Assembly (NCBI GenBank): GCA_020057115.1
Contig: JAGVGJ010000001.1
Coordinates: forward strand, 12,164 to 76,163
Reading direction: 5' to 3'
Origin: Candidatus Omnitrophota bacterium
GTDB taxonomy: Bacteria; Omnitrophota; Gorgyraeia; 2-01-FULL-45-10
DNA: 64,000 nucleotides
Notes under the pieces: generated by a model
Told to the model about the DNA's origin: nothing
The model's database searches: none
Seen by the model: only the letters and a program-made list of their open reading frames with translations
Program-made: the position numbers and the translations under genes
In this document: positions 1 through 64,000 of the stretch, piece after piece
How the letters are laid out: each line of letters starts with the position of its first letter
Position numbering within the stretch: position 1 is the stretch's first letter

Positions 1-1
1 A

Positions 2-70
2 GAAAAATTCTTCGACCAGTTCATGCAGCGCTTCAAGAAAGAACTCGATGTCAGATATGAAAAACGATAG
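2..70 (+). CDS. 3' end of an upstream gene entering the window (last ~22 codons); product unknown
   Basis: Open frame from the window edge to TAG at 68-70, overlapping the next start by 23 nt. No recognisable motif. Confidence 0.2.
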   Translation, partial: EKFFDQFMQRFKKELDVRYEKR

Positions 71-1568
71 ATTTTACAAGCGGCTTTTCGAGATCATTCC
101 CGGGTTGTTAACATGGGCAACCCTGATAGGGCTCCCCGTCCTTGCCGTAATAAAGCCGCTATGGGTAGCCATATTCGTAATAGTATTCGACCTCTACTGG
201 GCTGTAAGGGTCGGGTATCTCACGACCCTTATGCTATTTGCCTATAGAAAGCTTGAGAGGGAAAAGAAGATAGACTGGTTCTCGCGGTGCAGGACCATAG
301 GCACAGTGGGCGGGCTCGACTGGACCAATACATACCACGCGATATTGTTTCCGGCCTATAAAGAAGGGCATGATGTGATAGTCCCGTCTATAGAGGCGCT
401 TATCCATGCCAATTATCCAAAGGACAAAATGATCGTTATGATCAGCGTGGAGGAGAGGGCGGGAGAGAAGCCATGGGATGATGCCTGCGCCTTGAGGGAT
501 AAATACAAGAAAGAGTTCTTTGAATTTTTAGTGACCCGCCACCCCGACGGGATCAAAGGCGAGGTAAAGGCAAAAGGCGCCAATGCCACGTGGGGCGCCA
601 AGATATTGAAAGATTTCGTGGACCTGAAAGGCATAGATCATGAGCGCGTTATAATATCCTGTTTTGACGCGGACACATGCGCCGAGAAAGAATATTTCGG
701 CTGCCTCGCCTACCACTATATAACGAATCCGAGACGCACGCACTCAAGCTACCAGCCCATACCAGTATATAATAATAATATCTGGCATGCCCGCTCCATA
801 GCCCGCGTGCTGGAGATCGGGTCGACGTTCATGCAGATGATAGAGACGATGCGCTTAGAGAAGTTCGTGACATTTTCAAGTCATTCGATGAGCTTTAAGA
901 CGCTTGTCGACGTAGGATACTGGCCCCTCGACATGATATCAGACGATTCTGTCATATACTGGAAGTGCTTCCTGTATTTTAACGGCGACTATTCTGTCAT
1001 ACCGATGTATGTCACGGTCTCGATGGATGTCGCAACCTCGCCCAAGATCCTGCCGACGATAGTAAAACAATATAAACAGAAACGGCGTTGGGCGTGGGGG
1101 GTGGAGAATTTCCCGTATGTCATGATGGGCTTCATGGAGAATGACAGGATACCGCTCTTAAAGAAGGTCCGCCGCGCATTCAATATCCTGGAGAGCCATT
1201 ATACATGGGCGGTGTGGGCTATCATAATAACATTTATCGCGCCATTACCTATAATATTCGGGGGCGGCATATTCCGCCAAACGGCCATAGGGTACAATCT
1301 TCCGAGCATCGCCGCTGCGCTCTTCAGGATAACTATAATCACGCTCTTCATCTGCATGATCATAAGCATCAAGCTCCTGCCGCCGAGGCCGAAGGATGTC
1401 AAGCCTTCGAAGCGGCTCGTCATGACCACGCAGTGGCTCCTGGCGCCGTTCGTGGCCGCGACGATAGGGTCGATACCGGCCATCGACGCCCAGACGCGTC
1501 TCATGCTGGGCAAGTACATGCACTTCCAGGTCACAGAAAAATCCCGCCACGTACCGGTCCCCAAGTAG
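48..1568 (+). CDS. Membrane-bound processive family-2 glycosyltransferase (cellulose/chitin-synthase-like)
   Basis: 506-aa ORF with N-terminal TM helices, a DxD-like CFDADT motif, the Q(Q/R)xRW-type motif QKRRWAWG and C-terminal TM helices. Confidence 0.65.
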   Translation: MSDMKNDRFYKRLFEIIPGLLTWATLIGLPVLAVIKPLWVAIFVIVFDLYWAVRVGYLTTLMLFAYRKLEREKKIDWFSRCRTIGTVGGLDWTNTYHAILFPAYKEGHDVIVPSIEALIHANYPKDKMIVMISVEERAGEKPWDDACALRDKYKKEFFEFLVTRHPDGIKGEVKAKGANATWGAKILKDFVDLKGIDHERVIISCFDADTCAEKEYFGCLAYHYITNPRRTHSSYQPIPVYNNNIWHARSIARVLEIGSTFMQMIETMRLEKFVTFSSHSMSFKTLVDVGYWPLDMISDDSVIYWKCFLYFNGDYSVIPMYVTVSMDVATSPKILPTIVKQYKQKRRWAWGVENFPYVMMGFMENDRIPLLKKVRRAFNILESHYTWAVWAIIITFIAPLPIIFGGGIFRQTAIGYNLPSIAAALFRITIITLFICMIISIKLLPPRPKDVKPSKRLVMTTQWLLAPFVAATIGSIPAIDAQTRLMLGKYMHFQVTEKSRHVPVPK

Positions 1569-1595
1569 AGATTTTTTCGGGCGTTAAGTTACGCC

Positions 1596-1733
1596 CCTCT
1601 CGGGATGGGAAAGGTGTCTTTACGCGAACGTTCCATTCCCAGAGGGAATGTCACTCGGAAGGGCGCGATTTTCGTTGAAAAATAGCGCCCTTCGACGTCG
1701 CTCCAAGACACCTTTCCCATCCCTCGGGGGCCC
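1596..1733. repeat. Palindromic repeat element, copy A (~135 bp, + orientation)
   Basis: Outer arms cgggatgggaaaggtgtc...gacacctttcccatcccg with an internal GC hairpin (gggcgc...gcgccc) and a cttcgacgtcgctcc core. Near-identical copies at 45655-45794 and, inverted, at 1957-2081 and 56391-56515. Confidence 0.8.
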
Positions 1734-1745
1734 CTTTGAAGGCCG

Positions 1746-1956
1746 AAAAATCTCCTCAGCAAAGAGGCTTTCGAGATGAGGGACGTTTCTAAATCTGATC
1801 TTGGGACGTTTGTAAATCTAATCCTGCACCTGTCCCCGATCATTTTAGGGGACAGGTGTGATCTTAAATTTAGGGACACGTGCAGGATGGAATTTAGAAA
1901 CGTCCCTGAATTGCCTGCCAGTTTCCTTCTCTAGATTTTCGGCTCATGAGCGCCCT
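1746..1956. repeat. Central long imperfect palindrome between inverted copies A and B
   Basis: Perfect 16-bp arms agggacgtttctaaat/atttagaaacgtccct and inner 11-bp arms cacctgtcccc/ggggacaggtg, with further nested imperfect arms. Together with copies A and B it forms a ~500-bp foldback. Confidence 0.7.
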
Positions 1957-2081
1957 CGAGGGGCGGGGTGTCCTGGAGCGACGTCGAAGATCGCTAACTT
2001 ACAACGAAGTTAGCGATCTTCCGAGCGAACTTTCCTGCGGAAAGAGAGCGTTCGCGGAAGGACACCCCGTCCCGAGAGGGC
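1957..2081. repeat. Palindromic repeat element, copy B (inverted relative to A)
   Basis: gagcgacgtcgaag...cgagcgaactttcc...gacaccccgtcccgagaggg is the reverse orientation of the copy-A motif blocks; the internal hairpin sequence differs. Confidence 0.75.
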
Positions 2082-2118
2082 TCAAGAGCTGCCGAAAATA
2101 TTTATCATTAATTTTTTC

Positions 2119-2147
2119 TTGAATTGCGCGGGATCATATGGTAAACT
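2119..2147 (+). promoter_or_regulatory. Sigma70-like promoter (TTGAAT-17-TAAACT) giving a leaderless or near-leaderless transcript for the 2154 ORF
   Basis: -35 TTGAAT at 2119-2124, 17-nt spacer, -10 TAAACT at 2142-2147. The ATG at 2154 lies 7 nt after the -10 and has no Shine-Dalgarno. Confidence 0.3.
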
Positions 2148-2153
2148 TTTGCC

Positions 2154-2348
2154 ATGAGCAAGTATATAGGAATAGCAATAGGCGTCGCTCTTACTGTCCT
2201 GGGGCTTGTAGCTTTGGTGGGATGGTGGAGCGATTTTATTTCTATAATCAAAGGCTCGATACCCGCAATAATAATATTCGCCGGCATCATCGCTCTGATC
2301 GCCGGGATAAGTCAGCTGCAGGACGAACTGGTAGATAAAAAGAAGTAA
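2154..2348 (+). CDS. Small (64 aa) two-TM-helix membrane protein, hypothetical
   Basis: ORF with two strongly hydrophobic segments and a charged C-terminal tail (DELVDKKK). Promoter-like signal immediately upstream. Confidence 0.4.
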   Translation: MSKYIGIAIGVALTVLGLVALVGWWSDFISIIKGSIPAIIIFAGIIALIAGISQLQDELVDKKK

Positions 2349-2429
2349 AATTCCCGCGTTCTATCCCGTCGGTAAGCACTACTAATTGTGTTTTTCTCCG
2401 CCCAGACCACTACCCATAGTATTTTTTTC

Positions 2430-2457
2430 TTGACATTCCCGAAAGATAGGGTATACT
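2430..2457 (+). promoter_or_regulatory. Sigma70-like promoter for nrdJ (TTGACA-16-TATACT)
   Basis: -35 TTGACA at 2430-2435 and -10 TATACT at 2452-2457. Confidence 0.45.
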
Positions 2458-2486
2458 AACCACGGTATTATTTAAATGACTAGATC

Positions 2487-2524
2487 CTTCGAAAATGCAG
2501 GCGCTTTAAAACGCTTTTCGAAAG
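2487..2524 (+). promoter_or_regulatory. Nested palindrome/hairpin in the nrdJ 5' leader
   Basis: Arms ccttcgaaaa ... ttttcgaaagg enclose the inner palindrome GCGCTTTAAAACGC. Located between the promoter and the nrdJ start. Confidence 0.35.
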
Positions 2525-2559
2525 GGCGATATAGATAACGATACAGTAAACCGGGGGCA

Positions 2560-4875
2560 GTGATGGATAAGTCAGGAAGCATCAATTCTCGTTTGTCCGA
2601 TAACGCGAAAAAGGTTTTGGATAAGAGGTATTTAAAGAAGGATGATAATGGCGCATGCCTTGAGACGCCGGAAGACATGTTCCGCCGCGTGGCCAGGAAC
2701 ATAGCCACGGCAGACTCGCATTACAAAAAGTCGAAAGAAGAGATCTTAAGGACCGAGGAAGAGTTCTTCGACATGATGACGAACCTCGAGTTCCTGCCGA
2801 ACTCGCCGACCCTCATGAACGCCGGCCGCGACCTGCAGCAGCTCTCGGCGTGTTTCGTCCTGTCGATAGACGACTCGATGGAGTCGATATTCGAAACGAT
2901 AAAAGACACAGCTATCATACATAAATCAGGCGGCGGCACAGGATTCAGCTTTTCCCGCTTAAGAGGCAAGAACATGCCGGTCCGATCGACGGGCGGCATA
3001 TCTAGCGGCCCGGTCTCATTCATGAAGGTATTCAATGCCGCGACCCAGGCGGTGAAACAGGGCGGCACTCGCCGCGGCGCCAACATGGGCATCTTGAGGG
3101 TGGACCATCCGGATATCGTTGAATTCATCACATGCAAAGAGAATGACAAGGAGATCACGAACTTCAATATCTCCGTAGCCCTGACCGAAGATTTCATGAG
3201 AAGGGCGAAGAATGACGAAGAGTATGACCTCATCGATCCGCGCTCCAAGAAATCCGTAGGAAAGCTTAAGGCGCGAGAGGTCTTCGACCTTATCGTCAAG
3301 ATGGCCTGGAAGAACGGCGAGCCGGGGATCATATTCATCGACAGGATGAACAGGGGCAACCCGACGCCAAAGCTCGGTGAGATAGAATCTACCAACCCGT
3401 GCGGCGAGCAGCCTCTGTTGCCTTACGAGAGCTGCAACCTCGGATCCGTTAATGTAGCTAAGATGATCTCCGACGGCAATATCGACTGGCGTAAGTTCGG
3501 CGTGACGATAAGGAAGGCCGTCCACTTCCTTGACAATGTCATAGACATGAACTCTTATCCTTTAAAGAGGATAGAGGATACCACTAAAGGCAACCGCAAG
3601 ATAGGCTTAGGCATAATGGGCTTTGCCGACATGCTTTATATGCTCGGCATACAGTATAATTCGGACGATGCGATAAAGCTCGGCGAGAAGATCATGAAGT
3701 TCACCCTGGACGAGGCGAGAGCCGTTTCCGAGGAGCTTGCCGAGGAGCGAGGCGCTTTCCCGAATTTCAAGAACAGCGTATTCGCCGTAGCCCGCGCGAA
3801 GCCCTTGAGGAACGCGACGCTCACCACGATCGCGCCCACGGGGACATTATCGATCATAGCCAACTGTTCGAGCGGCATAGAGCCGGTATTCGCCATCTCC
3901 TATATAAGGAATATAATGGACAACACCAAGCTCGTAGAGGTCCATCCGTATTTCCAGGAAGTGGCCGAGAAGAACGGCTTCTATTCGGTCGAGCTCATGA
4001 ACCTGATAGCCCAGAAGGGGACCATAAAGGGTTTTGACGAGATACCGGGCGATATCCAGAAGATGTTCGTGACAGCCCACGATATCGAGGCTGTATGGCA
4101 TGTCAGGATGCAGGCGGCATTCCAGAGGCATACAAATAACGCCGTATCCAAGACCGTGAATCTCCCGTCGCATGCCACTACCGATGACGTAAAAGAGGTA
4201 TACATGCAGGCGTATGAGAGCGACTGCAAGGGCGTCACCATCTACAGGGATAATTCAAGGGAAGAACAGGTATTGAACATACCGGCGCACCAGGGCGCAG
4301 GCGATAAGAAGGCCCAGGCCAGGCATAAGATAATACCAAGGCCTAGACCGACCGTAACAATAGGCACGACCGCCAAGGTGTCCACAGGCTGCGGTAACCT
4401 CTATATAACGATAAACCAGGATGAGCAGGGGCTCCCTTTCGAGGTCTTCATGCATATGGGGAAGGCCGGCGGCTGCGCGATGAGCCAGCTTGAGGCTATA
4501 GGCAGGCTCGTATCCCTGGCATTCAGGAGCGGTATAGAGACCAATGCCATAATAGAACAGCTGCGCGGCATAAGATGTCCCTCCCCGAGCTGGGAGAAGG
4601 GCGGCAGAATATTCTCATGCAGCGATGCTATAGCAAGGGCCATAGAGAAGAGTATCCACAAGAAGACCAAGCCGCTGGCCGAATTAACGGAAAATACGGC
4701 TTCCCAGGCGCCGGCTGCGCCTTCCGCGGATTCCGATAGCGCTACCCAGGCCTCAAGATCCACAGATATTGAAGTCGAAAGCATAGTGGGCGTGTGTCCT
4801 GATTGCGGCGGCGCCTTATGGCATATAGAAGGCTGTATGGTCTGCAAGTCTTGCGGCTATTCGAAGTGCGGATAA
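2560..4875 (+). CDS. nrdJ: Class II (adenosylcobalamin-dependent) ribonucleotide reductase
   Basis: 771 aa with a typical NrdJ N-terminus and a C-terminal CxxC...CxxC zinc ribbon (CPDCGG...CKSCG). Confidence 0.9.
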   Translation: MMDKSGSINSRLSDNAKKVLDKRYLKKDDNGACLETPEDMFRRVARNIATADSHYKKSKEEILRTEEEFFDMMTNLEFLPNSPTLMNAGRDLQQLSACFVLSIDDSMESIFETIKDTAIIHKSGGGTGFSFSRLRGKNMPVRSTGGISSGPVSFMKVFNAATQAVKQGGTRRGANMGILRVDHPDIVEFITCKENDKEITNFNISVALTEDFMRRAKNDEEYDLIDPRSKKSVGKLKAREVFDLIVKMAWKNGEPGIIFIDRMNRGNPTPKLGEIESTNPCGEQPLLPYESCNLGSVNVAKMISDGNIDWRKFGVTIRKAVHFLDNVIDMNSYPLKRIEDTTKGNRKIGLGIMGFADMLYMLGIQYNSDDAIKLGEKIMKFTLDEARAVSEELAEERGAFPNFKNSVFAVARAKPLRNATLTTIAPTGTLSIIANCSSGIEPVFAISYIRNIMDNTKLVEVHPYFQEVAEKNGFYSVELMNLIAQKGTIKGFDEIPGDIQKMFVTAHDIEAVWHVRMQAAFQRHTNNAVSKTVNLPSHATTDDVKEVYMQAYESDCKGVTIYRDNSREEQVLNIPAHQGAGDKKAQARHKIIPRPRPTVTIGTTAKVSTGCGNLYITINQDEQGLPFEVFMHMGKAGGCAMSQLEAIGRLVSLAFRSGIETNAIIEQLRGIRCPSPSWEKGGRIFSCSDAIARAIEKSIHKKTKPLAELTENTASQAPAAPSADSDSATQASRSTDIEVESIVGVCPDCGGALWHIEGCMVCKSCGYSKCG

Positions 4876-4933
4876 AGTATTGCCAAAATAGGATTTTGTG
4901 GTAGAATTATAACAATAACACAAAGGAGGTTTT

Positions 4934-5608
4934 ATGGATCGTTTGATGGTTATTGTTGCGGATCCGGTAAGAGCGATGCTGATCAAAGTATGGGGCTATG
5001 TCCCTACTGTTGTTGCCGCCATATTGATCCTTGTCGTGGGCTGGTTCATAGCCAAGCTCGTAGAGACGATCGTCGCAAGAGTCCTTAAGATGATCCGTCT
5101 TGACATGGCAAGCGAGAAGGCCGGGATTTCCAATATGCTGGCTCAGGGCGACATAAAGGCTACTTTGTCAGAGTTGATCGGCGCGATCATATATTGGGTG
5201 GTCATATTGATAGTTATAGCCACCGCTATGAACGCCATGAACCTGACTATAGCAGCGGATATCCTCACCAGGCTAGTCGCATACGTACCTAACATACTTG
5301 GGGCGATATTCGTAATAGTTCTCGGATCATTGCTTGCTACATTCATTGCCTCTATAGTGCGCACCACCGCAGGCAATGCCGGAATAGATAATGCGAAGAC
5401 CCTCTCCGAAGTGACGAAGATCGTCATAGTGGTATTTGCCATTATAATGGCGATAGAGCAGCTCGGGATAGGGGTAGCGATAATCAATCTTGCTGTCAGC
5501 ATAGTCCTGGCATCCATAGGGCTTGCGATAGCGATAGCATTCGGCCTCGGCTGCAAGGATCTTGCGGGCAAGGCGATAGCCGATATGTTGGGCAAGATGA
5601 AGAGATAA
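4934..5608 (+). CDS. Polytopic membrane protein with repeated 'conserved TM helix' segments (MscS-associated type)
   Basis: 224 aa with several hydrophobic helices in a repeating pattern. A hairpin plus T-run terminator follows. Confidence 0.5.
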   Translation: MDRLMVIVADPVRAMLIKVWGYVPTVVAAILILVVGWFIAKLVETIVARVLKMIRLDMASEKAGISNMLAQGDIKATLSELIGAIIYWVVILIVIATAMNAMNLTIAADILTRLVAYVPNILGAIFVIVLGSLLATFIASIVRTTAGNAGIDNAKTLSEVTKIVIVVFAIIMAIEQLGIGVAIINLAVSIVLASIGLAIAIAFGLGCKDLAGKAIADMLGKMKR

Positions 5609-5630
5609 TAGATTTTATAGTATTGATAAT

Positions 5631-5665
5631 AAGGGGCGCTTCACTCGAAGCGCCCCTTATATTTT
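5631..5665 (+). terminator. Rho-independent terminator
   Basis: aaggggcgcttcactcgaagcgcccctt hairpin followed by atatttt. Confidence 0.7.
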
Positions 5666-5706
5666 GAGGTTAGCGTAAGGTATGAAAAAATTTAGTTTTT
5701 ACCCCC

Positions 5707-5734
5707 TTGTTTTTGTTCCGCTATCAGGTATAGT
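5707..5734 (+). promoter_or_regulatory. Candidate promoter (TTGTTT-16-TATAGT) for the riboswitch-containing transcript
   Basis: -35 at 5707-5712 and -10 at 5729-5734. Confidence 0.3.
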
Positions 5735-5762
5735 TATATTGTCGGAAGAAAAGCTCTTTATA

Positions 5763-5852
5763 AACTGATCAAAGGTAAACCCGGTGAAAGCCGGCGTCAC
5801 AAAACTATAGGGTCTAAATCTCTGGAGACAGGGACAAGACAGCCAGTTGCCG
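5763..5852 (+). promoter_or_regulatory. Candidate c-di-GMP-I (GEMM) riboswitch aptamer
   Basis: GGTAAAC then a ccggt-GAAA-gccgg hairpin (GNRA tetraloop), then CGTCACAAAAC, then GGGTCTAAAT (tetraloop-receptor-like), then GACAGCCAGTTGCC. This lines up with the GEMM-I consensus as recalled from memory, not from a run search: GGCAAACC-P1(GAAA)-GACGCAAAGCC...GGGUCUAA...AGCCnGnnGCC. Confidence 0.55.
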
Positions 5853-5885
5853 TTTAAGCTTACGTCAAAGCCTGGATTGAATATC

Positions 5886-5925
5886 GATCCCGATCTGCGT
5901 TCAAGACGTAGGTCGGGATTTTTTA
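5886..5925 (+). terminator. Intrinsic terminator; likely expression platform of the riboswitch
   Basis: 11-bp stem cccgatctgcg/cgtaggtcggg (two G-U pairs), loop ttcaaga, followed by attttttat. Confidence 0.6.
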
Positions 5926-5993
5926 TTGAGCAGATAATTTATGGAGCCCGAAGGGCGACGTAAAGTATAGGCCGAAGGCCGTCTGCGAAATAA

Positions 5994-6049
5994 TCCCGAA
6001 ATATACCGCTTAAAGGCACATAGTATGCAATACAAGATATATTTCGGGA
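5994..6049 (+). promoter_or_regulatory. 12-bp inverted repeat (TCCCGAAATATA ... TATATTTCGGGA, 32-bp spacer) upstream of the micro-ORF; candidate operator or leader hairpin
   Basis: Arms at 5994-6005 and 6038-6049. Ends about 20 nt before the ATG at 6071. Confidence 0.4.
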
Positions 6050-6070
6050 TATCACCATAAGGAGGGTTGT

Positions 6071-6172
6071 ATGGAATATAAATATGAACCAACGCAGCCG
6101 GAAGACGAAGGACAGTGCGATGAGTATTGTCCGTGCTGCGGTTATACGCAGTGCATATGCGGCAACGGATAG
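6071..6172 (+). CDS. Unannotated 33-aa Cys-rich micro-ORF (MEYKYEPTQPEDEGQCDEYCPCCGYTQCICGNG)
   Basis: Strong SD AAGGAGGG ending 4 nt before the ATG. Acidic N-terminal half and a C-terminal half with 6 Cys (CxxxCxCCxxxxCxC). Absent from the ORF track because it is under 60 aa. Confidence 0.45.
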   Translation: MEYKYEPTQPEDEGQCDEYCPCCGYTQCICGNG

Positions 6173-6199
6173 CATCATAAAATTTTCTTCGCCTTAGTT

Positions 6200-6400
6200 C
6201 GGCGCCCCACCCAATGGTAGGTCTGTCGCTTGACGTTCGTTCGGATTAGCCATCCTCACTCACTCCGGAAAAATTTTGATGGCCGGTCAACCCTGACTAT
6301 AAGCAAAACTATAGACAGGTTTGCCCGGCCTTTCTATATCGGCATAAAGTATCAAAATTTTTCAACGGCCGCTCCAGACCCACCATTGGGTTGGGCGCCG
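6200..6400. repeat. 26-bp terminal-inverted-repeat-bounded ~200-bp element with an internal 22-bp hairpin (MITE-like or structured RNA)
   Basis: cggcgccccacccaatggtaggtctg at 6200-6225 against cagacccaccattgggttgggcgccg at 6375-6400 (2 mismatches). Internal arms ggccggtcaaccctgactatag / ctatagacaggtttgcccggcc. Confidence 0.5.
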
Positions 6401-6579
6401 GCCTATGTCCTTATGGCAAGAACAAACCCCGAACCCAATTTAGCACATTGAAAATGTTAGGCCTTTTGGAAGTAGAAAAATGGTTATATTTAACAATTTT
6501 TTGATAATAAAAGGACCGAGGATGTTTGAGGCCTCCTCCGGAGGCCGAGTTCCGCAAGCCGCCGTAGTATTCACCAGGC

Positions 6580-6614
6580 GGCAGCCCCCGAAGGGGGCTG
6601 GTCCCCATTTTTCT
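6580..6614 (+). terminator. GC-rich hairpin plus T-run (terminator-like; possible 3' end of a small RNA)
   Basis: agcccccgaagggggct hairpin followed by ggtccccatttttc. A second hairpin, ggcctcctccggaggcc, lies just upstream. Confidence 0.35.
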
Positions 6615-6793
6615 ACTGAACAAAAGGCCGACCCTAGAGTTTAATTAGAGGGGGAACATTTTCAGTGATAAATTGGGTTCAGGGTTTGGGATATCTCGTA
6701 TAGAGTGCGGGATATCCCTACGTTCGCGTAAGATACCCCGCCTTTTTGGAACACAGGTATCTCGAGAGGCCCGCCTTAAGATGCGTGAAATTT

Positions 6794-6825
6794 TGGTTTC
6801 GAGCCGCATGCTTTTGTGTTAGAAT
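6794..6825 (+). promoter_or_regulatory. Candidate extended -10 promoter (TGtTAGAAT) for purH
   Basis: TG at 6817-6818 and TAGAAT at 6820-6825. RBS GGAGG and GTG start at 6850. Confidence 0.3.
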
Positions 6826-6849
6826 AGATGCCTAAATTGGAGGTAATTT

Positions 6850-8433
6850 GTGAAGGTAAGGCGCGCGCTTATAAGCGTTTCGGATAAGGCCGGACTTGAA
6901 GAGCTGGTCAAGGCATTGAATAAATTCAATGTCGAGATACTTTCAACGGGCGGGACCGCAAAGGCCATAAGGGCGCTTGATATACCGGTTAAGGATGTTT
7001 CGGAATATACCGGGTTCCCGGAGATGCTTGACGGAAGAGTAAAGACGCTTCATCCCAAGATACACGGCGGCCTATTGGCCCTAAGAGACTCTAAAGAGCA
7101 TATGGATACCGCCAAGAAGCATGATATCGGCATGATCGACATGGTCGTCGTCAATCTGTATCCATTCGAGAAAACCGTGGCAAAGCCAGGAGTGAAGCTC
7201 GAAGAGGCGATAGAGAATATAGATATAGGCGGGCCGTCCATGCTTAGGAGCGCGGCGAAGAATCACCGGTCTGTCTGCGTTATATGCGACCCGGCGGATT
7301 ACGGCAGGGTGATCGAAGAGCTGGAGAGGTCCGGCGGCAGCATGTCGGAAGCTCTTTTGACAGAGCTTGGGATCAAGGTGTTCGGCAGGACCGCAGAATA
7401 TGACGCGGCGATATATAATTATCTCACGAAAAATACGAGCCAGGGGCCAGGGGCCAGGGGCCAGGGTCCAGAAGAATTTCCAGAAGTACTGAGCCTGAGT
7501 TTCAAGAAGCTACAGGACTTAAGATACGGCGAGAATCCGCACCAGAAGGCCGCGTTCTATAGAGATGCCTCCATAAATGAATCGAGCGTAGCCGATTCCG
7601 TCCAGCTCCACGGAAAAGAGCTATCATTCAATAATATAATAGACCTTAATGCCGCGCTTGAGATCGTAAAAGAGTTCGACGAGCCGGCGGCCGCGATAAT
7701 AAAACACACAAACCCCTGCGGCGCAGCGACAGCAAAGACTTTAAAAGAAGCGTATCTCAATGCGCTCGACTGCGACCGCTTGAGCGCTTTTGGGAGCATA
7801 GTAGGGTTCAATAGAACCGTCGACATGGAACTTGCAAAAACGATACTGGAGGAGGCTGATTTCGTCGAATGCATGATCGCCCCGTCCTATGATGTAAAAG
7901 CCATCGAAGCGCTGAAGGTCAAAAAAAACCTGCGGCTTATCGAGGTGAAGAACTTTGCCGCAAAACCGTCCGGAAGCAATAAAGACATGAAGAAAGTCAC
8001 AGGCGGTCTTCTGGTGCAGGACAAGGATGCGGCGAGGATAAAGGAGCCCGATCTCAAGATAGTTACAAAGATCGCTCCCACGAAGGAAGAGATGCGCTCG
8101 CTCCTTTTCGGGTGGACCGTGGCAAAACATGTCAAGTCCAACGCGATAGTATTTTCCCAAGGCACTAAGACCATAGGCGTCGGCGCAGGCCAGATGTCGA
8201 GGGTCGACTCGGTGATGATAGCGGCAAAGAAAGCGGGATCCAGGGCCAAGGGCGCGACGCTGGCAAGCGACGCCTTCTTTCCGAAAGAGGATGGAGTTGA
8301 AGAGGCCGCCAGATCCGGCGTAAAAGCTATCATACAGCCCGGCGGGTCGATACGCGATAAAGAGGTCATCGCCTCAGCCGACAAGCTTGGCCTTGCGATG
8401 GTATTTACCGGCACCAGGCACTTCAAGCATTGA
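6850..8433 (+). CDS. purH: Bifunctional AICAR transformylase / IMP cyclohydrolase
   Basis: 527 aa with MGS-like and AICARFT domains (ISVSDKAGL..., TGGTAKA...). GTG start. Carries an in-frame GC-repeat segment at 7441-7470 (QGPGARGQGP). Confidence 0.95.
   Translation: MKVRRALISVSDKAGLEELVKALNKFNVEILSTGGTAKAIRALDIPVKDVSEYTGFPEMLDGRVKTLHPKIHGGLLALRDSKEHMDTAKKHDIGMIDMVVVNLYPFEKTVAKPGVKLEEAIENIDIGGPSMLRSAAKNHRSVCVICDPADYGRVIEELERSGGSMSEALLTELGIKVFGRTAEYDAAIYNYLTKNTSQGPGARGQGPEEFPEVLSLSFKKLQDLRYGENPHQKAAFYRDASINESSVADSVQLHGKELSFNNIIDLNAALEIVKEFDEPAAAIIKHTNPCGAATAKTLKEAYLNALDCDRLSAFGSIVGFNRTVDMELAKTILEEADFVECMIAPSYDVKAIEALKVKKNLRLIEVKNFAAKPSGSNKDMKKVTGGLLVQDKDAARIKEPDLKIVTKIAPTKEEMRSLLFGWTVAKHVKSNAIVFSQGTKTIGVGAGQMSRVDSVMIAAKKAGSRAKGATLASDAFFPKEDGVEEAARSGVKAIIQPGGSIRDKEVIASADKLGLAMVFTGTRHFKH
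7441..7470. repeat. GC-rich oligo-repeat (GGGGCCAGG x3 + GGGTCCAG) in-frame inside purH
   Basis: caggggccaggggccaggggccagggtccag, encoding a Gly/Pro/Gln-rich inter-domain linker. Confidence 0.8.
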
Positions 8434-9743
8434 TGGACTATCCTCAAGTATTAGCATACCTAGAGTCATTCATCGACCACGAAAAGAATACCTCCTATAA
8501 CTACAATTCTTCTTTTAAGCTCGAAAGGATGATGCGTTTTGCGGCGCTCCTCGGCGATCCGCAGAAAGGCATAAAGAGCATCCATGTCGCAGGCACCAAA
8601 GGCAAGGGCTCGACGGCGGCATTCATCCATTCCATATTGGGAAAGGCCGGATATAGGACAGGCCTCTATACCTCGCCGCATCTATTATCTTTCCGCGAGC
8701 GGATAAGGATAGGAGACTCGCTGATAAGCGAGGATGACATGGCAAGGATGATCGAAGGGATGAGACCAACTATCGATCTTTTAAAAGGCGAACAGCGTCC
8801 AAGTTTCTTCGAGGTCTATACTGCGCTTGCGTATAAATATTTTAGAGAAAAGAATGTAGATTTTGCGGTATATGAGGTCGGCCTGGGAGGAAGGCTCGAT
8901 GCCACTAACATAATAGAGCCTTTGGTATCCGTCATAACGCCTGTAAGTTACGAGCATATGGATAAACTCGGCAGCACATTGTCGCAGATAGCGTCAGAAA
9001 AGGCGGGGATAGTGAAGCATGGGATCCCTTGCGTCTCGGCTCCTCAGGAAAAAGAAGCGCTCGGCACCATCGAAAAGATATGTCAAGAGCGCTCGTCTCC
9101 GCTGGCAGTCGTCGGGAGAGATATAAATTTTAAGGAGATCGGAGCCGACGACACCGGCGAGACATTCAACGTGACAGGTATTGGCGGAAGAAGATATGCC
9201 GGCCTTAAAACATCGCTCATAGGCTCGCATCAGGTGGTGAATGCGGCTACCGCCATCGGAGCCATTGAAATACTGGAGACCTCCGGCATAAAGATCGCTC
9301 AGGATGCAGTAAGAGACGGCGTGGCCGGCGCAAGATGGGACGGGAGGCTTCAGGTGGTGGAAAGAAAGCCGCTTGTAGTATTGGACGGCGCGCAGAACCG
9401 CGCGAGCGCGGCAGTCGTCAGGAATTCAGTAAAGAAGATATTCAAATTCAGGAAACTTGCGCTCATCCTCGGCATATCAAAAGACAAAGATATCCCCGGC
9501 ATACTTGAAGAGCTCTTGCCGATAGCCGACTCCGTAATACTGACGAAATCAAGCGTCAAAGAGAGGGCGGCCGAGCCCGCTTTTATCATGGGGCTTATGG
9601 GCCCGAGGAGCGCTGTCTCTACGTCATCCGTAGAAGAGGCTTTAAAGGTCGCCAGGTCTAATGTATCGCCCGAAGACATGATCCTGGTAGCCGGGTCATT
9701 GTTCGTCGTGGGGGATGCATTAAAATTATTGAGTAAAACATAA
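8430..9743 (+). CDS. folC: Folylpolyglutamate synthase / dihydrofolate synthase
   Basis: 437 aa with the Mur-ligase-type P-loop GTKGKGST. Overlaps the purH stop by 4 nt. Confidence 0.9.
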   Translation: MMDYPQVLAYLESFIDHEKNTSYNYNSSFKLERMMRFAALLGDPQKGIKSIHVAGTKGKGSTAAFIHSILGKAGYRTGLYTSPHLLSFRERIRIGDSLISEDDMARMIEGMRPTIDLLKGEQRPSFFEVYTALAYKYFREKNVDFAVYEVGLGGRLDATNIIEPLVSVITPVSYEHMDKLGSTLSQIASEKAGIVKHGIPCVSAPQEKEALGTIEKICQERSSPLAVVGRDINFKEIGADDTGETFNVTGIGGRRYAGLKTSLIGSHQVVNAATAIGAIEILETSGIKIAQDAVRDGVAGARWDGRLQVVERKPLVVLDGAQNRASAAVVRNSVKKIFKFRKLALILGISKDKDIPGILEELLPIADSVILTKSSVKERAAEPAFIMGLMGPRSAVSTSSVEEALKVARSNVSPEDMILVAGSLFVVGDALKLLSKT

Positions 9744-9744
9744 T

Positions 9745-11181
9745 ATGATCGATCGCAATAATACCGAAGATACTATAGCAGCGATATCGTCTCCTATCGG
9801 CGAGGGCGGGATAGGCATAGTCCGCCTGAGCGGTCCGGGAGCGCGCGATATCGCTGATAAGATATTCCTGTCTAAAATCGGCAAGAAACCGTCGACATTC
9901 AAATCACATACCATGCATTATGGCCATATCGTTTCCACCCCGGACCCCGGACCCCGGCCCCTGGAACCTGGAACCTGGACCCTGGACCCTAAGATCATCG
10001 ACGAAGTCCTCCTGACCGTTATGCGCGCCCCGAAGACATATACGAAAGAGGATATAGTCGAGATAAACTGCCATGGCGGCATCCAGGCGCTCGGAGATGT
10101 CCTGGACCTTTGTATCAAAAGGGGCGCGCGGGTAGCAGAGCCAGGCGAATTCACCAGGAGGGCATTCATTAACGGCAGGATAGACCTGGCGCAGGCGGAG
10201 GCAGTCATCGACACTATACGCGCAAAGACCGAAGGCTCCCTTTCGGTAGCCATGAGCCAGCTCGAAGGCGAGCTTTCAGGAAAAATAAACGCATTGCGGG
10301 ATAAGATCATAGGTATAGCCTCGCACGTCGAAGCATCGATAGATTTTCCGGAAGAAGAGCTGGATTTATTCACTGAAGAGACGCTCAAGAGAGTGGGCGA
10401 GGCATTGGTCGAGCTGAAGGGCCTTATAGACTCATCTCGTGAAGGCATGATATTCAGGGATGGCATCCTCGCAGTGATATGCGGCAAGCCCAATGCCGGC
10501 AAATCTAGCCTCATGAACCTCCTTCTTAAAAGGGACAGGGTGATAGTGACCCCGATACCGGGGACTACGCGCGATGCCGTGGAGGAGATGATAAATTTAA
10601 AAGGCATACCGATAAGGCTTGTCGATACCGCAGGGATAGCTGACACCAAAGATGTCATTGAAAAAGAAGGCATGAGGCGATCTAAAAACTATCTCGACAG
10701 GTCTGACGTCGCGCTTCTGGTGTTGGATGGCTCGACTGAGCTGGACAGGGAGGACCTGGATATAATAAAATTGGTAGAGAAAAAGAAAAAAGTTGTTATA
10801 ATAAACAAGACAGACCTGTCTCCCGCAATAAGTGCAAAAGATGTGAAGGCGTATTTTAAGGACGAGCATATAATCGAGATATCTGTCGAAAAGAGAAAGA
10901 ATATAGACGTCCTTGAAAAAGCGATCGTGGATCTGGTGTGGAGCGGCCGCGTCCATGATAAAGAGCATGCGATAGTCGCAAATACAAGGCATAAGGCGCT
11001 CATCGAAAAGGCCTATAATAATATGGGCGCCGTCAAAAAGGCGATGGATAAAGGCTCCTGGCCGGAACTTGTTTCGATAGACCTCAAAGAAGCGGTCTTT
11101 AACCTTGGTCTGGTGGTCGGGAAATCAGTGTCGGACGATATATTGAATAAGATATTCGAACAATTCTGCATAGGAAAGTAG
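9745..11181 (+). CDS. mnmE: tRNA modification GTPase MnmE/TrmE
   Basis: 478 aa with G-domain GKPNAGKSSL and C-terminal CIGK. In-frame GC-repeat segment at 9947-9990 (PDPGPRPLEPGTWTLDP). Confidence 0.9.
   Translation: MIDRNNTEDTIAAISSPIGEGGIGIVRLSGPGARDIADKIFLSKIGKKPSTFKSHTMHYGHIVSTPDPGPRPLEPGTWTLDPKIIDEVLLTVMRAPKTYTKEDIVEINCHGGIQALGDVLDLCIKRGARVAEPGEFTRRAFINGRIDLAQAEAVIDTIRAKTEGSLSVAMSQLEGELSGKINALRDKIIGIASHVEASIDFPEEELDLFTEETLKRVGEALVELKGLIDSSREGMIFRDGILAVICGKPNAGKSSLMNLLLKRDRVIVTPIPGTTRDAVEEMINLKGIPIRLVDTAGIADTKDVIEKEGMRRSKNYLDRSDVALLVLDGSTELDREDLDIIKLVEKKKKVVIINKTDLSPAISAKDVKAYFKDEHIIEISVEKRKNIDVLEKAIVDLVWSGRVHDKEHAIVANTRHKALIEKAYNNMGAVKKAMDKGSWPELVSIDLKEAVFNLGLVVGKSVSDDILNKIFEQFCIGK
9947..9990. 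repeat. GC-rich oligo-repeat (opposite orientation: CCGGACCCC / CCTGGACCC units) in-frame inside mnmE
   Basis: ccccggaccccggaccccggcccctggaacctggaacctggaccctggaccct. Confidence 0.8.
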
Positions 11182-11190
11182 AGGAGAGCC

Positions 11191-11748
11191 ATGGATAAGC
11201 CGAAGATAGAAAAGGCCGTAAGGGACATATTGATAGCCGTCGGCGAGGACCCGAAACGGCATGACATAAAGGATACGCCCAGGCGCGTTGCCGAGATGTA
11301 TGAGGAGATCCTCGGAGGCAAGAAGATAAATCCAGAGAAAGAGCTTGAGGTGGTATTCGAGAAAGACCATGACGAGATAATACTCTTAAAGAACATACCG
11401 CTCTATTCCGTATGCGAGCACCACCTGCTTCCATTCATCGGGAAGGCGCATGTCGCTTATATCCCCAAAGACAACAGGGTGACGGGCTTGAGCAAGCTCG
11501 CAAGAGTGGTAGACGCCTATTCAAGGCGCCTGCAGGTCCAGGAGCGCCTTACTACCGATATAGCGGAACTTATCATGAGAAAGCTTAAGCCGGCGGGGGT
11601 CCTCGTGGTGATCGAGGCAGAGCATCTGTGCATGTCTATGCGCGGGGTGAAGAAACCCGGGGTTGTCACGATAACGAGCGCTGTCCGCGGCGTCTTCAGG
11701 AAGAATGAGAAGACCCGGTCAGAGGCGCTCGCCCTGATAAGAGGGTAG
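11191..11748 (+). CDS. folE: GTP cyclohydrolase I
   Basis: 185 aa with the CEHHLLPF motif. Confidence 0.9.
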
Positions 11749-11815
11749 TCTTAAAGCTTCCGCTATTAGTATTGAATAATCTACAATATTATAATATAAT
11801 ACAAAACTACCCTAT

Positions 11816-12274
11816 ATGAACAAAAATGTCAATTATTTGATAGATTTACTCAATAACGGCATATTCTGGACATCCTTTGCTTCCTGGCTGATAGCGCAGT
11901 CGATAAAGGTCGTGCTGGGCTGTTTCAGGGAGAAACGTTTCAATTTCCGGTGGTTTGTCGGGACCGGAGGGATGCCCAGCGCGCATGCGGCAGGCGTTTC
12001 GGCGCTAGCCACTTCCGTAGGCGTGACATTCGGTCTTGATTCGGCTCTATTCGCCATAACGCTCATATTTGCTTCTATAGTCATGTTCGACGCCCAGGGT
12101 GTCAGGCTTAATGCCGGCAAGCAGGCGGAGATCCTGAACAAGATGCTCGATGACATATACTGGAAGAAGAAGCTCGATGAAGATAAGCTGAAAGAGTTCC
12201 TCGGGCATACGCCTATCGAAGTATGGGCCGGCACTGTCCTCGGCATAATGGTTTCGCTCCTTCTCTATAAATAA
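11816..12274 (+). CDS. Divergent PAP2-family membrane protein (YuiD/DUF212-like)
   Basis: 152 aa with PSAHAAG and GVRLNAGKQAEILN-type motifs. Sigma70-like promoter TTGAAT-17-TATAAT upstream at about 11772-11800. Confidence 0.6.
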   Translation: MNKNVNYLIDLLNNGIFWTSFASWLIAQSIKVVLGCFREKRFNFRWFVGTGGMPSAHAAGVSALATSVGVTFGLDSALFAITLIFASIVMFDAQGVRLNAGKQAEILNKMLDDIYWKKKLDEDKLKEFLGHTPIEVWAGTVLGIMVSLLLYK

Positions 12275-12286
12275 GGGACTTAAAGC

Positions 12287-13165
12287 TTGATCGGAAAGAG
12301 AATAGTAATATTGGTTATCGGCATTGCGGCCGCAGCGCTCATTGTCTTTGCAGCTTATCAGATCTTTGCGAGTCTTAAAGGCCTGCCAAAAGTGGCGATG
12401 GGAGATGACCAGAAGGCGGTGGCTAGCCTGCGGGAGATAGCTGAAAGAGATCCCGGCTCCCGCAAGGCAGAGAAGGCTCTGTGCAGGCTGGCGTCCATAT
12501 ATGAGAGACGCGGTAATCTGGTCGGTGCCAGGGACGTCTACCAGAAGCTGATCGACATATACCCGGATTCGAAGGATGTAGCGAAGGCCGAAGCCAGGCG
12601 CGCGGAGCTCAATATCAAGCTACTCTTTTCTCCGCTGCTTACGGATGACTCTATAGAATATAATATCCAGCGCGGAGATACGCTCAGCAAGATAGCTCGG
12701 CGTTTCGGAACGACGGTCGACCTGATAGTAAGGGCGAATGGCCTCACCAGCACCAATATCATGGCTGGCCACCCCCTGAAGGTCCAGAAGGCCAGGATGA
12801 GCATCCTGGTGGACAAGTCCCAGAACACGCTGACGCTGAAGACAGACAACAGGATCATAAAGACATACAGGGTGTCAACGGGGGCCAATAATTCAACTCC
12901 TGTCGGGACATTTAAGATCACCGATAAGCTGAAGGACCCGGTGTGGTATACCACCGGCGCCGTGGTCCCGCCGGGAAGCCCGAAGAACATACTCGGGACA
13001 AGGTGGCTCGGCATATCGAAAGAGAGCTACGGCATACACGGCACTACGGACCCCGGAGCTATAGGAAAGAGCGTCACTTCGGGTTGCGTCAGGATGACCA
13101 ATCCCGAAGCCGAGGAGCTCTATGTCATAGTGCCCGAGGGGATGGAAGTAGTCATAGTAGATTAG
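12287..13165 (+). CDS. LysM-domain L,D-transpeptidase (YkuD family) with an N-terminal TM anchor and a TPR-like segment
   Basis: LysM motif YNIQRGDTLSKIARRFG and catalytic HGT...SGCVRM. TTG start. Confidence 0.75.
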   Translation: MIGKRIVILVIGIAAAALIVFAAYQIFASLKGLPKVAMGDDQKAVASLREIAERDPGSRKAEKALCRLASIYERRGNLVGARDVYQKLIDIYPDSKDVAKAEARRAELNIKLLFSPLLTDDSIEYNIQRGDTLSKIARRFGTTVDLIVRANGLTSTNIMAGHPLKVQKARMSILVDKSQNTLTLKTDNRIIKTYRVSTGANNSTPVGTFKITDKLKDPVWYTTGAVVPPGSPKNILGTRWLGISKESYGIHGTTDPGAIGKSVTSGCVRMTNPEAEELYVIVPEGMEVVIVD

Positions 13166-13186
13166 CATATTTAACGGAGCATATCG

Positions 13187-14146
13187 ATGGCGAACATGAT
13201 AGGGTTGGATTTCGAAAAACCCATAGTTGAACTCGAGAGAAAGATAGAAGAGCTAAGAGGCCTCGGAGTCGACCAGGAGATAGATCTTTCCGGAGAGATA
13301 AAGAGGCTTGAGAATAAGCTCGAGAACATAAAAAAAGATGTCTACGATACCCTGACCCCGTGGCAGCGCGTTCAGATAGCGCGTCACCCGAAGAGGCCGT
13401 ACACCCTGGATTACATAGAGATGATGATGACGGACTTTATGGAGATACACGGCGACAGGCATTTCGGAGACGATAAGGCCATCATCTGCGGTCTGGCCAA
13501 GATAGGCAATGAGAAGGTGGTGGTCATAGGCCACCAGAAGGGCAGGGACACCAAAGAGAACCTGATAAGATCGTTCGGCAGCGCGCATCCGGAAGGATAC
13601 AGGAAGGCCATGCGCATCATGAGGATGGCCGAGAAGTATGAGCTGCCCGTGATAGTCTTCATCGATACGCCGGGGGCATATCCGGGCATAGGAGCCGAAG
13701 AACGCGGCCAGGCTGAGGCGATAGCGTATAACCTGCGCGAGATGTCCACGATAAAGACCCCGATAATATGTTTCGTCATAGGCGAGGGCGGTTCGGGGGG
13801 CGCTCTCGGCATAGGGATCGGCGACAAGATATATGTCCTCGATAACGCTTACTATTCCGTCATCTCTCCCGAAGGTTGCGCGGCCATCCTCTGGAAAGAG
13901 CGGTCGAGGTCTCCAGACGCCGCCAAGTCGCTTAAACTTACCGCCAAAGATCTTTTAGAGCTTAAATTGATAGACGGCATAATAAAAGAGCCGCTTGGCG
14001 GGGCGCACAGGAACCCGCAGGAGACAGCCGAGAACATAAAGGCCGCCATCAAAAAAGAACTTGCTTCTTTTAAGAGCGTAGGTAAAGACAAACTGATAGA
14101 GTCAAGATATGATAAATTTAGGTCGATCGGGGTTTTTAAAGAATAA
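13187..14146 (+). CDS. accA: Acetyl-CoA carboxylase carboxyltransferase alpha subunit
   Basis: 319 aa. [11 protein letters not shown]... N-terminus with IDTPGAYPG and GGALG motifs. Confidence 0.9.
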
Positions 14147-14558
14147 TAAAGACAGGGCTGGGGCGATAATCATAAAGATCCCAAGCGAGATAAAGTTATT
14201 GAGGAACGTATCGTCCGAGATACTGGAGAGCCTTGCGCCTTATAAGATGGAAGACGCGGCGCTTTTCGATATCAGGCTGTGTATCGAGGAGGCTGTCAGG
14301 AATGCCATCGTCCACGGCAATAATTGCGACAAGAACCGTGACGTGGAGGTCTCTTACGTGGTCGAGCACGATAAGCTCATAATAGAAGTTGCCGACCAGG
14401 GGAAAGGGTTCGACCATAAGCATCTGCCGGATCCCACGGTAGAGGATAATATTACCAGAAATAACGGGCGCGGAGTCTACCTGATAAAGCGCCTTATGGA
14501 TATAGTTGAATATAATGAAAGCGGGAACAGGCTAAAGATGGTAAAATATCTCAAGTGA
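14109..14558 (+). CDS. Anti-sigma factor / serine protein kinase of a partner-switching module (RsbW/SpoIIAB-like HATPase)
   Basis: N-box NAIVHG and G-box ADQGKGF. The only in-frame ATG overlaps accA by 38 nt, so the exact start is uncertain. Confidence 0.7.
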
Positions 14559-14578
14559 TAACCTAAAGGGAGACGACC

Positions 14579-14914
14579 ATGGCGGTAAAGACTGAGCAGA
14601 AGAACGGATTGGCTGTATGCCATGTCGAGGGCGAGATCGACATAAATACGGCCCCTGACATAAAGAAGGCTTTCGATAAGCTGATAGGGAAGAAGGAGCC
14701 GCGGGTGGTGATAAATCTCGCAAAGGTGACCTATGTCGATTCGTCCGGCCTCGCGACCCTTGTAGAGATCCTGAAGAACATGAGGTCTTACGGCGGCAAG
14801 ATGAAGCTTTCTAACATGTCCCCGAAGATAAAGAGCCTTTTCGAGATAACGAAACTCGAAAAGCTCTTTGACATAGCCGTAAGCGAAGAAGACGCCATTT
14901 CAAAATTCGTATAA
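14579..14914 (+). CDS. Anti-sigma factor antagonist (STAS domain, RsbV/SpoIIAA-like)
   Basis: 111 aa with VDSSGLATLV and the phosphorylatable Ser region. Confidence 0.75.
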   Translation: MAVKTEQKNGLAVCHVEGEIDINTAPDIKKAFDKLIGKKEPRVVINLAKVTYVDSSGLATLVEILKNMRSYGGKMKLSNMSPKIKSLFEITKLEKLFDIAVSEEDAISKFV

Positions 14915-14929
14915 GGAAATGACCATATA

Positions 14930-15724
14930 ATGGACTTTATCGAAAACATAGGAAGGACAGTACTTGACACCTTCAGGGCCACAAGGGATGTCATGGCGCT
15001 GTTATTCGAAACTCTATACTGGCTCGTCATGGGGCCCTTCAAGAAAAAATTCTCCAAGCGCGAAGGCATATTCACTCAGATGGCATATGCCGGCGTAGAT
15101 TCGGTCATCATCGCCTTCTTCGTCTCATTCTTCACCGGGGTCGTCATAGCCATGCAGTCCGCTTACCAGCTCCAGAGGTTTGGCGCAAACATCTACGTGG
15201 CGCCGATGGTCGCTATAAGCATCGCAAGGGAGCTCGGGCCCGTATTGACGTCGCTTGTCGTCGCAGGAAGGGTCGGGGCAGCTATCACCGCAGAGCTCGG
15301 GACCATGAAGGTCTCCGAGCAGATAGAGGCGCTCGATACGATGGCGCTTAATCCTATAAGGTTCCTCGTAGTGCCGCGTTTTCTGGCGCTCTTGATCATG
15401 CTTCCGTGTCTTGTCATGTTCTCGGACCTCATGGGAATAATGGGAGGATTTTTGGTAGGCGTTTTTAACCTTCGCCTTAATCCATACAGGTATATCACAT
15501 TCTCTTTCCAATTCATGGTCTGGAAGGATGTCTGGACAGGCCTCGTGAAGAGCGCGGTCTTCGCCATGATAATAACTATGGTCGGATGCTATATGGGGCT
15601 TAAGACTAAGGGCGGGGCGGAGGGCGTCGGCAAATCAACGACAGCGAGCGTCGTCACAAGTTTCATATTGATAATATTGTTTGATTCGATATTGACGTGC
15701 GTGTTCTATTTCTTCAATACATAA
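14930..15724 (+). CDS. mlaE: Mla (phospholipid ABC transporter) permease
   Basis: 264-aa multi-TM MlaE family. A 76%-similar paralog lies at 63068-63853. Confidence 0.85.
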   Translation: MDFIENIGRTVLDTFRATRDVMALLFETLYWLVMGPFKKKFSKREGIFTQMAYAGVDSVIIAFFVSFFTGVVIAMQSAYQLQRFGANIYVAPMVAISIARELGPVLTSLVVAGRVGAAITAELGTMKVSEQIEALDTMALNPIRFLVVPRFLALLIMLPCLVMFSDLMGIMGGFLVGVFNLRLNPYRYITFSFQFMVWKDVWTGLVKSAVFAMIITMVGCYMGLKTKGGAEGVGKSTTASVVTSFILIILFDSILTCVFYFFNT

Positions 15725-15729
15725 TAATA

Positions 15730-15759
15730 GGGTCCAGGGGCCAGGGTCAAGGGTCCAGG
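15730..15759. repeat. GC-rich oligo-repeat, intergenic between mlaE and mlaF
   Basis: gggtccaggggccagggtcaagggtccagg. Confidence 0.8.
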
Positions 15760-15769
15760 ATGGAGCGAG

Positions 15770-16567
15770 ATGGAGAAGGAAGTCGTAATAAAAGCGAGTA
15801 ATGTAAAGAAGAAGTTCGGGGACAGGGCTATCCTTAACGGCATATCGCTTGAGATATACAGAGGCGAGACATTCGTCATAATGGGCGGTTCGGGCTGCGG
15901 GAAGTCGACGTTCCTGCGCCATGTGATCGGCGCGCTTAAGCCTGATTCCGGGTCCATACACCTCTTAGGTAAAGATATAAGCAAGCTAAACGAAGACGAT
16001 CTCGATAAAGTGAAGAAGCGCATAGGCATGTGTTTTCAGTCCTCGGCCCTGTTCGACTCGATGACGGTAGGCGAGAACGTAGCCCTCGCCTTAAAAGAAC
16101 ATACAAAGCTCGACAAGTCCGTTATAGATATAGTGGTCAAGATGAAGCTTGAGATGGTGGGCTTGAGGGGTTTCGAGGACTTGATGCCGAGCCAGCTTTC
16201 CGGAGGCATGAGAAAGAGGGTGGGCCTGGCGCGCGCGATAGCCATGGACCCGGAGATAGTCTTCTATGACGAGCCTACGGCGGGGCTTGATCCGATAGTC
16301 GCCGGGGTCATCGACAAACTCATAATTGACCTTTCGAAGAAGCTTGCGATAACGAGCGTCGTCGTGACGCATGACATGAAGAGCGTGTTTTCGATAGCCG
16401 ACAGGGTCGCGATGCTTTACGAAGGCAAGGTCCTCGAGGTGGGGACGCCTGCCGAGATAAAGGCGTCGAAGAACGCCATGGTACAGCAGTTCGTGAACGG
16501 CTCGCCTGACGGGCCGATAAGGTTCTTCCAGCAGAAGGACGATTACATAGAGCAGTTGCTTAAATAG
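15770..16567 (+). CDS. mlaF: Mla ABC transporter ATP-binding protein
   Basis: Walker A GGSGCGKST, signature LSGGMRKR and Walker B. Confidence 0.85.
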   Translation: MEKEVVIKASNVKKKFGDRAILNGISLEIYRGETFVIMGGSGCGKSTFLRHVIGALKPDSGSIHLLGKDISKLNEDDLDKVKKRIGMCFQSSALFDSMTVGENVALALKEHTKLDKSVIDIVVKMKLEMVGLRGFEDLMPSQLSGGMRKRVGLARAIAMDPEIVFYDEPTAGLDPIVAGVIDKLIIDLSKKLAITSVVVTHDMKSVFSIADRVAMLYEGKVLEVGTPAEIKASKNAMVQQFVNGSPDGPIRFFQQKDDYIEQLLK

Positions 16568-16587
16568 AAAACCCAAGGAGAATATCT

Positions 16588-17205
16588 ATGAAGATTACCA
16601 ATGAGCTTAAGACCGGCGCGGTGGTAGTGGCTGCCGTACTGGTCGGGGTGCTGTTCTGGTTCAAGACCGCGAACTTCAGCGCAAAACCCTATCGTGTTAA
16701 GACGTATTTCAATTTTGCAGACGGGATAAAACTGAACACCATCGTGAAGCTTTCGGGCGTTGACGCCGGGAGGGTGGAGAACATAAAGTTTAACTATGAT
16801 CCTGAGACCCGAGTAGAGTTGACGCTTTTGGTGGAAAAGGAAGCAAGGATCCACGAAGATTCCATAGCATACATCGCTACTTCCGGCCTTGTGGGAGATA
16901 CATATGTTGGGCTCACCCCGGGCTCGGCCGATAAGCCGTTCGTAAAACCCGGATCATCGGTCGGAAGCGAAGACCCGATAGAGATGCGCAAACTTATGAA
17001 GAAGGCCGAGGCGATAGCCGATAATCTGGATAAGACGCTTATAGAGGTAAGGGAGCTTGCCGGCGGCCTCGGTGGGGTCGTCAAGGACAATAGGCCGCGC
17101 GTGGATAATATAGCCGTGAACCTCGAGCAGACGGCGATCAATTTTAAAGAGTTCAGCGACGATCTTAAGAAGCATCCCTGGAAACTGCTTTCAAAAGGCA
17201 AATAG
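16588..17205 (+). CDS. mlaD: MCE-domain substrate-binding protein
   Basis: 205 aa with an N-terminal TM and an MCE fold region. Confidence 0.75.
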   Translation: MKITNELKTGAVVVAAVLVGVLFWFKTANFSAKPYRVKTYFNFADGIKLNTIVKLSGVDAGRVENIKFNYDPETRVELTLLVEKEARIHEDSIAYIATSGLVGDTYVGLTPGSADKPFVKPGSSVGSEDPIEMRKLMKKAEAIADNLDKTLIEVRELAGGLGGVVKDNRPRVDNIAVNLEQTAINFKEFSDDLKKHPWKLLSKGK

Positions 17206-17216
17206 CCCTTTTAAAG

Positions 17217-19133
17217 ATGAGATCCGGAGCCATCAGAAGCATCCTGCCTTTCTTTATACTGCCCGCCATATTTTTCGGTGTGCTCGCCTTGTCATATCTA
17301 AGGACAGCGGACAATTACGAACTTGAGACCCTGGACCTGCGTTTCAAGTTAAGGCCCCAGCCCGCTACCACCGATAAGGTGGTATTCGTAGAAATAGGAG
17401 ATGATTCCATAGCTACGCTCGGCAGGTGGCCGTTCGACAGGAATTATCACGCCCTGGTGATAAAGGCCTTGTCATCGTTCGGCGCCCGCGCCATACTCTT
17501 CGACCTCTTCTTCAGCGAGACTAACGAACAGGACAAGGATGTGGAGGCGGCCATGAAAGAGGCCGGCAATGTGTATATGCCGGTCGTCTTTGAGCTGGAC
17601 GGGAAGAACAGAAAGAGCTCGCTATCCTCAGATAAATACGCCGCTATCACCATAGACAGTTACCGTTCGGCCGTTAAGGGCGAGGGGCAGATCAACATAA
17701 TACCGGACCATGACGGCAAGTTCAGGAGGGTCCCTCTCTACATACAGGATAAAGACGTAAAGGTGCCCTACATCTCATTTTTAATAGGATGCGAATATCT
17801 CGGCATACCCCAGAAGGATATAACTTTCTTCCCCGGTAAATATATCAAGGCGGGGGAGTCTCTTACCATACCTCTCGACGAGCATTCCGATATGGTGATA
17901 AATTATTCCGGCAGGTGGGGCGCCTGTTACAAGCACTATTCCTATGTAGACGTGATACAGTCCTACATGGCGCCGATGCTTGGCCAGGATCCCATACTTA
18001 AAGCGGAAGACTTCAAGGGCAAGATATGCATCGTGGGGCTCACCGCGTCCGGAACGGTGGACCTTCATCCGAACCCGTTCGAGACGCTCTATCCGGGAAT
18101 GGGCATACACGCGGAGATGATAAATTCGCTCATCACCGGAAAGTTCATTGCCCGGGCCTCGAGAGCGGGCAATCTCGGGATACTGGCCGCGCTTCTGGCG
18201 ATCGTCACTCTCATTACCTTGAAGATGAAGCCGGTGAAGGGGCTGATTGCGCTTTGCTCGATCGCCATCGCTTATATCGTCGCAGCGGTCCTCGCATTTG
18301 ACATCTCCGGCATCTGGGTAGATATATTTTATCCTGTCGCGACTATCGGCTCGACATTCCTGGGCATCATGCTCTATAGGTATGTGGTTGAATGGAAAAA
18401 GCGCCTCATGTTCGAGAACGAGCTGTCCATAGCCAAAAAGATACAGGAGAGTTTCCTGCCGAAAGGCGTTCCCGAGATCGAAGGCGTCGAAATAGCCAAA
18501 GGCATGTTCACCGCCCACCAGGTCGGCGGCGACCTTTACGATTTCCTCAATTTCACGGATTCCCGTCTTGGCATCATGATAGGCGATGTCTCAGGCAAGG
18601 GGATCCCGGCAAGCCTGTTCATGGCCATGGTCACCGGCGAGTTCAAGTTCTTTTCCGGACAGGACACCAGGCCGCAGGAGACACTCCTTAACCTGAACGA
18701 GAAACTTATAAAGGACTCCACGTCCAACCTCTTTGTGACTATGTATTACTTGGCCCTTGACATGGCCGGCCACACCATTGCTTACGCCAACGGCGGGCAC
18801 CTGCCGATGCTGCGCGTCTCGAATAATGGCACTGAATTCCTCGATGTCATGGAGGGCGCGCCGCTCGGCCTGATGGAGGGGCCGTATTCGGGCGGGCATG
18901 CGAGTTTCGCCAAAGGCGACGTATTTATCCTGTACACTGATGGAGTTACAGAAGCCATGAACCATCGCAGGGACCTCTATGGCAAAGAGAGATTATCCGC
19001 GGTTGTACTGCGGAGCAGGGATCTGTCGTCAAAAGAGATATTGAACGCTATCGCGCGGGATGTCAAAAAGTTCGAATCCGGCGCTGGCCAGCATGATGAC
19101 ATGACCATTATCGTGATAAAAATAAACCGTTAA
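17217..19133 (+). CDS. CHASE2 sensor / PP2C (SpoIIE/RsbU-type) serine phosphatase
   Basis: N-terminal periplasmic CHASE2-like region, then TM helices, then a PP2C core (GDVSGKGIPASLFMA ... DGVTEA). Confidence 0.75.
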   Translation: MRSGAIRSILPFFILPAIFFGVLALSYLRTADNYELETLDLRFKLRPQPATTDKVVFVEIGDDSIATLGRWPFDRNYHALVIKALSSFGARAILFDLFFSETNEQDKDVEAAMKEAGNVYMPVVFELDGKNRKSSLSSDKYAAITIDSYRSAVKGEGQINIIPDHDGKFRRVPLYIQDKDVKVPYISFLIGCEYLGIPQKDITFFPGKYIKAGESLTIPLDEHSDMVINYSGRWGACYKHYSYVDVIQSYMAPMLGQDPILKAEDFKGKICIVGLTASGTVDLHPNPFETLYPGMGIHAEMINSLITGKFIARASRAGNLGILAALLAIVTLITLKMKPVKGLIALCSIAIAYIVAAVLAFDISGIWVDIFYPVATIGSTFLGIMLYRYVVEWKKRLMFENELSIAKKIQESFLPKGVPEIEGVEIAKGMFTAHQVGGDLYDFLNFTDSRLGIMIGDVSGKGIPASLFMAMVTGEFKFFSGQDTRPQETLLNLNEKLIKDSTSNLFVTMYYLALDMAGHTIAYANGGHLPMLRVSNNGTEFLDVMEGAPLGLMEGPYSGGHASFAKGDVFILYTDGVTEAMNHRRDLYGKERLSAVVLRSRDLSSKEILNAIARDVKKFESGAGQHDDMTIIVIKINR

Positions 19134-19145
19134 AAGAAAGGTCTT

Positions 19146-20306
19146 ATGGGCGCAAAAAAGAGCACGAGAGACAATGCGGCTAGAGTTCTTTTACACGTGA
19201 GCAGGATAATGAGTTCATCTCCAGAACTTGATACGGTGAATGACGCCATACTGCGGGAGTCAAGAAAGGCGCTTGGGGCTGACCACGTGTCATTGTTCCT
19301 CCTCGACCAGGAGACAGGATACCTTGACCTTATCAAGGCCGAGGGGTTTACCGCAGACCAGATAGACAACCTGAAGCTTCTCGGCAGCTGGGAGGTCATA
19401 AACGAACAGCTTGTGGAGAAGAAAAAGATCGTCGTGGCCAATGATGTCCGGAAGAGCCAGTTATTCAAGGATAAGACGCTGCCATTCTCTTCCGAGAGGC
19501 TTCCGATCCACTCATTTCTTGCCGCGCCGCTGGTAAAGGACGGCGCGACTGTCGGGGCCCTGATAGTAAGCAATAAAAAGCGGTCGAACCACCATTTTAC
19601 GAAACATGACGCGGATTTCTTGAGCACCCTCTCAAATTACATCGCCATAGCGCTTATCAGCGCCAAGCTCTACATAAAGCTGAAAGAGCTCTTCATAACC
19701 ACCGTAAAGTCCCTCGTAAAGGCTGTCGACGCCAAGGACCAGTATACTAGTGGCCATTCGGAGAGGGTGATGAAATACGCCTACACGATCGGCAAGGAGA
19801 TGGGGCTCGGCCACGATACGATGGAGAACCTGAAATTATCGAGCCTCCTGCATGATATAGGCAAGCTCGGCATAAAAGAGAGCGTTCTCTCCAAGCCCGG
19901 AAAGCTCTCCGCCCGCGAGAGGCGCCAGGTGAGCCATCATCCTGCGATCGGAGTAAAGATAGTGGATTCCATAGCCGATTCCCACAAGATAATACGGGGC
20001 ATACTCGAGCATCACGAACACTTTGACGGGAAGGGTTACCCGAACGGGCTTAAGGCAGGCGAGATATCGCTGGAAGGGCGGATAATAGCCGTTGCCGATA
20101 CATTCGACGCCATGACCACAGCCAGGCCGTACAACAGGAAATATTCGCCCGAAGAAGCGCGCCTTATGGTGAAGAAGGGCTCGGGGACGCAGTTCGATCC
20201 CCATGTGGTGCGGGTTTTTATGAGGTCATATTCGAAACATCCGGAAGTCTGGCAGGCTCTGGCATGGGCGGGACACGGCCTGGCCGAGGGCGTTGACATT
20301 TGGTAG
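19146..20306 (+). CDS. GAF-domain HD-GYP phosphodiesterase (c-di-GMP)
   Basis: HDIGKLGI and HHEHFDGKGYPNGL motifs. Confidence 0.8.
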   Translation: MGAKKSTRDNAARVLLHVSRIMSSSPELDTVNDAILRESRKALGADHVSLFLLDQETGYLDLIKAEGFTADQIDNLKLLGSWEVINEQLVEKKKIVVANDVRKSQLFKDKTLPFSSERLPIHSFLAAPLVKDGATVGALIVSNKKRSNHHFTKHDADFLSTLSNYIAIALISAKLYIKLKELFITTVKSLVKAVDAKDQYTSGHSERVMKYAYTIGKEMGLGHDTMENLKLSSLLHDIGKLGIKESVLSKPGKLSARERRQVSHHPAIGVKIVDSIADSHKIIRGILEHHEHFDGKGYPNGLKAGEISLEGRIIAVADTFDAMTTARPYNRKYSPEEARLMVKKGSGTQFDPHVVRVFMRSYSKHPEVWQALAWAGHGLAEGVDIW

Positions 20307-20332
20307 GCTCGCTGTTATAATTATTCGTTTGC

Positions 20333-20406
20333 GGGGCTGTGGTGAAGAGGGATCACATCACAATGGCATTGTGAGGTCACGAGTTCGATTCTCGTCAGCT
20401 CCACCA
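20333..20406 (+). tRNA. tRNA-Ala (anticodon GGC)
   Basis: Hand-folded cloverleaf. Acceptor ggggctg/cagctcc with the G3-U70 wobble (AlaRS identity element), anticodon loop aTGGCat, T-arm acgag-ttcgatt-ctcgt, encoded CCA. Confidence 0.8.
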
Positions 20407-20465
20407 AACTCTGCCTTGACAGCTGCCTGTGGCGGCTAAAGGCATTTTTTTTCGGAAGAAAATTC

Positions 20466-20552
20466 GCTGGAGTGGCGGAACTGGCATACGCGCCGGTCTC
20501 AAAAACCGGTAGTCGCAAGGCTGTGTGGGTTCAAGTCCCACCTCCAGCACCA
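20466..20552 (+). tRNA. tRNA-Leu (anticodon CAA), type II with a long variable arm
   Basis: Acceptor gctggag/ctccagc, anticodon stem ccggt/accgg with loop cTCAAaa, long variable arm, T-arm gtggg-ttcaagt-cccac, encoded CCA. Confidence 0.85.
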
Positions 20553-20557
20553 AAAAT

Positions 20558-21403
20558 ATGCGCATTGGTGTTCACGTATCGATAGCTGGCCATATTTACG
20601 AATCGCTCGACAGGGCTAAGGCGCTCGGCTGCGATACTATGCAGATCTTCAGCCGCAACCCGCGCGGCTGGCAGGCAGCGGAACTTGCGGCCAGCGACAT
20701 AGAAGAGTTCAGGAAGCTTAAAGCAATCTATCGCATAAGCCCGGTCGTCGTGCACATACCGTACCTTATAAATCTTGCGTCTCCCGACGATGATCTTTAC
20801 AGGAAGTCGATAGGCGCTTATATAGACGACATAAAAAGGGCCGATTCGCTCGGAGCCGAATATTTCGTGACGCACCTGGGAAGCCACGTAGGTTCAGGTG
20901 AGGATAATGGCATCAAGCGTTTTTCGGCAGCGCTCAACAAGATAATAAAAACGGCCAGGCCCAAGACCACGATACTTCTTGAGAATACGGCCGGTTCGGG
21001 CGATTCCATAGGATCGAAGTTCGGGCATATAAAAAGGATAATAGGCTCGCTCGATGACGCGTCAAAAGTGGCCGTATGCCTTGATACGGCCCACACATTC
21101 GAGGCGGGTTATGATATTAAGAGCGAGAAGGGTTTTAAGAAGACTTTTAAGGAGTTCGACGATATGCTGGGGCTCGGCCTTATCAAAGTAGTACATTTCA
21201 ATGATTCTCTTTCTCCGATCGGGTCGCATTCAGACAGGCACGAGCATCTGGGCAAGGGGAAGATAGGATTAACGGCCCTCGCGAGGGTGATAAACCACCC
21301 GAAGCTCGAAAATGCCGCTTTCATCATGGAGACCCCGAAGGATACGGATAAAGACGATATAATGAACTTAAAGACAGCAAGAAAGATGTGTAAGACAAGA
21401 TGA
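20558..21403 (+). CDS. nfo: Endonuclease IV (AP endonuclease)
   Basis: TIM-barrel xylose-isomerase-like protein with the HxxYLINLAS motif. Start chosen as ATG 20558 (MRIGVH...) because the upstream in-frame ATG lies inside tRNA-Leu. Confidence 0.85.
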   Translation: MRIGVHVSIAGHIYESLDRAKALGCDTMQIFSRNPRGWQAAELAASDIEEFRKLKAIYRISPVVVHIPYLINLASPDDDLYRKSIGAYIDDIKRADSLGAEYFVTHLGSHVGSGEDNGIKRFSAALNKIIKTARPKTTILLENTAGSGDSIGSKFGHIKRIIGSLDDASKVAVCLDTAHTFEAGYDIKSEKGFKKTFKEFDDMLGLGLIKVVHFNDSLSPIGSHSDRHEHLGKGKIGLTALARVINHPKLENAAFIMETPKDTDKDDIMNLKTARKMCKTR

Positions 21404-23907
21404 TAGAAGATACGAGACAATATCCATTTAATGAGATAGAGTCCAAGTGGCAGGAGTACTGGCGCCAGATGAGGCTCTTTAATGTAGATACCAAAGAATA
21501 CAAGAACAAATACTACTGCCTCATGATGTTCCCGTATCCGTCGGCAGCGCTGCATGTGGGCCACGGCAGGAACTATATAATAGGCGATGCCGTCGCGCGC
21601 TATAAGATGATGCGGGGATATGATGTCCTGACCCCCATGGGATTTGACGCATTCGGCCTTCCCGCAGAGAATGCCGCTATTAAGAGCGGCGTCCATCCCG
21701 AGACATCCACGCTTAATAATATAAGCACCATGAGGCGGCAGTTCAGCCAGTGGGGCGTAGAATACGACTGGGACAGGGAGGTGGTATCATGCCTTCCGGA
21801 TTATTATAAATGGACCCAGTGGATATTCCTTAAGCTTTACGGGAAGGGCCTTGCCTACAAGAAGAAAGCGTTCGTTAACTGGTGCCCTTCATGCAAGACT
21901 GTGCTTGCCAACGAGCAGGTCGTTGACAATGCCTGCGAAAGATGCTCGACAGAAGTCACCCAGAAGGACCTTGAGCAGTGGTTTTTCAAGATAACCCATT
22001 ATGCCGACAGGCTCTTAAAGGATATCGGCAAGCTTACGGAATGGCCCGAGCGCGTCAAGACAATGCAGTGCAACTGGATAGGGAAGAGCGAAGGCGTGGA
22101 GATAGATTTTAAGATAGACGGCTCAAGCGATACGCTAAAGTGTTTCACCACAAGGATAGACACGATATTCGGCGCCACCTTTATAGCCCTCGCCCCGGAG
22201 CATCCTCTTGTAGAAAAGTTCGTCAAGGGATCGAAGGAAGAAAAGGCCGTAGCCGAGCTTGTGCGGAAGATGCGGGATGAATCGAAGATCGAGCGCTCTG
22301 ACGCGAATGTCGAGAAAGAAGGCGCATTTACGGGTAAATATGTGATCAACCCTGTAAACGGCAAGAAGGTCCCGATATGGGTCGCCAATTATATACTCAT
22401 GGAATACGGCACGGGTGCCATTATGGCAGTCCCTGCCCATGACCAGAGGGATTTTGAATTCGCTAAGAAATACAAACTGCCGATCGAGGTAGTTATCGAC
22501 GACCCGAAGAGCCCTCTTAAGGTCGAGGCCATGAAAGAGGCCTATATGGGCGAGGGCATCATGGCTAATTCCGCACAGTTCAATGGCCTTGATTCAAGCG
22601 TTTCCATAACGAAGATAGCCGAGTTTTTTGAAGAAAAGGGTTATGGAAAGAGGACTACTCAATATAAGTTGAGGGATTGGCTCATCTCCCGCCAGAGATA
22701 CTGGGGAGCGCCCATACCGATAATATATTGCAATAAGTGCGGGGTCGTGCCTGTCCCGGAAAAGGACCTGCCGGTGCTATTGCCTAAGAATGTGGAGTTC
22801 AGGCCTACCGGCGAGTCTCCGCTCAAATTCTCTGAGAGTTTTGTCAATACAAAGTGCCCGAAATGCGGCGGCCAGGCGACGAGAGAGACCGACACCATGG
22901 ACACGTTCGTCGATTCAAGCTGGTATTACTTGCGTTATATAACGCCTAAACTGGATCAAAAGCCGTTTGATGCAGAACTGGTAAATAAGTGGCTGCCGGT
23001 CGATCAGTACATCGGCGGCGTTGAGCATGCGATACTGCATCTATTGTATTCCAGGTTCATAACGAAATTCTTAAAAGATATCGGATGCGTGGGGTTTGAC
23101 GAGCCGTTTAAGAACCTGTTCACCCAGGGCATGATAACAAAGAATGGCATCAAGATGTCCAAGTCGAAGGGTAACACCGTATCCCCGGATGATCTGATAG
23201 CCAGTTACGGGGCCGATACAGTGAGGTTATATACGCTTTTTATCGGTCCACCGGAGAAAGATGCCGAATGGTCGGATCGGGGAGTGGAAGGAGCGTATCG
23301 GTTCCTCGGGAGGGTGTGGAGGCTGGTAGAGAAGGGTCCAGGGTCCAGGGTCTCCCGCCCGGCAGACATAGAGGGGCGGGACAGGCAGGGTCCAGGAAAA
23401 GATAAAGAAGATGCCACTTTGAGACGCAAGATCCACTCCACCATCAAAAAAGTCACCGAGGATCTGGACGGAGGATTCCATTTCAATACCGCCATAAGCG
23501 CCGTAATGGAACTCGTCAATGAAACATATGACCGCTTAGCTCAGTCTACGGATGGTTCGTCTGGGGGTGGTGCGGTAGCCGAGGCCATCGAGACTGTTGT
23601 TATGCTCCTCTCGCCATTCGTCCCGCATATCGCCGAAGAGATGTGGCAGAAGCTCGGGAAAAAGAACAGCATATTCAGGGCGAGCTGGCCGCCTTATGAC
23701 GAGAAGGCGCTCGCAGCCGACGTATTTACGATGGTCATACAGGTGAACGGAAGGATGCGGTCCAAGATCGATGTGCCGGCCGGCATGAAAGACGACAAGA
23801 TAAAAGAGATAGCGCTATCCGACCCGAAGGTCCAGCCGTTCATCAAGGACAAGACCGTAAGACAGGTAGTGGTGGTCCCGAAGAAGTTAGTCAACATAGT
23901 AGCTTAA
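21400..23907 (+). CDS. leuS: Leucyl-tRNA synthetase
   Basis: 835 aa with HVGH (HIGH) and KMSKS motifs. In-frame GC-repeat segments at 23333-23355 and 23388-23396. Confidence 0.95.
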   Translation: MIEDTRQYPFNEIESKWQEYWRQMRLFNVDTKEYKNKYYCLMMFPYPSAALHVGHGRNYIIGDAVARYKMMRGYDVLTPMGFDAFGLPAENAAIKSGVHPETSTLNNISTMRRQFSQWGVEYDWDREVVSCLPDYYKWTQWIFLKLYGKGLAYKKKAFVNWCPSCKTVLANEQVVDNACERCSTEVTQKDLEQWFFKITHYADRLLKDIGKLTEWPERVKTMQCNWIGKSEGVEIDFKIDGSSDTLKCFTTRIDTIFGATFIALAPEHPLVEKFVKGSKEEKAVAELVRKMRDESKIERSDANVEKEGAFTGKYVINPVNGKKVPIWVANYILMEYGTGAIMAVPAHDQRDFEFAKKYKLPIEVVIDDPKSPLKVEAMKEAYMGEGIMANSAQFNGLDSSVSITKIAEFFEEKGYGKRTTQYKLRDWLISRQRYWGAPIPIIYCNKCGVVPVPEKDLPVLLPKNVEFRPTGESPLKFSESFVNTKCPKCGGQATRETDTMDTFVDSSWYYLRYITPKLDQKPFDAELVNKWLPVDQYIGGVEHAILHLLYSRFITKFLKDIGCVGFDEPFKNLFTQGMITKNGIKMSKSKGNTVSPDDLIASYGADTVRLYTLFIGPPEKDAEWSDRGVEGAYRFLGRVWRLVEKGPGSRVSRPADIEGRDRQGPGKDKEDATLRRKIHSTIKKVTEDLDGGFHFNTAISAVMELVNETYDRLAQSTDGSSGGGAVAEAIETVVMLLSPFVPHIAEEMWQKLGKKNSIFRASWPPYDEKALAADVFTMVIQVNGRMRSKIDVPAGMKDDKIKEIALSDPKVQPFIKDKTVRQVVVVPKKLVNIVA
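23333..23396. repeat. GC-rich oligo-repeat segments in-frame inside leuS
   Basis: gggtccagggtccagggtctcc ... cagggtccagg, encoding EKGPGSRVSRPADIEGRDRQGPGK. Confidence 0.75.
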
Positions 23908-23929
23908 TACCCCCGCCAAAAAAATAAGA

Positions 23930-24289
23930 ATGTTCGATCTCGAAAGACAAGAACGGATCATCGTCATTTTTCTGGTCCTGGCGCTCGTCCTGGGCCTGGG
24001 CCTGTCAGCCTATAGATATTCCCGGTCAAAGGTCACGGTACAGATAGGCCGCTTCAATGCCGCAGATCATTCCCGGGGAAACGCTCTCGTCCGGAGGCAG
24101 ATAAATGTAAATGAGGCATCCTCCGAAGAGCTCGAGAGTCTTGCCGGCATCGGCAAGGCCCTCGCAGGACGCATAGTCGAATACCGCGCCAGGAACGGCT
24201 ATTTTATCTCCAAAGAAGAGGTGAAAAAGGTCAATGGCATAGGCCCGGCACTCTTCGACAGGATCAAGGACGATATAACCACAGAATGA
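23930..24289 (+). CDS. comEA: ComEA-like helix-hairpin-helix DNA-binding protein
   Basis: N-terminal TM and tandem HhH motifs (LESLAGIGKALAGRIVEYR...VNGIGPALFDRI). Confidence 0.8.
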   Translation: MFDLERQERIIVIFLVLALVLGLGLSAYRYSRSKVTVQIGRFNAADHSRGNALVRRQINVNEASSEELESLAGIGKALAGRIVEYRARNGYFISKEEVKKVNGIGPALFDRIKDDITTE

Positions 24290-26706
24290 AAGCCCCGCTC
24301 GCATATCTTGCCGTTCTTATGATCCTCGGGATATCCCTGGCAGGGGTATTCGATATTCCGCTAGCGCATATATTCATTCTCTCCGCGGCATTGTCCGTGG
24401 CCGCATTCATATCCCTGAAAAATAGACATATATCCCACGCCTGTCTTTACCTTGCGATCTTCTTTTTAGGGGTCCTGTCGTTTCGCGCGTCAGACATACT
24501 GCCTGCCGATCACATCTCCAGGATCGTATCCGCTAAAGGCGAAAAGATATTTTTGAAGGGCATAGTGGCGGACGATCCTTCTACCGTAAAGACATTCTAC
24601 GGCGGCTATAAGACGATTTTTACATTGCGCTCTTCTTCATGCAAGACAAAGGACGCGTGGCAGGATGTTAAAGGCCTCGTAAAGGTCGATATCAATTCAA
24701 AGACCTTAGGTTGCGACATCGCATCCGGGGATGAACTTCTGGTTTACGGTTTCGCGTCAAGGCCCCGGGGATTAAAGAATCCGGGCCTCTTCGACTATTC
24801 AAAATATCTAGAGCTTAACAGGATATACCTGGAGCTAAAGGCAAAAGGCTTCTCTTCGGCCAGGGTCATAGGACGCTCCGGACCCGGCCCGGTCAGGGTC
24901 TCGGCCTATAGATTAAGGCATAAGATCTTGAACTTTTTGGGAGAGCATTTCGACGAACCGTATTCCGGCTTCTTAAAAGCGATACTTATAGGCGATAGGA
25001 CATGCCTCGACAGGTCGCTTGATGAAGATTTCATGAAGACCGGGACCATCCACATATTATCCGTAAGCGGCACGCATGTGGCGCTTATCGCATGCGTGAT
25101 CATATTCATCTTCAGATTACTGCGGATACCAAAAAAGACGGGCATGTTCCTCGCGGCGCTCTTGCTGGCATTCTATTCTTTCTCTGCCGGGCTGAACGTG
25201 CCGATAGTAAGGTCTGTTATCATGTTCGCCATATTCGCTTTGGGTTATATACTCGACAGGGAGAGCGACATATTGAACAGCCTGGCCGCGGCATGCTTTA
25301 TAATACTCCTGTGGAACCCGAAAGAGCTTTTCGACCCGAGCTTCCAACTGTCATTCGGTTCCATAGCGGCCATAGTCATCATATCGCCGGCGATAGACCG
25401 CCTGTTCGGTCTAGAGGCAAAGGGGAGGCTCTCCGGATCCGATAAAGCGAGATTTTATTTCATGAAGAGCGTCTCCGTTTCTATGGCCGCCTGGATCGGA
25501 GTGGCGCCGGTAGTATCTTTCTATTTTAATATGACCTCTCCGGTCTCCGTGATAGCGAACCTCGTTGTGATACCGGCGATATCTTTAGTGATGGTAATGT
25601 CCCTTATCTTTTTGTCGGTCGGCCCATTCTCGAGCTTTTTCGCAGCCGCTTCGGCACTCTGCATACAGTCTGCCTCGGCCTCGCTCTTTTGGATAAACCA
25701 TCTTCTGTCCGAAGTGCCGCTGGCTTACTTCCGGACGCCGGCGCCGTCCGCCCCATTTTTATTGAGTTTTTATCTTTTGCTCGCGCTTTTTATAATGCCG
25801 AAACCGATAATATTCCGGCGCATGAAGATCGAATCAAAGCACATATTGATATTAACGCTGCTCATTGCGAACATATTCATATGGCAGGGCTACTTCGCGT
25901 CTTTCGGCAAGATCCTTAAGATGGATATCCTAGACGTGGGAAGCGCAGATGCCATACTGGTTCGATTTCCCGGGAAAGGCGTGATGCTCGTTGACGCCGG
26001 CACCGGAGGCAAAGACAGGTTCGACGCCGCCCGCGCCGTAGTGGCGCCGTTCCTCTGGAACAGGGGCCTGAGGAGGATAGACGCGGTGGTGGTCACGCAT
26101 CCTCACGCCGACCACCTCGGAGGCGTTCCGTATATTTTAAATAACTTCGAGGTCGGCTGTGTGATCGATAATGGCGCAGGTTTTGACGGAAGAGAGGCTC
26201 TCGAGCGGGATTATCTCGGGATAATAAAAAAGAAAAATATCCCGCGCATACGGGCGAGGGAAGGCGATACGATCGAGGGATTTTCCGGAGTGAAGATATT
26301 CGTATTGAACCCTCCGGGTTCGGAAGACGGATCCGATCCGAACAGGTCTTCGATAGTCATGAAGATAGTTTACGGAAGATCGAGCGCGCTTTTATGCGGC
26401 GATCTCTCGGGAGAGGCGATAGAGAAGATCCTGTCGTACGGAAAGTTTTTAAAGTCGGACATCTTTAAGGTGCCGCATCATGGCGGTTCTTTCGGAGGCG
26501 AGGAGAGGGTTGCGGCGCTCTTCAATGCCGTCGCTGCCGGAGCTTGCATGGTAAGCTCAGGAGAGGGCAATAGGCCAGATCGCGCAGTAAATAACATGTT
26601 AAAAGCGTCAAACTTTATTTCCTATGAAACAAAGAAAGACGGCGCTATAAATGTATTTCTCGACGGGAAAAGTTTCAGTGTAAAAGTGTATAGGAAGAAA
26701 AACTAG
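24286..26706 (+). CDS. comEC: DNA internalisation competence protein ComEC/Rec2 with a C-terminal metallo-beta-lactamase domain
   Basis: 806 aa with a polytopic competence domain and VVTHPHADHLGG. Overlaps the comEA stop. Confidence 0.85.
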   Translation: MKAPLAYLAVLMILGISLAGVFDIPLAHIFILSAALSVAAFISLKNRHISHACLYLAIFFLGVLSFRASDILPADHISRIVSAKGEKIFLKGIVADDPSTVKTFYGGYKTIFTLRSSSCKTKDAWQDVKGLVKVDINSKTLGCDIASGDELLVYGFASRPRGLKNPGLFDYSKYLELNRIYLELKAKGFSSARVIGRSGPGPVRVSAYRLRHKILNFLGEHFDEPYSGFLKAILIGDRTCLDRSLDEDFMKTGTIHILSVSGTHVALIACVIIFIFRLLRIPKKTGMFLAALLLAFYSFSAGLNVPIVRSVIMFAIFALGYILDRESDILNSLAAACFIILLWNPKELFDPSFQLSFGSIAAIVIISPAIDRLFGLEAKGRLSGSDKARFYFMKSVSVSMAAWIGVAPVVSFYFNMTSPVSVIANLVVIPAISLVMVMSLIFLSVGPFSSFFAAASALCIQSASASLFWINHLLSEVPLAYFRTPAPSAPFLLSFYLLLALFIMPKPIIFRRMKIESKHILILTLLIANIFIWQGYFASFGKILKMDILDVGSADAILVRFPGKGVMLVDAGTGGKDRFDAARAVVAPFLWNRGLRRIDAVVVTHPHADHLGGVPYILNNFEVGCVIDNGAGFDGREALERDYLGIIKKKNIPRIRAREGDTIEGFSGVKIFVLNPPGSEDGSDPNRSSIVMKIVYGRSSALLCGDLSGEAIEKILSYGKFLKSDIFKVPHHGGSFGGEERVAALFNAVAAGACMVSSGEGNRPDRAVNNMLKASNFISYETKKDGAINVFLDGKSFSVKVYRKKN

Positions 26707-26723
26707 CTTTTTTCTTTCTTACC

Positions 26724-26752
26724 TTGACAAATATATCGATTCATGATATAGT
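26724..26752 (+). promoter_or_regulatory. Sigma70-like promoter (TTGACA-17-TATAGT) for the PilZ gene
   Basis: -35 at 26724-26729 and -10 at 26747-26752. Confidence 0.45.
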
Positions 26753-26836
26753 TTACACAGAAAATCAAAGTAACAGAGAGTTTAAGAACTCATAGATATA
26801 TTCAATTTTTACAAGGCCACTACAAAGGAGGGCCAA

Positions 26837-27208
26837 TTGGACGCAAAATCTGGTAATCGCGTGGATGAGAGAAGAAGGTATCCAAGAGCGGAAACCAATC
26901 TGCCCATCAGCTACAAAAACTTAAGAAGCGTAGGCGAGGCCCCGGTCAGCTCTTCGACCCGGGACATCAGTGAGGGCGGAGCCCGCTTCAAAACGAACGA
27001 ATTTATATCGCTTGCCTGTCGTCTCGTGTTGGAGATATCGATACCCACGTCTCCGAAACCCGTAAAGGCGATATCCAAGGTTGCGTGGATCAAGAAGCTT
27101 CCGACCGGTGATAATTACGAGATAGGGAACCATTTCCTGGAGATCACCAAGGAAGACAAGTCACGCATCATGGATTACATGAATAATGCGGTCAAGGAAA
27201 TCCTCTAA
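26837..27208 (+). CDS. PilZ-domain c-di-GMP-binding protein
   Basis: RRYPRAE (RxxxR) and DISEGGARF (DxSxGG) motifs. TTG start with SD AAGGAGGG. Confidence 0.65.
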   Translation: MDAKSGNRVDERRRYPRAETNLPISYKNLRSVGEAPVSSSTRDISEGGARFKTNEFISLACRLVLEISIPTSPKPVKAISKVAWIKKLPTGDNYEIGNHFLEITKEDKSRIMDYMNNAVKEIL

Positions 27209-27284
27209 AGGCGCCTTCCGCGAGGCAACACCAGGACCTTCCAGAACATCTTAATAATTAATTATCTATTATAGCCTATTCTTT

Positions 27285-27313
27285 TTGACCAATTATCCGT
27301 TACATGGTATAAT
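27285..27313 (+). promoter_or_regulatory. Near-consensus sigma70 promoter (TTGACC-17-TATAAT) for bamD
   Basis: -35 at 27285-27290 and -10 at 27308-27313. Confidence 0.5.
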
Positions 27314-27337
27314 CCATTTATCAATTTTAGGAGTGTC

Positions 27338-28345
27338 ATGAAGAGACGTATATCCCTTATCATCCTGTCTAACCTCATCGCGGTAAGCCTGGCCTTAAGC
27401 ACGGCGAACGCCTATTGGCTATGGACCCCGGAGACCAAAAAGTTCATCAACCCCAAATACGCGGTAAAGGACAGTCCCAAAGAACAATATGAATGGGCCA
27501 TGAGCTTTTACAATGCCGGCGACTATACCCGCGCCGCCGCCGAATTCGAAAAGCTGGTCAAGAATTACGAGTATTCCGAATACGCCGCCAAGTCCCAATA
27601 TTACACAGGCCTCTGCTTTGAGAACCAGGGCAAGTACTTTACCGCATACCAGAACTACCAGAAGGCCATAGAGAACTTCCCGCACAGCGACAATATCGAC
27701 GAGATAATAGCGAGAGAATACAATATAGGCAATCTCTTCATGGCGAAGGTGAGCCCGAGGCTGATGGGCAACGACATACTTCCGCCGCTCGACAGGGCCA
27801 TAGAGATATATAAGAAGGTCGTCGATAACGCGCCCTTCGGAAGGCTCGCTCCCGAGGCGCAATTCCGCCAGGGCGAGGCGCTCAAGAAGTCCGAGAGGTA
27901 TGACGAGGCTATCGAAGTTTTCCAGAAGGTCGTCGATGACTATAAGGACTCGCAATATTACGAAAAGGCGAGGTACGAGATGGCTTACTGCGCCTATAAA
28001 TCATCGCTTAAACCCGCCTATGATGCCGCCCCCACGGATAAGGCCGTAAAAGCTTTCAGGGAATTCACGGACGCCAACCAGGATAAGGAGCTCTCGAAGA
28101 TAGCCGACATCACGATACTCCGCCTTAAGGATAAGGGCGCCGAGAAGTCTTTCGAGACAGCGAAGTTCTACGAAGGCGTAAAGCAGTATGGCTCAGCCCT
28201 TATATATTATAAGGATATCGTGAAGAGGTTCCCCGACAGCTCCTTCACGCCCGAGGCGAAGATAAAGATAAAGATATTGTCCGGCAGGCTTGCGCGGACT
28301 GCTTCAAAGAATAGCGGTGACAAAAAGTGGTTCAATATATTTTAA
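27338..28345 (+). CDS. bamD: Outer-membrane assembly lipoprotein BamD/YfiO-like (TPR)
   Basis: Signal peptide and TPR-like repeats rich in Y/A/K/E. Typical BamD size and context upstream of lptE. Confidence 0.65.
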   Translation: MKRRISLIILSNLIAVSLALSTANAYWLWTPETKKFINPKYAVKDSPKEQYEWAMSFYNAGDYTRAAAEFEKLVKNYEYSEYAAKSQYYTGLCFENQGKYFTAYQNYQKAIENFPHSDNIDEIIAREYNIGNLFMAKVSPRLMGNDILPPLDRAIEIYKKVVDNAPFGRLAPEAQFRQGEALKKSERYDEAIEVFQKVVDDYKDSQYYEKARYEMAYCAYKSSLKPAYDAAPTDKAVKAFREFTDANQDKELSKIADITILRLKDKGAEKSFETAKFYEGVKQYGSALIYYKDIVKRFPDSSFTPEAKIKIKILSGRLARTASKNSGDKKWFNIF

Positions 28346-28361
28346 ACCGGAGTCAAATACG

Positions 28362-28901
28362 ATGCTTAAAAGGTACTGTTCGTTAATAGCAGTTTTCATG
28401 TTATTCGTAGCGGGCTGCGGGTATACCACGCACTCGCTTTTGCCTTCAAACTATAAGACCATCTACGTCGACAGTTTCGGCAACAAGATAAAAGTCACGG
28501 CGGAACAGTCAAATATAAGGATGTACCGCGGATACAGGCCCGGCCTCGAAGGCGACATAACAAAGGCCACCATAGACAGGTTCCTCTTCGACGGTAACTT
28601 AAGGATAGCCCCCGAAAATACCGCAAATCTTATCCTCAAAGGAGAGCTCATAGACTTCAGGAAAGAGCCGCTGAGATACGACGCGAACGACAACATAGAG
28701 GAATACAGGCTGGTGCTCACCGTGAACATGGAACTCATAGACCCTGCTACGGATAAGGTCGTCTGGAAAGAAAACAGCTTTTCTGGAGAGACCACCTACA
28801 CGACGGGCGGCAGCCTTGCCAAAGATGAGTCCACCGCTGTCGTTGACGGGGTCAATGACCTGGCAAGACGCATAGTAGAGAGAACTATCGAAGCATGGTA
28901 A
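28362..28901 (+). CDS. lptE: LPS-assembly lipoprotein LptE-like
   Basis: Lipoprotein signal LFVAGCGY. Conserved leuS...lptE-holA neighbourhood. Start set at ATG 28362 rather than the upstream in-frame ATG. Confidence 0.6.
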   Translation: MLKRYCSLIAVFMLFVAGCGYTTHSLLPSNYKTIYVDSFGNKIKVTAEQSNIRMYRGYRPGLEGDITKATIDRFLFDGNLRIAPENTANLILKGELIDFRKEPLRYDANDNIEEYRLVLTVNMELIDPATDKVVWKENSFSGETTYTTGGSLAKDESTAVVDGVNDLARRIVERTIEAW

Positions 28902-29854
28902 ATCCGGACGCCTCGGTATTTTTGTTCATCGGAAGCGAAGCGTATCTCAAAGAAAACGCGTTGAACAAGTTAAGGGCGTCTCTTTCCGCAGCCCCTTCTC
29001 TCGACCTGGACTACAAGATATTCCACGGAAGCCAATCTACCGCAAGAGAGATATTGGACCACGCCGCCACATTCCCTTTATTCTCCTCAAAGAAACTGAT
29101 CGTCATAAAAGAGTTCGACAGTCTTCCGAAAGAAGACCGCTCGCGCATTGCGGAATACCTGAAAGCCCCGGCCAGATCGACATATGTCGTAATAGACGCC
29201 GAGGAGGATGATGACGTAAAAGAGGTAAGCGCCTCTGTGCGCAATTCAAAGATAATGAGGTTCTCGAGTCCCGGCGAAGGGGAGCTGTCGAACTGGATAA
29301 CGAAATACCTCGCTGCGAAAGGCAAGTCGGTAGAGACTGGCGCGGTAGATATGCTCAAGGATCTTAAGGGGCCTGACCTTACGGCCCTTACGCAGGAGCT
29401 GGAGAAACTGATAAGTTTTGTCGGCCAAAGGACCTCGGTCAATGCTTCCGATGTCGAGACGCTTGTCGGCAAGAGCGCCGTAGAGTCGGCTTTTGAGCTT
29501 GGGTGGGCCATAGGGGATAAGGATGTCGCTAAGGCCATGAAGGTAGTCTCGGGTCTCATGCTTGAGGGAAATAGGCCGCATGAGACTATCGGGCTTATCT
29601 CATGGCACTTGAACCGCATACTGAAAGCGAAATTGCTCCAGAAGAGAGGCGAATCCGCGTCATCCATATCGGGGATATTGAAGATAGCCAGAAGACATCA
29701 GGACCATTTTTTCAGGCAGGCAGGTTCGTTCAGTCTTGAACGGATACAGAAGAAGATGGACGTGCTGCTCGAGGCGGACCTGGACATAAAGAGGACGAGG
29801 TTTGACCCCGTCCTCGTGCTTGAGCTTGCCATCGTGAGATTATGCCTTGGATGA
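28895..29854 (+). CDS. holA: DNA polymerase III delta subunit
   Basis: 319-aa delta-subunit family protein. Overlaps the lptE stop. Confidence 0.8.
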   Translation: MVNPDASVFLFIGSEAYLKENALNKLRASLSAAPSLDLDYKIFHGSQSTAREILDHAATFPLFSSKKLIVIKEFDSLPKEDRSRIAEYLKAPARSTYVVIDAEEDDDVKEVSASVRNSKIMRFSSPGEGELSNWITKYLAAKGKSVETGAVDMLKDLKGPDLTALTQELEKLISFVGQRTSVNASDVETLVGKSAVESAFELGWAIGDKDVAKAMKVVSGLMLEGNRPHETIGLISWHLNRILKAKLLQKRGESASSISGILKIARRHQDHFFRQAGSFSLERIQKKMDVLLEADLDIKRTRFDPVLVLELAIVRLCLG

Positions 29855-30109
29855 AAGGCCGAGCCTTTTTGTCAGGCGGGAGACCTTTCTTGAGGCGGCG
29901 TTCTTGTGAAGCATGCCCTTTGAAGCGGCCTTATCTAATGTAGCGACAAGCATGCTTAGATATTTCTTTGCGTCATCTATTTTCTTGTCGATAAGGAGCT
30001 TTTCGAACTTCTTTATAGAAGTCTTGAGATCCGACTTTAAGGATATGTTCCTTAAGTGTCTTTTTTTGGATTTTCGTAACTCTTTGTAAGCAGACCGTTT
30101 ATGTGGCAA
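29840..30109 (-). CDS. rpsT: 30S ribosomal protein S20
   Basis: 89-aa basic protein MPHKRSAYKELRKSKKRHLRN... Confidence 0.9.
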   Translation of the reverse strand: MPHKRSAYKELRKSKKRHLRNISLKSDLKTSIKKFEKLLIDKKIDDAKKYLSMLVATLDKAASKGMLHKNAASRKVSRLTKRLGLSSKA

Positions 30110-30206
30110 TTGTAAACCCTCCGTTTTGCTGTTGTTTCAAGATATAGCTTAAGTTTATGAAGGCATGATTATAGCACCTCGAGAGCCGGGAGGTCAATAC
30201 TTTTAT

Positions 30207-31739
30207 ATGAGTAAAAAGGGACTTATAAAGTCTACAGGCGTAATATCGTTGGCCACGGCTTTAAGCAGGGTGCTGGGGTTCGTCCGGGATATAGTCATAG
30301 CCAATTATTTCGGCACGGCTATATATGCCCAGGCCTTTGTGGTGGCCTTCAGGATCCCGAACCTCATGAGGGATCTTGTAGGGGAGGGCGCGGCTAACGC
30401 GGCATTTGTGCCGGTCCTTACCGAAGAGCTTACAAAGAAGGGTAAGGGCGACTTCTTTAAGCTCGCGCAGGTGATATTAAATCTCCTCTTCTGGACGCTT
30501 CTTGTCATGACAGCCATAGGCATGTTTGCCTCTCCTTTGATAGTGAGGCTGATGGCTCCCGGCTTCCTGGCGGATCAAGCGAAGTTCGATGTGACTGTCC
30601 AGCTTACGAGGATGCTCTTCCCGTTCCTGGTTCTTGTGGGGCTATGGGCCTATGCTATGGGGGTCCTGAATACGCTCGGCCATTTCGCGGCCCCGGCCTT
30701 CGGCTCATGCCTGCTCAATATATCAATGATACTGTGCGCGATGTGGTTCGGCGAGAATGTCTTCGGACTTTCCGCAGGCGTCCTGGCCGGAGGGACGCTC
30801 CAGCTATTCATGCAATTCCCGCCGCTTTACGCGCACGGATGGAAGATGCGCTTAACCGGCGACTTTTCTCATCCTAAGGCCAGGAAGGTGGGGGCTCTTC
30901 TGTTGCCGCGCGCCCTCGGCGCGTGCGTATACCAGATAAACGTATTCATATCCACGATACTTGCTTCATTATCGTCCATAGTGGGTGATGGCGCAGTCGC
31001 GGCTCTCTATTATGCCAATAGGATATGGCAGCTTCCTCTGGCGATATTCGGCATCGCGCTCGCCCAGGCTATATTGCCGGCCATGTCAAGGCATGTGGCT
31101 TTGAATGACCACGGCAAGCTGAAGGACATGCTCTCATTCTCGCTCAATATCTTATTTTTTATATTAATACCATCAACGGTCGGGCTTATAATGCTGGGCG
31201 AGCCGATCACTAAAGTGCTGCTCCAGAGAGGGCTATTTACTGCCTATTCGACGCAGATAACCGCATCGGCCCTTGTCTTCTACTCGCTCGGGCTCGTGGC
31301 CTGCGGAGGCATAAAGATCCTCGTCAGCGCCTTCTATTCGATGCATGATACCATGACGCCGCTTAAATGCGCAGGGTGGTCGCTTGCGGCGAACATATTA
31401 TTCAACATAGCATTGATGTATCCGCTAAAAGTAGGCGGTCTTGCGCTGGCAACCTCAGCATCTGCCGTGGTCAATTTCGTCATGCTCTACATCATGCTCA
31501 GGAAGAAGATCGGGGATTTCGGGTCGAAGGGCATAGCCGACTCATTTTTAAGGGTCATGGTATCGTCGCTTGTAATGGCCGCAGCGCTGAAGATGCTCGC
31601 GCTGCGTTTTTCCGTTACAACAGCAGTCAATCTCGGTCTGGCCATAATAACAGGCCTGGCGGTATTTCTTCTCTCATCCTACCTGTTAAACGTAAAAGAG
31701 ATGAAGGACTTCCTCGGATGGGCATTAAAGAGAAGGTAA
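30207..31739 (+). CDS. murJ: Lipid II flippase MurJ/MviN
   Basis: About 510 aa with 14 TM helices and a typical MurJ N-terminus (GVISLATALSRVLGFVRD). Start set at ATG 30207 (MSKKGL...) rather than 30165. Confidence 0.85.
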   Translation: MSKKGLIKSTGVISLATALSRVLGFVRDIVIANYFGTAIYAQAFVVAFRIPNLMRDLVGEGAANAAFVPVLTEELTKKGKGDFFKLAQVILNLLFWTLLVMTAIGMFASPLIVRLMAPGFLADQAKFDVTVQLTRMLFPFLVLVGLWAYAMGVLNTLGHFAAPAFGSCLLNISMILCAMWFGENVFGLSAGVLAGGTLQLFMQFPPLYAHGWKMRLTGDFSHPKARKVGALLLPRALGACVYQINVFISTILASLSSIVGDGAVAALYYANRIWQLPLAIFGIALAQAILPAMSRHVALNDHGKLKDMLSFSLNILFFILIPSTVGLIMLGEPITKVLLQRGLFTAYSTQITASALVFYSLGLVACGGIKILVSAFYSMHDTMTPLKCAGWSLAANILFNIALMYPLKVGGLALATSASAVVNFVMLYIMLRKKIGDFGSKGIADSFLRVMVSSLVMAAALKMLALRFSVTTAVNLGLAIITGLAVFLLSSYLLNVKEMKDFLGWALKRR

Positions 31740-33130
31740 AAAAGCTTCCTGGATCGCCGGGCGTATATCTCATGAAAGATAACCACGGCGCAGTCCTGTA
31801 TGTCGGCAAGGCCGTGAACCTTAAGAAAAGGGTCGCAAGCTATTTCCGGCATAATGCCAGCCACGCCCAGCGCATAGCTTCTATGGTATCCCAGGTCGAA
31901 GATATCGACTGCATGCCGACCAACACCGAAGCCGAGGCGCTCATATATGAGAATAGCCTTATAAAGCAGTTCTCGCCAAAATACAATGTCGCCTTGAAGG
32001 ATGGCAAGAGCTATCCTTTGCTAAAACTCACGGCCAGTGAAAAATTCCCGCGCCTTCTGATCACAAGAGAGAAGAAAGACGACGACGCAGATTACTTCGG
32101 GCCGTATTCTAACGCGAAGCTCCTCAGGAGCGCGGTCACTATAATGAAGCGCATATTCCAGCTAAGGACATGCGCCAAGATGCCTAAGTCGGTCTGTTTA
32201 AATTACCATATAAAGCAATGTCTCGGACCATGTGAGGGCAAGATAGACGAGAAAAGATACAAAGATATTATAACTGAATTAAAGATGTTCCTGCGCGGCA
32301 GGAAGAAGGAACTTTTGGATCTACTCTCAGAGAAGATGGTATCAGCCTCGAAGCGTGAGGATTATGAGGAGGCCTTAAGGCTCAGGGACAGGATCGAGGC
32401 GCTAGGTTCTATACGATCAGATAAGGTCATATATGGCCCGATGAGCGAGCTCTCCGAGCTTAAAGAGATGCTGGGCCTAAAAAGCGACATAGATCTCATA
32501 GAGGCATTCGATATATCTAATATAATGGGCGAAGAGGCGGTCGGCTCCATGATATCTTTCCATAAAGGTAAACCCAATAAAAGCGGTTACCGGAAATTCA
32601 GGATACGATCGGTTGAAGGTATAGATGATTACAGCATGATGCGCGAAGTGGTCAGAAGGCGCTATCAGATGGCCCTTAAAGAAGGTTCGGCCATGCCGGA
32701 CCTTATATTGATAGACGGTGGGAAGGGCCATCTTTCCGTAACCCTTGAAGAGTTAAAGAAGCTTGGGTTGTCCGGAATACCGGCCATAGGGATAGCCAAG
32801 GAGTTCGAGCATATATATTTAAAGGACAGGAAAGACCCGGTGGTCCTCCCCGAAGGGTCTAAGGCCCTCCATCTTTTAGAACGCATAAGGGATGAAGCTC
32901 ACAGGTTCGCGATAACTTACCATAAGAAGCTGATGTCAAAAAGGGTGGGCCTGTCTGAGCTTAATGGTATTCCGGGCGTGGGGCCGAAACGGAGAAAGGC
33001 GCTAATGCTCAAGTTCGGGTCGGTCGAAGGCATAAAGAGCGCTACTTTAGAAGAACTGATAAAACTGGACGGAATGGATGCGAGATCGGCAAAGAATATT
33101 ATCGAGCATTTTAAAGGACAAAAGCTTTAG
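31718..33130 (+). CDS. uvrC: Excinuclease ABC subunit C
   Basis: GIY-YIG N-terminus (GVYLMKDNHGAVLYVGKA), UVR and endonuclease domains, C-terminal HhH. Start at ATG 31718; the track ORF extends upstream into murJ in the same frame. Confidence 0.85.
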   Translation: MGIKEKVKKLPGSPGVYLMKDNHGAVLYVGKAVNLKKRVASYFRHNASHAQRIASMVSQVEDIDCMPTNTEAEALIYENSLIKQFSPKYNVALKDGKSYPLLKLTASEKFPRLLITREKKDDDADYFGPYSNAKLLRSAVTIMKRIFQLRTCAKMPKSVCLNYHIKQCLGPCEGKIDEKRYKDIITELKMFLRGRKKELLDLLSEKMVSASKREDYEEALRLRDRIEALGSIRSDKVIYGPMSELSELKEMLGLKSDIDLIEAFDISNIMGEEAVGSMISFHKGKPNKSGYRKFRIRSVEGIDDYSMMREVVRRRYQMALKEGSAMPDLILIDGGKGHLSVTLEELKKLGLSGIPAIGIAKEFEHIYLKDRKDPVVLPEGSKALHLLERIRDEAHRFAITYHKKLMSKRVGLSELNGIPGVGPKRRKALMLKFGSVEGIKSATLEELIKLDGMDARSAKNIIEHFKGQKL

Positions 33131-33389
33131 CGGTTTCGAGAAGGCTGTTTATAGAGCTGTCTTCGGGATACCGAAAGGCCAGACCCGCTCATATGCCTGG
33201 GTAGCAAAGACGATCGGCTGCCCGCGCGCATCCAGGGCCGTTGGGAATGCATTAAATAGAAACCCGTATCCGGGTCCGATACCATGCCATCGCGTCATAA
33301 GGTCTGACGGATCCATGGGAGGATATGCGGAAGGTTGCCGCAAAAAGCGGAGGTTGCTTAAAGACGAGGGTGCTGGTATAATCGGTTAG
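33078..33389 (+). CDS. Methylated-DNA-protein-cysteine methyltransferase family protein (MGMT DNA-binding domain, PCHRV active site)
   Basis: PCHRV motif and helix-turn-helix region. Start uncertain because it overlaps the uvrC 3' end by 52 nt. Confidence 0.65.
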   Translation: MRDRQRILSSILKDKSFSGFEKAVYRAVFGIPKGQTRSYAWVAKTIGCPRASRAVGNALNRNPYPGPIPCHRVIRSDGSMGGYAEGCRKKRRLLKDEGAGIIG

Positions 33390-33417
33390 ACTATTATTAG
33401 GAATAAGGGCATACTCT

Positions 33418-34540
33418 ATGATACAAGAGCTGAATAATGACATAAAACTGAGCGAAGAGAAGCTGAAAGAGCTCAGAGGTTATCTTTGACGTCGATAACA
33501 AGCTAAAGAGGATAACTGTCCTTGAGGAAGAGATCTCCAGGCCAGATTTTTGGAGCAATGAAACACGTTCCAAAGAGGTCATCAGAGAGCTCAAATACTT
33601 AAAAGCCATAGCAGAGCCGTTCTCAAAGCTCACAAGTGATCTTAAAGATATAAAAGAGATAGTCTCCATAGCCGAATCCGGCGACGCGGAATCACTGAAA
33701 CACTTCAAAGAAGAGCTTTCCAGGATAAAACTCAAGATAGATGATATAGAGTTCAGAAGCCTTCTGGGAGAGGAAGCGGATAGTTGTAATGCAATAATGA
33801 GTATCAATGCCGGAGCCGGGGGCACCGAATCATGCGATTGGGCGGGTATGTTGCTGAGGATGTATACCAAGTGGGCCGAGGCAAGAGGATGCGAGATCGA
33901 AAGGATAGACCAGCTCGCAGGTGAAGAGGCGGGCATAAAGAATGTCACGGTGCTCATAAAAGGCGATTATGCTTACGGGTACCTCAAGAGCGAGTCAGGC
34001 GTCCATCGTCTTGTCAGGATCTCGCCTTTCGATTCAAATAAGAGGCGCCACACTTCATTTGCTTCCGTTGATGTCATACCCGAAGTGTCCGACGATATCC
34101 AGATAGACGTAAAGGAACAGGATCTAAAGATAGACACTTATCGCGCCGGAGGCAAGGGCGGCCAGCATGTCAATAAGACCGACTCCGCTGTCAGGATAAC
34201 GCATATTCCTTCAGGCATAGTCGTCCAGTGCCAGAACGAAAGATCGCAGGGCAAGAACAAGGCGATGGCGTTTAAGCTGTTGAGGGCGAAACTTTATGAG
34301 AAAGAGCGTCTTGCCAAAGAGAAGCTGGTGGCTAGCGCTTACGATTCAAAGAAGGAGATCGCCTGGGGCAGCCAGATAAGGTCTTATGTGCTCCATCCGT
34401 ATTCCATGGTAAAGGACCACAGGACAGGCTGTGAGACAGGGAATGCCGAGGCGGTCCTTGAAGGGAAGATAGACGCGTTCATCGAGGCATATTTAAAAAG
34501 GGGCAAGGGTCCGGGGTCTGGGGTCCAGGAGAAGGGGTAG
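33418..34540 (+). CDS. prfB: Peptide chain release factor 2 with a programmed +1 ribosomal frameshift: join(33418..33486, 33488..34540)
   Basis: Frame 0 encodes [23 protein letters not shown] and ends at the canonical AGAGG-UAU-CUU-UGA-C frameshift site (SD-like plus CUU UGA C). The +1 frame continues DVDNKLK... through the SPF and GGQ motifs. The GC-repeat at 34501-34530 encodes the C-terminal [12 protein letters not shown]. Confidence 0.85.
34501..34530. repeat. GC-rich oligo-repeat at the 3' end of prfB (in-frame)
   Basis: gggcaagggtccggggtctggggtccagga. Confidence 0.75.
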
Positions 34541-34541
34541 A

Positions 34542-37289
34542 ATGTTAAATTTCATAATGAAGAAGATAATAGGGACGCAGAACGAGAGGGCCTTGAGGCC
34601 TTTAAGGCCTGTCGTCGATAAGATAAATTCTTTTGAGCCGGCGATATCGAAGCTGTCTGACTCCGGACTTCGCGCCAAGACAGACGAGTTCAGAACTAAG
34701 ATAGCCGCGCGGCATAAGGAGATGGCCGACGAGCTAAAGGAGATGGAGGCGGCGTATCTGGCCTCTACAGCGCCCACCGAAAAGGAGAGGCTGAAGCGAA
34801 AACTCCGGGATATGAAGAACCGGATATTCGATGACGTCCTGCCGGAAGCTTTTGCGGTCGTAAGGGAGGTCTCGAAGCGCGTCAATAAGATGAGGCACTT
34901 CGACGTCCAGCTCATGGGCGGAATGGTCCTCCACCAGGGCAAGATATCCGAGATGGCTACGGGCGAGGGAAAGACTCTTGTGGCCACGCTTCCGGTGTAT
35001 CTTAATGCCCTGACCGGCGAAGGTGTCCATGTAGTCACGGTTAACGATTACCTGGCCAAGAGAGATCGCAATTGGATGGGGCCGATATATGAATTCTTGG
35101 GGCTTACGGTCGGCGTGATACAGCATGATATTGGACAAGAGGCCCGCAAGCAGGCATATGGCGCGGATATAACTTACGGGACGAATAACGAATTCGGGTT
35201 CGACTATCTTCGGGACAACATGGTGGTCCGCAAAGAGGATATGGTCCAAAGGGGATTGAATTATGCGATCGTTGACGAGGTCGATTCGATACTTGTCGAT
35301 GAGGCGAGGACGCCGCTTATCATATCAGGCCCTGCGGAAGAATCTACGGATAAGTATTACATCATAAACAAGATAGTCCCGCGCCTTAAAGGTAAGATAA
35401 CAACCGACAAGGAAGAGATCGAAGCGAAGTATAAGGGGTTGGACCTTGAAAAAGGCATAGATTATGTGGTGAACGAAAAGAACCATACGGTGAACCTGAC
35501 CGAAGAGGGCGTCACCAAATGCCAGGACATGATAGGGGTGAAGAACCTTTATGATGACATACAATCCGAATGGGAGCACCACATAAGGCAGGCCTTAAGG
35601 GCGCATGTCCTATACAAGAAAGACGTAGATTACGTTGTTAAGGACGGCGAGGTTATGATAGTCGATGAATTCACCGGCCGTCTTATGCCGGGAAGGCGGT
35701 GGTCCGACGGTCTTCATCAGGCTGTGGAGGCGAAGGAGGGAGTTAAGATAGAGCGGGAGAACCAGACCCTCGCCACTATAACATTCCAGAACTACTTCAG
35801 GATGTACCGCAAGCTCGCAGGCATGACCGGAACCGCCGAAACCGAAGCTGTCGAGTTCGAGAAGATATACGGGCTCGATGTCGTAGTGATGCCTACAAAC
35901 CAGCCTATGAAGAGGTCAAATTTCCCGGATATCATATATAAGACGGAAAGGGAGAAGTTCAATGCCGTAGTCTCCGAAATAGCGGAACTCCATAAGGTCG
36001 GAAGGCCGGCCCTTGTCGGAACTATCTCGATCGAAAAATCGGAGATGCTCTCCAGCTTATTAAAACGCAGCGGTATTCCTCACCATGTCTTGAACGCAAA
36101 ATATCATGAAATGGAAGCCGAGATCATAGCCAATGCCGGGCAGAAACATACCATAACTATCGCCACTAACATGGCGGGTCGCGGCACTGACATAGTCCTG
36201 GGCGAGGGTATAGCCGCGCTCGGGGGGCTTCATGTCCTCGGGACGGAGCGGCACGAATCTCGCCGCATCGATAATCAGCTGCGCGGCCGTTCGGGCCGCC
36301 AGGGTGATCCTGGCTCGAGCAGATTCTACCTATCCCTCGAAGACGATCTCATGAGGATATTCGGCTCCGACAAGATCAAGAATGTCATGGAAAGGCTCGG
36401 CATGGAGGAAGGCCAGGATATCCAGCATCCCTTCATAACCAGGGCCATAGGCACAGCCCAGAAGCGCGTTGAGCAGCATAACTTTGATATAAGAAAACAT
36501 ATCCTCGAGTATGACAATGTCATGAACCGCCAGAGGGAGGTCATATACGACGAAAGGCGCAAGATACTCTTCGGAGAGGACCTGAAAGGTTATATACATG
36601 ATGTCATGGAAGAGGTCATTGAAGGCGCGCTCGACACCTATCTGAATGAAAAACTGCGGTTCGATGAGTGGGATTTTGAGGGCTTAAGACAGTATCTTGA
36701 GCTGGGATTTGGCATCAAGGCTAAAGACCTCAACCTCGAAGAGACGCCCAGGCCCGGTATAATGGATGCGATATTGGAGAGGATGAAGGCCACATATGAA
36801 TTGAAGGAAAAGTCTCTCGGAGGACCGATGATGAGGCATCTTGAGAGGATGATACTCCTCCAGGTGGTGGATTCAAGATGGAAAGACCATCTTTATGCCA
36901 TGGACAGCCTTAGAGAGGGCATAGGATTGAGGGCATACGGCCAGCGCGACCCATTGATAGAATATCAGCATGAAGGATACGGCATGTTCATGGATATGAT
37001 AGACAGGATCAAAGAAGAGACTCTCGAATATCTCTTTCGGGTCCAGACCGTTCAAGAAGAGGCAAAGTCCGCAGTATTCGATTTTTCCAAACAGAACCTG
37101 GTCCACGAAGAGAAGAGCCAGTTCCAGGATGTGCCCTCCGAAGAAGGCGGCCAGGCGGCAATGTCTTATGCCGGGCAATTGCCGGAACAAAAGGCAGAGA
37201 CTTATAAGAGGGAAGAGCCCAAGGTGGGCCGTAATGACCCCTGTCCGTGCGGCAGCGGCAAGAAATATAAGAAGTGTTGCGGCGAATGA
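34542..37289 (+). CDS. secA: Preprotein translocase ATPase SecA
   Basis: 915 aa with DEAD-like motor domains and a C-terminal zinc-binding [14 protein letters not shown]. Confidence 0.95.
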
Positions 37290-38869
37290 ACAAAAAAGAA
37301 GATGTCTCAAATTTAATATTTCGCATGGCCCTTGCGTCGGTATCGGCGCTCCTCCTGGTCCTCGCATTTCCAGGCTTCAACCTCTCGTTCCTGGCCTGGA
37401 TAGGCATGGTGCCGCTATTCTTCGCCCTTGAAGGCAAGAAGGCGGGGGAGGCTTTTCTTATAGCATACACGGCCGGCATAGTATTCTTTCTCGGGACGGT
37501 CTGGTGGCTTATCCACGTCACGCTCCCCGGCATGATAGTCCTGGTCCTGTATCTCGGGCTATTCTTCGGAGGATTCGGGGCCATAGCTTCGCTCGGCCTC
37601 TCGCCCTCAAAAAATATCTCCAACCGCGCGCTCGATTATATGGCGCTATTCCTCATACCGGCCGCCTGGGTTACCTGTGAGTGGATGCGATCGACCCTAT
37701 TCAGCGGCTTCGGATGGGTGGCCTTAGGCTATTCGCAGAGCTCAAGCCTTCCGGTCATCCAGATAGCCGACATAACCGGCGTTTACGGAGTAAGTTTTAT
37801 AATAGTGATGGTAAACATAGCGATATTCATAACCCTAAAGAGCCAGCAGGAGAGGGGCGCCACTATAGATATCTCCATGGCGCTCGCGATAATCATCGTA
37901 TTTATCTCGCTCGGCTACGGTTATTTTAGGATGAACAATATATTTACGGGTGAGAAGATAAAGGTAAGCGTTATACAGGGGAACATACCCCAGGACAAGA
38001 AATGGGATTCCGCCTTCAGATCATTCATCATGGACAAATACGAGGACCTGACGAAGAAGGCCGTCAAGCGGAAGGTCGATCTCGTGGTCTGGCCGGAGAC
38101 ATCTGTGCCGGGCTTTGTCGAATCCGAGCCGGACCTGTTCGAAAGAATACAAAAGCTTGCTATTGATGGCAATACCCCGCTTCTTGTCGGCACTTTGAGA
38201 GAGGACAGGAATGTGAGAGAAAGGTATTATAATAGCGCAAGCCTTTTCCTGGGGAACGGGAATATTGAGGCGACATACGATAAGATACATCTCGTGCCTT
38301 TCGGAGAATATATACCGCTTAAAAAAGTATTTTCATTCGTAGAAAAGATCGCTCCCGCTCCTATCGGGGACGTGACTAATGGTAAGGATCATACGGTATT
38401 CTCCTTTATCGTAAAGAGAGTGTCGAAAGACGAGGATGTCACGTTAAAGCTCACAAAGAAGATCAAGTTCTCCTGCCTGGTATGCTTCGAGGATATGTTC
38501 CCGGAGATAGCAAGAGAGTTCGTCAAGAGGGGCGCCGGTTTTCTTGTCAATATAACTAATGACGCCTGGTATAAGAAGACCTCCGCCGCGTGGCAGCATG
38601 CGCAAGGCTCCATCTTCAGGGCTGTAGAGAACAGGGTCGCGGTCGTTCGCGCGACCAATACAGGCATATCCTGTTTTATAGACCAGAAGGGCAGGGTCAC
38701 GAGCGTCATCCAGGACAATAAAGAGAGCCTCTTCGTCGACGGCTATGGGCAGGACGATGTATTGATAACAAATATCCGAACATTTTACAATCTCTACGGC
38801 GATGTATTTGCATACATATGCATATTTGCGACGATATTATTACTATATGCAGCCATATTGTTAAAATAG
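37274..38869 (+). CDS. lnt: Apolipoprotein N-acyltransferase
   Basis: N-terminal polytopic domain plus a C-terminal CN-hydrolase domain with catalytic E...K...C (CLVCFED). Confidence 0.85.
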
Positions 38870-38890
38870 AAAAAAGGTTAATTTTAGCTA

Positions 38891-38918
38891 TTGCAACTTG
38901 TTTAATAAGTGATATACT
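38891..38918 (+). promoter_or_regulatory. Sigma70-like promoter (TTGCAA-16-TATACT) upstream of the hypothetical gene at 38996
   Basis: -35 at 38891-38896 and -10 at 38913-38918. Confidence 0.4.
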
Positions 38919-38995
38919 AATAATGAAGAAGGAATTTTTTTTGGGGATAAAGTAAATAGTTTTAAAAAGTTATTAGAAATCCGAAGAGGAAGAAA

Positions 38996-39358
38996 ATGAA
39001 ACTCAAAACGATCTTCACATTAATAGGAGTGATGGCTCTGACCATTACGATGGCCAGTCCTGCTTCCTTCTGCAACGGCGCGGGGGCGTCTAACAGCGCC
39101 AACTACGTGTCCGATCTGCAGAACAAGCAGGAGTCCGTCACTTCTATTAAAGAAGATACGGTAAATATACAGAAGGAGCTTTTAAGGAAGATCGATGAGA
39201 CAGGGGTGGTATGTTCCCCGGGAGGGCAGTTTTCCAAACTGGAAGTTTCCGGCAAGGAGCTTATCGAGCTTGTCCCGCCTAGCGCAAGGATATATCTGGA
39301 AGCTTGCAGGATGTCAGGCACTCTGACGCCGCAGGCGGACACCAAGAAAAAGAAGTAA
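38996..39358 (+). CDS. Hypothetical secreted protein (signal peptide), 120 aa
   Basis: N-terminal hydrophobic signal and a Lys-rich C-terminus. No recognisable domain. Confidence 0.4.
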   Translation: MKLKTIFTLIGVMALTITMASPASFCNGAGASNSANYVSDLQNKQESVTSIKEDTVNIQKELLRKIDETGVVCSPGGQFSKLEVSGKELIELVPPSARIYLEACRMSGTLTPQADTKKKK

Positions 39359-39365
39359 TCCCGCC

Positions 39366-39863
39366 CTATTTTTTCTTCAGCATCTTATTATTCTCTGATA
39401 TCGCTTTTACTGCTATGAGGCTCAAGTTGTTTATATTGGCCTTGGTGAGCTCTATGACATTTATTGTGGCAGGGTCCTTCATCTCCGAGCGCGCTTCGTC
39501 GAGATAGATGGAATCTTTTTCGCAATATTTTTTGATGAACTGAAGCCAGCCGTTGAAGACATCCACCATATCTTTATTTATCCTGCCCTCGGACGATACG
39601 GCGATCTTGATCATCTTAAAATATGCCTCGATAGTGGTGAGGGCATAGGTGTTTATCTCGTAGACGCGCTCAAGCGTCCTCATCTCGTTGTTCTTCGTAT
39701 TCTTGATCATGTCAGGCATTTTGGCGCCGAGCTCTGCCATCGACGTGCGCAGGCCGTCAAGTTCTTTTATATGGTCCTGGCCAAAAGAGAGGGATGCTCC
39801 AAAGGTTATAAGGAGCAGGGATGAGATTATAAAAGTTTTTATAAATCTATCGATCGTATTCAC
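39366..39863 (-). CDS. Hypothetical secreted/periplasmic protein, 165 aa
   Basis: Signal-peptide-like N-terminus. No recognisable motif. Confidence 0.45.
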   Translation of the reverse strand: MNTIDRFIKTFIISSLLLITFGASLSFGQDHIKELDGLRTSMAELGAKMPDMIKNTKNNEMRTLERVYEINTYALTTIEAYFKMIKIAVSSEGRINKDMVDVFNGWLQFIKKYCEKDSIYLDEARSEMKDPATINVIELTKANINNLSLIAVKAISENNKMLKKK

Positions 39864-39927
39864 GATTTATAGTCCAAGTATAGCATAAGAACGCATTTTT
39901 TCAACATTAAGATTAAATATTAATAGA

Positions 39928-40398
39928 ATGCGCGCGCCCCGCAAGTTGAATATGTTAATATTATATGCTATACTTCATAATATAATTATGAGACAAAAAC
40001 TCGCTATTTTGCTTATATCGGTCGCATTATTTTCAAGCCTGAAATTCACAAAACAAGAGCTCTCCTTAAAACTCCCGCCACCCGGCGGAGATGAAATATC
40101 CAGCTACGAAAAACGCTTTTCCAGGCTTAAAGATATCATTCCTCCCGGAGCTGTTGCAGGTTATGTCGCGGATATGCCCAACAAGGATGTGGTATCAGAC
40201 GCCAGAGCGCTTGCGCGGTATTTTGTTGCGCAGTATGCTTTGGCGCCGGTTATTGTCGAAAATACCATAGACCGATCTATAGTTATCGGTGATTTTTACG
40301 GTGACCCGTCTGTTTTAAATAAAGACGCCATTTCTGAGCTTATGCCGCTAATGGACTTTGGAGACGGGGTCTTTCTCTTTGCTAGAAAGGAAAGATGA
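39928..40398 (+). CDS. Hypothetical exported/membrane-anchored protein, first gene of a 3-gene overlapping operon
   Basis: Hydrophobic N-terminal segment. Stop overlaps the next start (ATGA). Confidence 0.4.
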   Translation: MRAPRKLNMLILYAILHNIIMRQKLAILLISVALFSSLKFTKQELSLKLPPPGGDEISSYEKRFSRLKDIIPPGAVAGYVADMPNKDVVSDARALARYFVAQYALAPVIVENTIDRSIVIGDFYGDPSVLNKDAISELMPLMDFGDGVFLFARKER

Positions 40399-41792
40399 TA
40401 CTTCCTTTATTGAATTCGCTGCTTGACCCTATCATGGCAGGCCTTATTTTGGCGGCTCTTTTGTGGCCGAAACAGAAAGTCTCCGGTCCCGATTGTCTTA
40501 TAATAGCTTTTCTTGCAGCCGGATGCGGCTTAGGCATTATATCACTTATCTATTTTATCTGGCTTGCGGCCGCATGGCCCTTCAGCCTGTTCATATTATC
40601 GGAGATAGCTATCCTTGCGGCGCTCGGTTGGCTTATCTATCACGCCTATAAAAATAAAAAACTGCCGCAATACGTTGGTTTTGACACGGATATATTGCCG
40701 AAGACAAAGATAGATATGTTTGCCGCAGCAGCCCTTATTGTAATGATATGCGCATCAGTCGTATTCTATGTCCATTATTCGTTCAGGATGCCGCATGGCG
40801 AATGGGATGCCTGGGCCATATGGAACATGCGCGCCAGATTCCTGTTCAGGGAAGGATCGATATTTAAAAGCACTTTTTCGCCGGCTCTTTTTTGGTCGCA
40901 TCCGGACTATCCTCTTCTTCTGCCAGCTTCTATAGTTAGATTTTGGAATTACATAGGCAAGGAAACGCAGCTTGTCCCGGCCGTCATGAGCGCGGTATTC
41001 ACATTTTCAACCGCGGGACTAGTCTTCTCTTCGCTGTTCAAATTGCGCGGCATGCGCGAGGCGCTACTTGGAGCGATAGTCCTTTTAGGGACGCAGGTAT
41101 TCATGATGACAGGTGCTTCGCAATATGCCGATGTTCCGCTGTCATATTTCATCCTTGCGACATTGGTCCTATTCTGCCTTCACGACAGGTTGGAGATTCC
41201 GGCCCGCGGATTTTTAATCCTTTCCGGTGTAATGGCAGGCCTGGCGGGTTGGACAAAGAACGAAGGGTTATTATTCTTAATGCTTGTGGTTTTTGTCCGC
41301 TTCGTGACGGTCGCGATATTCAATGGCCGGAAAAAAGCCCTCGTTGAGCTTTTAATATTTTCTTCCGGCGCGCTGCCTGTTCTGGCTGTTATCATATATT
41401 TTAAGCTGCGTTTTGCGCCTCCCAATGATCTGTTTTCGCAGGGACCGGCCGCGATAATGGTGAAACTGACGGATCTATCGATCTATTATCCTATTCTTAA
41501 AGTAGTATGGGGTAGGCTTCTGGGGTTTGGGGCTCCTATTCTTGGGGTGATACCCCTCTTAGCGGCATACCTTTCTCTGGCGGGTGTTAGGGTCGAAAAG
41601 AAAGATCTTCCTATGGTAGCTGTCTGGCTTGGCGTATCAGGCATGATGTTGTTATTATATATCGGCGTGTATGCGATCAGTCCTTATAATGCAGCATGGT
41701 TAATAAGCACATCCATAGACCGCCTGATATCGCAACTCTGGCCGAGCACAGTATTCATGGTCTTTCTTATAATTCGGAATGACGCTTCATGA
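40395..41792 (+). CDS. Polytopic membrane protein, possible GT-C-fold glycosyltransferase
   Basis: 465 aa with about 11 predicted TM helices and periplasmic loops with aromatic-rich motifs. Translationally coupled to its neighbours. Confidence 0.5.
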   Translation: MILPLLNSLLDPIMAGLILAALLWPKQKVSGPDCLIIAFLAAGCGLGIISLIYFIWLAAAWPFSLFILSEIAILAALGWLIYHAYKNKKLPQYVGFDTDILPKTKIDMFAAAALIVMICASVVFYVHYSFRMPHGEWDAWAIWNMRARFLFREGSIFKSTFSPALFWSHPDYPLLLPASIVRFWNYIGKETQLVPAVMSAVFTFSTAGLVFSSLFKLRGMREALLGAIVLLGTQVFMMTGASQYADVPLSYFILATLVLFCLHDRLEIPARGFLILSGVMAGLAGWTKNEGLLFLMLVVFVRFVTVAIFNGRKKALVELLIFSSGALPVLAVIIYFKLRFAPPNDLFSQGPAAIMVKLTDLSIYYPILKVVWGRLLGFGAPILGVIPLLAAYLSLAGVRVEKKDLPMVAVWLGVSGMMLLLYIGVYAISPYNAAWLISTSIDRLISQLWPSTVFMVFLIIRNDAS

Positions 41793-43315
41793 CCGAATCT
41801 CACAAGATCCAGGTATCCATCTTTATAATTATCATAGCCCTGTCAGGTTTTGTCGTTTATCTAAATTCGCTTCCCGGTCCATTTCTGTGGGATGACATAA
41901 ATCTTATAAGCAATAATCCATATATAGGTAATCTGGCAAGCGCGCCCAAGATATTATTTGGCGATATCGGTTCCGGCTCCCGCCAGAATTACGGATTTTA
42001 CAGGCCGCTACAGATATTCAGCTATCTCGTAGACTATCATATCTGGGGCTCCGAGGTGATGGGATACCATTTAACGGGGGTCCTGTTGCATATACTGGTC
42101 GCGCTTTCGGTGTTCTGGCTGGCGCTCGTATTATTTAAGGACGAGATACTCTCTTTCTTCGCGGGTCTGTTATACGCGGTCCATCCCATACACACCGAGG
42201 CCGTGGCATATATATCCGGCAGGACTGATCCGCTCTCGGCGCTATTTTTGCTCGTTGCAGCTGTCTTTTATATAAGAGCCATAGAAACCCCCAGGATACT
42301 GTTTTATGCGCTGACATTGTTCAGCTTTTTTTTAGCGCTCCTTTCAAGAGAATACAGCCTGATATTTCCTGTTCTTATGCTCGTCTATCATTACGCTTTC
42401 AGGAAGAGGGTAGATGCCAAATTTTTTGTTTCTGTGATCATAGTGTCGTTGCTCTACCTGGTATTGAGAGGGTCTGTCATGACATTCGGCCTCTCGCAGT
42501 TGGCCAAGAACCCATCGCCGATAGAAAGGGTCCCGGGATTCTTTGCGGCGATCGCCGAGTATTGCAGGCTTATCGTGTTGCCGCTTGATATCCACATGGC
42601 ATATGGGCAGAAGACATTCTATTTTACCGATATTCAGGCGCTGATAGGCCTTGCGATATTTGCGGGGATGCTGGTATTTATGCTCAAGTCTAAAGATAAA
42701 CTTGTGAAATTTTCCATCGCGTGGTTTTTGGTGGCGCTTGTTCCAGTTTCGAACATACTGCCGCAGTTGAATGCGGTCATGGCCGCGCACTGGCTCTATC
42801 TCCCGTCGATAGGGATATTCATCCTTGCGGGGAAGGGTCTGTCCGTCTTATATAATAACTCCAATACAAAAAAAATCAGCTTGATGCTGTTGGCATTTCT
42901 CCTGATATTTTATTCCATCCTTACGATAGAACAGAACAACTATTGGAATGACCCGAAGGCTTTCTTCGAAAGGACGATTAAATACGCGCCGGAAAGTTAC
43001 AGCTGGAAGTTATATTATCATCTTGCCAATGAGCGCTTGAAAGTCGGAAAGACCAAAGAAGCGATAGCCTTATACAAGAAATCATTATCCCTGAACGGTC
43101 AGTTTGCCGATACCTATAACAAGCTGGGTGAGGCTTATGCCGAGACAGGGGACGTGGATAGGGCTATATTTGTCTATAAAAAAGCTTTATGGATCGATCC
43201 GTCATTCACAGCGGCATACAAAAATCTTGCTGTGATATATCGCAAGCTTGGGCGCGCCGACCTCGCCGTGAAATATGATGACCTTGCCGGAAACCTCACG
43301 CAATACGCGGAATAA
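41789..43315 (+). CDS. TMTC/PMT-like membrane protein with C-terminal TPR repeats (GT-C-type, DUF1736-like)
   Basis: WDD motif in the first loop (PFLWDDINLI), multiple TM helices, and C-terminal TPR units (AIALYKKSLSLNGQFADTYNKLGEAYAETGD...). Confidence 0.6.
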   Translation: MTESHKIQVSIFIIIIALSGFVVYLNSLPGPFLWDDINLISNNPYIGNLASAPKILFGDIGSGSRQNYGFYRPLQIFSYLVDYHIWGSEVMGYHLTGVLLHILVALSVFWLALVLFKDEILSFFAGLLYAVHPIHTEAVAYISGRTDPLSALFLLVAAVFYIRAIETPRILFYALTLFSFFLALLSREYSLIFPVLMLVYHYAFRKRVDAKFFVSVIIVSLLYLVLRGSVMTFGLSQLAKNPSPIERVPGFFAAIAEYCRLIVLPLDIHMAYGQKTFYFTDIQALIGLAIFAGMLVFMLKSKDKLVKFSIAWFLVALVPVSNILPQLNAVMAAHWLYLPSIGIFILAGKGLSVLYNNSNTKKISLMLLAFLLIFYSILTIEQNNYWNDPKAFFERTIKYAPESYSWKLYYHLANERLKVGKTKEAIALYKKSLSLNGQFADTYNKLGEAYAETGDVDRAIFVYKKALWIDPSFTAAYKNLAVIYRKLGRADLAVKYDDLAGNLTQYAE

Positions 43316-43332
43316 AGTAGCCTATGGTATTA

Positions 43333-44865
43333 TCACCCCCATAGATTCCTGTCCAGGCTCCTGTACGAAATCGCCTCCGAGACATGGTGTGCTTCGATGA
43401 TGTCTTTACCGTCAAGGTCTGCGATCGTGCGGGAGACTTTAAGTATCTTGTCATAGGCCCTTGCGGATATACCAAGCTCCAGTATCGCAAGTTTTAAGAG
43501 CTCTTCACCTTCCTTGTCCATTATGCAATACTTTTCAAGCTCTTTAGACTCAAGCCTTGAATTAAAATGCGCGGCGGCATCTTTATAACGATCTCTCTGG
43601 AGCTCGCGCGCCTTGTCGACGCGCTTTCTTATCTCGGAGGACGGCTCGCCGCACCTCTTTGAGGTCAGATGGTCCAAGTTTAGCCGCGGCACCTCGAGAT
43701 GTATGTCTATCCGGTCTAGTAGCGGCCCGGATATCTTCGATAGGTATCTCTGTATCTGCACAGGCGTGCAGTGGCATTCGCGTTTTGGGTCGGTAAAATA
43801 TCCGCAAGGACAGGGGTTCATGGCAGAAACGAGCATGAACTTGGAAGGGTATGTCTCGCTGCCTGATACCCGCGTCACCGTCATCGCGCCTTCCTCAAGA
43901 GGCTGCCTTAATACTTCAAGGACATTTCTTTTAAATTCCGGAAGCTCGTCGAGAAAAAGGACGCCGTTATGGGCAAGAGATATCTCACCCGGCGTAGGGT
44001 AAGTGCCGCCGCCCACAAGGGCCGCGTCGGAGATCGTGTGGTGCGGAGAGCGGAAGGGCCTAGTCCCTATAAGCCCTTTACCCTGGATGAGGTTCCCGGC
44101 AATAGAATGTATCTTGGATGTTTCCAGGGCCTCTTCAAATGTCATCTCCGATAATATGGTAGGAAGCCTCTTTGCCATCATGCTTTTACCGGAACCCGGA
44201 GGGCCTATCAACAGGACGTTGTGGCCTCCGGCGGCTGCGACCTCAAGGCCGCGCTTCACATGCTCCTGGCCCTTGACATCATTAAAATCGATCTTATGTT
44301 TGGAATTTCGCTTAAAGACCTGCTCGGCGCTTGATTCGACAGGCTTGATATCCGTTACCTTATTAAGGAAGTCCACGACCTCTTTTAATGTGGCTGCAGG
44401 ATATGCCTCTACATCCTTTACCAAGGCGGCTTCTTTCGAATTATCTTTGGGGATCACGAACTTTGTCTTGTTCAGTTTCTTCAGGCCTATAGCCATGGGG
44501 AGGACGCCCCTTACGGGTTTTAACCGTCCGTCGAGCGATAGTTCGCCCACAAAAACGAAATCCTGGAGGTCCGTACGGTCAAGGAGCCCTTCCTGGGAAA
44601 GGACCGATAATGCAATGGGGAGGTCAAATGAAGCGCCTTCCTTCTTTATGCTCGCAGGCGCGAGGTTGATGGTCAGTTTCTTGGCGGGGAATGACAGGCC
44701 GGAATTCTTCATGGCGGCTTTTATCCTTTCGCGGGATTCTTTTATAGCTGTGTCAGGGAGCCCCACTATATTAAATGCAGGTAGTCCCGCTCCAATGTCA
44801 GCCTCGACCATGACTTCGTGGGTATCAAGGCCTATTACGCAACATGAATAGATGCAAGAGATCAT
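43333..44865 (-). CDS. comM: Mg-chelatase-like AAA+ ATPase YifB/ComM
   Basis: 510 aa with Walker A GPPGSGKS and a ChlI-type C-terminal region. Confidence 0.9.
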   Translation of the reverse strand: MISCIYSCCVIGLDTHEVMVEADIGAGLPAFNIVGLPDTAIKESRERIKAAMKNSGLSFPAKKLTINLAPASIKKEGASFDLPIALSVLSQEGLLDRTDLQDFVFVGELSLDGRLKPVRGVLPMAIGLKKLNKTKFVIPKDNSKEAALVKDVEAYPAATLKEVVDFLNKVTDIKPVESSAEQVFKRNSKHKIDFNDVKGQEHVKRGLEVAAAGGHNVLLIGPPGSGKSMMAKRLPTILSEMTFEEALETSKIHSIAGNLIQGKGLIGTRPFRSPHHTISDAALVGGGTYPTPGEISLAHNGVLFLDELPEFKRNVLEVLRQPLEEGAMTVTRVSGSETYPSKFMLVSAMNPCPCGYFTDPKRECHCTPVQIQRYLSKISGPLLDRIDIHLEVPRLNLDHLTSKRCGEPSSEIRKRVDKARELQRDRYKDAAAHFNSRLESKELEKYCIMDKEGEELLKLAILELGISARAYDKILKVSRTIADLDGKDIIEAHHVSEAISYRSLDRNLWG

Positions 44866-44880
44866 CTTTTTGTTCCTTTC

Positions 44881-45261
44881 TTATCTGTAATCATCTTCTG
44901 TAACTGCGTTCTCGAAAAGCTCTATATTTTCAGGTGCATAGTTCTCGCCCAGCTTTACTGACACCACATCAATGCGCCAAAACGAGTCTACGCGGCCGCG
45001 CCTTTTTAGATAACAGAGGGCATTCTTGATGATATGGCGCTTCTTCTTCCATGTCATGTTAAGGTAGGGAGGGCCGAGAGAAGAAGTGGCTCTGGTCTTT
45101 ACTTCGACGAATACGGTGTAAGGACCCTTTCTGGCGATGATGTCCAGCTCGCCAAAATAGGTCCTGTAATTCGTTTCAAGTATCCTGTAGCCCTTGGACT
45201 TTAGGAAGCCGCAAGCGATCTTCTCACCCGAGGCGCCAAGCAACTTGTTCTCCCGGCCCAT
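44881..45261 (-). CDS. yraN: YraN-family (UPF0102) endonuclease-like protein
   Basis: GELDIIA...FVEVKTR motif. Confidence 0.8.
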   Translation of the reverse strand: MGRENKLLGASGEKIACGFLKSKGYRILETNYRTYFGELDIIARKGPYTVFVEVKTRATSSLGPPYLNMTWKKKRHIIKNALCYLKRRGRVDSFWRIDVVSVKLGENYAPENIELFENAVTEDDYR

Positions 45262-45266
45262 GCTAA

Positions 45267-45530
45267 CTACCCTCCATACGCCTCTAAAACGAGCTTCGCT
45301 ATCTCATCCTTTATCTCCCGTTTCAGAGGGTTGACCGTGTTATACCACTTACCATCCTTGCTGCTCTCGCTAGGCATGCTGACGAAGAGCCCGTCCTTGC
45401 CTTCGACCACTCGGAAGCCTTTTATCTCAAGGCTATCGAGTATGGTCACGTCGCAGAAGGCCTTGGTCGCGCCCGAGCCGTCCAGCTTGTGCATCCTTGA
45501 TACAGCCAATCCTAGTTCATTCTCTGCCAT
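45267..45530 (-). CDS. spoVG: SpoVG-family regulator
   Basis: DGLFVSMPS...PLKREIKDEIAKLVLEAY aligns to the SpoVG family. Start set at ATG 45530 with SD AGGAGG upstream. Confidence 0.75.
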   Translation of the reverse strand: MAENELGLAVSRMHKLDGSGATKAFCDVTILDSLEIKGFRVVEGKDGLFVSMPSESSKDGKWYNTVNPLKREIKDEIAKLVLEAYGG

Positions 45531-45586
45531 TTTTATGTCACCTCCTTTCAAATCCTTTAATTTGGGGATTTTGCACCCCTACTATA

Positions 45587-45616
45587 TAAGACGCTCAAAA
45601 TGCCCAAATTGTTGCA
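45587..45616 (-). promoter_or_regulatory. ECF-sigma-type promoter (TGCAAC-N17-CGTCTTA), copy 1, upstream of spoVG-yraN-comM
   Basis: Minus-strand -35 TGCAAC (plus 45611-45616) and -10 CGTCTTA (plus 45587-45593). Part of a 43-bp repeat also found at 47193-47240. Confidence 0.5.
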
Positions 45617-45654
45617 AATTATTTTAAAATATTTTTCGGATGTGCGCTTCTTCC

Positions 45655-45794
45655 CCCTCTCGGGATGGGTAAGGTGTCTTTCCGCGAACGCTCCATTCTC
45701 GGAGGGAATGTCGCTCGGAAGGCCGCAATTTTCGGTGAAAAATCGCGGCCTTCGACGTCGCTCCAAGACACCTTACCCATCCCTCGGGGGCCCC
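45655..45794. repeat. Palindromic repeat element, copy C (same orientation as A)
   Basis: cgggatgggtaaggtgtc...cttcgacgtcgctccaagacaccttacccatccctcg, about 90% identical to copy A. Confidence 0.8.
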
Positions 45795-45871
45795 GCATCG
45801 AGGACCGAAAAAGTAGGAGGGTGGAACTGGAGGGGGAGATTTACTTCTTGAATTATTTCACGGACCGTACT

Positions 45872-46711
45872 ATGATATTTCGTGATATGGGGATATTTGA
45901 GAAAGCGCAGATAGATTTTCTCACCGGGTTCTTCTTAAGGGAATCCTTCGGCCAGTTCCTCGAAAAGGCTATGCGCGAGGCCACGGCCACAAGCGGCGTA
46001 GTTACGCTTGCGCTAGTTGACCTTGACCACTTCAAAAATTTCAACGATAAATTCGGCCATGACTTCGGCGACGAGATCCTGAAGTATTCCGCCAGCACCA
46101 TCAGGCTCACTATGGACGAGAACCAGACCTATTTCTTCCGTTACGGAGGCGATGAATTTATCGTGGTCTTTGCAGGCAAGACGCAGAAAGAGGCCCTCCA
46201 GCTGTTAAAATACTGCAGGCATAACCTCCTCCACAGGCCTTTCCTCTTAAAGAATAAATTCCAGAAGATCACCATGAGTATCGGCGTCGCAAGCTTCCCG
46301 CATGACGCCCAGACCGTGGAGGACCTGATCGCGAAGGCTGATAATGCCATGTACTATTCCAAACGCCACGGACGCAACCGCATAACAATGTGGAGCTCTA
46401 TAAGCCATCTCAAGGCGCGAAATTATTTTATCCTGTTCGGCACCCTGGCCATCATGGTGCTTTCCACTTTCGTAGCGGCATATGTGCCGCCGATCAAAGA
46501 AAGCATAATGGCCTTTATCGGTAACATCAAAGAGCTCCGAAAGGTCTCTTTTGACAAGATCGTGCTTAAGAGCGGCGCTGTGTTTGAAGGCAGGATAGTG
46601 AACGAGGATGCCACTACTATATTTTTGCAATTGAACCTAAAAGAGGGGGAAGGGTCGCTCAAGCTTGACAAGTCTAAGGTGTCAAAGATAATACGCGCCA
46701 AATCTCGTTAG
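45872..46711 (+). CDS. GGDEF-domain diguanylate cyclase with a C-terminal TM helix and ~90-aa tail
   Basis: RYGGDEF motif. Start set at ATG 45872 because the track ORF extends upstream into the palindromic repeat. Promoter TTGAAT-17-TATGAT immediately upstream, so possibly leaderless. Confidence 0.7.
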   Translation: MIFRDMGIFEKAQIDFLTGFFLRESFGQFLEKAMREATATSGVVTLALVDLDHFKNFNDKFGHDFGDEILKYSASTIRLTMDENQTYFFRYGGDEFIVVFAGKTQKEALQLLKYCRHNLLHRPFLLKNKFQKITMSIGVASFPHDAQTVEDLIAKADNAMYYSKRHGRNRITMWSSISHLKARNYFILFGTLAIMVLSTFVAAYVPPIKESIMAFIGNIKELRKVSFDKIVLKSGAVFEGRIVNEDATTIFLQLNLKEGEGSLKLDKSKVSKIIRAKSR

Positions 46712-46739
46712 GGTCAAGGGGCCAGGGTCCGGGGTCCAG
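46711..46739. repeat. GC-rich oligo-repeat immediately after the GGDEF gene stop
   Basis: gggtcaaggggccagggtccggggtccag. Confidence 0.8.
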
Positions 46740-46746
46740 TCGGATA

Positions 46747-47187
46747 TTAAAATCCTATCTTATTACGGCTATTAAATCTCTCAAGCACTTTCGATGCTTC
46801 TTTTTCGCCGCCTTGCTTCCACGCCTCGTTTATCATCACTAGCATCTTGGTCGTTTTTGAATCTACCACCCACTTTGCCCCCAAAATAAGAGTAGCAACG
46901 AGCAGCTGCAGGAAGTATCTCGGGGTAAGGAATGAGAGCGTGAATGATATAATAGCCAGCACCAGATATATGTTTATGCGTTTCATGAAATTACCCTTTC
47001 TGTTTTTAAGTTTCGTATCTTTTAGGAATTCTTCTACGGAATCGAATGCGCACACGGCTTTCTCCAGGCAGCTAGGACAGCTTGCCAGGTGCCCGGCCAG
47101 CTCTTCTCTTTTTTTGCCGCGCAAGGCTCCGCTAAGATAATCCGCCACCTCTATGTCGCTCGGGTGCTTTATTCCGGTATAGGTCAT
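46747..47187 (-). CDS. Zinc-finger (ZAS-like) single-TM anti-sigma factor
   Basis: HxxxCxxC motif (HLASCPSCLEKAVCAF) and a central TM helix. Strong SD AGGGGGA. ATG overlaps the sigma gene stop (ATGA). Confidence 0.6.
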   Translation of the reverse strand: MTYTGIKHPSDIEVADYLSGALRGKKREELAGHLASCPSCLEKAVCAFDSVEEFLKDTKLKNRKGNFMKRINIYLVLAIISFTLSFLTPRYFLQLLVATLILGAKWVVDSKTTKMLVMINEAWKQGGEKEASKVLERFNSRNKIGF

Positions 47188-47849
47188 TTTTGTCCCCCTA
47201 CTATATAAGACGCTAAAAACGGGCAAATTGTTGCAAAAAAAGTTAAAAAACATTTTAAAGCGGCGCGCAGCCTCTCTTTTCCCCGTCGGACGTGGCTTGA
47301 AACAGTGTTCTTAGGCATGCGGGTCATCTTCGCTATCTCGTGGTATTTCTTGCCGTGCAGCAGGTGCAGTTTGATCACCAATTTTTCCACGCTTGGCAAG
47401 TCCTCTATGGACTGGTCTATCTTTTTTGACAGCTCCTGCCTGGAGAGTTCGTCTGCGGGCACAGAGCCGCCGGCAAAAAGGCTAGAGATCAAGTCGACCT
47501 CATCCCCCGTATCCGTATGCGGCAGTATCTCATATCGAACCCCGCGCCTGGCCTTCCTCAAATGCGACACAGCCGCATTCTGCGCGAGCATCGAGATCCA
47601 GCAGGGGAGGCTTGAGATATTGTCGAGAGAAGCCATCTTATCGCTGCGCCACATCGAAGAGAGCGCATCCTGCAGGATATCATCGACGTCATGCGATGTG
47701 GTCTCAAAGCCGCACCGCCTCAGGCGTTTTTCGATCGATATCCGCATGAGGCGGGAATACTTTTTCGTGAAGGCTTCCCAAGCCGCGATATCCCGCGCGG
47801 CACAGCCTTCGATAATGGCCTTATCGTCTTCAAAACGTTCGGTAGGCAT
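47184..47849 (-). CDS. ECF-type RNA polymerase sigma-70 factor
   Basis: Region 2 and region 4 signatures (...LQDALSSMW..., ...LHGKKYHEIAKMTRMPKNTVSSHVRRGKERL). Start taken at the internal ATG (MPTERFED). Confidence 0.8.
   Translation of the reverse strand: MPTERFEDDKAIIEGCAARDIAAWEAFTKKYSRLMRISIEKRLRRCGFETTSHDVDDILQDALSSMWRSDKMASLDNISSLPCWISMLAQNAAVSHLRKARRGVRYEILPHTDTGDEVDLISSLFAGGSVPADELSRQELSKKIDQSIEDLPSVEKLVIKLHLLHGKKYHEIAKMTRMPKNTVSSHVRRGKERLRAALKCFLTFFATICPFLASYIVGGQK
47206..47235 (-). promoter_or_regulatory. ECF-sigma-type promoter (TGCAAC-N17-CGTCTTA), copy 2, inside the 3' end of the sigma gene just upstream of the anti-sigma gene
   Basis: Minus-strand -35 from plus 47230-47235 and -10 from plus 47206-47212. 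39/43 identical to copy 1. Confidence 0.45.
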
Positions 47850-48021
47850 TCCATAGAAGATATCATCTATATGTAAAAATGTCAATTATATTTTATTTTT
47901 AATCAAACAATGGAACCGGCTATTTTTATCCGGGATGTTGCCTATTTAGATTATTATGATATAATTATAACGCTAATCATAAGGACAGTCCATGAACCTT
48001 TTCCACAGATAAAATTTTTGT

Positions 48022-48057
48022 AACAACTCTTCCGGGAACGAAGAGTTGTTTTTTTCC
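48022..48057 (+). terminator. 11-bp perfect hairpin plus T7 run in the leader of the large signalling gene (terminator/attenuator-like)
   Basis: aacaactcttc-cgggaac-gaagagttgtt followed by ttttttt, ending 14 nt before the 48071 start. Confidence 0.4.
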
Positions 48058-48070
48058 CCAAGAGGAGCCG

Positions 48071-51000
48071 ATGGCAGGACCCTACAGCAGGCTATTCGAA
48101 TTCACCAGAGACGGCATATACAGCTACACGTTTGCCGACGGGAAGATACTATCCGCGAACCACGGTTTTATCAGGATCCTTGACCTCGACTGCAAGCCAC
48201 CCGAAGTCGAAGGAAGGCTCCTTAAAGACGTGATGACCTATGTCGAAAAGGAGGGTACGGTCCGGAGGCTCCTGGAAGAGAAAGGAGAACTTCATAACTA
48301 TGAATACCACTTTAAGACGCTGAAGGGCGAGGACAGGTGGGTCATCTACGATTCATTCCTTTCCGTGGATCCGGTGACCGGCGAGAGAGTGGTAGAGACG
48401 ATAGTAAAAGATATAACCGACCGTAAGAAGAAGGAAGATGAGGCCAGGCGGTACCGCGCCCATCTCGAGGAGCTTGTAAAGGAGCGCATAGAAGAGTTGA
48501 AAGCCCTCAATGAACAGTTGAGGCGCGAAGTCGCGGAGCGCAAGGAGGCGGAGGAGAGGCTTGCCAAGATAAACAGCTGCTTCCTGAAATTCGGTTCCGA
48601 CTCGCTTGAGAATATAAAGCTGTTGACAGCCCTCTTGGGCGAAACTATGGGCGCGACATGCGCCCTTTATAACCGGCTGGAAGAGGGCATGCTATGCTCT
48701 ATAGGGCAATGGAACACCCCTTCCGATTATAACGCTATCGATAAACCCGAAGGGCATTTATGCTATGACGTTATAAGGCACGGTACCGACATACCTTTCA
48801 TAGTAAATAATCTTCCGGGAACGCCTTATGCGGCTACAGATTCCAATGTAGCCAGATATAACCTGCGCACTTATGTCGGCGTGGCTGTAAAGTCCGGCGG
48901 CAGGTACATAGGCTCGCTTTGCGCTGTTTATCAGAAAGACGTCATCCTTACGGAAGACGATAAGAAGCTGATAGGGTTGATCGCCACAGCCGTGGGCATA
49001 GAGGAAGAGAGATTGAGGATGGAGGGCGACATACTTGAGTCGAAAGAGTATCTCTCCAAGATCATAAATTCTATCGGCGATCCCGTGTTCGTAAAAGACA
49101 GGCAGCATCGCCTGATACTGGTAAATGACGCCGAATGCCGTCTTGCAGGCCATTTGAGAGAAGATGTTACAGGAAAGACGGATTATGACTTCTTCCCGAA
49201 AGAGCAGGTCGACATATTCTGGAAGAAGGATGAGATGGTGTTCGAGACCGGCGAAGAGAATATAAACGAGGAGACGATCACCGATGCCCAAGGCGTGACT
49301 CACACTATCATCACGAAGAAGACGCGCTATATCGACCCGGAGGGTAATAAATTCATAGTCGGCATCATAAGGGATATAACAGACCGCAAGGCGACCGAAG
49401 AACAACTCCAACAGAACTACGATATCCAGAAAGCCGTAAACTCTCTCCTCAACCTTTCGCTAAGAGACATGCCTTTAGAGGAATTCCTTAAAAATACGCT
49501 CGACCTCATAATGTCCATCCCCAGGCTTTCGCTTGAATCGCGCGGCGGCATATTTCTGACGGAAGATCATTCTGATACCCTGAGGCTAAAGGTGCATAAC
49601 GGCCTTACCGAGCAGATACAGAAGGCATGCGGGAGCGTCCCATTCGGCAAATGTCTCTGCGGCAAGGCGGCGCTGACAAAAAAGACGCAGTTTGCCGCAT
49701 CTATCGACGAGCGTCATGAGACAACTTATGAAGGCATCATCCCTCACGGCCATTACTGCGTTCCGGTGCTATGGGCAGACAAGGTCCTCGGAGTAATAAA
49801 CTTTTACTTGAAAGAGGGGCATCCCTATAAAAAGAGTGAAGAAGATTTTCTGGTTGCCGTAGCTAACACCCTGGCCGGCGTCATAGAGCGCAAGCGCGTG
49901 GAGGAAGAACTAAAGAAGAGCGAGGCGAGTCTCGCGGAAGCCCAGAGGATAGCGCGCCTGGGGAACTGGGAGTGGGATATAAAGGCCAATAGCATAAAAT
50001 GGTCGGCCGAGGTATACCGCATATTCGGGAGAGCGCCGTCTGATTTTAACGGCACGCTCGAAGCATTCCTGGAATATATTCATCCCGCCGACAGAGGATT
50101 CGTTAAAGAAGCGTTGGATGACGCGCTGCACAAGCAAGAGAACTACTCCATAGACCACAGCATCCTGCTGCCGAACGCAGTGGAGAGGATAGTCCACGAG
50201 CAGGGAGAGATCACCTATGACGGGAACGGCGAGCCCGTGCGCATGGTAGGGACTGTCAATGACATAACCGAACGAAAGATCATGGAGGGTGAGCTCAGGA
50301 AGCATCGTGACCACCTTGAGGACTTGGTCAAGCAGCGCGCCGCCCAGATCATCGAGGTCAATGAGAGCCTCCAGCGCGAAGTCGCCGAGCGTAAGCGCGT
50401 CGAAGAGGCGTTGAGGGAGTCGGGGGAGAATTACAAGACCCTGTTCGAGCATTCTCCTATAGCGCTCTTCCAGGAAGATTGCTCCGGCATGAAGAAGTAT
50501 ATAGACAGTCTTAAGGCGACCAGCGGCGCTGACCTGAAGAAATATTTTGAAGACCATCCCGAAGTCTTAAAGGAGTGCATAGAAGCGATAAAGATAGCAG
50601 ATGCCAATAAGCAGGCCTTAATGCTTTTCGACGCGAGGGATAAAGAAGAGCTTTACAGGGCGGTCAAAAATATACTCATCGCCGATGCTTATAGCGATTT
50701 TGCGGAGGCGATCGTAGCTTCTAGCGAAGGAAAGTATGCTCTCGAACACGAGACCAGCATACATACGCTTACCGGAGCCAAGAAATATTGCACTGTCAAG
50801 ATATCGACCGTTGCGGGAAGCGAGACGACATGGGCGAAAGTATTGATATCTATGGTCGATATAACGGAGCGCAAGCTTGTAGAGGAAGCGCTCGAGATAT
50901 CGGAGGCAAACTACCGCGCCATATTCGATACGGCCAATGACGCCATATTCGTCTTTGATATTAAGACAGGGGTTATAATCGACGCCAACAGGAAGGGCTG

Positions 51001-52867
51001 CGAGATGTACTGCTATTCCAGGGACGAGATACGCTCTCTGGGCATAGACATGCTAAGTTCAGGCGAGCATATCTATACGAAAGACGGCGCGGACAGCTGG
51101 ATACAGAGAGCCTCTAACGGAGAGCCGCAGATAGTAGAGTGGCTTTCGAAAGATAAGGCCGGCCGCCTATTCTGGGTCGAGATAAACCTGCGCAGGGCCA
51201 TAGTCGGCTCCAAATACTGCCTTCTTGCGGTAGTGCGCGACATAACTGAGCGCAAAGAGTCCGAAGAGAAGCTGAGAGAGAGCGATCTCAGATTCAGGAA
51301 AGCCGTATTCGATGCGACCTTCCCGATAATGATCCATTCGGAAGACGGCGACGTCATGCTTCTCAATAAGGCCTGGACGGAATTATCCGGTTATACCCAG
51401 GAAGACATACCGACCACCTCTGTTTGGGCGGAGAAAGCCTATGGCAGTAAAAAGGCCATCGTAAAAGCCGATATCGACAAGTTGTACAAGCTGGATGAGA
51501 GGGTCAAGGAGGGCGAGTATGTCATAACCGCCAAGACCGGCGAAAAGAGGGTATGGGATTTCAGCGCCGCCCCTCTCGGGGCCCTTCCTAACGGCAAGCG
51601 TATCGTCATGTCTATGGCGATGGATATCACCGAGCGTAAGGGCGCGGAGAATCAGATCAAGGAGCTTAACAGGGAGCTCCTTAAGACGAATAACATGCTT
51701 AAGCAGCTGGCACTCAAGGATTCCCATACCGGGCTTTACGGCCACAGGTATCTGGCGGAGGCGATCCTCAAGGAATTTTCCAGGGCCAAGAGAGAGGCCA
51801 CGCCACTCTCAGTCATAATGCTCGATATCGATTATTTTAAATCGATAAACGATGTCTACGGCCATCAGTTCGGCGATATTGTTTTAAAGCAGTTCGCTGC
51901 GCACCTGAAAAAGGCGGTGCGGATATACGACATAGTCATACGTTACGGCGGAGAGGAGTTCATAATAATATCTCCGGGTTCGGACAGGGCGGGCGCCCTG
52001 GTGCTCGCCAGGAGGATATTGAATACTGTGAGCCTGGCCCGTTTTGGCGACAAAGAGCATAGCGTGAAAATGAAGATGAGCGCGGGCGCGGTCTCTTACC
52101 CGGAGGACCGGGCCGTGAAGGCCATGGACCTCGTTAATTTCGTCGACAAGATACTGAATAAGGCCAAGGAAGAAGGCGGCAACAGGGTATGCTCGTCTGT
52201 CGACATGAAGAGGCCCAAGGCATCCGTTACCATGGAAGAGGAAGAGGATATAACGGACGTAAAGCTCCTCAAAGAAAAGATAGAGAAGCTTACCAAGCGC
52301 GGCAACCAGAGCCTTATCGAGGCCATATTCGCCTTCGCGAAGACCATAGAAGTTAAGGATAATTATACGGGAGAGCATGTCGAAAAGGCCGTCCATTACG
52401 CGACCGAGATAGCCAAGGAGCTCAATCTTTCAAAGAACGAGATAGAGCTGATAAAGAAGGCCGCGGCGCTTCATGATCTCGGCAAGGTGGGGATAAGCGA
52501 TAAGATACTGCGCAAGAAGTCAAAGCTTACCGAAAAAGAGTTTGAAGAGATAAAGAGGCATTCGCAGATAGGTGTCGATATATTGAGGCCCGTCCACTTC
52601 ATGCATGACATAATACCCCTGATCCTCCACCATCATGAAAGATGGGACGGTAAAGGATATCCCGACAAGCTTAGAGGCGACGAGATACCGATCGGCGCGC
52701 GCATAATCTCCGTGTCAGACGCCTATGACGCTCTTACGTCGAACAGGCCTTACCGTAAAGCATACCGCAAGAACAAAGCCATCGAGATCATAAAGAGGGC
52801 TTCCGGGACGATGTATGACCCCAGGATCATAAATGCCTTCTTCAAAGTCCTGAAAGATGGAAAATAG
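48071..52867 (+). CDS. Large multi-domain c-di-GMP signalling protein: multiple PAS domains, GAF, coiled coils, GGDEF, HD-GYP
   Basis: 1598 aa with repeated PAS signatures, RYGGEEF (GGDEF) and HDLGKVGI...HHHERWDGKGYPD (HD-GYP). Confidence 0.85.
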   Translation: MAGPYSRLFEFTRDGIYSYTFADGKILSANHGFIRILDLDCKPPEVEGRLLKDVMTYVEKEGTVRRLLEEKGELHNYEYHFKTLKGEDRWVIYDSFLSVDPVTGERVVETIVKDITDRKKKEDEARRYRAHLEELVKERIEELKALNEQLRREVAERKEAEERLAKINSCFLKFGSDSLENIKLLTALLGETMGATCALYNRLEEGMLCSIGQWNTPSDYNAIDKPEGHLCYDVIRHGTDIPFIVNNLPGTPYAATDSNVARYNLRTYVGVAVKSGGRYIGSLCAVYQKDVILTEDDKKLIGLIATAVGIEEERLRMEGDILESKEYLSKIINSIGDPVFVKDRQHRLILVNDAECRLAGHLREDVTGKTDYDFFPKEQVDIFWKKDEMVFETGEENINEETITDAQGVTHTIITKKTRYIDPEGNKFIVGIIRDITDRKATEEQLQQNYDIQKAVNSLLNLSLRDMPLEEFLKNTLDLIMSIPRLSLESRGGIFLTEDHSDTLRLKVHNGLTEQIQKACGSVPFGKCLCGKAALTKKTQFAASIDERHETTYEGIIPHGHYCVPVLWADKVLGVINFYLKEGHPYKKSEEDFLVAVANTLAGVIERKRVEEELKKSEASLAEAQRIARLGNWEWDIKANSIKWSAEVYRIFGRAPSDFNGTLEAFLEYIHPADRGFVKEALDDALHKQENYSIDHSILLPNAVERIVHEQGEITYDGNGEPVRMVGTVNDITERKIMEGELRKHRDHLEDLVKQRAAQIIEVNESLQREVAERKRVEEALRESGENYKTLFEHSPIALFQEDCSGMKKYIDSLKATSGADLKKYFEDHPEVLKECIEAIKIADANKQALMLFDARDKEELYRAVKNILIADAYSDFAEAIVASSEGKYALEHETSIHTLTGAKKYCTVKISTVAGSETTWAKVLISMVDITERKLVEEALEISEANYRAIFDTANDAIFVFDIKTGVIIDANRKGCEMYCYSRDEIRSLGIDMLSSGEHIYTKDGADSWIQRASNGEPQIVEWLSKDKAGRLFWVEINLRRAIVGSKYCLLAVVRDITERKESEEKLRESDLRFRKAVFDATFPIMIHSEDGDVMLLNKAWTELSGYTQEDIPTTSVWAEKAYGSKKAIVKADIDKLYKLDERVKEGEYVITAKTGEKRVWDFSAAPLGALPNGKRIVMSMAMDITERKGAENQIKELNRELLKTNNMLKQLALKDSHTGLYGHRYLAEAILKEFSRAKREATPLSVIMLDIDYFKSINDVYGHQFGDIVLKQFAAHLKKAVRIYDIVIRYGGEEFIIISPGSDRAGALVLARRILNTVSLARFGDKEHSVKMKMSAGAVSYPEDRAVKAMDLVNFVDKILNKAKEEGGNRVCSSVDMKRPKASVTMEEEEDITDVKLLKEKIEKLTKRGNQSLIEAIFAFAKTIEVKDNYTGEHVEKAVHYATEIAKELNLSKNEIELIKKAAALHDLGKVGISDKILRKKSKLTEKEFEEIKRHSQIGVDILRPVHFMHDIIPLILHHHERWDGKGYPDKLRGDEIPIGARIISVSDAYDALTSNRPYRKAYRKNKAIEIIKRASGTMYDPRIINAFFKVLKDGK

Positions 52868-52905
52868 CGGCCTTCGACGTCGCTCCAGGGTGCTCTACCC
52901 CGCAT
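52866..52905. repeat. Truncated copy of the palindromic repeat element
   Basis: gcggccttcgacgtcgctccagg matches the internal right half of copies A/C. Confidence 0.5.
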
Positions 52906-52931
52906 GGATCTAAGCGCTTCCGTCTTTCGTA

Positions 52932-52960
52932 TTGACACCCTATCTTGCCCAATATATAAT
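52932..52960 (+). promoter_or_regulatory. Consensus sigma70 promoter (TTGACA-17-TATAAT) for lysS
   Basis: -35 at 52932-52937 and -10 at 52955-52960. Confidence 0.55.
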
Positions 52961-52984
52961 CGATTAAAAATATGAAGGGTAGAT

Positions 52985-54445
52985 ATGCTCGAAAATATTC
53001 AAGATAATGATCTGATAAAGCAAAGATTCGCTAAATTAGATAATATAAAGAAGGCCGGCGTGCACCCTTATGGGCAGAGGTTCGATACGACCTCGAACAT
53101 CGGGGCCCTTAAAGAGAATTTCGCGGAAGGCGCGAAGGCCGTTGTCGCAGGACGCGTAATGGCATGCCGGGAGCATGGTAAGTCCAGGTTCTACGATATA
53201 AAAGACGTCTCAGGGAAGATCCAGGCTTATGTGCAGAAGGATACTGTGGGCGAGGAGATATTCAATTTCCTGAACAATCTCGATATAGGCGATTTTATAG
53301 GCGTTGAGGGCGAGACTTTTAAGACAAGGACCGGCGAGCCGACGCTTAAAGTGACAAAGGTCGATATCCTCTCAAAGTCTTTGAGGCCGCTTCCCGAAAA
53401 GTGGCACGGGCTTACAAATGTCGAGACCAGATACCGTCAGCGCTATGTAGACCTTACCATGAATGATGATGTTAAGAAGGTCTTCGTCCTGCGGTCCAGG
53501 ATCGTATCAGAGATACGCAAGTTCCTAGACGCCAAAGGGTTTATCGAGGTCGAAACGCCGATGATGCAGTCTCTGGCCGGAGGAGCGGCGGGCAAGCCGT
53601 TCAGGACGCATCACGAGGCGCTCGGGGTCGACCTTTACTTGAGGATCGCCCCGGAGCTGTTTTTGAAGCGCCTGCTCGTAGGCGGCATGGACAGGGTATA
53701 TGAAGTCAACAGGAGCTTCCGCAATGAAGGCATCTCCACACGCCACAATCCCGAATTCACGATGCTTGAGCTCTACCAGGCCTATTCTGACTGTGAAGGC
53801 ATGATCGAGATCACCGAAGAGATGGTGACGATGCTTGTGAAAAATATCCACGGCACATTACAGATAGAATATAACGGCAAAGCAATAGATTTTTCCAAGT
53901 GGGAGAGGATATCGTTCGCCGAGCTTATGAAAGAGCAGTTCGGGATAGTTCCGGAAGATCCTGCGGCGAGCTGGGTGTCGAAGCTTAAAGCCAAGGGAAT
54001 CGCTATCGAAGGTACCGAGCCTTCGAAGACCCAGATCATAAATATCGTAGGAGAACTGATCGAACCTAAGGCGGGGAACCATCCGGTCTTCGTGGTCGAT
54101 ATGTTCAAGGAGATGTGCCCGCTTGCGAAGACCAAGAAGGATAACCCGCTCCTTACAGACCGCTTTGAGCTGTACATGGGAGGCATGGAGATCGCCAATG
54201 CCTACTCAGAGTTAAATGACCCGATCGAACAGAGGGCGAGGTTCGAGGACGAGCTCGAAGGCGCCAAGGACAAAGCCCGCAACATCGACGAGGATTTTGT
54301 CCGCGCGCTCGAGTATGGCATGCCGCCCGCGGGTGGGCTCGGCATCGGAATAGACAGGCTGGTCATGATACTTACGAATTCGCCATCCATAAGGGATGTC
54401 ATACTTTTCCCGCAGCTAAAGCCGGAAGCCCGGACAGAAGAGTGA
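52985..54445 (+). CDS. lysS: Lysyl-tRNA synthetase, class II
   Basis: 486 aa with an N-terminal OB fold and class II motifs 1-3. Confidence 0.95.
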   Translation: MLENIQDNDLIKQRFAKLDNIKKAGVHPYGQRFDTTSNIGALKENFAEGAKAVVAGRVMACREHGKSRFYDIKDVSGKIQAYVQKDTVGEEIFNFLNNLDIGDFIGVEGETFKTRTGEPTLKVTKVDILSKSLRPLPEKWHGLTNVETRYRQRYVDLTMNDDVKKVFVLRSRIVSEIRKFLDAKGFIEVETPMMQSLAGGAAGKPFRTHHEALGVDLYLRIAPELFLKRLLVGGMDRVYEVNRSFRNEGISTRHNPEFTMLELYQAYSDCEGMIEITEEMVTMLVKNIHGTLQIEYNGKAIDFSKWERISFAELMKEQFGIVPEDPAASWVSKLKAKGIAIEGTEPSKTQIINIVGELIEPKAGNHPVFVVDMFKEMCPLAKTKKDNPLLTDRFELYMGGMEIANAYSELNDPIEQRARFEDELEGAKDKARNIDEDFVRALEYGMPPAGGLGIGIDRLVMILTNSPSIRDVILFPQLKPEARTEE

Positions 54446-54446
54446 G

Positions 54447-55628
54447 ATGAACTGGCAACTGTTCGTTAGCTTCAGATATCTTACCTCAAAACGCAAAGAG
54501 AAGTTCATATCCATAATAAGCTTCATATCGATAATCGGCGTCGCCATAGGCGTCGGGGCCCTTATCATAGTCCTCGGCGTCATGAGCGGGTTCGACAGTG
54601 AGCTTAAAGAGAAGCTGATAGGCACGACTTCGCACATATCGGTCGAGTCCGAATACGGCATGGCTCCTACCGCAGAATTCCTTTCGAAGATAACCGGGAC
54701 AAAACACGTTACGGCGGCCTCCTTCTTTGTCAACGGGCAGGGGCTTATCCGGCGCAATGAGGATGCGGTCGGCGTTATATTGAAAGGCATAGTCCCGCAA
54801 GACGAAGTCAAGGTGACAAAGCTTGGCGAGTATCTGAAGCGGGGCACTCTTGATATCGGCAAGGACGGTATGGTCGTCGGAAGCGAGCTGGCTTCAAGGT
54901 TCGGCCTGAAGCTTGGCGATAAGGTCAACGTGATAACATCCGCTGAGTCGAAAGGCAAAGAGTTCCGCGTCGTCGGCGTATTCACGTCCGGCATGTATGA
55001 ATATGACGCCAACATGGCTTATATAGACATAGGCCGCGCAGAAGAGCTGTTTAACGTACCCGGCCTCGTGAGCGGGGCTACGGTGAAGATAGACGATGCC
55101 ATGAATGCCCCAGAGGTGAAGGCCTCGCTGATACAACAGATGCGCGGGCTTGCCATGGTAAGGACATGGATGGATATGAACAAGAACCTCCTGTCGGCGC
55201 TGCAGCTTGAGAAGACCGTGATGTTCATAATACTGACGCTCATAGTCATGGTCGCGTGTTTCAATATCGTAAGTACCCTCATCATGACTGTTCTCGAAAA
55301 GACGAAGGATATAGGCATCCTTAAGGCGATCGGCTCGACGAGCGGCAATGTCATGGCCATATTCGCCATGCAGGGAGCCATGATAGGGTTTTTGGGGACA
55401 GCTCTCGGGGCCGCAATAGGAGTCGCGCTCGCATGGCTGCTCAAGACATATAAATTCATAAGCCTGCCGAGCGACATATATTATATAGACAAACTTCCGG
55501 TTAAGCTGGAGCTTCAGGATATAGCGCTCGTAGTCATTTCGAGTTTTCTGATAAGCCTGGTAGCTACTGTCTACCCGTCTTACAAAGCGTCCAAGCTCGA
55601 CCCTGTAGAGGCCTTAAGATATGAGTAA
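54447..55628 (+). CDS. lolC: Lipoprotein-releasing system permease (FtsX/MacB-type)
   Basis: 393 aa with 4 TM helices and a large periplasmic loop. Confidence 0.8.
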   Translation: MNWQLFVSFRYLTSKRKEKFISIISFISIIGVAIGVGALIIVLGVMSGFDSELKEKLIGTTSHISVESEYGMAPTAEFLSKITGTKHVTAASFFVNGQGLIRRNEDAVGVILKGIVPQDEVKVTKLGEYLKRGTLDIGKDGMVVGSELASRFGLKLGDKVNVITSAESKGKEFRVVGVFTSGMYEYDANMAYIDIGRAEELFNVPGLVSGATVKIDDAMNAPEVKASLIQQMRGLAMVRTWMDMNKNLLSALQLEKTVMFIILTLIVMVACFNIVSTLIMTVLEKTKDIGILKAIGSTSGNVMAIFAMQGAMIGFLGTALGAAIGVALAWLLKTYKFISLPSDIYYIDKLPVKLELQDIALVVISSFLISLVATVYPSYKASKLDPVEALRYE

Positions 55629-56292
55629 CGCATTAGTCGCTGCAAGAGGATTATCCAAGACCTATACGAACGGCGCTAAACAGGTCAGGGCCGTGAATGG
55701 GATCGATCTCGAGATAGGAAAGGGCGAGGCGCTTGCCATAGTGGGCCCGTCGGGCGCGGGGAAGTCCACGCTCATGCATCTATTGGGCGGGCTTGATATG
55801 CCGACGCACGGGAAGGTCTTATTCGATAATGTCGATATCTACTCGCTCTCTGACAAGAACCGCGCGAAGGTGCGCAATTCGCGCGTGGGTTTCGTCTTCC
55901 AGTTCTACCATCTTCTGCCGGAGTTCACGGCTCTTGAGAATGTGATGCTTCCCGGGATGATACAAGGAGACGCTTCCATGCTTAAGGAACGGTCCGCCGG
56001 GCTTTTAAAAGCGGTCGGCCTTGAGAATCGTATGGCCCACAGGCCGGGAGAGCTTTCCGGAGGGGAGTCCCAAAGGGTGGCCATAGCAAGGGCGCTCATA
56101 AACGAACCTGCTATAATCCTTTGCGATGAACCTACGGGAAATCTTGATTCCAAGACCAGCCAGGCCATTTATGAGCTATTGATAGAATTGAAGGATAAGA
56201 AAGGCATGACCATAGTAGTTGTGACGCACGACGAAAAGCTTGCGGCAAAGATGGATCGCCAGATACATATGAGAGATGGCAAGCTGGTGTAG
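55621..56292 (+). CDS. lolD: Lipoprotein-releasing system ATP-binding protein
   Basis: Walker A GPSGAGKST, LSGGESQR, Walker B. Confidence 0.9.
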   Translation: MSNALVAARGLSKTYTNGAKQVRAVNGIDLEIGKGEALAIVGPSGAGKSTLMHLLGGLDMPTHGKVLFDNVDIYSLSDKNRAKVRNSRVGFVFQFYHLLPEFTALENVMLPGMIQGDASMLKERSAGLLKAVGLENRMAHRPGELSGGESQRVAIARALINEPAIILCDEPTGNLDSKTSQAIYELLIELKDKKGMTIVVVTHDEKLAAKMDRQIHMRDGKLV

Positions 56293-56324
56293 GGGGTAGG
56301 GGGAAAACAGGATTTACGGAGTAC

Positions 56325-56351
56325 GGCCGGAGCGATCCGGCCTTCTTTTTT
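56325..56351 (+). terminator. Rho-independent terminator after lolD
   Basis: ggccgga-gcga-tccggcc hairpin followed by ttcttttttcc. Confidence 0.65.
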
Positions 56352-56390
56352 CCAGCTTCCCCTTTAAATTTTTCGGCCTATGGATGCCAT

Positions 56391-56515
56391 TGAGGGGTAA
56401 GGTGTCCTGGAGCGACGTCGAAGGGCGCAATCTTTCAGAGAAGATTGCGCCCTTCCGAGCGAACTTTCCTCTGGAAAGAGAGCGTTCGCGCAAGGACACC
56501 TTACCCCTCAAGGGC
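56391..56515. repeat. Palindromic repeat element, copy D (same orientation as B)
   Basis: gaggggtaaggtgtcctggagcgacgtcgaag...ccgagcgaactttcc...caaggacaccttacccctc. Confidence 0.8.
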
Positions 56516-56595
56516 TTCAAGGAGCTTCCGAAAAATTATCCCTCATTCCTATTTGACATAATATGCTTTATTATATATACTTATAATACTTAATT

Positions 56596-57501
56596 ATGAC
56601 AAGTGCGGCATCAGTCAAGAAGGAGAAGACGGCTTTGAAGATATATTTTAACGGGGAGCTTATAGATAAAGAGAAGGCCTGTGTCTCGGTATTCGATCAT
56701 GGCCTCCTATACGGGGATGGGGTATTCGAGGGGATACGCACATACGGCAGCCTTGTCTTCAGGCTCAAAGAACATATCGACAGGCTCTATAAGTCAGCCG
56801 ATGCCATAGAGCTTAAGATACCGATGACCAAGCTCGAGATGATGGATGCCGTCATAATGACGCTTAAAGCCAACTCCTTAAAAGACGCGTACATAAGGCT
56901 TGTCATCACAAGAGGCCCGGGCGATCTGGGGCTTGATCCTAGAAAGTGCAAGAAGCCGACCATATTCATCATAACCGACAAGATAACGCTTTATCCGAAA
57001 GAGTTCTATCAGAAGGGCCTTGAGATAATAACAGCCACTACGCGCCGGAACCTTCCGCAGGCGCTCGATCCCAGGATAAAATCGCTCAATTATCTGAATA
57101 ATATACTCGGTAAGATCGATGCCATAAAAGCCGGGACCGTGGAAGCCATAATGCTCTCCTACGACGGCCACGTGGCGGAATGTACGGGAGACAATATCTT
57201 CATCGTTAAAAAGGGGGAGCTCATCACCCCTCCCGTAGAGGTCGGCGCGCTTGAGGGCATCACAAGGGACGCTGTTATAGACCTTGCCAAGGATCTTGAC
57301 ATGCCTTTCTATGCGAAGATGCTCAAGATGGACGATGTCTACGAGTCTGAAGAGGTGTTCCTCACCGGGACGGCGGCAGAGATAGTGCCTGTCATCAAGA
57401 TAGACGATAGAGTTATCGGGGACGGCAAGCCCGGGAAGTCCACGCTTAAGCTGACAACGGCATTCAGGGAATTGACGAAGACCGACGGAGTGAGGTATTA
57501 G
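56596..57501 (+). CDS. ilvE: Class IV aminotransferase (branched-chain amino acid / D-amino acid aminotransferase)
   Basis: 301-aa fold-type IV PLP enzyme with motifs EGIRTY and catalytic K in RNLPQALDPRIKSLNYL. Confidence 0.8.
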   Translation: MTSAASVKKEKTALKIYFNGELIDKEKACVSVFDHGLLYGDGVFEGIRTYGSLVFRLKEHIDRLYKSADAIELKIPMTKLEMMDAVIMTLKANSLKDAYIRLVITRGPGDLGLDPRKCKKPTIFIITDKITLYPKEFYQKGLEIITATTRRNLPQALDPRIKSLNYLNNILGKIDAIKAGTVEAIMLSYDGHVAECTGDNIFIVKKGELITPPVEVGALEGITRDAVIDLAKDLDMPFYAKMLKMDDVYESEEVFLTGTAAEIVPVIKIDDRVIGDGKPGKSTLKLTTAFRELTKTDGVRY

Positions 57502-57502
57502 C

Positions 57503-58036
57503 ATGCTATGCGACATATGCGGTAAAAAAGAAGCTACGGTGCATCTCACGGAGATAATAAACGAACAGATGTCAAAGCTCCATCTTTGCGAGGAGTGCGC
57601 TAAGGATAAAGGCGCCGAGATGGAAGAGCATTTCGGGCTCAACGATCTTTTGGCGGGATTGGCAGGGCTGGGGGCCTCGATCACCTCCGGCCCCGGCGTT
57701 CAGTCGACAAAAGCGGTCGAGTCGATAAAGTGTCCCGGATGCTCCTTCACGTACCAGAATTTTACTAAGATAGGAAGGTTCGGTTGCGGCGAATGTTATG
57801 ATGCGTTCAAGAAACATATCGGGCCGCTCTTAAAGAGGATACACGGCTCTGACAAGCATCTCGGAAAGGTCCCTCTTACGGCCGGAAAGACGCCCAAGGA
57901 TACGAAGAACATGCAGGAGCTGAGAGCGAAGCTTGATAAGGCGATCCAGTCCGAAGAGTTCGAAGAGGCGGCCAGGTTAAGGGATAAGATAAAAGAGCTT
58001 GATCTGAAGACCGGCTCCGATAAAGGTCAAAAATGA
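57503..58036 (+). CDS. mcsA: McsA-like protein (zinc fingers plus UVR domain)
   Basis: CxxC...CxxC pairs (CDICGK...CEECA; CPGCSF...CGECYDAF) and a UVR motif (EEFEEAARLRDKIKEL). Confidence 0.75.
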   Translation: MLCDICGKKEATVHLTEIINEQMSKLHLCEECAKDKGAEMEEHFGLNDLLAGLAGLGASITSGPGVQSTKAVESIKCPGCSFTYQNFTKIGRFGCGECYDAFKKHIGPLLKRIHGSDKHLGKVPLTAGKTPKDTKNMQELRAKLDKAIQSEEFEEAARLRDKIKELDLKTGSDKGQK

Positions 58037-59079
58037 TCATAGACGATTTTCTTTACCAGTCGAGCGAATGGCTTAAGGGCACAGGCCCGAGCTCTGAAAT
58101 AGTCATGTCTTCCAGGACGCGGCTGGCGCGCAATATCGACAAATATCCGTTCGCCCACTGGGCCAAAGATAAACAGCTTGTCGAGATAATTGATGCCGTG
58201 AAAGATGCGGCCGATTCGATAGACATGCTGAAGGACTCGCTCTTCCTGAAGCTCAAGGACGTAAGCGAGGTGGACAGGGTATTTCTTGTAGAGCGCCATC
58301 TTATGAGCCCCGAACATGCCAAGGACGTAGAGTTTAAGGCGCTTATCATAGACCCTAAAGAGATCGTCAGCATAATGATCAACGAAGAAGATCACTTGAG
58401 GATACAGGTGCTTAAATCCGGCCTCGACCTTATGGATGCCTGGAAGATCATAGATAAGCTCGATACGGAATTCTCGAAGAGGCTGCCGTTCGCATTCTCG
58501 TCCAAATGGGGTTATCTTACGGCATGCCCTACAAATACCGGCACAGGATTGAGGGGCTCTGTCATGTTCCATCTGCCGGCGCTGGTATTCTCCGGGCAGA
58601 TAAACAAGATCCTGCAGGCTACGGCGAAGCTCGGACTCAATGTAAGGGGATTGTACGGAGAAGGGACGGAGGCCTCCGGCAACCTTTTTCAGGTATCGAA
58701 TCAGGTCGCCCTCGGTAGGACCGAGGAAGACATGATAGACAATATCCAGCGGATAACGAACCAGATAGTGACGCGGGAAGAGACGATGAGAAAAGGCATC
58801 CTGGCGAAGAGCAAGGAGGCCCTGTCCGACAGGGTGTGGCGCGCTTACGGGACATTGAAGAGCGCTCACATAATAACCTCGAGCGAGACGATAGGCCTTC
58901 TTTCGGCAATACGCCTAGGGATCGAGCTCGGCATCGTGAAGGATATCGATGCGGAGACGGTGAACGAACTTATCATATTGACGCAGCCGGCGCACCTTCA
59001 GAAGCTCGAAGGCAAGGCGCTGAATTCCGAAGAGCGGGACGTGAAGCGGGCGAATCTTATTCGAGAAAAATTGAAATAG
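58033..59079 (+). CDS. mcsB: Protein arginine kinase McsB (ATP:guanido phosphotransferase)
   Basis: [11 protein letters not shown] active-site motif of the phosphagen-kinase-like domain. Confidence 0.85.
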
Positions 59080-59147
59080 GGTCAAGAGTCCAGGGTCAAG
59101 GGTCCAGAAAATTTTACTGGACCCAGGCCCCTGGCCCCTGGACCCTG
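59079..59147. repeat. GC-rich oligo-repeat in inverted pair (hairpin) between mcsB and clpC
   Basis: gggtcaagagtccagggtcaagggtccag ... ctggacccaggcccctggcccctggaccctg. Confidence 0.8.
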
Positions 59148-59170
59148 CCAATAGACGGAGGGTGTTACAC

Positions 59171-61600
59171 ATGCCAATGTTCAACAGATTTACGGAGCGC
59201 GCAAGAAAGGTGATACTGCTGGCCAAGGAAGAGGCCAAGAGGTTTAACCACGACTACATAGGAACGGAGCATATACTCCTCGGGCTTGTGAGGGAGGGCG
59301 AGGGCGTCGCGGCGGCGGTGCTGGCAAATTTCGGTTTAAGTCCGGATAAGATAAGGGTCGAGGTCGAAAAGCTCGTTCAGCCGGGCCCGGCCACGGTGAT
59401 ATCGGGGGATCTGCCTTTCACCCCTAAGGCCAAGAAGGTTATAGAGCTTGCGATGGACGAGGCCAGGGCGCTCGGGCATAATTATGTCGGTACCGAGCAT
59501 CTCCTCCTGGGCCTGATCCGCGAAGGCGAAGGCGTCGCTTCGCAGGTCCTTATGAATATGGGCCTTGAGCTTGACAAGGTAAGGGAGGAGGTCATGAACC
59601 TTCTCGGGTCCGAGATCCCGGGTTATGAGATGGGGCAGAAGATAGCTCCTACCAAAACGCCTGCGCTCGATGCCTTCGGAAGGGATCTCACGAAACTTGC
59701 CAAGGACAATAAGCTCGATCCGGTCATAGGAAGGAAGAACGAGATAGAGCGCGTCATACAGATACTTTCGCGCCGCACCAAGAACAACCCGGTCCTCCTC
59801 GGCGAGGCCGGCGTAGGAAAGACCGCTATCGTCGAAGGGCTCGCCCAGAAGATAGTCGCAAACGACGTCCCGGAAATATTGAGGGATAAGAGGCTTATAA
59901 TACTGGACCTCGCGCTTATGGTCGCCGGTACAAAGTACAGGGGGCAATTCGAGGAGCGCATAAAGGCGGTAATGGACGAGATAAAACGCTCCGAGGACGT
60001 CATCGTATTTATCGACGAGCTGCATACGCTGGTCGGCGCCGGCGGGGCGGAGGGGGCCATAGACGCGTCGAATATATTAAAGCCGGCCCTTTCCAGAGGC
60101 GAAATACAGTGTATCGGGGCGACGACGCTCGATGAGTACAGGAAACACATAGAGAAAGACGCAGCGCTTGAGAGGCGCTTCCAGACCATAATGGTAGAGC
60201 CGCCGAGCGTCGAGGAGACCATTGAGATATTGAAGGGCCTGAGGGACAGGTACGAGGCCCACCACAAAGTCAAATTCACCGACGAAGCCGTGGAAGCCGC
60301 CGCGAAGTTTTCCGACAGGTACATAAGCGGAAGATACCTCCCGGACAAGGCGATAGACCTTATAGATGAATCAGGCGCGCGCGCCAGGCTGTCGGTCATG
60401 ACAGCCCCTCCCGACGTGAAGCATATCGAGGCGAAGATGGAGATCGTGCGCAAAGAGAAGGAGTCCGCCGTAAAGAACCAGGACTTTGAGAAGGCGGCAA
60501 AGATAAGGGATGAGGAGCGCAAGCTTAAAGATGAGCTCTCAAAGATAAAGAAGGAATGGAAAGAGTCCCGCGGCAAATTCGAGCCAAAGGTGACGGATGA
60601 TGACATCGCCTATATAGTTTCAAAGTGGACCGGCATACCCATAATCAAGCTTGAGGAGAAGGAGCAGGCAAAATTCCTCAAGATGGAGGATGGGCTCCAC
60701 AAGCGCGTTATAGGACAGGATGAGGCGATAAGCGCGATAGCCCATGCCGTCAGGCGCTCGAGGGCCGGAATAAAAGACCCGCGGCGGCCGATAGGCTCGT
60801 TCATATTTTTAGGCCCCACAGGAGTCGGAAAGACGCTCGTAGCAAGGGCGCTGGCGGAGTTCATGTTCGGCGACGAGGATGCCATAATACAGATCGACAT
60901 GTCCGAATATATGGAGAAGTTCAATGTCTCAAGGCTCGTTGGCGCGCCCCCCGGATATGTTGGCTACGAAGAGGGCGGGCAGCTCACTGAAAAGGTGAGG
61001 CGCCGTCCGTATTCGGTCGTCCTGTTGGACGAGATAGAGAAGGCCCATCCGGACGTCTTTAACCTGCTATTGCAGATGCTCGAGGATGGCCGGCTTACCG
61101 ATTCTTTTGGAAGAAAGGTCGATTTCAAGAACACGATCATCATAATGACCTCGAATATAGGCGCCGAGATGCTGAAGAAACAGGGCTCGATAGGATTCAA
61201 GTCGCAGGCCGAAGAGACGACTTATCAGGCCATGAAGGAGAGGCTTCTTGACGAGGTCAAGAAGGTGTTCAAGCCCGAGTTCCTGAACAGGGTCGATGAC
61301 ATCATCGTCTTCAGGTCGCTCACGAAAGAGGACCTGGATCACATAGTCGAGCTTGAGATAAAGGGCGTAGAGTCCCGCCTTAAGGAGCAGGATATAACCA
61401 TCACCCTCACCAAGGAAGCCAAAGACTTCCTCGTTGAGAGGGGGTTTGACAAGACGTTCGGCGCGCGGCCGCTCAAGAGGACGATACAGAGGTTTCTCGA
61501 AGACCCTCTGGCCGAAGATATCATAAGGGGCAGTTTCAAGAAGGGCACCAAGATACACGTGATAGCAAAACCGGACCGGCTGGAATTCCAGACGACCTAA
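59171..61600 (+). CDS. clpC: ATP-dependent Clp protease ATP-binding subunit ClpC
   Basis: Two Clp-N repeats, two AAA+ modules ([16 protein letters not shown]) and a UVR linker. Start at ATG 59171 with SD GGAGGG. Confidence 0.95.
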
Positions 61601-61609
61601 CGGAGGCCG

Positions 61610-63064
61610 ATGAGGCACATAAGAGCCAGAAGGCGCTTTAAGGCCATACTCATAGCGCTCCTCGTATTCAGCTTTATACTTTTCTTCGAATCGAGAGTGG
61701 AGTCTTTCGCGCCGCAGATAAGGAATATCGTAGAATACAAGGTCGGCGAGGCGCTTGGAAAGAACATGAAGCTCTCGATAGGCGACCTGGACGGAGGGAT
61801 ATTCCGCCCATTCATATTGAATGACGTGAAGATAGCCGGCAAGGAAGACTCGGCGGTATTCTCTTCATTCGAGATAAAGAGCATAAGGTCGAATTACAGG
61901 ATATGGGACGTTCTCCTGAAAGGAAAAGAGTATAAGCCGATCTTAAACATGTTGCGGGAAGAGCCCTGCATATACGTCGACTTCGTAACGAAAAATAAGG
62001 AATTGTCCGGCTACGTAAAGCTCGAAGGAGACATGGAAAGCGCGGATATCCAGGGCTACCTCATACTTTTTGAGAAGCGAAGGATAGACATAAACGGGAA
62101 GCTTAAGGCAAAGTCTTTCTACGTCGAGCTAAGGCCCAGGTCCGGTTCTCTGAAGATAGAGGGTAAGAGGGATTCGGACGGCAGTTTCCTGACGAATATA
62201 AAGGCCGATCATCTCAGATTTTCGGGTATCGACATAGTCTGCGAGGCCAGCCTCAAGAACAGGGTATTTAAGCCGGCAGGCGATAAGCTCGGCGGTTATG
62301 TGGAAGGCCAGATAGAGACCAAAAGCCTCGTATTGAACTACTCATTATTTCCGGACGTCAAGGCTTCGTACAGGGTCTATAACGGCCTTCTGGATATAGC
62401 GAACCTGGATGTCGGAAAGGACCTTAAGGTCAAAGGCCGCGCCAGCCTGCGCGATCCCTATAACCTGAATTTTACGTGCATGACGGATAATGCAAGCCTC
62501 GGGGCCGTGCTCTCATGTTTCGGCATACATTGCAAAGACGCGGTCTCCGGCACGCTGAATGCCAAGATCGAACTTAAAGGCCCGGCGAAGAACCTTAAGA
62601 CATCGGCCCGCATCTCGGTGAGGCAGGGGACTCTCGGCCCGCTCGATTTCGAGAGCCTAGAGGCTGTCCTTAAAGGCGATGGCCCGATCATGAGGATAGA
62701 GGAGTCGAGGATATCCAGGTCGAGCGGGCACTTCTCCATTGCCGGCGAGATAGATTTGAGGAAGATCGGCAAATCCACCGTCTTCCAGCAGCTTAGCATC
62801 GTATCCGAAGACAACGCGATAGCGTGGGATGGATGGAATTCGGTCAATATCCAGGGTGTTCAGGAGATCACTATGACGAAGCGGGTGAACCAGGATATAA
62901 ACGTGGGTTTTAAGAAGTTCATGCCGGACAAGCAGATCGATGAGAGCATGAGGAACAAGGAAGAGATGGAGCTCGAATATAAGCTCCAGCCCAACGATAG
63001 CCTGAAACTGATGATAGGAGACGACAAGAACTTCTTCGGGCTGGAGCATAAGGATAAATTCTAA
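61610..63064 (+). CDS. Hypothetical membrane-anchored periplasmic protein (484 aa) upstream of the second Mla locus
   Basis: N-terminal Arg-rich segment plus a TM anchor; the remainder is beta-rich. No recognisable catalytic motif. Confidence 0.5.
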   Translation: MRHIRARRRFKAILIALLVFSFILFFESRVESFAPQIRNIVEYKVGEALGKNMKLSIGDLDGGIFRPFILNDVKIAGKEDSAVFSSFEIKSIRSNYRIWDVLLKGKEYKPILNMLREEPCIYVDFVTKNKELSGYVKLEGDMESADIQGYLILFEKRRIDINGKLKAKSFYVELRPRSGSLKIEGKRDSDGSFLTNIKADHLRFSGIDIVCEASLKNRVFKPAGDKLGGYVEGQIETKSLVLNYSLFPDVKASYRVYNGLLDIANLDVGKDLKVKGRASLRDPYNLNFTCMTDNASLGAVLSCFGIHCKDAVSGTLNAKIELKGPAKNLKTSARISVRQGTLGPLDFESLEAVLKGDGPIMRIEESRISRSSGHFSIAGEIDLRKIGKSTVFQQLSIVSEDNAIAWDGWNSVNIQGVQEITMTKRVNQDINVGFKKFMPDKQIDESMRNKEEMELEYKLQPNDSLKLMIGDDKNFFGLEHKDKF

Positions 63065-63067
63065 GAG

Positions 63068-63853
63068 ATGAAAGATTTCATTGTGATGCTGGGCAGGCGG
63101 TTCATGAATTTCGTCAAATACGCCGGAGGCGTGTCGATACTTTTGGGCGAAACGCTATTCTGGATACCGATGCCCCCTTTAAGGCGCAAGCAGGTGGTCG
63201 AGCAGATGTCGAAGATAGGCGTCGACAGCCTGCCGATAGTGGCGATGATAAGCCTATTTACGGGCATGGTCCTGGCGCTTCAGAGCGCGTACCAGATGCA
63301 GCGCTTCGCCGCGGAGATGTACATAGCGGCCCTGGTGGCGGTATCGATGTCAAGGGAGCTTGGGCCAGTCCTGACAGCGCTCATCGTAGCCGGCCGTGTC
63401 GGCGCATCCATTACCGCTGAACTCGGGACGATGAAGGTCACCGAGCAGATAGACGCGCTTGAGACCCTGGCGACCAACCCGATAAAGTATCTTGTGGTGC
63501 CGCGTTTCCTGGCTCTCATAGTGATGCTCCCGATCCTTACGCTCTTCGCAGACGTCATAGGGGGCCTGGGCGGCTACATCATCGGAACGATGAAACTCAA
63601 CATCTCCCACGGCATGTACATGAAGAACACGTGGGAGCCGTTAAAATACAAGGACATATATACAGGCCTCATAAAGAGTTTCTTCTTCGGCATCATAATA
63701 TGCATAACGGCCTGTTATGAAGGGATGAAGACAGAAGGCGGCGCTGAAGGAGTGGGGCGTTCGACGACCGCAAGCGTAGTCGTGAGCTTTATCCTGATAA
63801 TAGCGTCGGACTGCTTCTTTACGGCGTTATTCTATTTTGTGGGGAAACAATAG
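63068..63853 (+). CDS. MlaE-family ABC permease (paralog of 14930-15724)
   Basis: 261 aa with high identity to the first mlaE across conserved TM blocks. Confidence 0.85.
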   Translation: MKDFIVMLGRRFMNFVKYAGGVSILLGETLFWIPMPPLRRKQVVEQMSKIGVDSLPIVAMISLFTGMVLALQSAYQMQRFAAEMYIAALVAVSMSRELGPVLTALIVAGRVGASITAELGTMKVTEQIDALETLATNPIKYLVVPRFLALIVMLPILTLFADVIGGLGGYIIGTMKLNISHGMYMKNTWEPLKYKDIYTGLIKSFFFGIIICITACYEGMKTEGGAEGVGRSTTASVVVSFILIIASDCFFTALFYFVGKQ

Positions 63854-64000
63854 ATGATAGAGATAATAGACCTCTGTAAATCTTTCGACGGCCACAAGGT
63901 GCTCGACAACCTTAATCTGAGGATCAATACCGGCGACACGACCGTCATAATCGGCCGTTCCGGGTGCGGCAAGAGCGTACTTTTAAAACATATCATAGGG
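63854..64000 (+). CDS. MlaF-family ABC ATPase, 5' fragment (runs off the window)
   Basis: MIEIIDLCKSF...GRSGCGKS Walker A. Confidence 0.7.
   Translation, partial: MIEIIDLCKSFDGHKVLDNLNLRINTGDTTVIIGRSGCGKSVLLKHIIG

Follow-up and report, generated by a model that had tools for sequence, protein, structure and literature searches.

The locus lies in a 64-kb stretch of DNA from a Candidatus Omnitrophota bacterium, the whole of which is referred to here as the window. The minus strand carries a gene for an ECF sigma factor, a gene for its putative anti-sigma factor and, beyond a gene on the opposite strand, the operon spoVG-yraN-comM (Table 1). The sigma protein has only the sigma-2 and sigma-4 domains at about 200 aa, as is the case for ECF (group 4) sigma factors, scores 77.2 bits with TIGR02937 (sigma70-ECF) against a cut-off of 42.9, and has B. 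subtilis SigW as its closest solved structure (E 2.7e-10). The named ECF equivalogs of NCBIfam (RpoE, SigW, SigM, SigZ and others) all score 33-64 bits, far under their cut-offs of 130-267, and the protein therefore belongs to none of these named sigmas. The term 'Omnitroph' is absent from the main text of the ECF reclassification paper (PMC7826278), and the text on the ECF DNA-specificity code (PMC7776599) holds no simple rule applicable to this sigma.

The stop codon of the sigma gene and the start codon of the anti-sigma gene overlap as ATGA, so that a protein with an anti-sigma domain is encoded in a gene coupled to that of the sigma factor, as a sequence-only reading of the locus had proposed. 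That reading described a zinc-finger anti-sigma factor with a single transmembrane segment. The zinc finger stands, given that the ZAS-type HxxxCxxC motif is invariant in an alignment of nine orthologues (zf-HC2 itself scores 22.1 bits, just below the 22.2 cut-off), whereas hydropathy indicates two hydrophobic segments side by side (about residues 71-89 and 92-110), with a very conserved block C-terminal to them. The family models for SpoVG, YraN (UPF0102) and ComM/YifB all score above their cut-offs, and the proposed identities of the five proteins agree with the family models. SpoVG is 66-78% identical to its orthologues in L001, L007, L052, L057 and L077, and ComM is 75% identical to its orthologue in the Omnitrophota MAG fen_1322. 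The gene between the two units encodes a GGDEF diguanylate cyclase whose exact start is in doubt (45872 or 45887, not 45665). It has the opposite orientation, the repeat described below does not drive it, and in relatives the slot holds a GGDEF gene, a PilZ gene, a methyltransferase gene or nothing.

Table 1. Genes and putative promoters at the sigma/anti-sigma locus and the neighbouring operon
Feature	Positions	Strand	Description
Sigma-70-type promoter of the sigma gene	47857-47885	-	TTGACA 47880-47885, N17, TG-TATCTT 47857-47862
ECF sigma gene	47184-47849	-	221 aa; Sigma70_r2 and Sigma70_r4_2; core ends near residue 199
Putative ECF-type promoter copy 2 (P-anti-sigma)	47188-47255	-	AT-rich upstream tract; -35 TGCAAC 47230-47235; -10 CGTCTTA 47206-47212
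Anti-sigma gene	46747-47187	-	146 aa; zf-HC2
GGDEF diguanylate cyclase gene	45872-46711	+	Variable slot between both units; GGDEF domain from residue 81 of the 45665 ORF
Putative ECF-type promoter copy 1 (P-spoVG)	45569-45636	-	-35 TGCAAC 45611-45616; -10 CGTCTTA 45587-45593
spoVG	45267-45530	-	87 aa, first in the operon; SpoVG 2.7e-19, 69.5 bits vs 29.6
yraN	44881-45261	-	126 aa, second in the operon; UPF0102 90.8 bits vs 23.6
comM/yifB	43333-44865	-	510 aa, third in the operon, Mg-chelatase-like AAA+ ATPase; TIGR00368 654 bits vs 362

A 43-bp sequence occurs twice in the window (45576-45618 and 47195-47237), as noticed previously, with 39 of 43 positions identical; the variable positions number four (c/a, t/c, c/g, c/g) rather than the three reported. 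No match was expected from 100 shuffles, and a longer stretch of 68 nt, covering the intervals listed as copies 1 and 2 in Table 1, is 81% identical. Read on the minus strand, both copies contain the exact sequence TGCAAC-N17-CGTCTTA that had been proposed (45587-45616 and 47206-47235) and can be written as TGCAAC-N17-CGTCTTATATAGTAGGGG. Relaxing the search to two mismatches yielded a single additional, unrelated match in the window, and a search of the window for weaker sites yielded three other CGTCTTATA strings, which are -10-like and all lack a -35.

The promoters of B. subtilis sigma-W, sigma-M and sigma-X are of the AAC/CGTC class. Both copies have the AAC -35, the CGT(C) -10 and the 16-17 nt spacing of ECF target promoters, and the earlier assignment to this type is in keeping with validated examples such as the S. 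coelicolor sigma-E promoter TGCAAC-N17-CGTCTG (PMC6767563). It is further supported by other phyla, in which MAGs of Clostridia and Parabacteroides (Bacteroidota) have the identical 18-base pattern 5-60 nt upstream of ECF sigma genes. A sigma-70 reading of the same DNA as TTGCAA...TATAGT is ruled out by its spacing of 24-25 nt. The motif is distinct from the perfect TTGACA-N17-TATAAT of the tRNA-Ala gene and from the TTGACA-N17-TATCTT of the sigma gene, and this rules out that it is the housekeeping promoter. A search of the intergenic region with Rfam gave only a chance-level match.

Copy 1 lies upstream of spoVG-yraN-comM as first described, and this position is kept in relatives, where a motif of this type precedes spoVG at 13 sites. 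The start predicted for it, about A45580, would give a leader of 50 nt, with the hairpin GGGGTGCAAAATCCCC (45564-45579) at its 5' end and an AGGAGG ribosome-binding site at its 3' end. A separate palindromic element beside copy 1 has MITE/REP-like features (palindrome or inverted repeats, found in either orientation). For copy 2, a start at about A47199 is predicted from a conserved T/A pair and the pyrimidine/purine rule (PMC7776599), and the resulting 12-nt leader, AGGGGGACAAAA, would hold the ribosome-binding site of the anti-sigma gene. The motif stands before anti-sigma genes at 12 sites (11 clustered and one truncated), and a sigma orthologue (40-65% identical) is directly upstream of it at all 10 of the anti-sigma sites with a usable flank of at least 105 nt.

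Among the divergent relatives whose DNA was read, at least six appear to share the two-copy arrangement. L001, L007, L057, L077 and L112 have the motif before the anti-sigma gene and before spoVG(-yraN-comM), as does L052 with a TGCAAT variant, and the sigma factors of these six loci are merely 39-42% identical to that of the window. In each of the six loci long enough to judge, the second copy precedes spoVG. Across orthologous loci both boxes are fixed and the spacer sequence is variable, and the spacer length moves together in the two copies of a genome (17 nt in the window, 16 nt in L001). At P0002 and P0003 the motif is probably present, as judged solely from the translated sigma tail. 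The GC-rich L044 (40% identity), the most distant relative, has a sigma/anti-sigma pair without the motif, which neither helps nor refutes the case.

Upstream of the sigma gene lies a promoter of the sigma-70 type, with 10 of 12 matches and a TG, whose -10 is 7 nt from the ATG at 47849. Eight lineages have TTGAC(T/A/C)-N17/18-TAnnnT at this place, with the ATG 6-8 nt further on, and neither a Shine-Dalgarno sequence nor a third copy of the ECF motif was found upstream of the sigma gene in any of the eight. The short distance from promoter to ATG suggests that the sigma mRNA is leaderless or nearly so. A target promoter before the sigma gene, which is usual for ECF sigma factors though not obligatory, is thus missing in eight lineages; the sigma gene would not be autoregulated, and only the anti-sigma gene would be under feedback.

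Copy 2 lies within the sigma coding region, where, as previously noted, it is translated as the C-terminal tail, residues 200-221 (47187-47252), beyond the sigma domains. It is possible in principle that this cysteine-containing tail is a functional extension which modulates the sigma factor, and that the repeat is conserved for the sake of the peptide. Short Cys-rich extensions regulate some ECF sigma factors (PMC7826278; for example ECF238), and four lineages share an ...ASYIVGG tail, closing QK or RI. In most orthologues, however, the tail is missing and the reading frame closes ahead of the motif or within it, yet the DNA is retained, the stop codon starting at -118, -117, -17, -10, -4, +11, +20 or +49 nt relative to the motif. 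A stop codon that floats in this way points to selection on the DNA rather than on the peptide. Furthermore, the non-coding copy before spoVG is conserved equally, and an anti-sigma factor is always present, whereas groups regulated by such extensions typically lack one (PMC7826278). A functional tail is therefore very improbable. The 22-aa tail is better regarded as read-through of a conserved promoter, that is, as a lineage-specific by-product of the floating stop codon, the point on which the sequence-only reading had asked for a comparison. Annotators should be aware that the apparent conserved C-terminal 'extension' of this sigma is a translated promoter and not a domain.

Scans of Omnitrophota MAGs and metagenomes, which demanded both boxes exact and so give little information on degenerate sites, returned 95 matches to the motif (82 unique), six of them in fen_1322. 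A downstream ORF is available for 85 matches, and 82 of these lie 6-251 nt upstream, in the sense orientation, of a gene with a Pfam match (counted through scanned representatives of clusters; the anti-sigma cluster is 0.1 bit below its Pfam cut-off). The genes include those for ORF6N, IS200-like, toxin-antitoxin, DNA methylase and nuclease proteins, with recA at one site. The proposal of a small regulon consisting of spoVG-yraN-comM thus holds for the conserved motif before these genes and fails for the regulon's size, since in relatives the motif precedes many others.

As many of the downstream genes are of the mobile-element type (IS200-like, toxin-antitoxin, ORF6N, RhuM), and L103 has three copies of the motif within duplicated units of roughly 160 nt, the repeat could be taken for a mobile or recombination repeat, MITE-like or marking a cassette boundary, that is near genes by chance and is no promoter. 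Copies scattered at random places were not seen; all are sense and upstream of genes, always at a promoter-like distance from the start codon. The repeat persists, with its spacer varying, at core loci whose orthologous proteins share about 40% identity, shows no inverted arms or terminal inverted repeats, and is absent from 2.9 million viral contigs, which also rules out a phage-borne promoter. We regard a mobile repeat as highly unlikely.

Conservation extends well beyond the -35 and -10 boxes. Positions left unconstrained by the motif search are 71-98% conserved, including an upstream TTTTAAAA tract and AGGGGG at +1 to +7. This exceeds the needs of a sigma factor, and another factor or recent copying of a promoter cassette, as in L103, may contribute. 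One could suppose that the conserved block, especially CGTCTTATATAGTAGGGGG and the AT tract upstream, is mainly the site of an extra regulator or a 5' RNA element, of which the ECF boxes are a partial signal, and the palindrome closely 3' of the motif at some ORF6N genes fits this idea. This seems improbable, though, in that the AGGGGG also serves as the ribosome-binding site of the anti-sigma genes and of some spoVG genes, and the conserved T/A pair suits an ECF start site. An AT tract at such a distance upstream has the appearance of an UP element. None of these features calls for a second factor.

Sigma factors are usually assigned to promoters by an autoregulation argument (PMC7826278). 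Here the sigma gene has no copy of the motif before it, and the assignment rests on linkage to the anti-sigma gene. The two repeats probably represent the promoter that the adjacent ECF sigma recognizes, present in two copies. The motif might instead be a genuine promoter read by another sigma, such as an ECF paralogue encoded elsewhere, with its position beside this pair reflecting cross-regulation. ECF sigma factors of similar AAC/CGTC consensus can share promoters (PMC6767563), and the ECF sigma genes near which the 18-base pattern occurs in other phyla are unrelated ones. We consider this unlikely, as every orthologous locus for which there is DNA has the motif tied to the start of the anti-sigma gene that accompanies this sigma family, and none of the 85 downstream genes encodes another sigma factor.

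If the adjacent sigma reads the motif, the circuit would operate as follows. Transcription of the sigma gene would start at its own promoter of the sigma-70 type and probably yield a leaderless mRNA, which in this genome would run on into the overlapping anti-sigma gene. The membrane-anchored ZAS-type anti-sigma factor would keep the sigma inactive until a signal frees it, upon which the sigma would guide RNA polymerase to TGCAACAA-N15-CGTCTTATA. From copy 2, which occupies the final 22 codons of the sigma gene, a transcript with a short leader would encode the anti-sigma factor alone, a negative feedback that does not amplify the sigma. Copy 1 would drive spoVG-yraN-comM, and in relatives the same promoter would also drive DNA-related genes and genes of the mobile-element type.

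The pair constitutes a new ECF system whose mechanism is familiar and whose wiring and targets are unusual. Tentatively, and with more doubt than belief, one may go further and view it as an Omnitrophota regulon devoted to DNA transactions and selfish or defence genes rather than the envelope, under a constitutive sigma with leaderless mRNA whose sole feedback comes from the anti-sigma promoter inside the read-through sigma gene. Candidate members would be spoVG-yraN-comM, recA in at least one lineage, and genes for DNA methylases, PD-(D/E)XK nucleases, ORF6N, RhuM/Fic and IS200-like Y1 proteins, together with many toxin-antitoxin modules. Such a regulon, if real, would be an ECF-driven counterpart of the SOS or a competence-like response and would broaden the processes known to be under ECF control.

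Few if any Omnitrophota have been cultivated, and a literature search found no experimentally described gene regulation in the phylum. The locus offers a concrete, testable circuit (sigma, anti-sigma and a high-information promoter) in which a likely list of targets for the sigma is readable from DNA alone. Its predicted wiring, a constitutive sigma and a sigma-dependent anti-sigma, would be a clean natural case of negative feedback without positive autoregulation.

The closest parallel is P3 of E. coli rseA, which lies within rpoE, depends on sigma-E and drives rseABC (PMC8595263). In position and orientation, in the window and in relatives, copy 2 corresponds to P3: an ECF-type promoter within the sigma coding region that would supply the anti-sigma without the sigma, as extra negative feedback. 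Such an internal promoter had been anticipated, and the conserved motif at anti-sigma genes supports it, with sigma dependence as a prediction. The E. coli sigma gene is positively autoregulated as well, whereas the one here has solely a sigma-70-type promoter; the P3 leader is 228 nt (PMC8595263) versus about 12 nt predicted here; and the promoter here overlaps the sigma stop region, the promoter being fixed while the stop codon moves. ECF32 is likewise a group that is not self-regulated (PMC7826278) and has no target promoter before the sigma gene, but here the adjoining downstream anti-sigma gene carries the promoter, so that the locus still discloses its target motif. In form, the promoter resembles those of the AAC/CGTC class such as S. 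coelicolor sigma-E (PMC6767563), with (T/G)G(C/A)AAC and CGTC(T), 16-17 nt and a T-rich spacer, though in contrast to systems of that class the predicted targets are not envelope genes. Finally, the S. aureus yabJ-spoVG operon is sigma-B-dependent (PMC4005690), and here too spoVG would be under an alternative stress sigma, which would make SpoVG a secondary regulator downstream of that sigma. Sigma-B, however, is a group 3 sigma governed by partner switching and not an ECF sigma, and the operon partner of spoVG is yabJ in S. aureus and yraN-comM here.

The sequence that occurs twice in the window is conserved in relatives before both the anti-sigma gene and spoVG, which supports the overall interpretation of a sequence-only reading that had proposed an ECF sigma regulon including spoVG, yraN and comM. 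The best reading is quite probably an ECF circuit with constitutive synthesis of the sigma factor, in which a promoter predicted to depend on that factor would yield additional anti-sigma factor on demand.

A repeat search of 44800-48200 returned a single strong direct repeat of 68 nt (81% identity). Its 43-bp core, 39/43 identical between copies, occurs twice in the window versus zero times expected from shuffles, and both copies read TGCAAC-N17-CGTCTTA on the minus strand without mismatch, as the sequence-only reading had described. Allowing up to two mismatches added one further, unrelated match in the window, and no -35 box was found at the remaining CGTCTTA-type strings there. The proposed ECF sigma/zinc-finger anti-sigma pair is confirmed by Pfam and NCBIfam, with the sigma stop and anti-sigma start overlapping as ATGA. 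The anti-sigma factor has the invariant HxxxCxxC of its zinc finger and a strongly conserved C-terminal block, but two adjacent hydrophobic segments in place of the single transmembrane segment suggested earlier; it is presumably a membrane hairpin with both ends cytoplasmic.

Features of the window discussed in the text
Feature	Position	Strand	Remark
ECF sigma gene	47184-47849	-	Pfam, NCBIfam
zf-HC2 anti-sigma gene	46747-47187	-	Pfam, NCBIfam; zf-HC2 score 0.1 bit under Pfam cut-off
SpoVG, YraN, ComM/YifB genes		-	Pfam, NCBIfam
GGDEF gene	ends 46711	+	Pfam/NCBIfam; between anti-sigma and spoVG units
68-nt direct repeat	45569-45636, 47188-47255		
43-bp core	45576-45618, 47195-47237		
Predicted start, anti-sigma	near 47199	-	
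Predicted start, spoVG	near 45580	-	
tRNA-Ala gene	20333-20406		
tRNA-Ala promoter	20293-20321	+	TTGACA-N17-TATAAT, perfect
Palindromic element, ~170 nt	45636-45810, about 1580-1750		same orientation
c-di-GMP-I riboswitch	5764-5854	+	64.6 bits vs gathering score 35
Hairpin with T-run	48022-48050	+	terminator-like
1598-aa signalling gene	48071-52867		PAS/GGDEF/HD-GYP by reading of its sequence

The repeated motif has the form of validated ECF promoters such as the sigma-E promoters of S. coelicolor, TGCAAC-N17-CGTCTG and TGGAAC-N17-CGTCTT (PMC6767563). A conservation profile of 82 unique matches with full context, taken over positions left free in the search, showed an upstream TTTTAAAA tract, TTT after TGCAACAA, a T-run before CGTC and TAGGGGG after the -10. 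If the last C of CGTC, which we take to be the flipped-out base, is set as -10, a conserved T/A pair falls at -1/+1, with T at -1 in 96% of matches. This pair agrees with the pyrimidine/purine rule for ECF start sites (PMC7776599), and the predicted starts are therefore those in the table. For the anti-sigma transcript this predicts a 12-nt leader that starts AGGGGG, its ribosome-binding site; for the spoVG transcript it predicts a 50-nt leader that starts with a small hairpin.

The housekeeping promoter of the lineage is canonical, as seen upstream of tRNA-Ala. The sigma gene is preceded by TTGACA-N17-TG-TATCTT ending 7 nt before the ATG, and the same region in eight lineages has a sigma-70-type layout, TTGAC(T/A/C)-N17/18-TAnnnT followed by 6-8 nt and the ATG, with neither a ribosome-binding site nor the ECF motif. 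The sigma mRNA is thus predicted to be sigma-70-driven, leaderless and without positive autoregulation. Because the sigma gene itself lacks the motif, the assignment of motif to sigma factor rests on linkage.

Close homologues of the sigma factor are few (five proteins in an indexed search, one of them identical). Gene tables and DNA show that their contigs keep the order sigma, anti-sigma, a variable opposite-strand gene, spoVG, yraN and comM. The variable gene encodes GGDEF in the window and at the locus of the sigma homologue P0002, PilZ in locus L001 and a methyltransferase in L057, and is missing from L007 and L077. In L001, whose sigma factor is 42% identical to that of the window, sigma and anti-sigma are separated by a true intergenic gap that holds one motif copy; the other copy is upstream of spoVG, and both have a spacer of 16 nt versus 17 in the window. 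ComM is 75% identical between the window and the Omnitrophota MAG fen_1322, so an Omnitrophota genome is almost certainly the origin of the window. Twelve motif sites precede an anti-sigma orthologue, and wherever the upstream flank is usable (at least 105 nt; 10/10 sites) the gene immediately upstream is an ECF sigma orthologue (40-65% identical). Another 13 precede spoVG, and both sites are present in 6/6 loci long enough to judge; in L052 the site before the anti-sigma gene persists as a TGCAAT variant. These arrangements point to a motif tied to the sigma/anti-sigma pair, although the pair also occurs without it in one distant relative. Loci L077 and L097 carry a GC-rich ~80-nt hairpin insertion after the sigma stop and before the anti-sigma promoter. 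Its end, GGGACAACAATTT, mimics the -35 region and replaces TTGCAACAATTT at two other sites (L114, L118); the insertion may be a repeat element that either targets half of the promoter or brings it along.

Since the sigma domains stop near residue 199, the second copy, as proposed, is translated as the last 22 sigma residues. The sigma C-termini of P0001, P0002, P0003 and L081 read ASYIVGG, then QK or RI, and this string is a plain translation of CGTCTTATATAGTAGGGGG. Regulatory extensions have been described for some ECF groups (PMC7826278), and such a role for the tail was considered and rejected, since the non-coding copy before spoVG is conserved equally with the translated one. The sigma stop codon also floats among relatives, beginning before the motif (-118, -117, -17, -10 and -4 relative to the T of TGCAAC), inside it (+11, +20) or at the anti-sigma ATG, which it overlaps (+49), in keeping with the suspicion that the tail is lineage-specific. 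The constraint therefore acts on the DNA, and the tail appears to be an overprinted promoter.

Searching one genome per species for TGCAAC-N16/17-CGTCTTATATAG, both boxes exact, gave 41 loci. Seven Candidatus Omnitrophota MAGs account for twelve matches, with six in fen_1322, and 30 single matches in as many loci are spread across other phyla; ~35 chance matches are expected by our own arithmetic with equal base frequencies. In four of these 30 (L011, L015, L040, L042), from Clostridia and Parabacteroides MAGs, the 18-base pattern is followed after 5-60 nt by an ECF sigma gene, and its flanks are conserved in two more genome groups (L016, L024, L025; L013, L020, L039). This placement and these flanks suggest that the chance-level matches include at least some real ECF-type promoters in other phyla. 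Metagenomes, also searched with both boxes exact, added 73 loci, for 95 matches including the 82 unique ones; 2.9 million viral contigs contained no motif copy. Two pairs of loci each represent one contig present in two collections (L018/L093, L021/L084) and two are near-identical sequence from different assemblies (L023/L037, L001/L112). Sites per genome are few (six in fen_1322, three on one 85-kb contig, two in the window), and the picture of targets is pooled over many species.

At 85/95 sites an ORF of 40 aa or more starts in sense within 251 nt of the motif. Contig ends truncate nine of the other ten; the tenth, S076 in L103, is followed ~160 nt on by a second promoter copy, whose gene it shares. 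With one representative scanned per cluster, 82/85 downstream genes had a representative with a Pfam hit (the anti-sigma hit 0.1 bit below cut-off). The families are ORF6N (21 sites), SpoVG (13), IS200-like Y1 proteins (12), anti-sigma (11, plus one truncated outside the 85), N6/N4 DNA methylase (4), Gp49/HigB-like and YhcG PD-(D/E)XK nuclease (3 each), RhuM-Fic, CopG, RelE and Phd/YefM (2 each), and BrnT, DUF4258, HTH_3 (Cro/C1-type), RecA, Cas4-like nuclease, 23S-rRNA-IVP and HTH_17 (1 each). This set of likely targets is DNA-centred, which is unusual. Three ORF6N leaders (L004, L006, L018) share one type of near-perfect palindrome, located 20-60 nt past the motif (aaggtcacaaattgtgacctt, ggtgtcacaaagtgtgacacc, aaggtcgcaatttgcgacctt); a repressor might use it as an operator on top of the predicted ECF promoter. 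On the minus strand of L103, three promoter copies lie within 1.2 kb, each inside a ~160-nt duplicated unit, before an HTH gene and a Phd/YefM-type antitoxin gene, each followed by an ORF; whole promoter cassettes appear to have been copied.

Other signals in the window include the riboswitch and a nested palindromic, strongly structured element whose two copies are ~88% alike, one of which separates the spoVG promoter from the GGDEF gene. The two strands of the element have folding energies of -86 and -95 kcal/mol (z -5.5 and -6.9); it matched no Rfam family and resembles an intergenic repeat of the MITE or REP kind. The hairpin just upstream of the 1598-aa gene, at which no plus-strand gene ends, may be an attenuator or a small-RNA end.

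The locus appears to represent a new ECF system in a phylum without described regulatory biology, as far as could be found; its mechanism is familiar, while its wiring and likely targets are unusual. Among known systems, E. coli rseA P3 comes closest: it depends on sigma-E, lies inside rpoE and drives rseABC (PMC8595263). Unlike the window's sigma gene, which lacks the motif, rpoE is itself autoregulated as well, and the P3 leader measures 228 nt (PMC8595263) against a predicted 12 nt in the window. For spoVG under an alternative stress sigma factor, the sigma-B-dependent yabJ-spoVG operon of S. aureus provides a precedent (PMC4005690).
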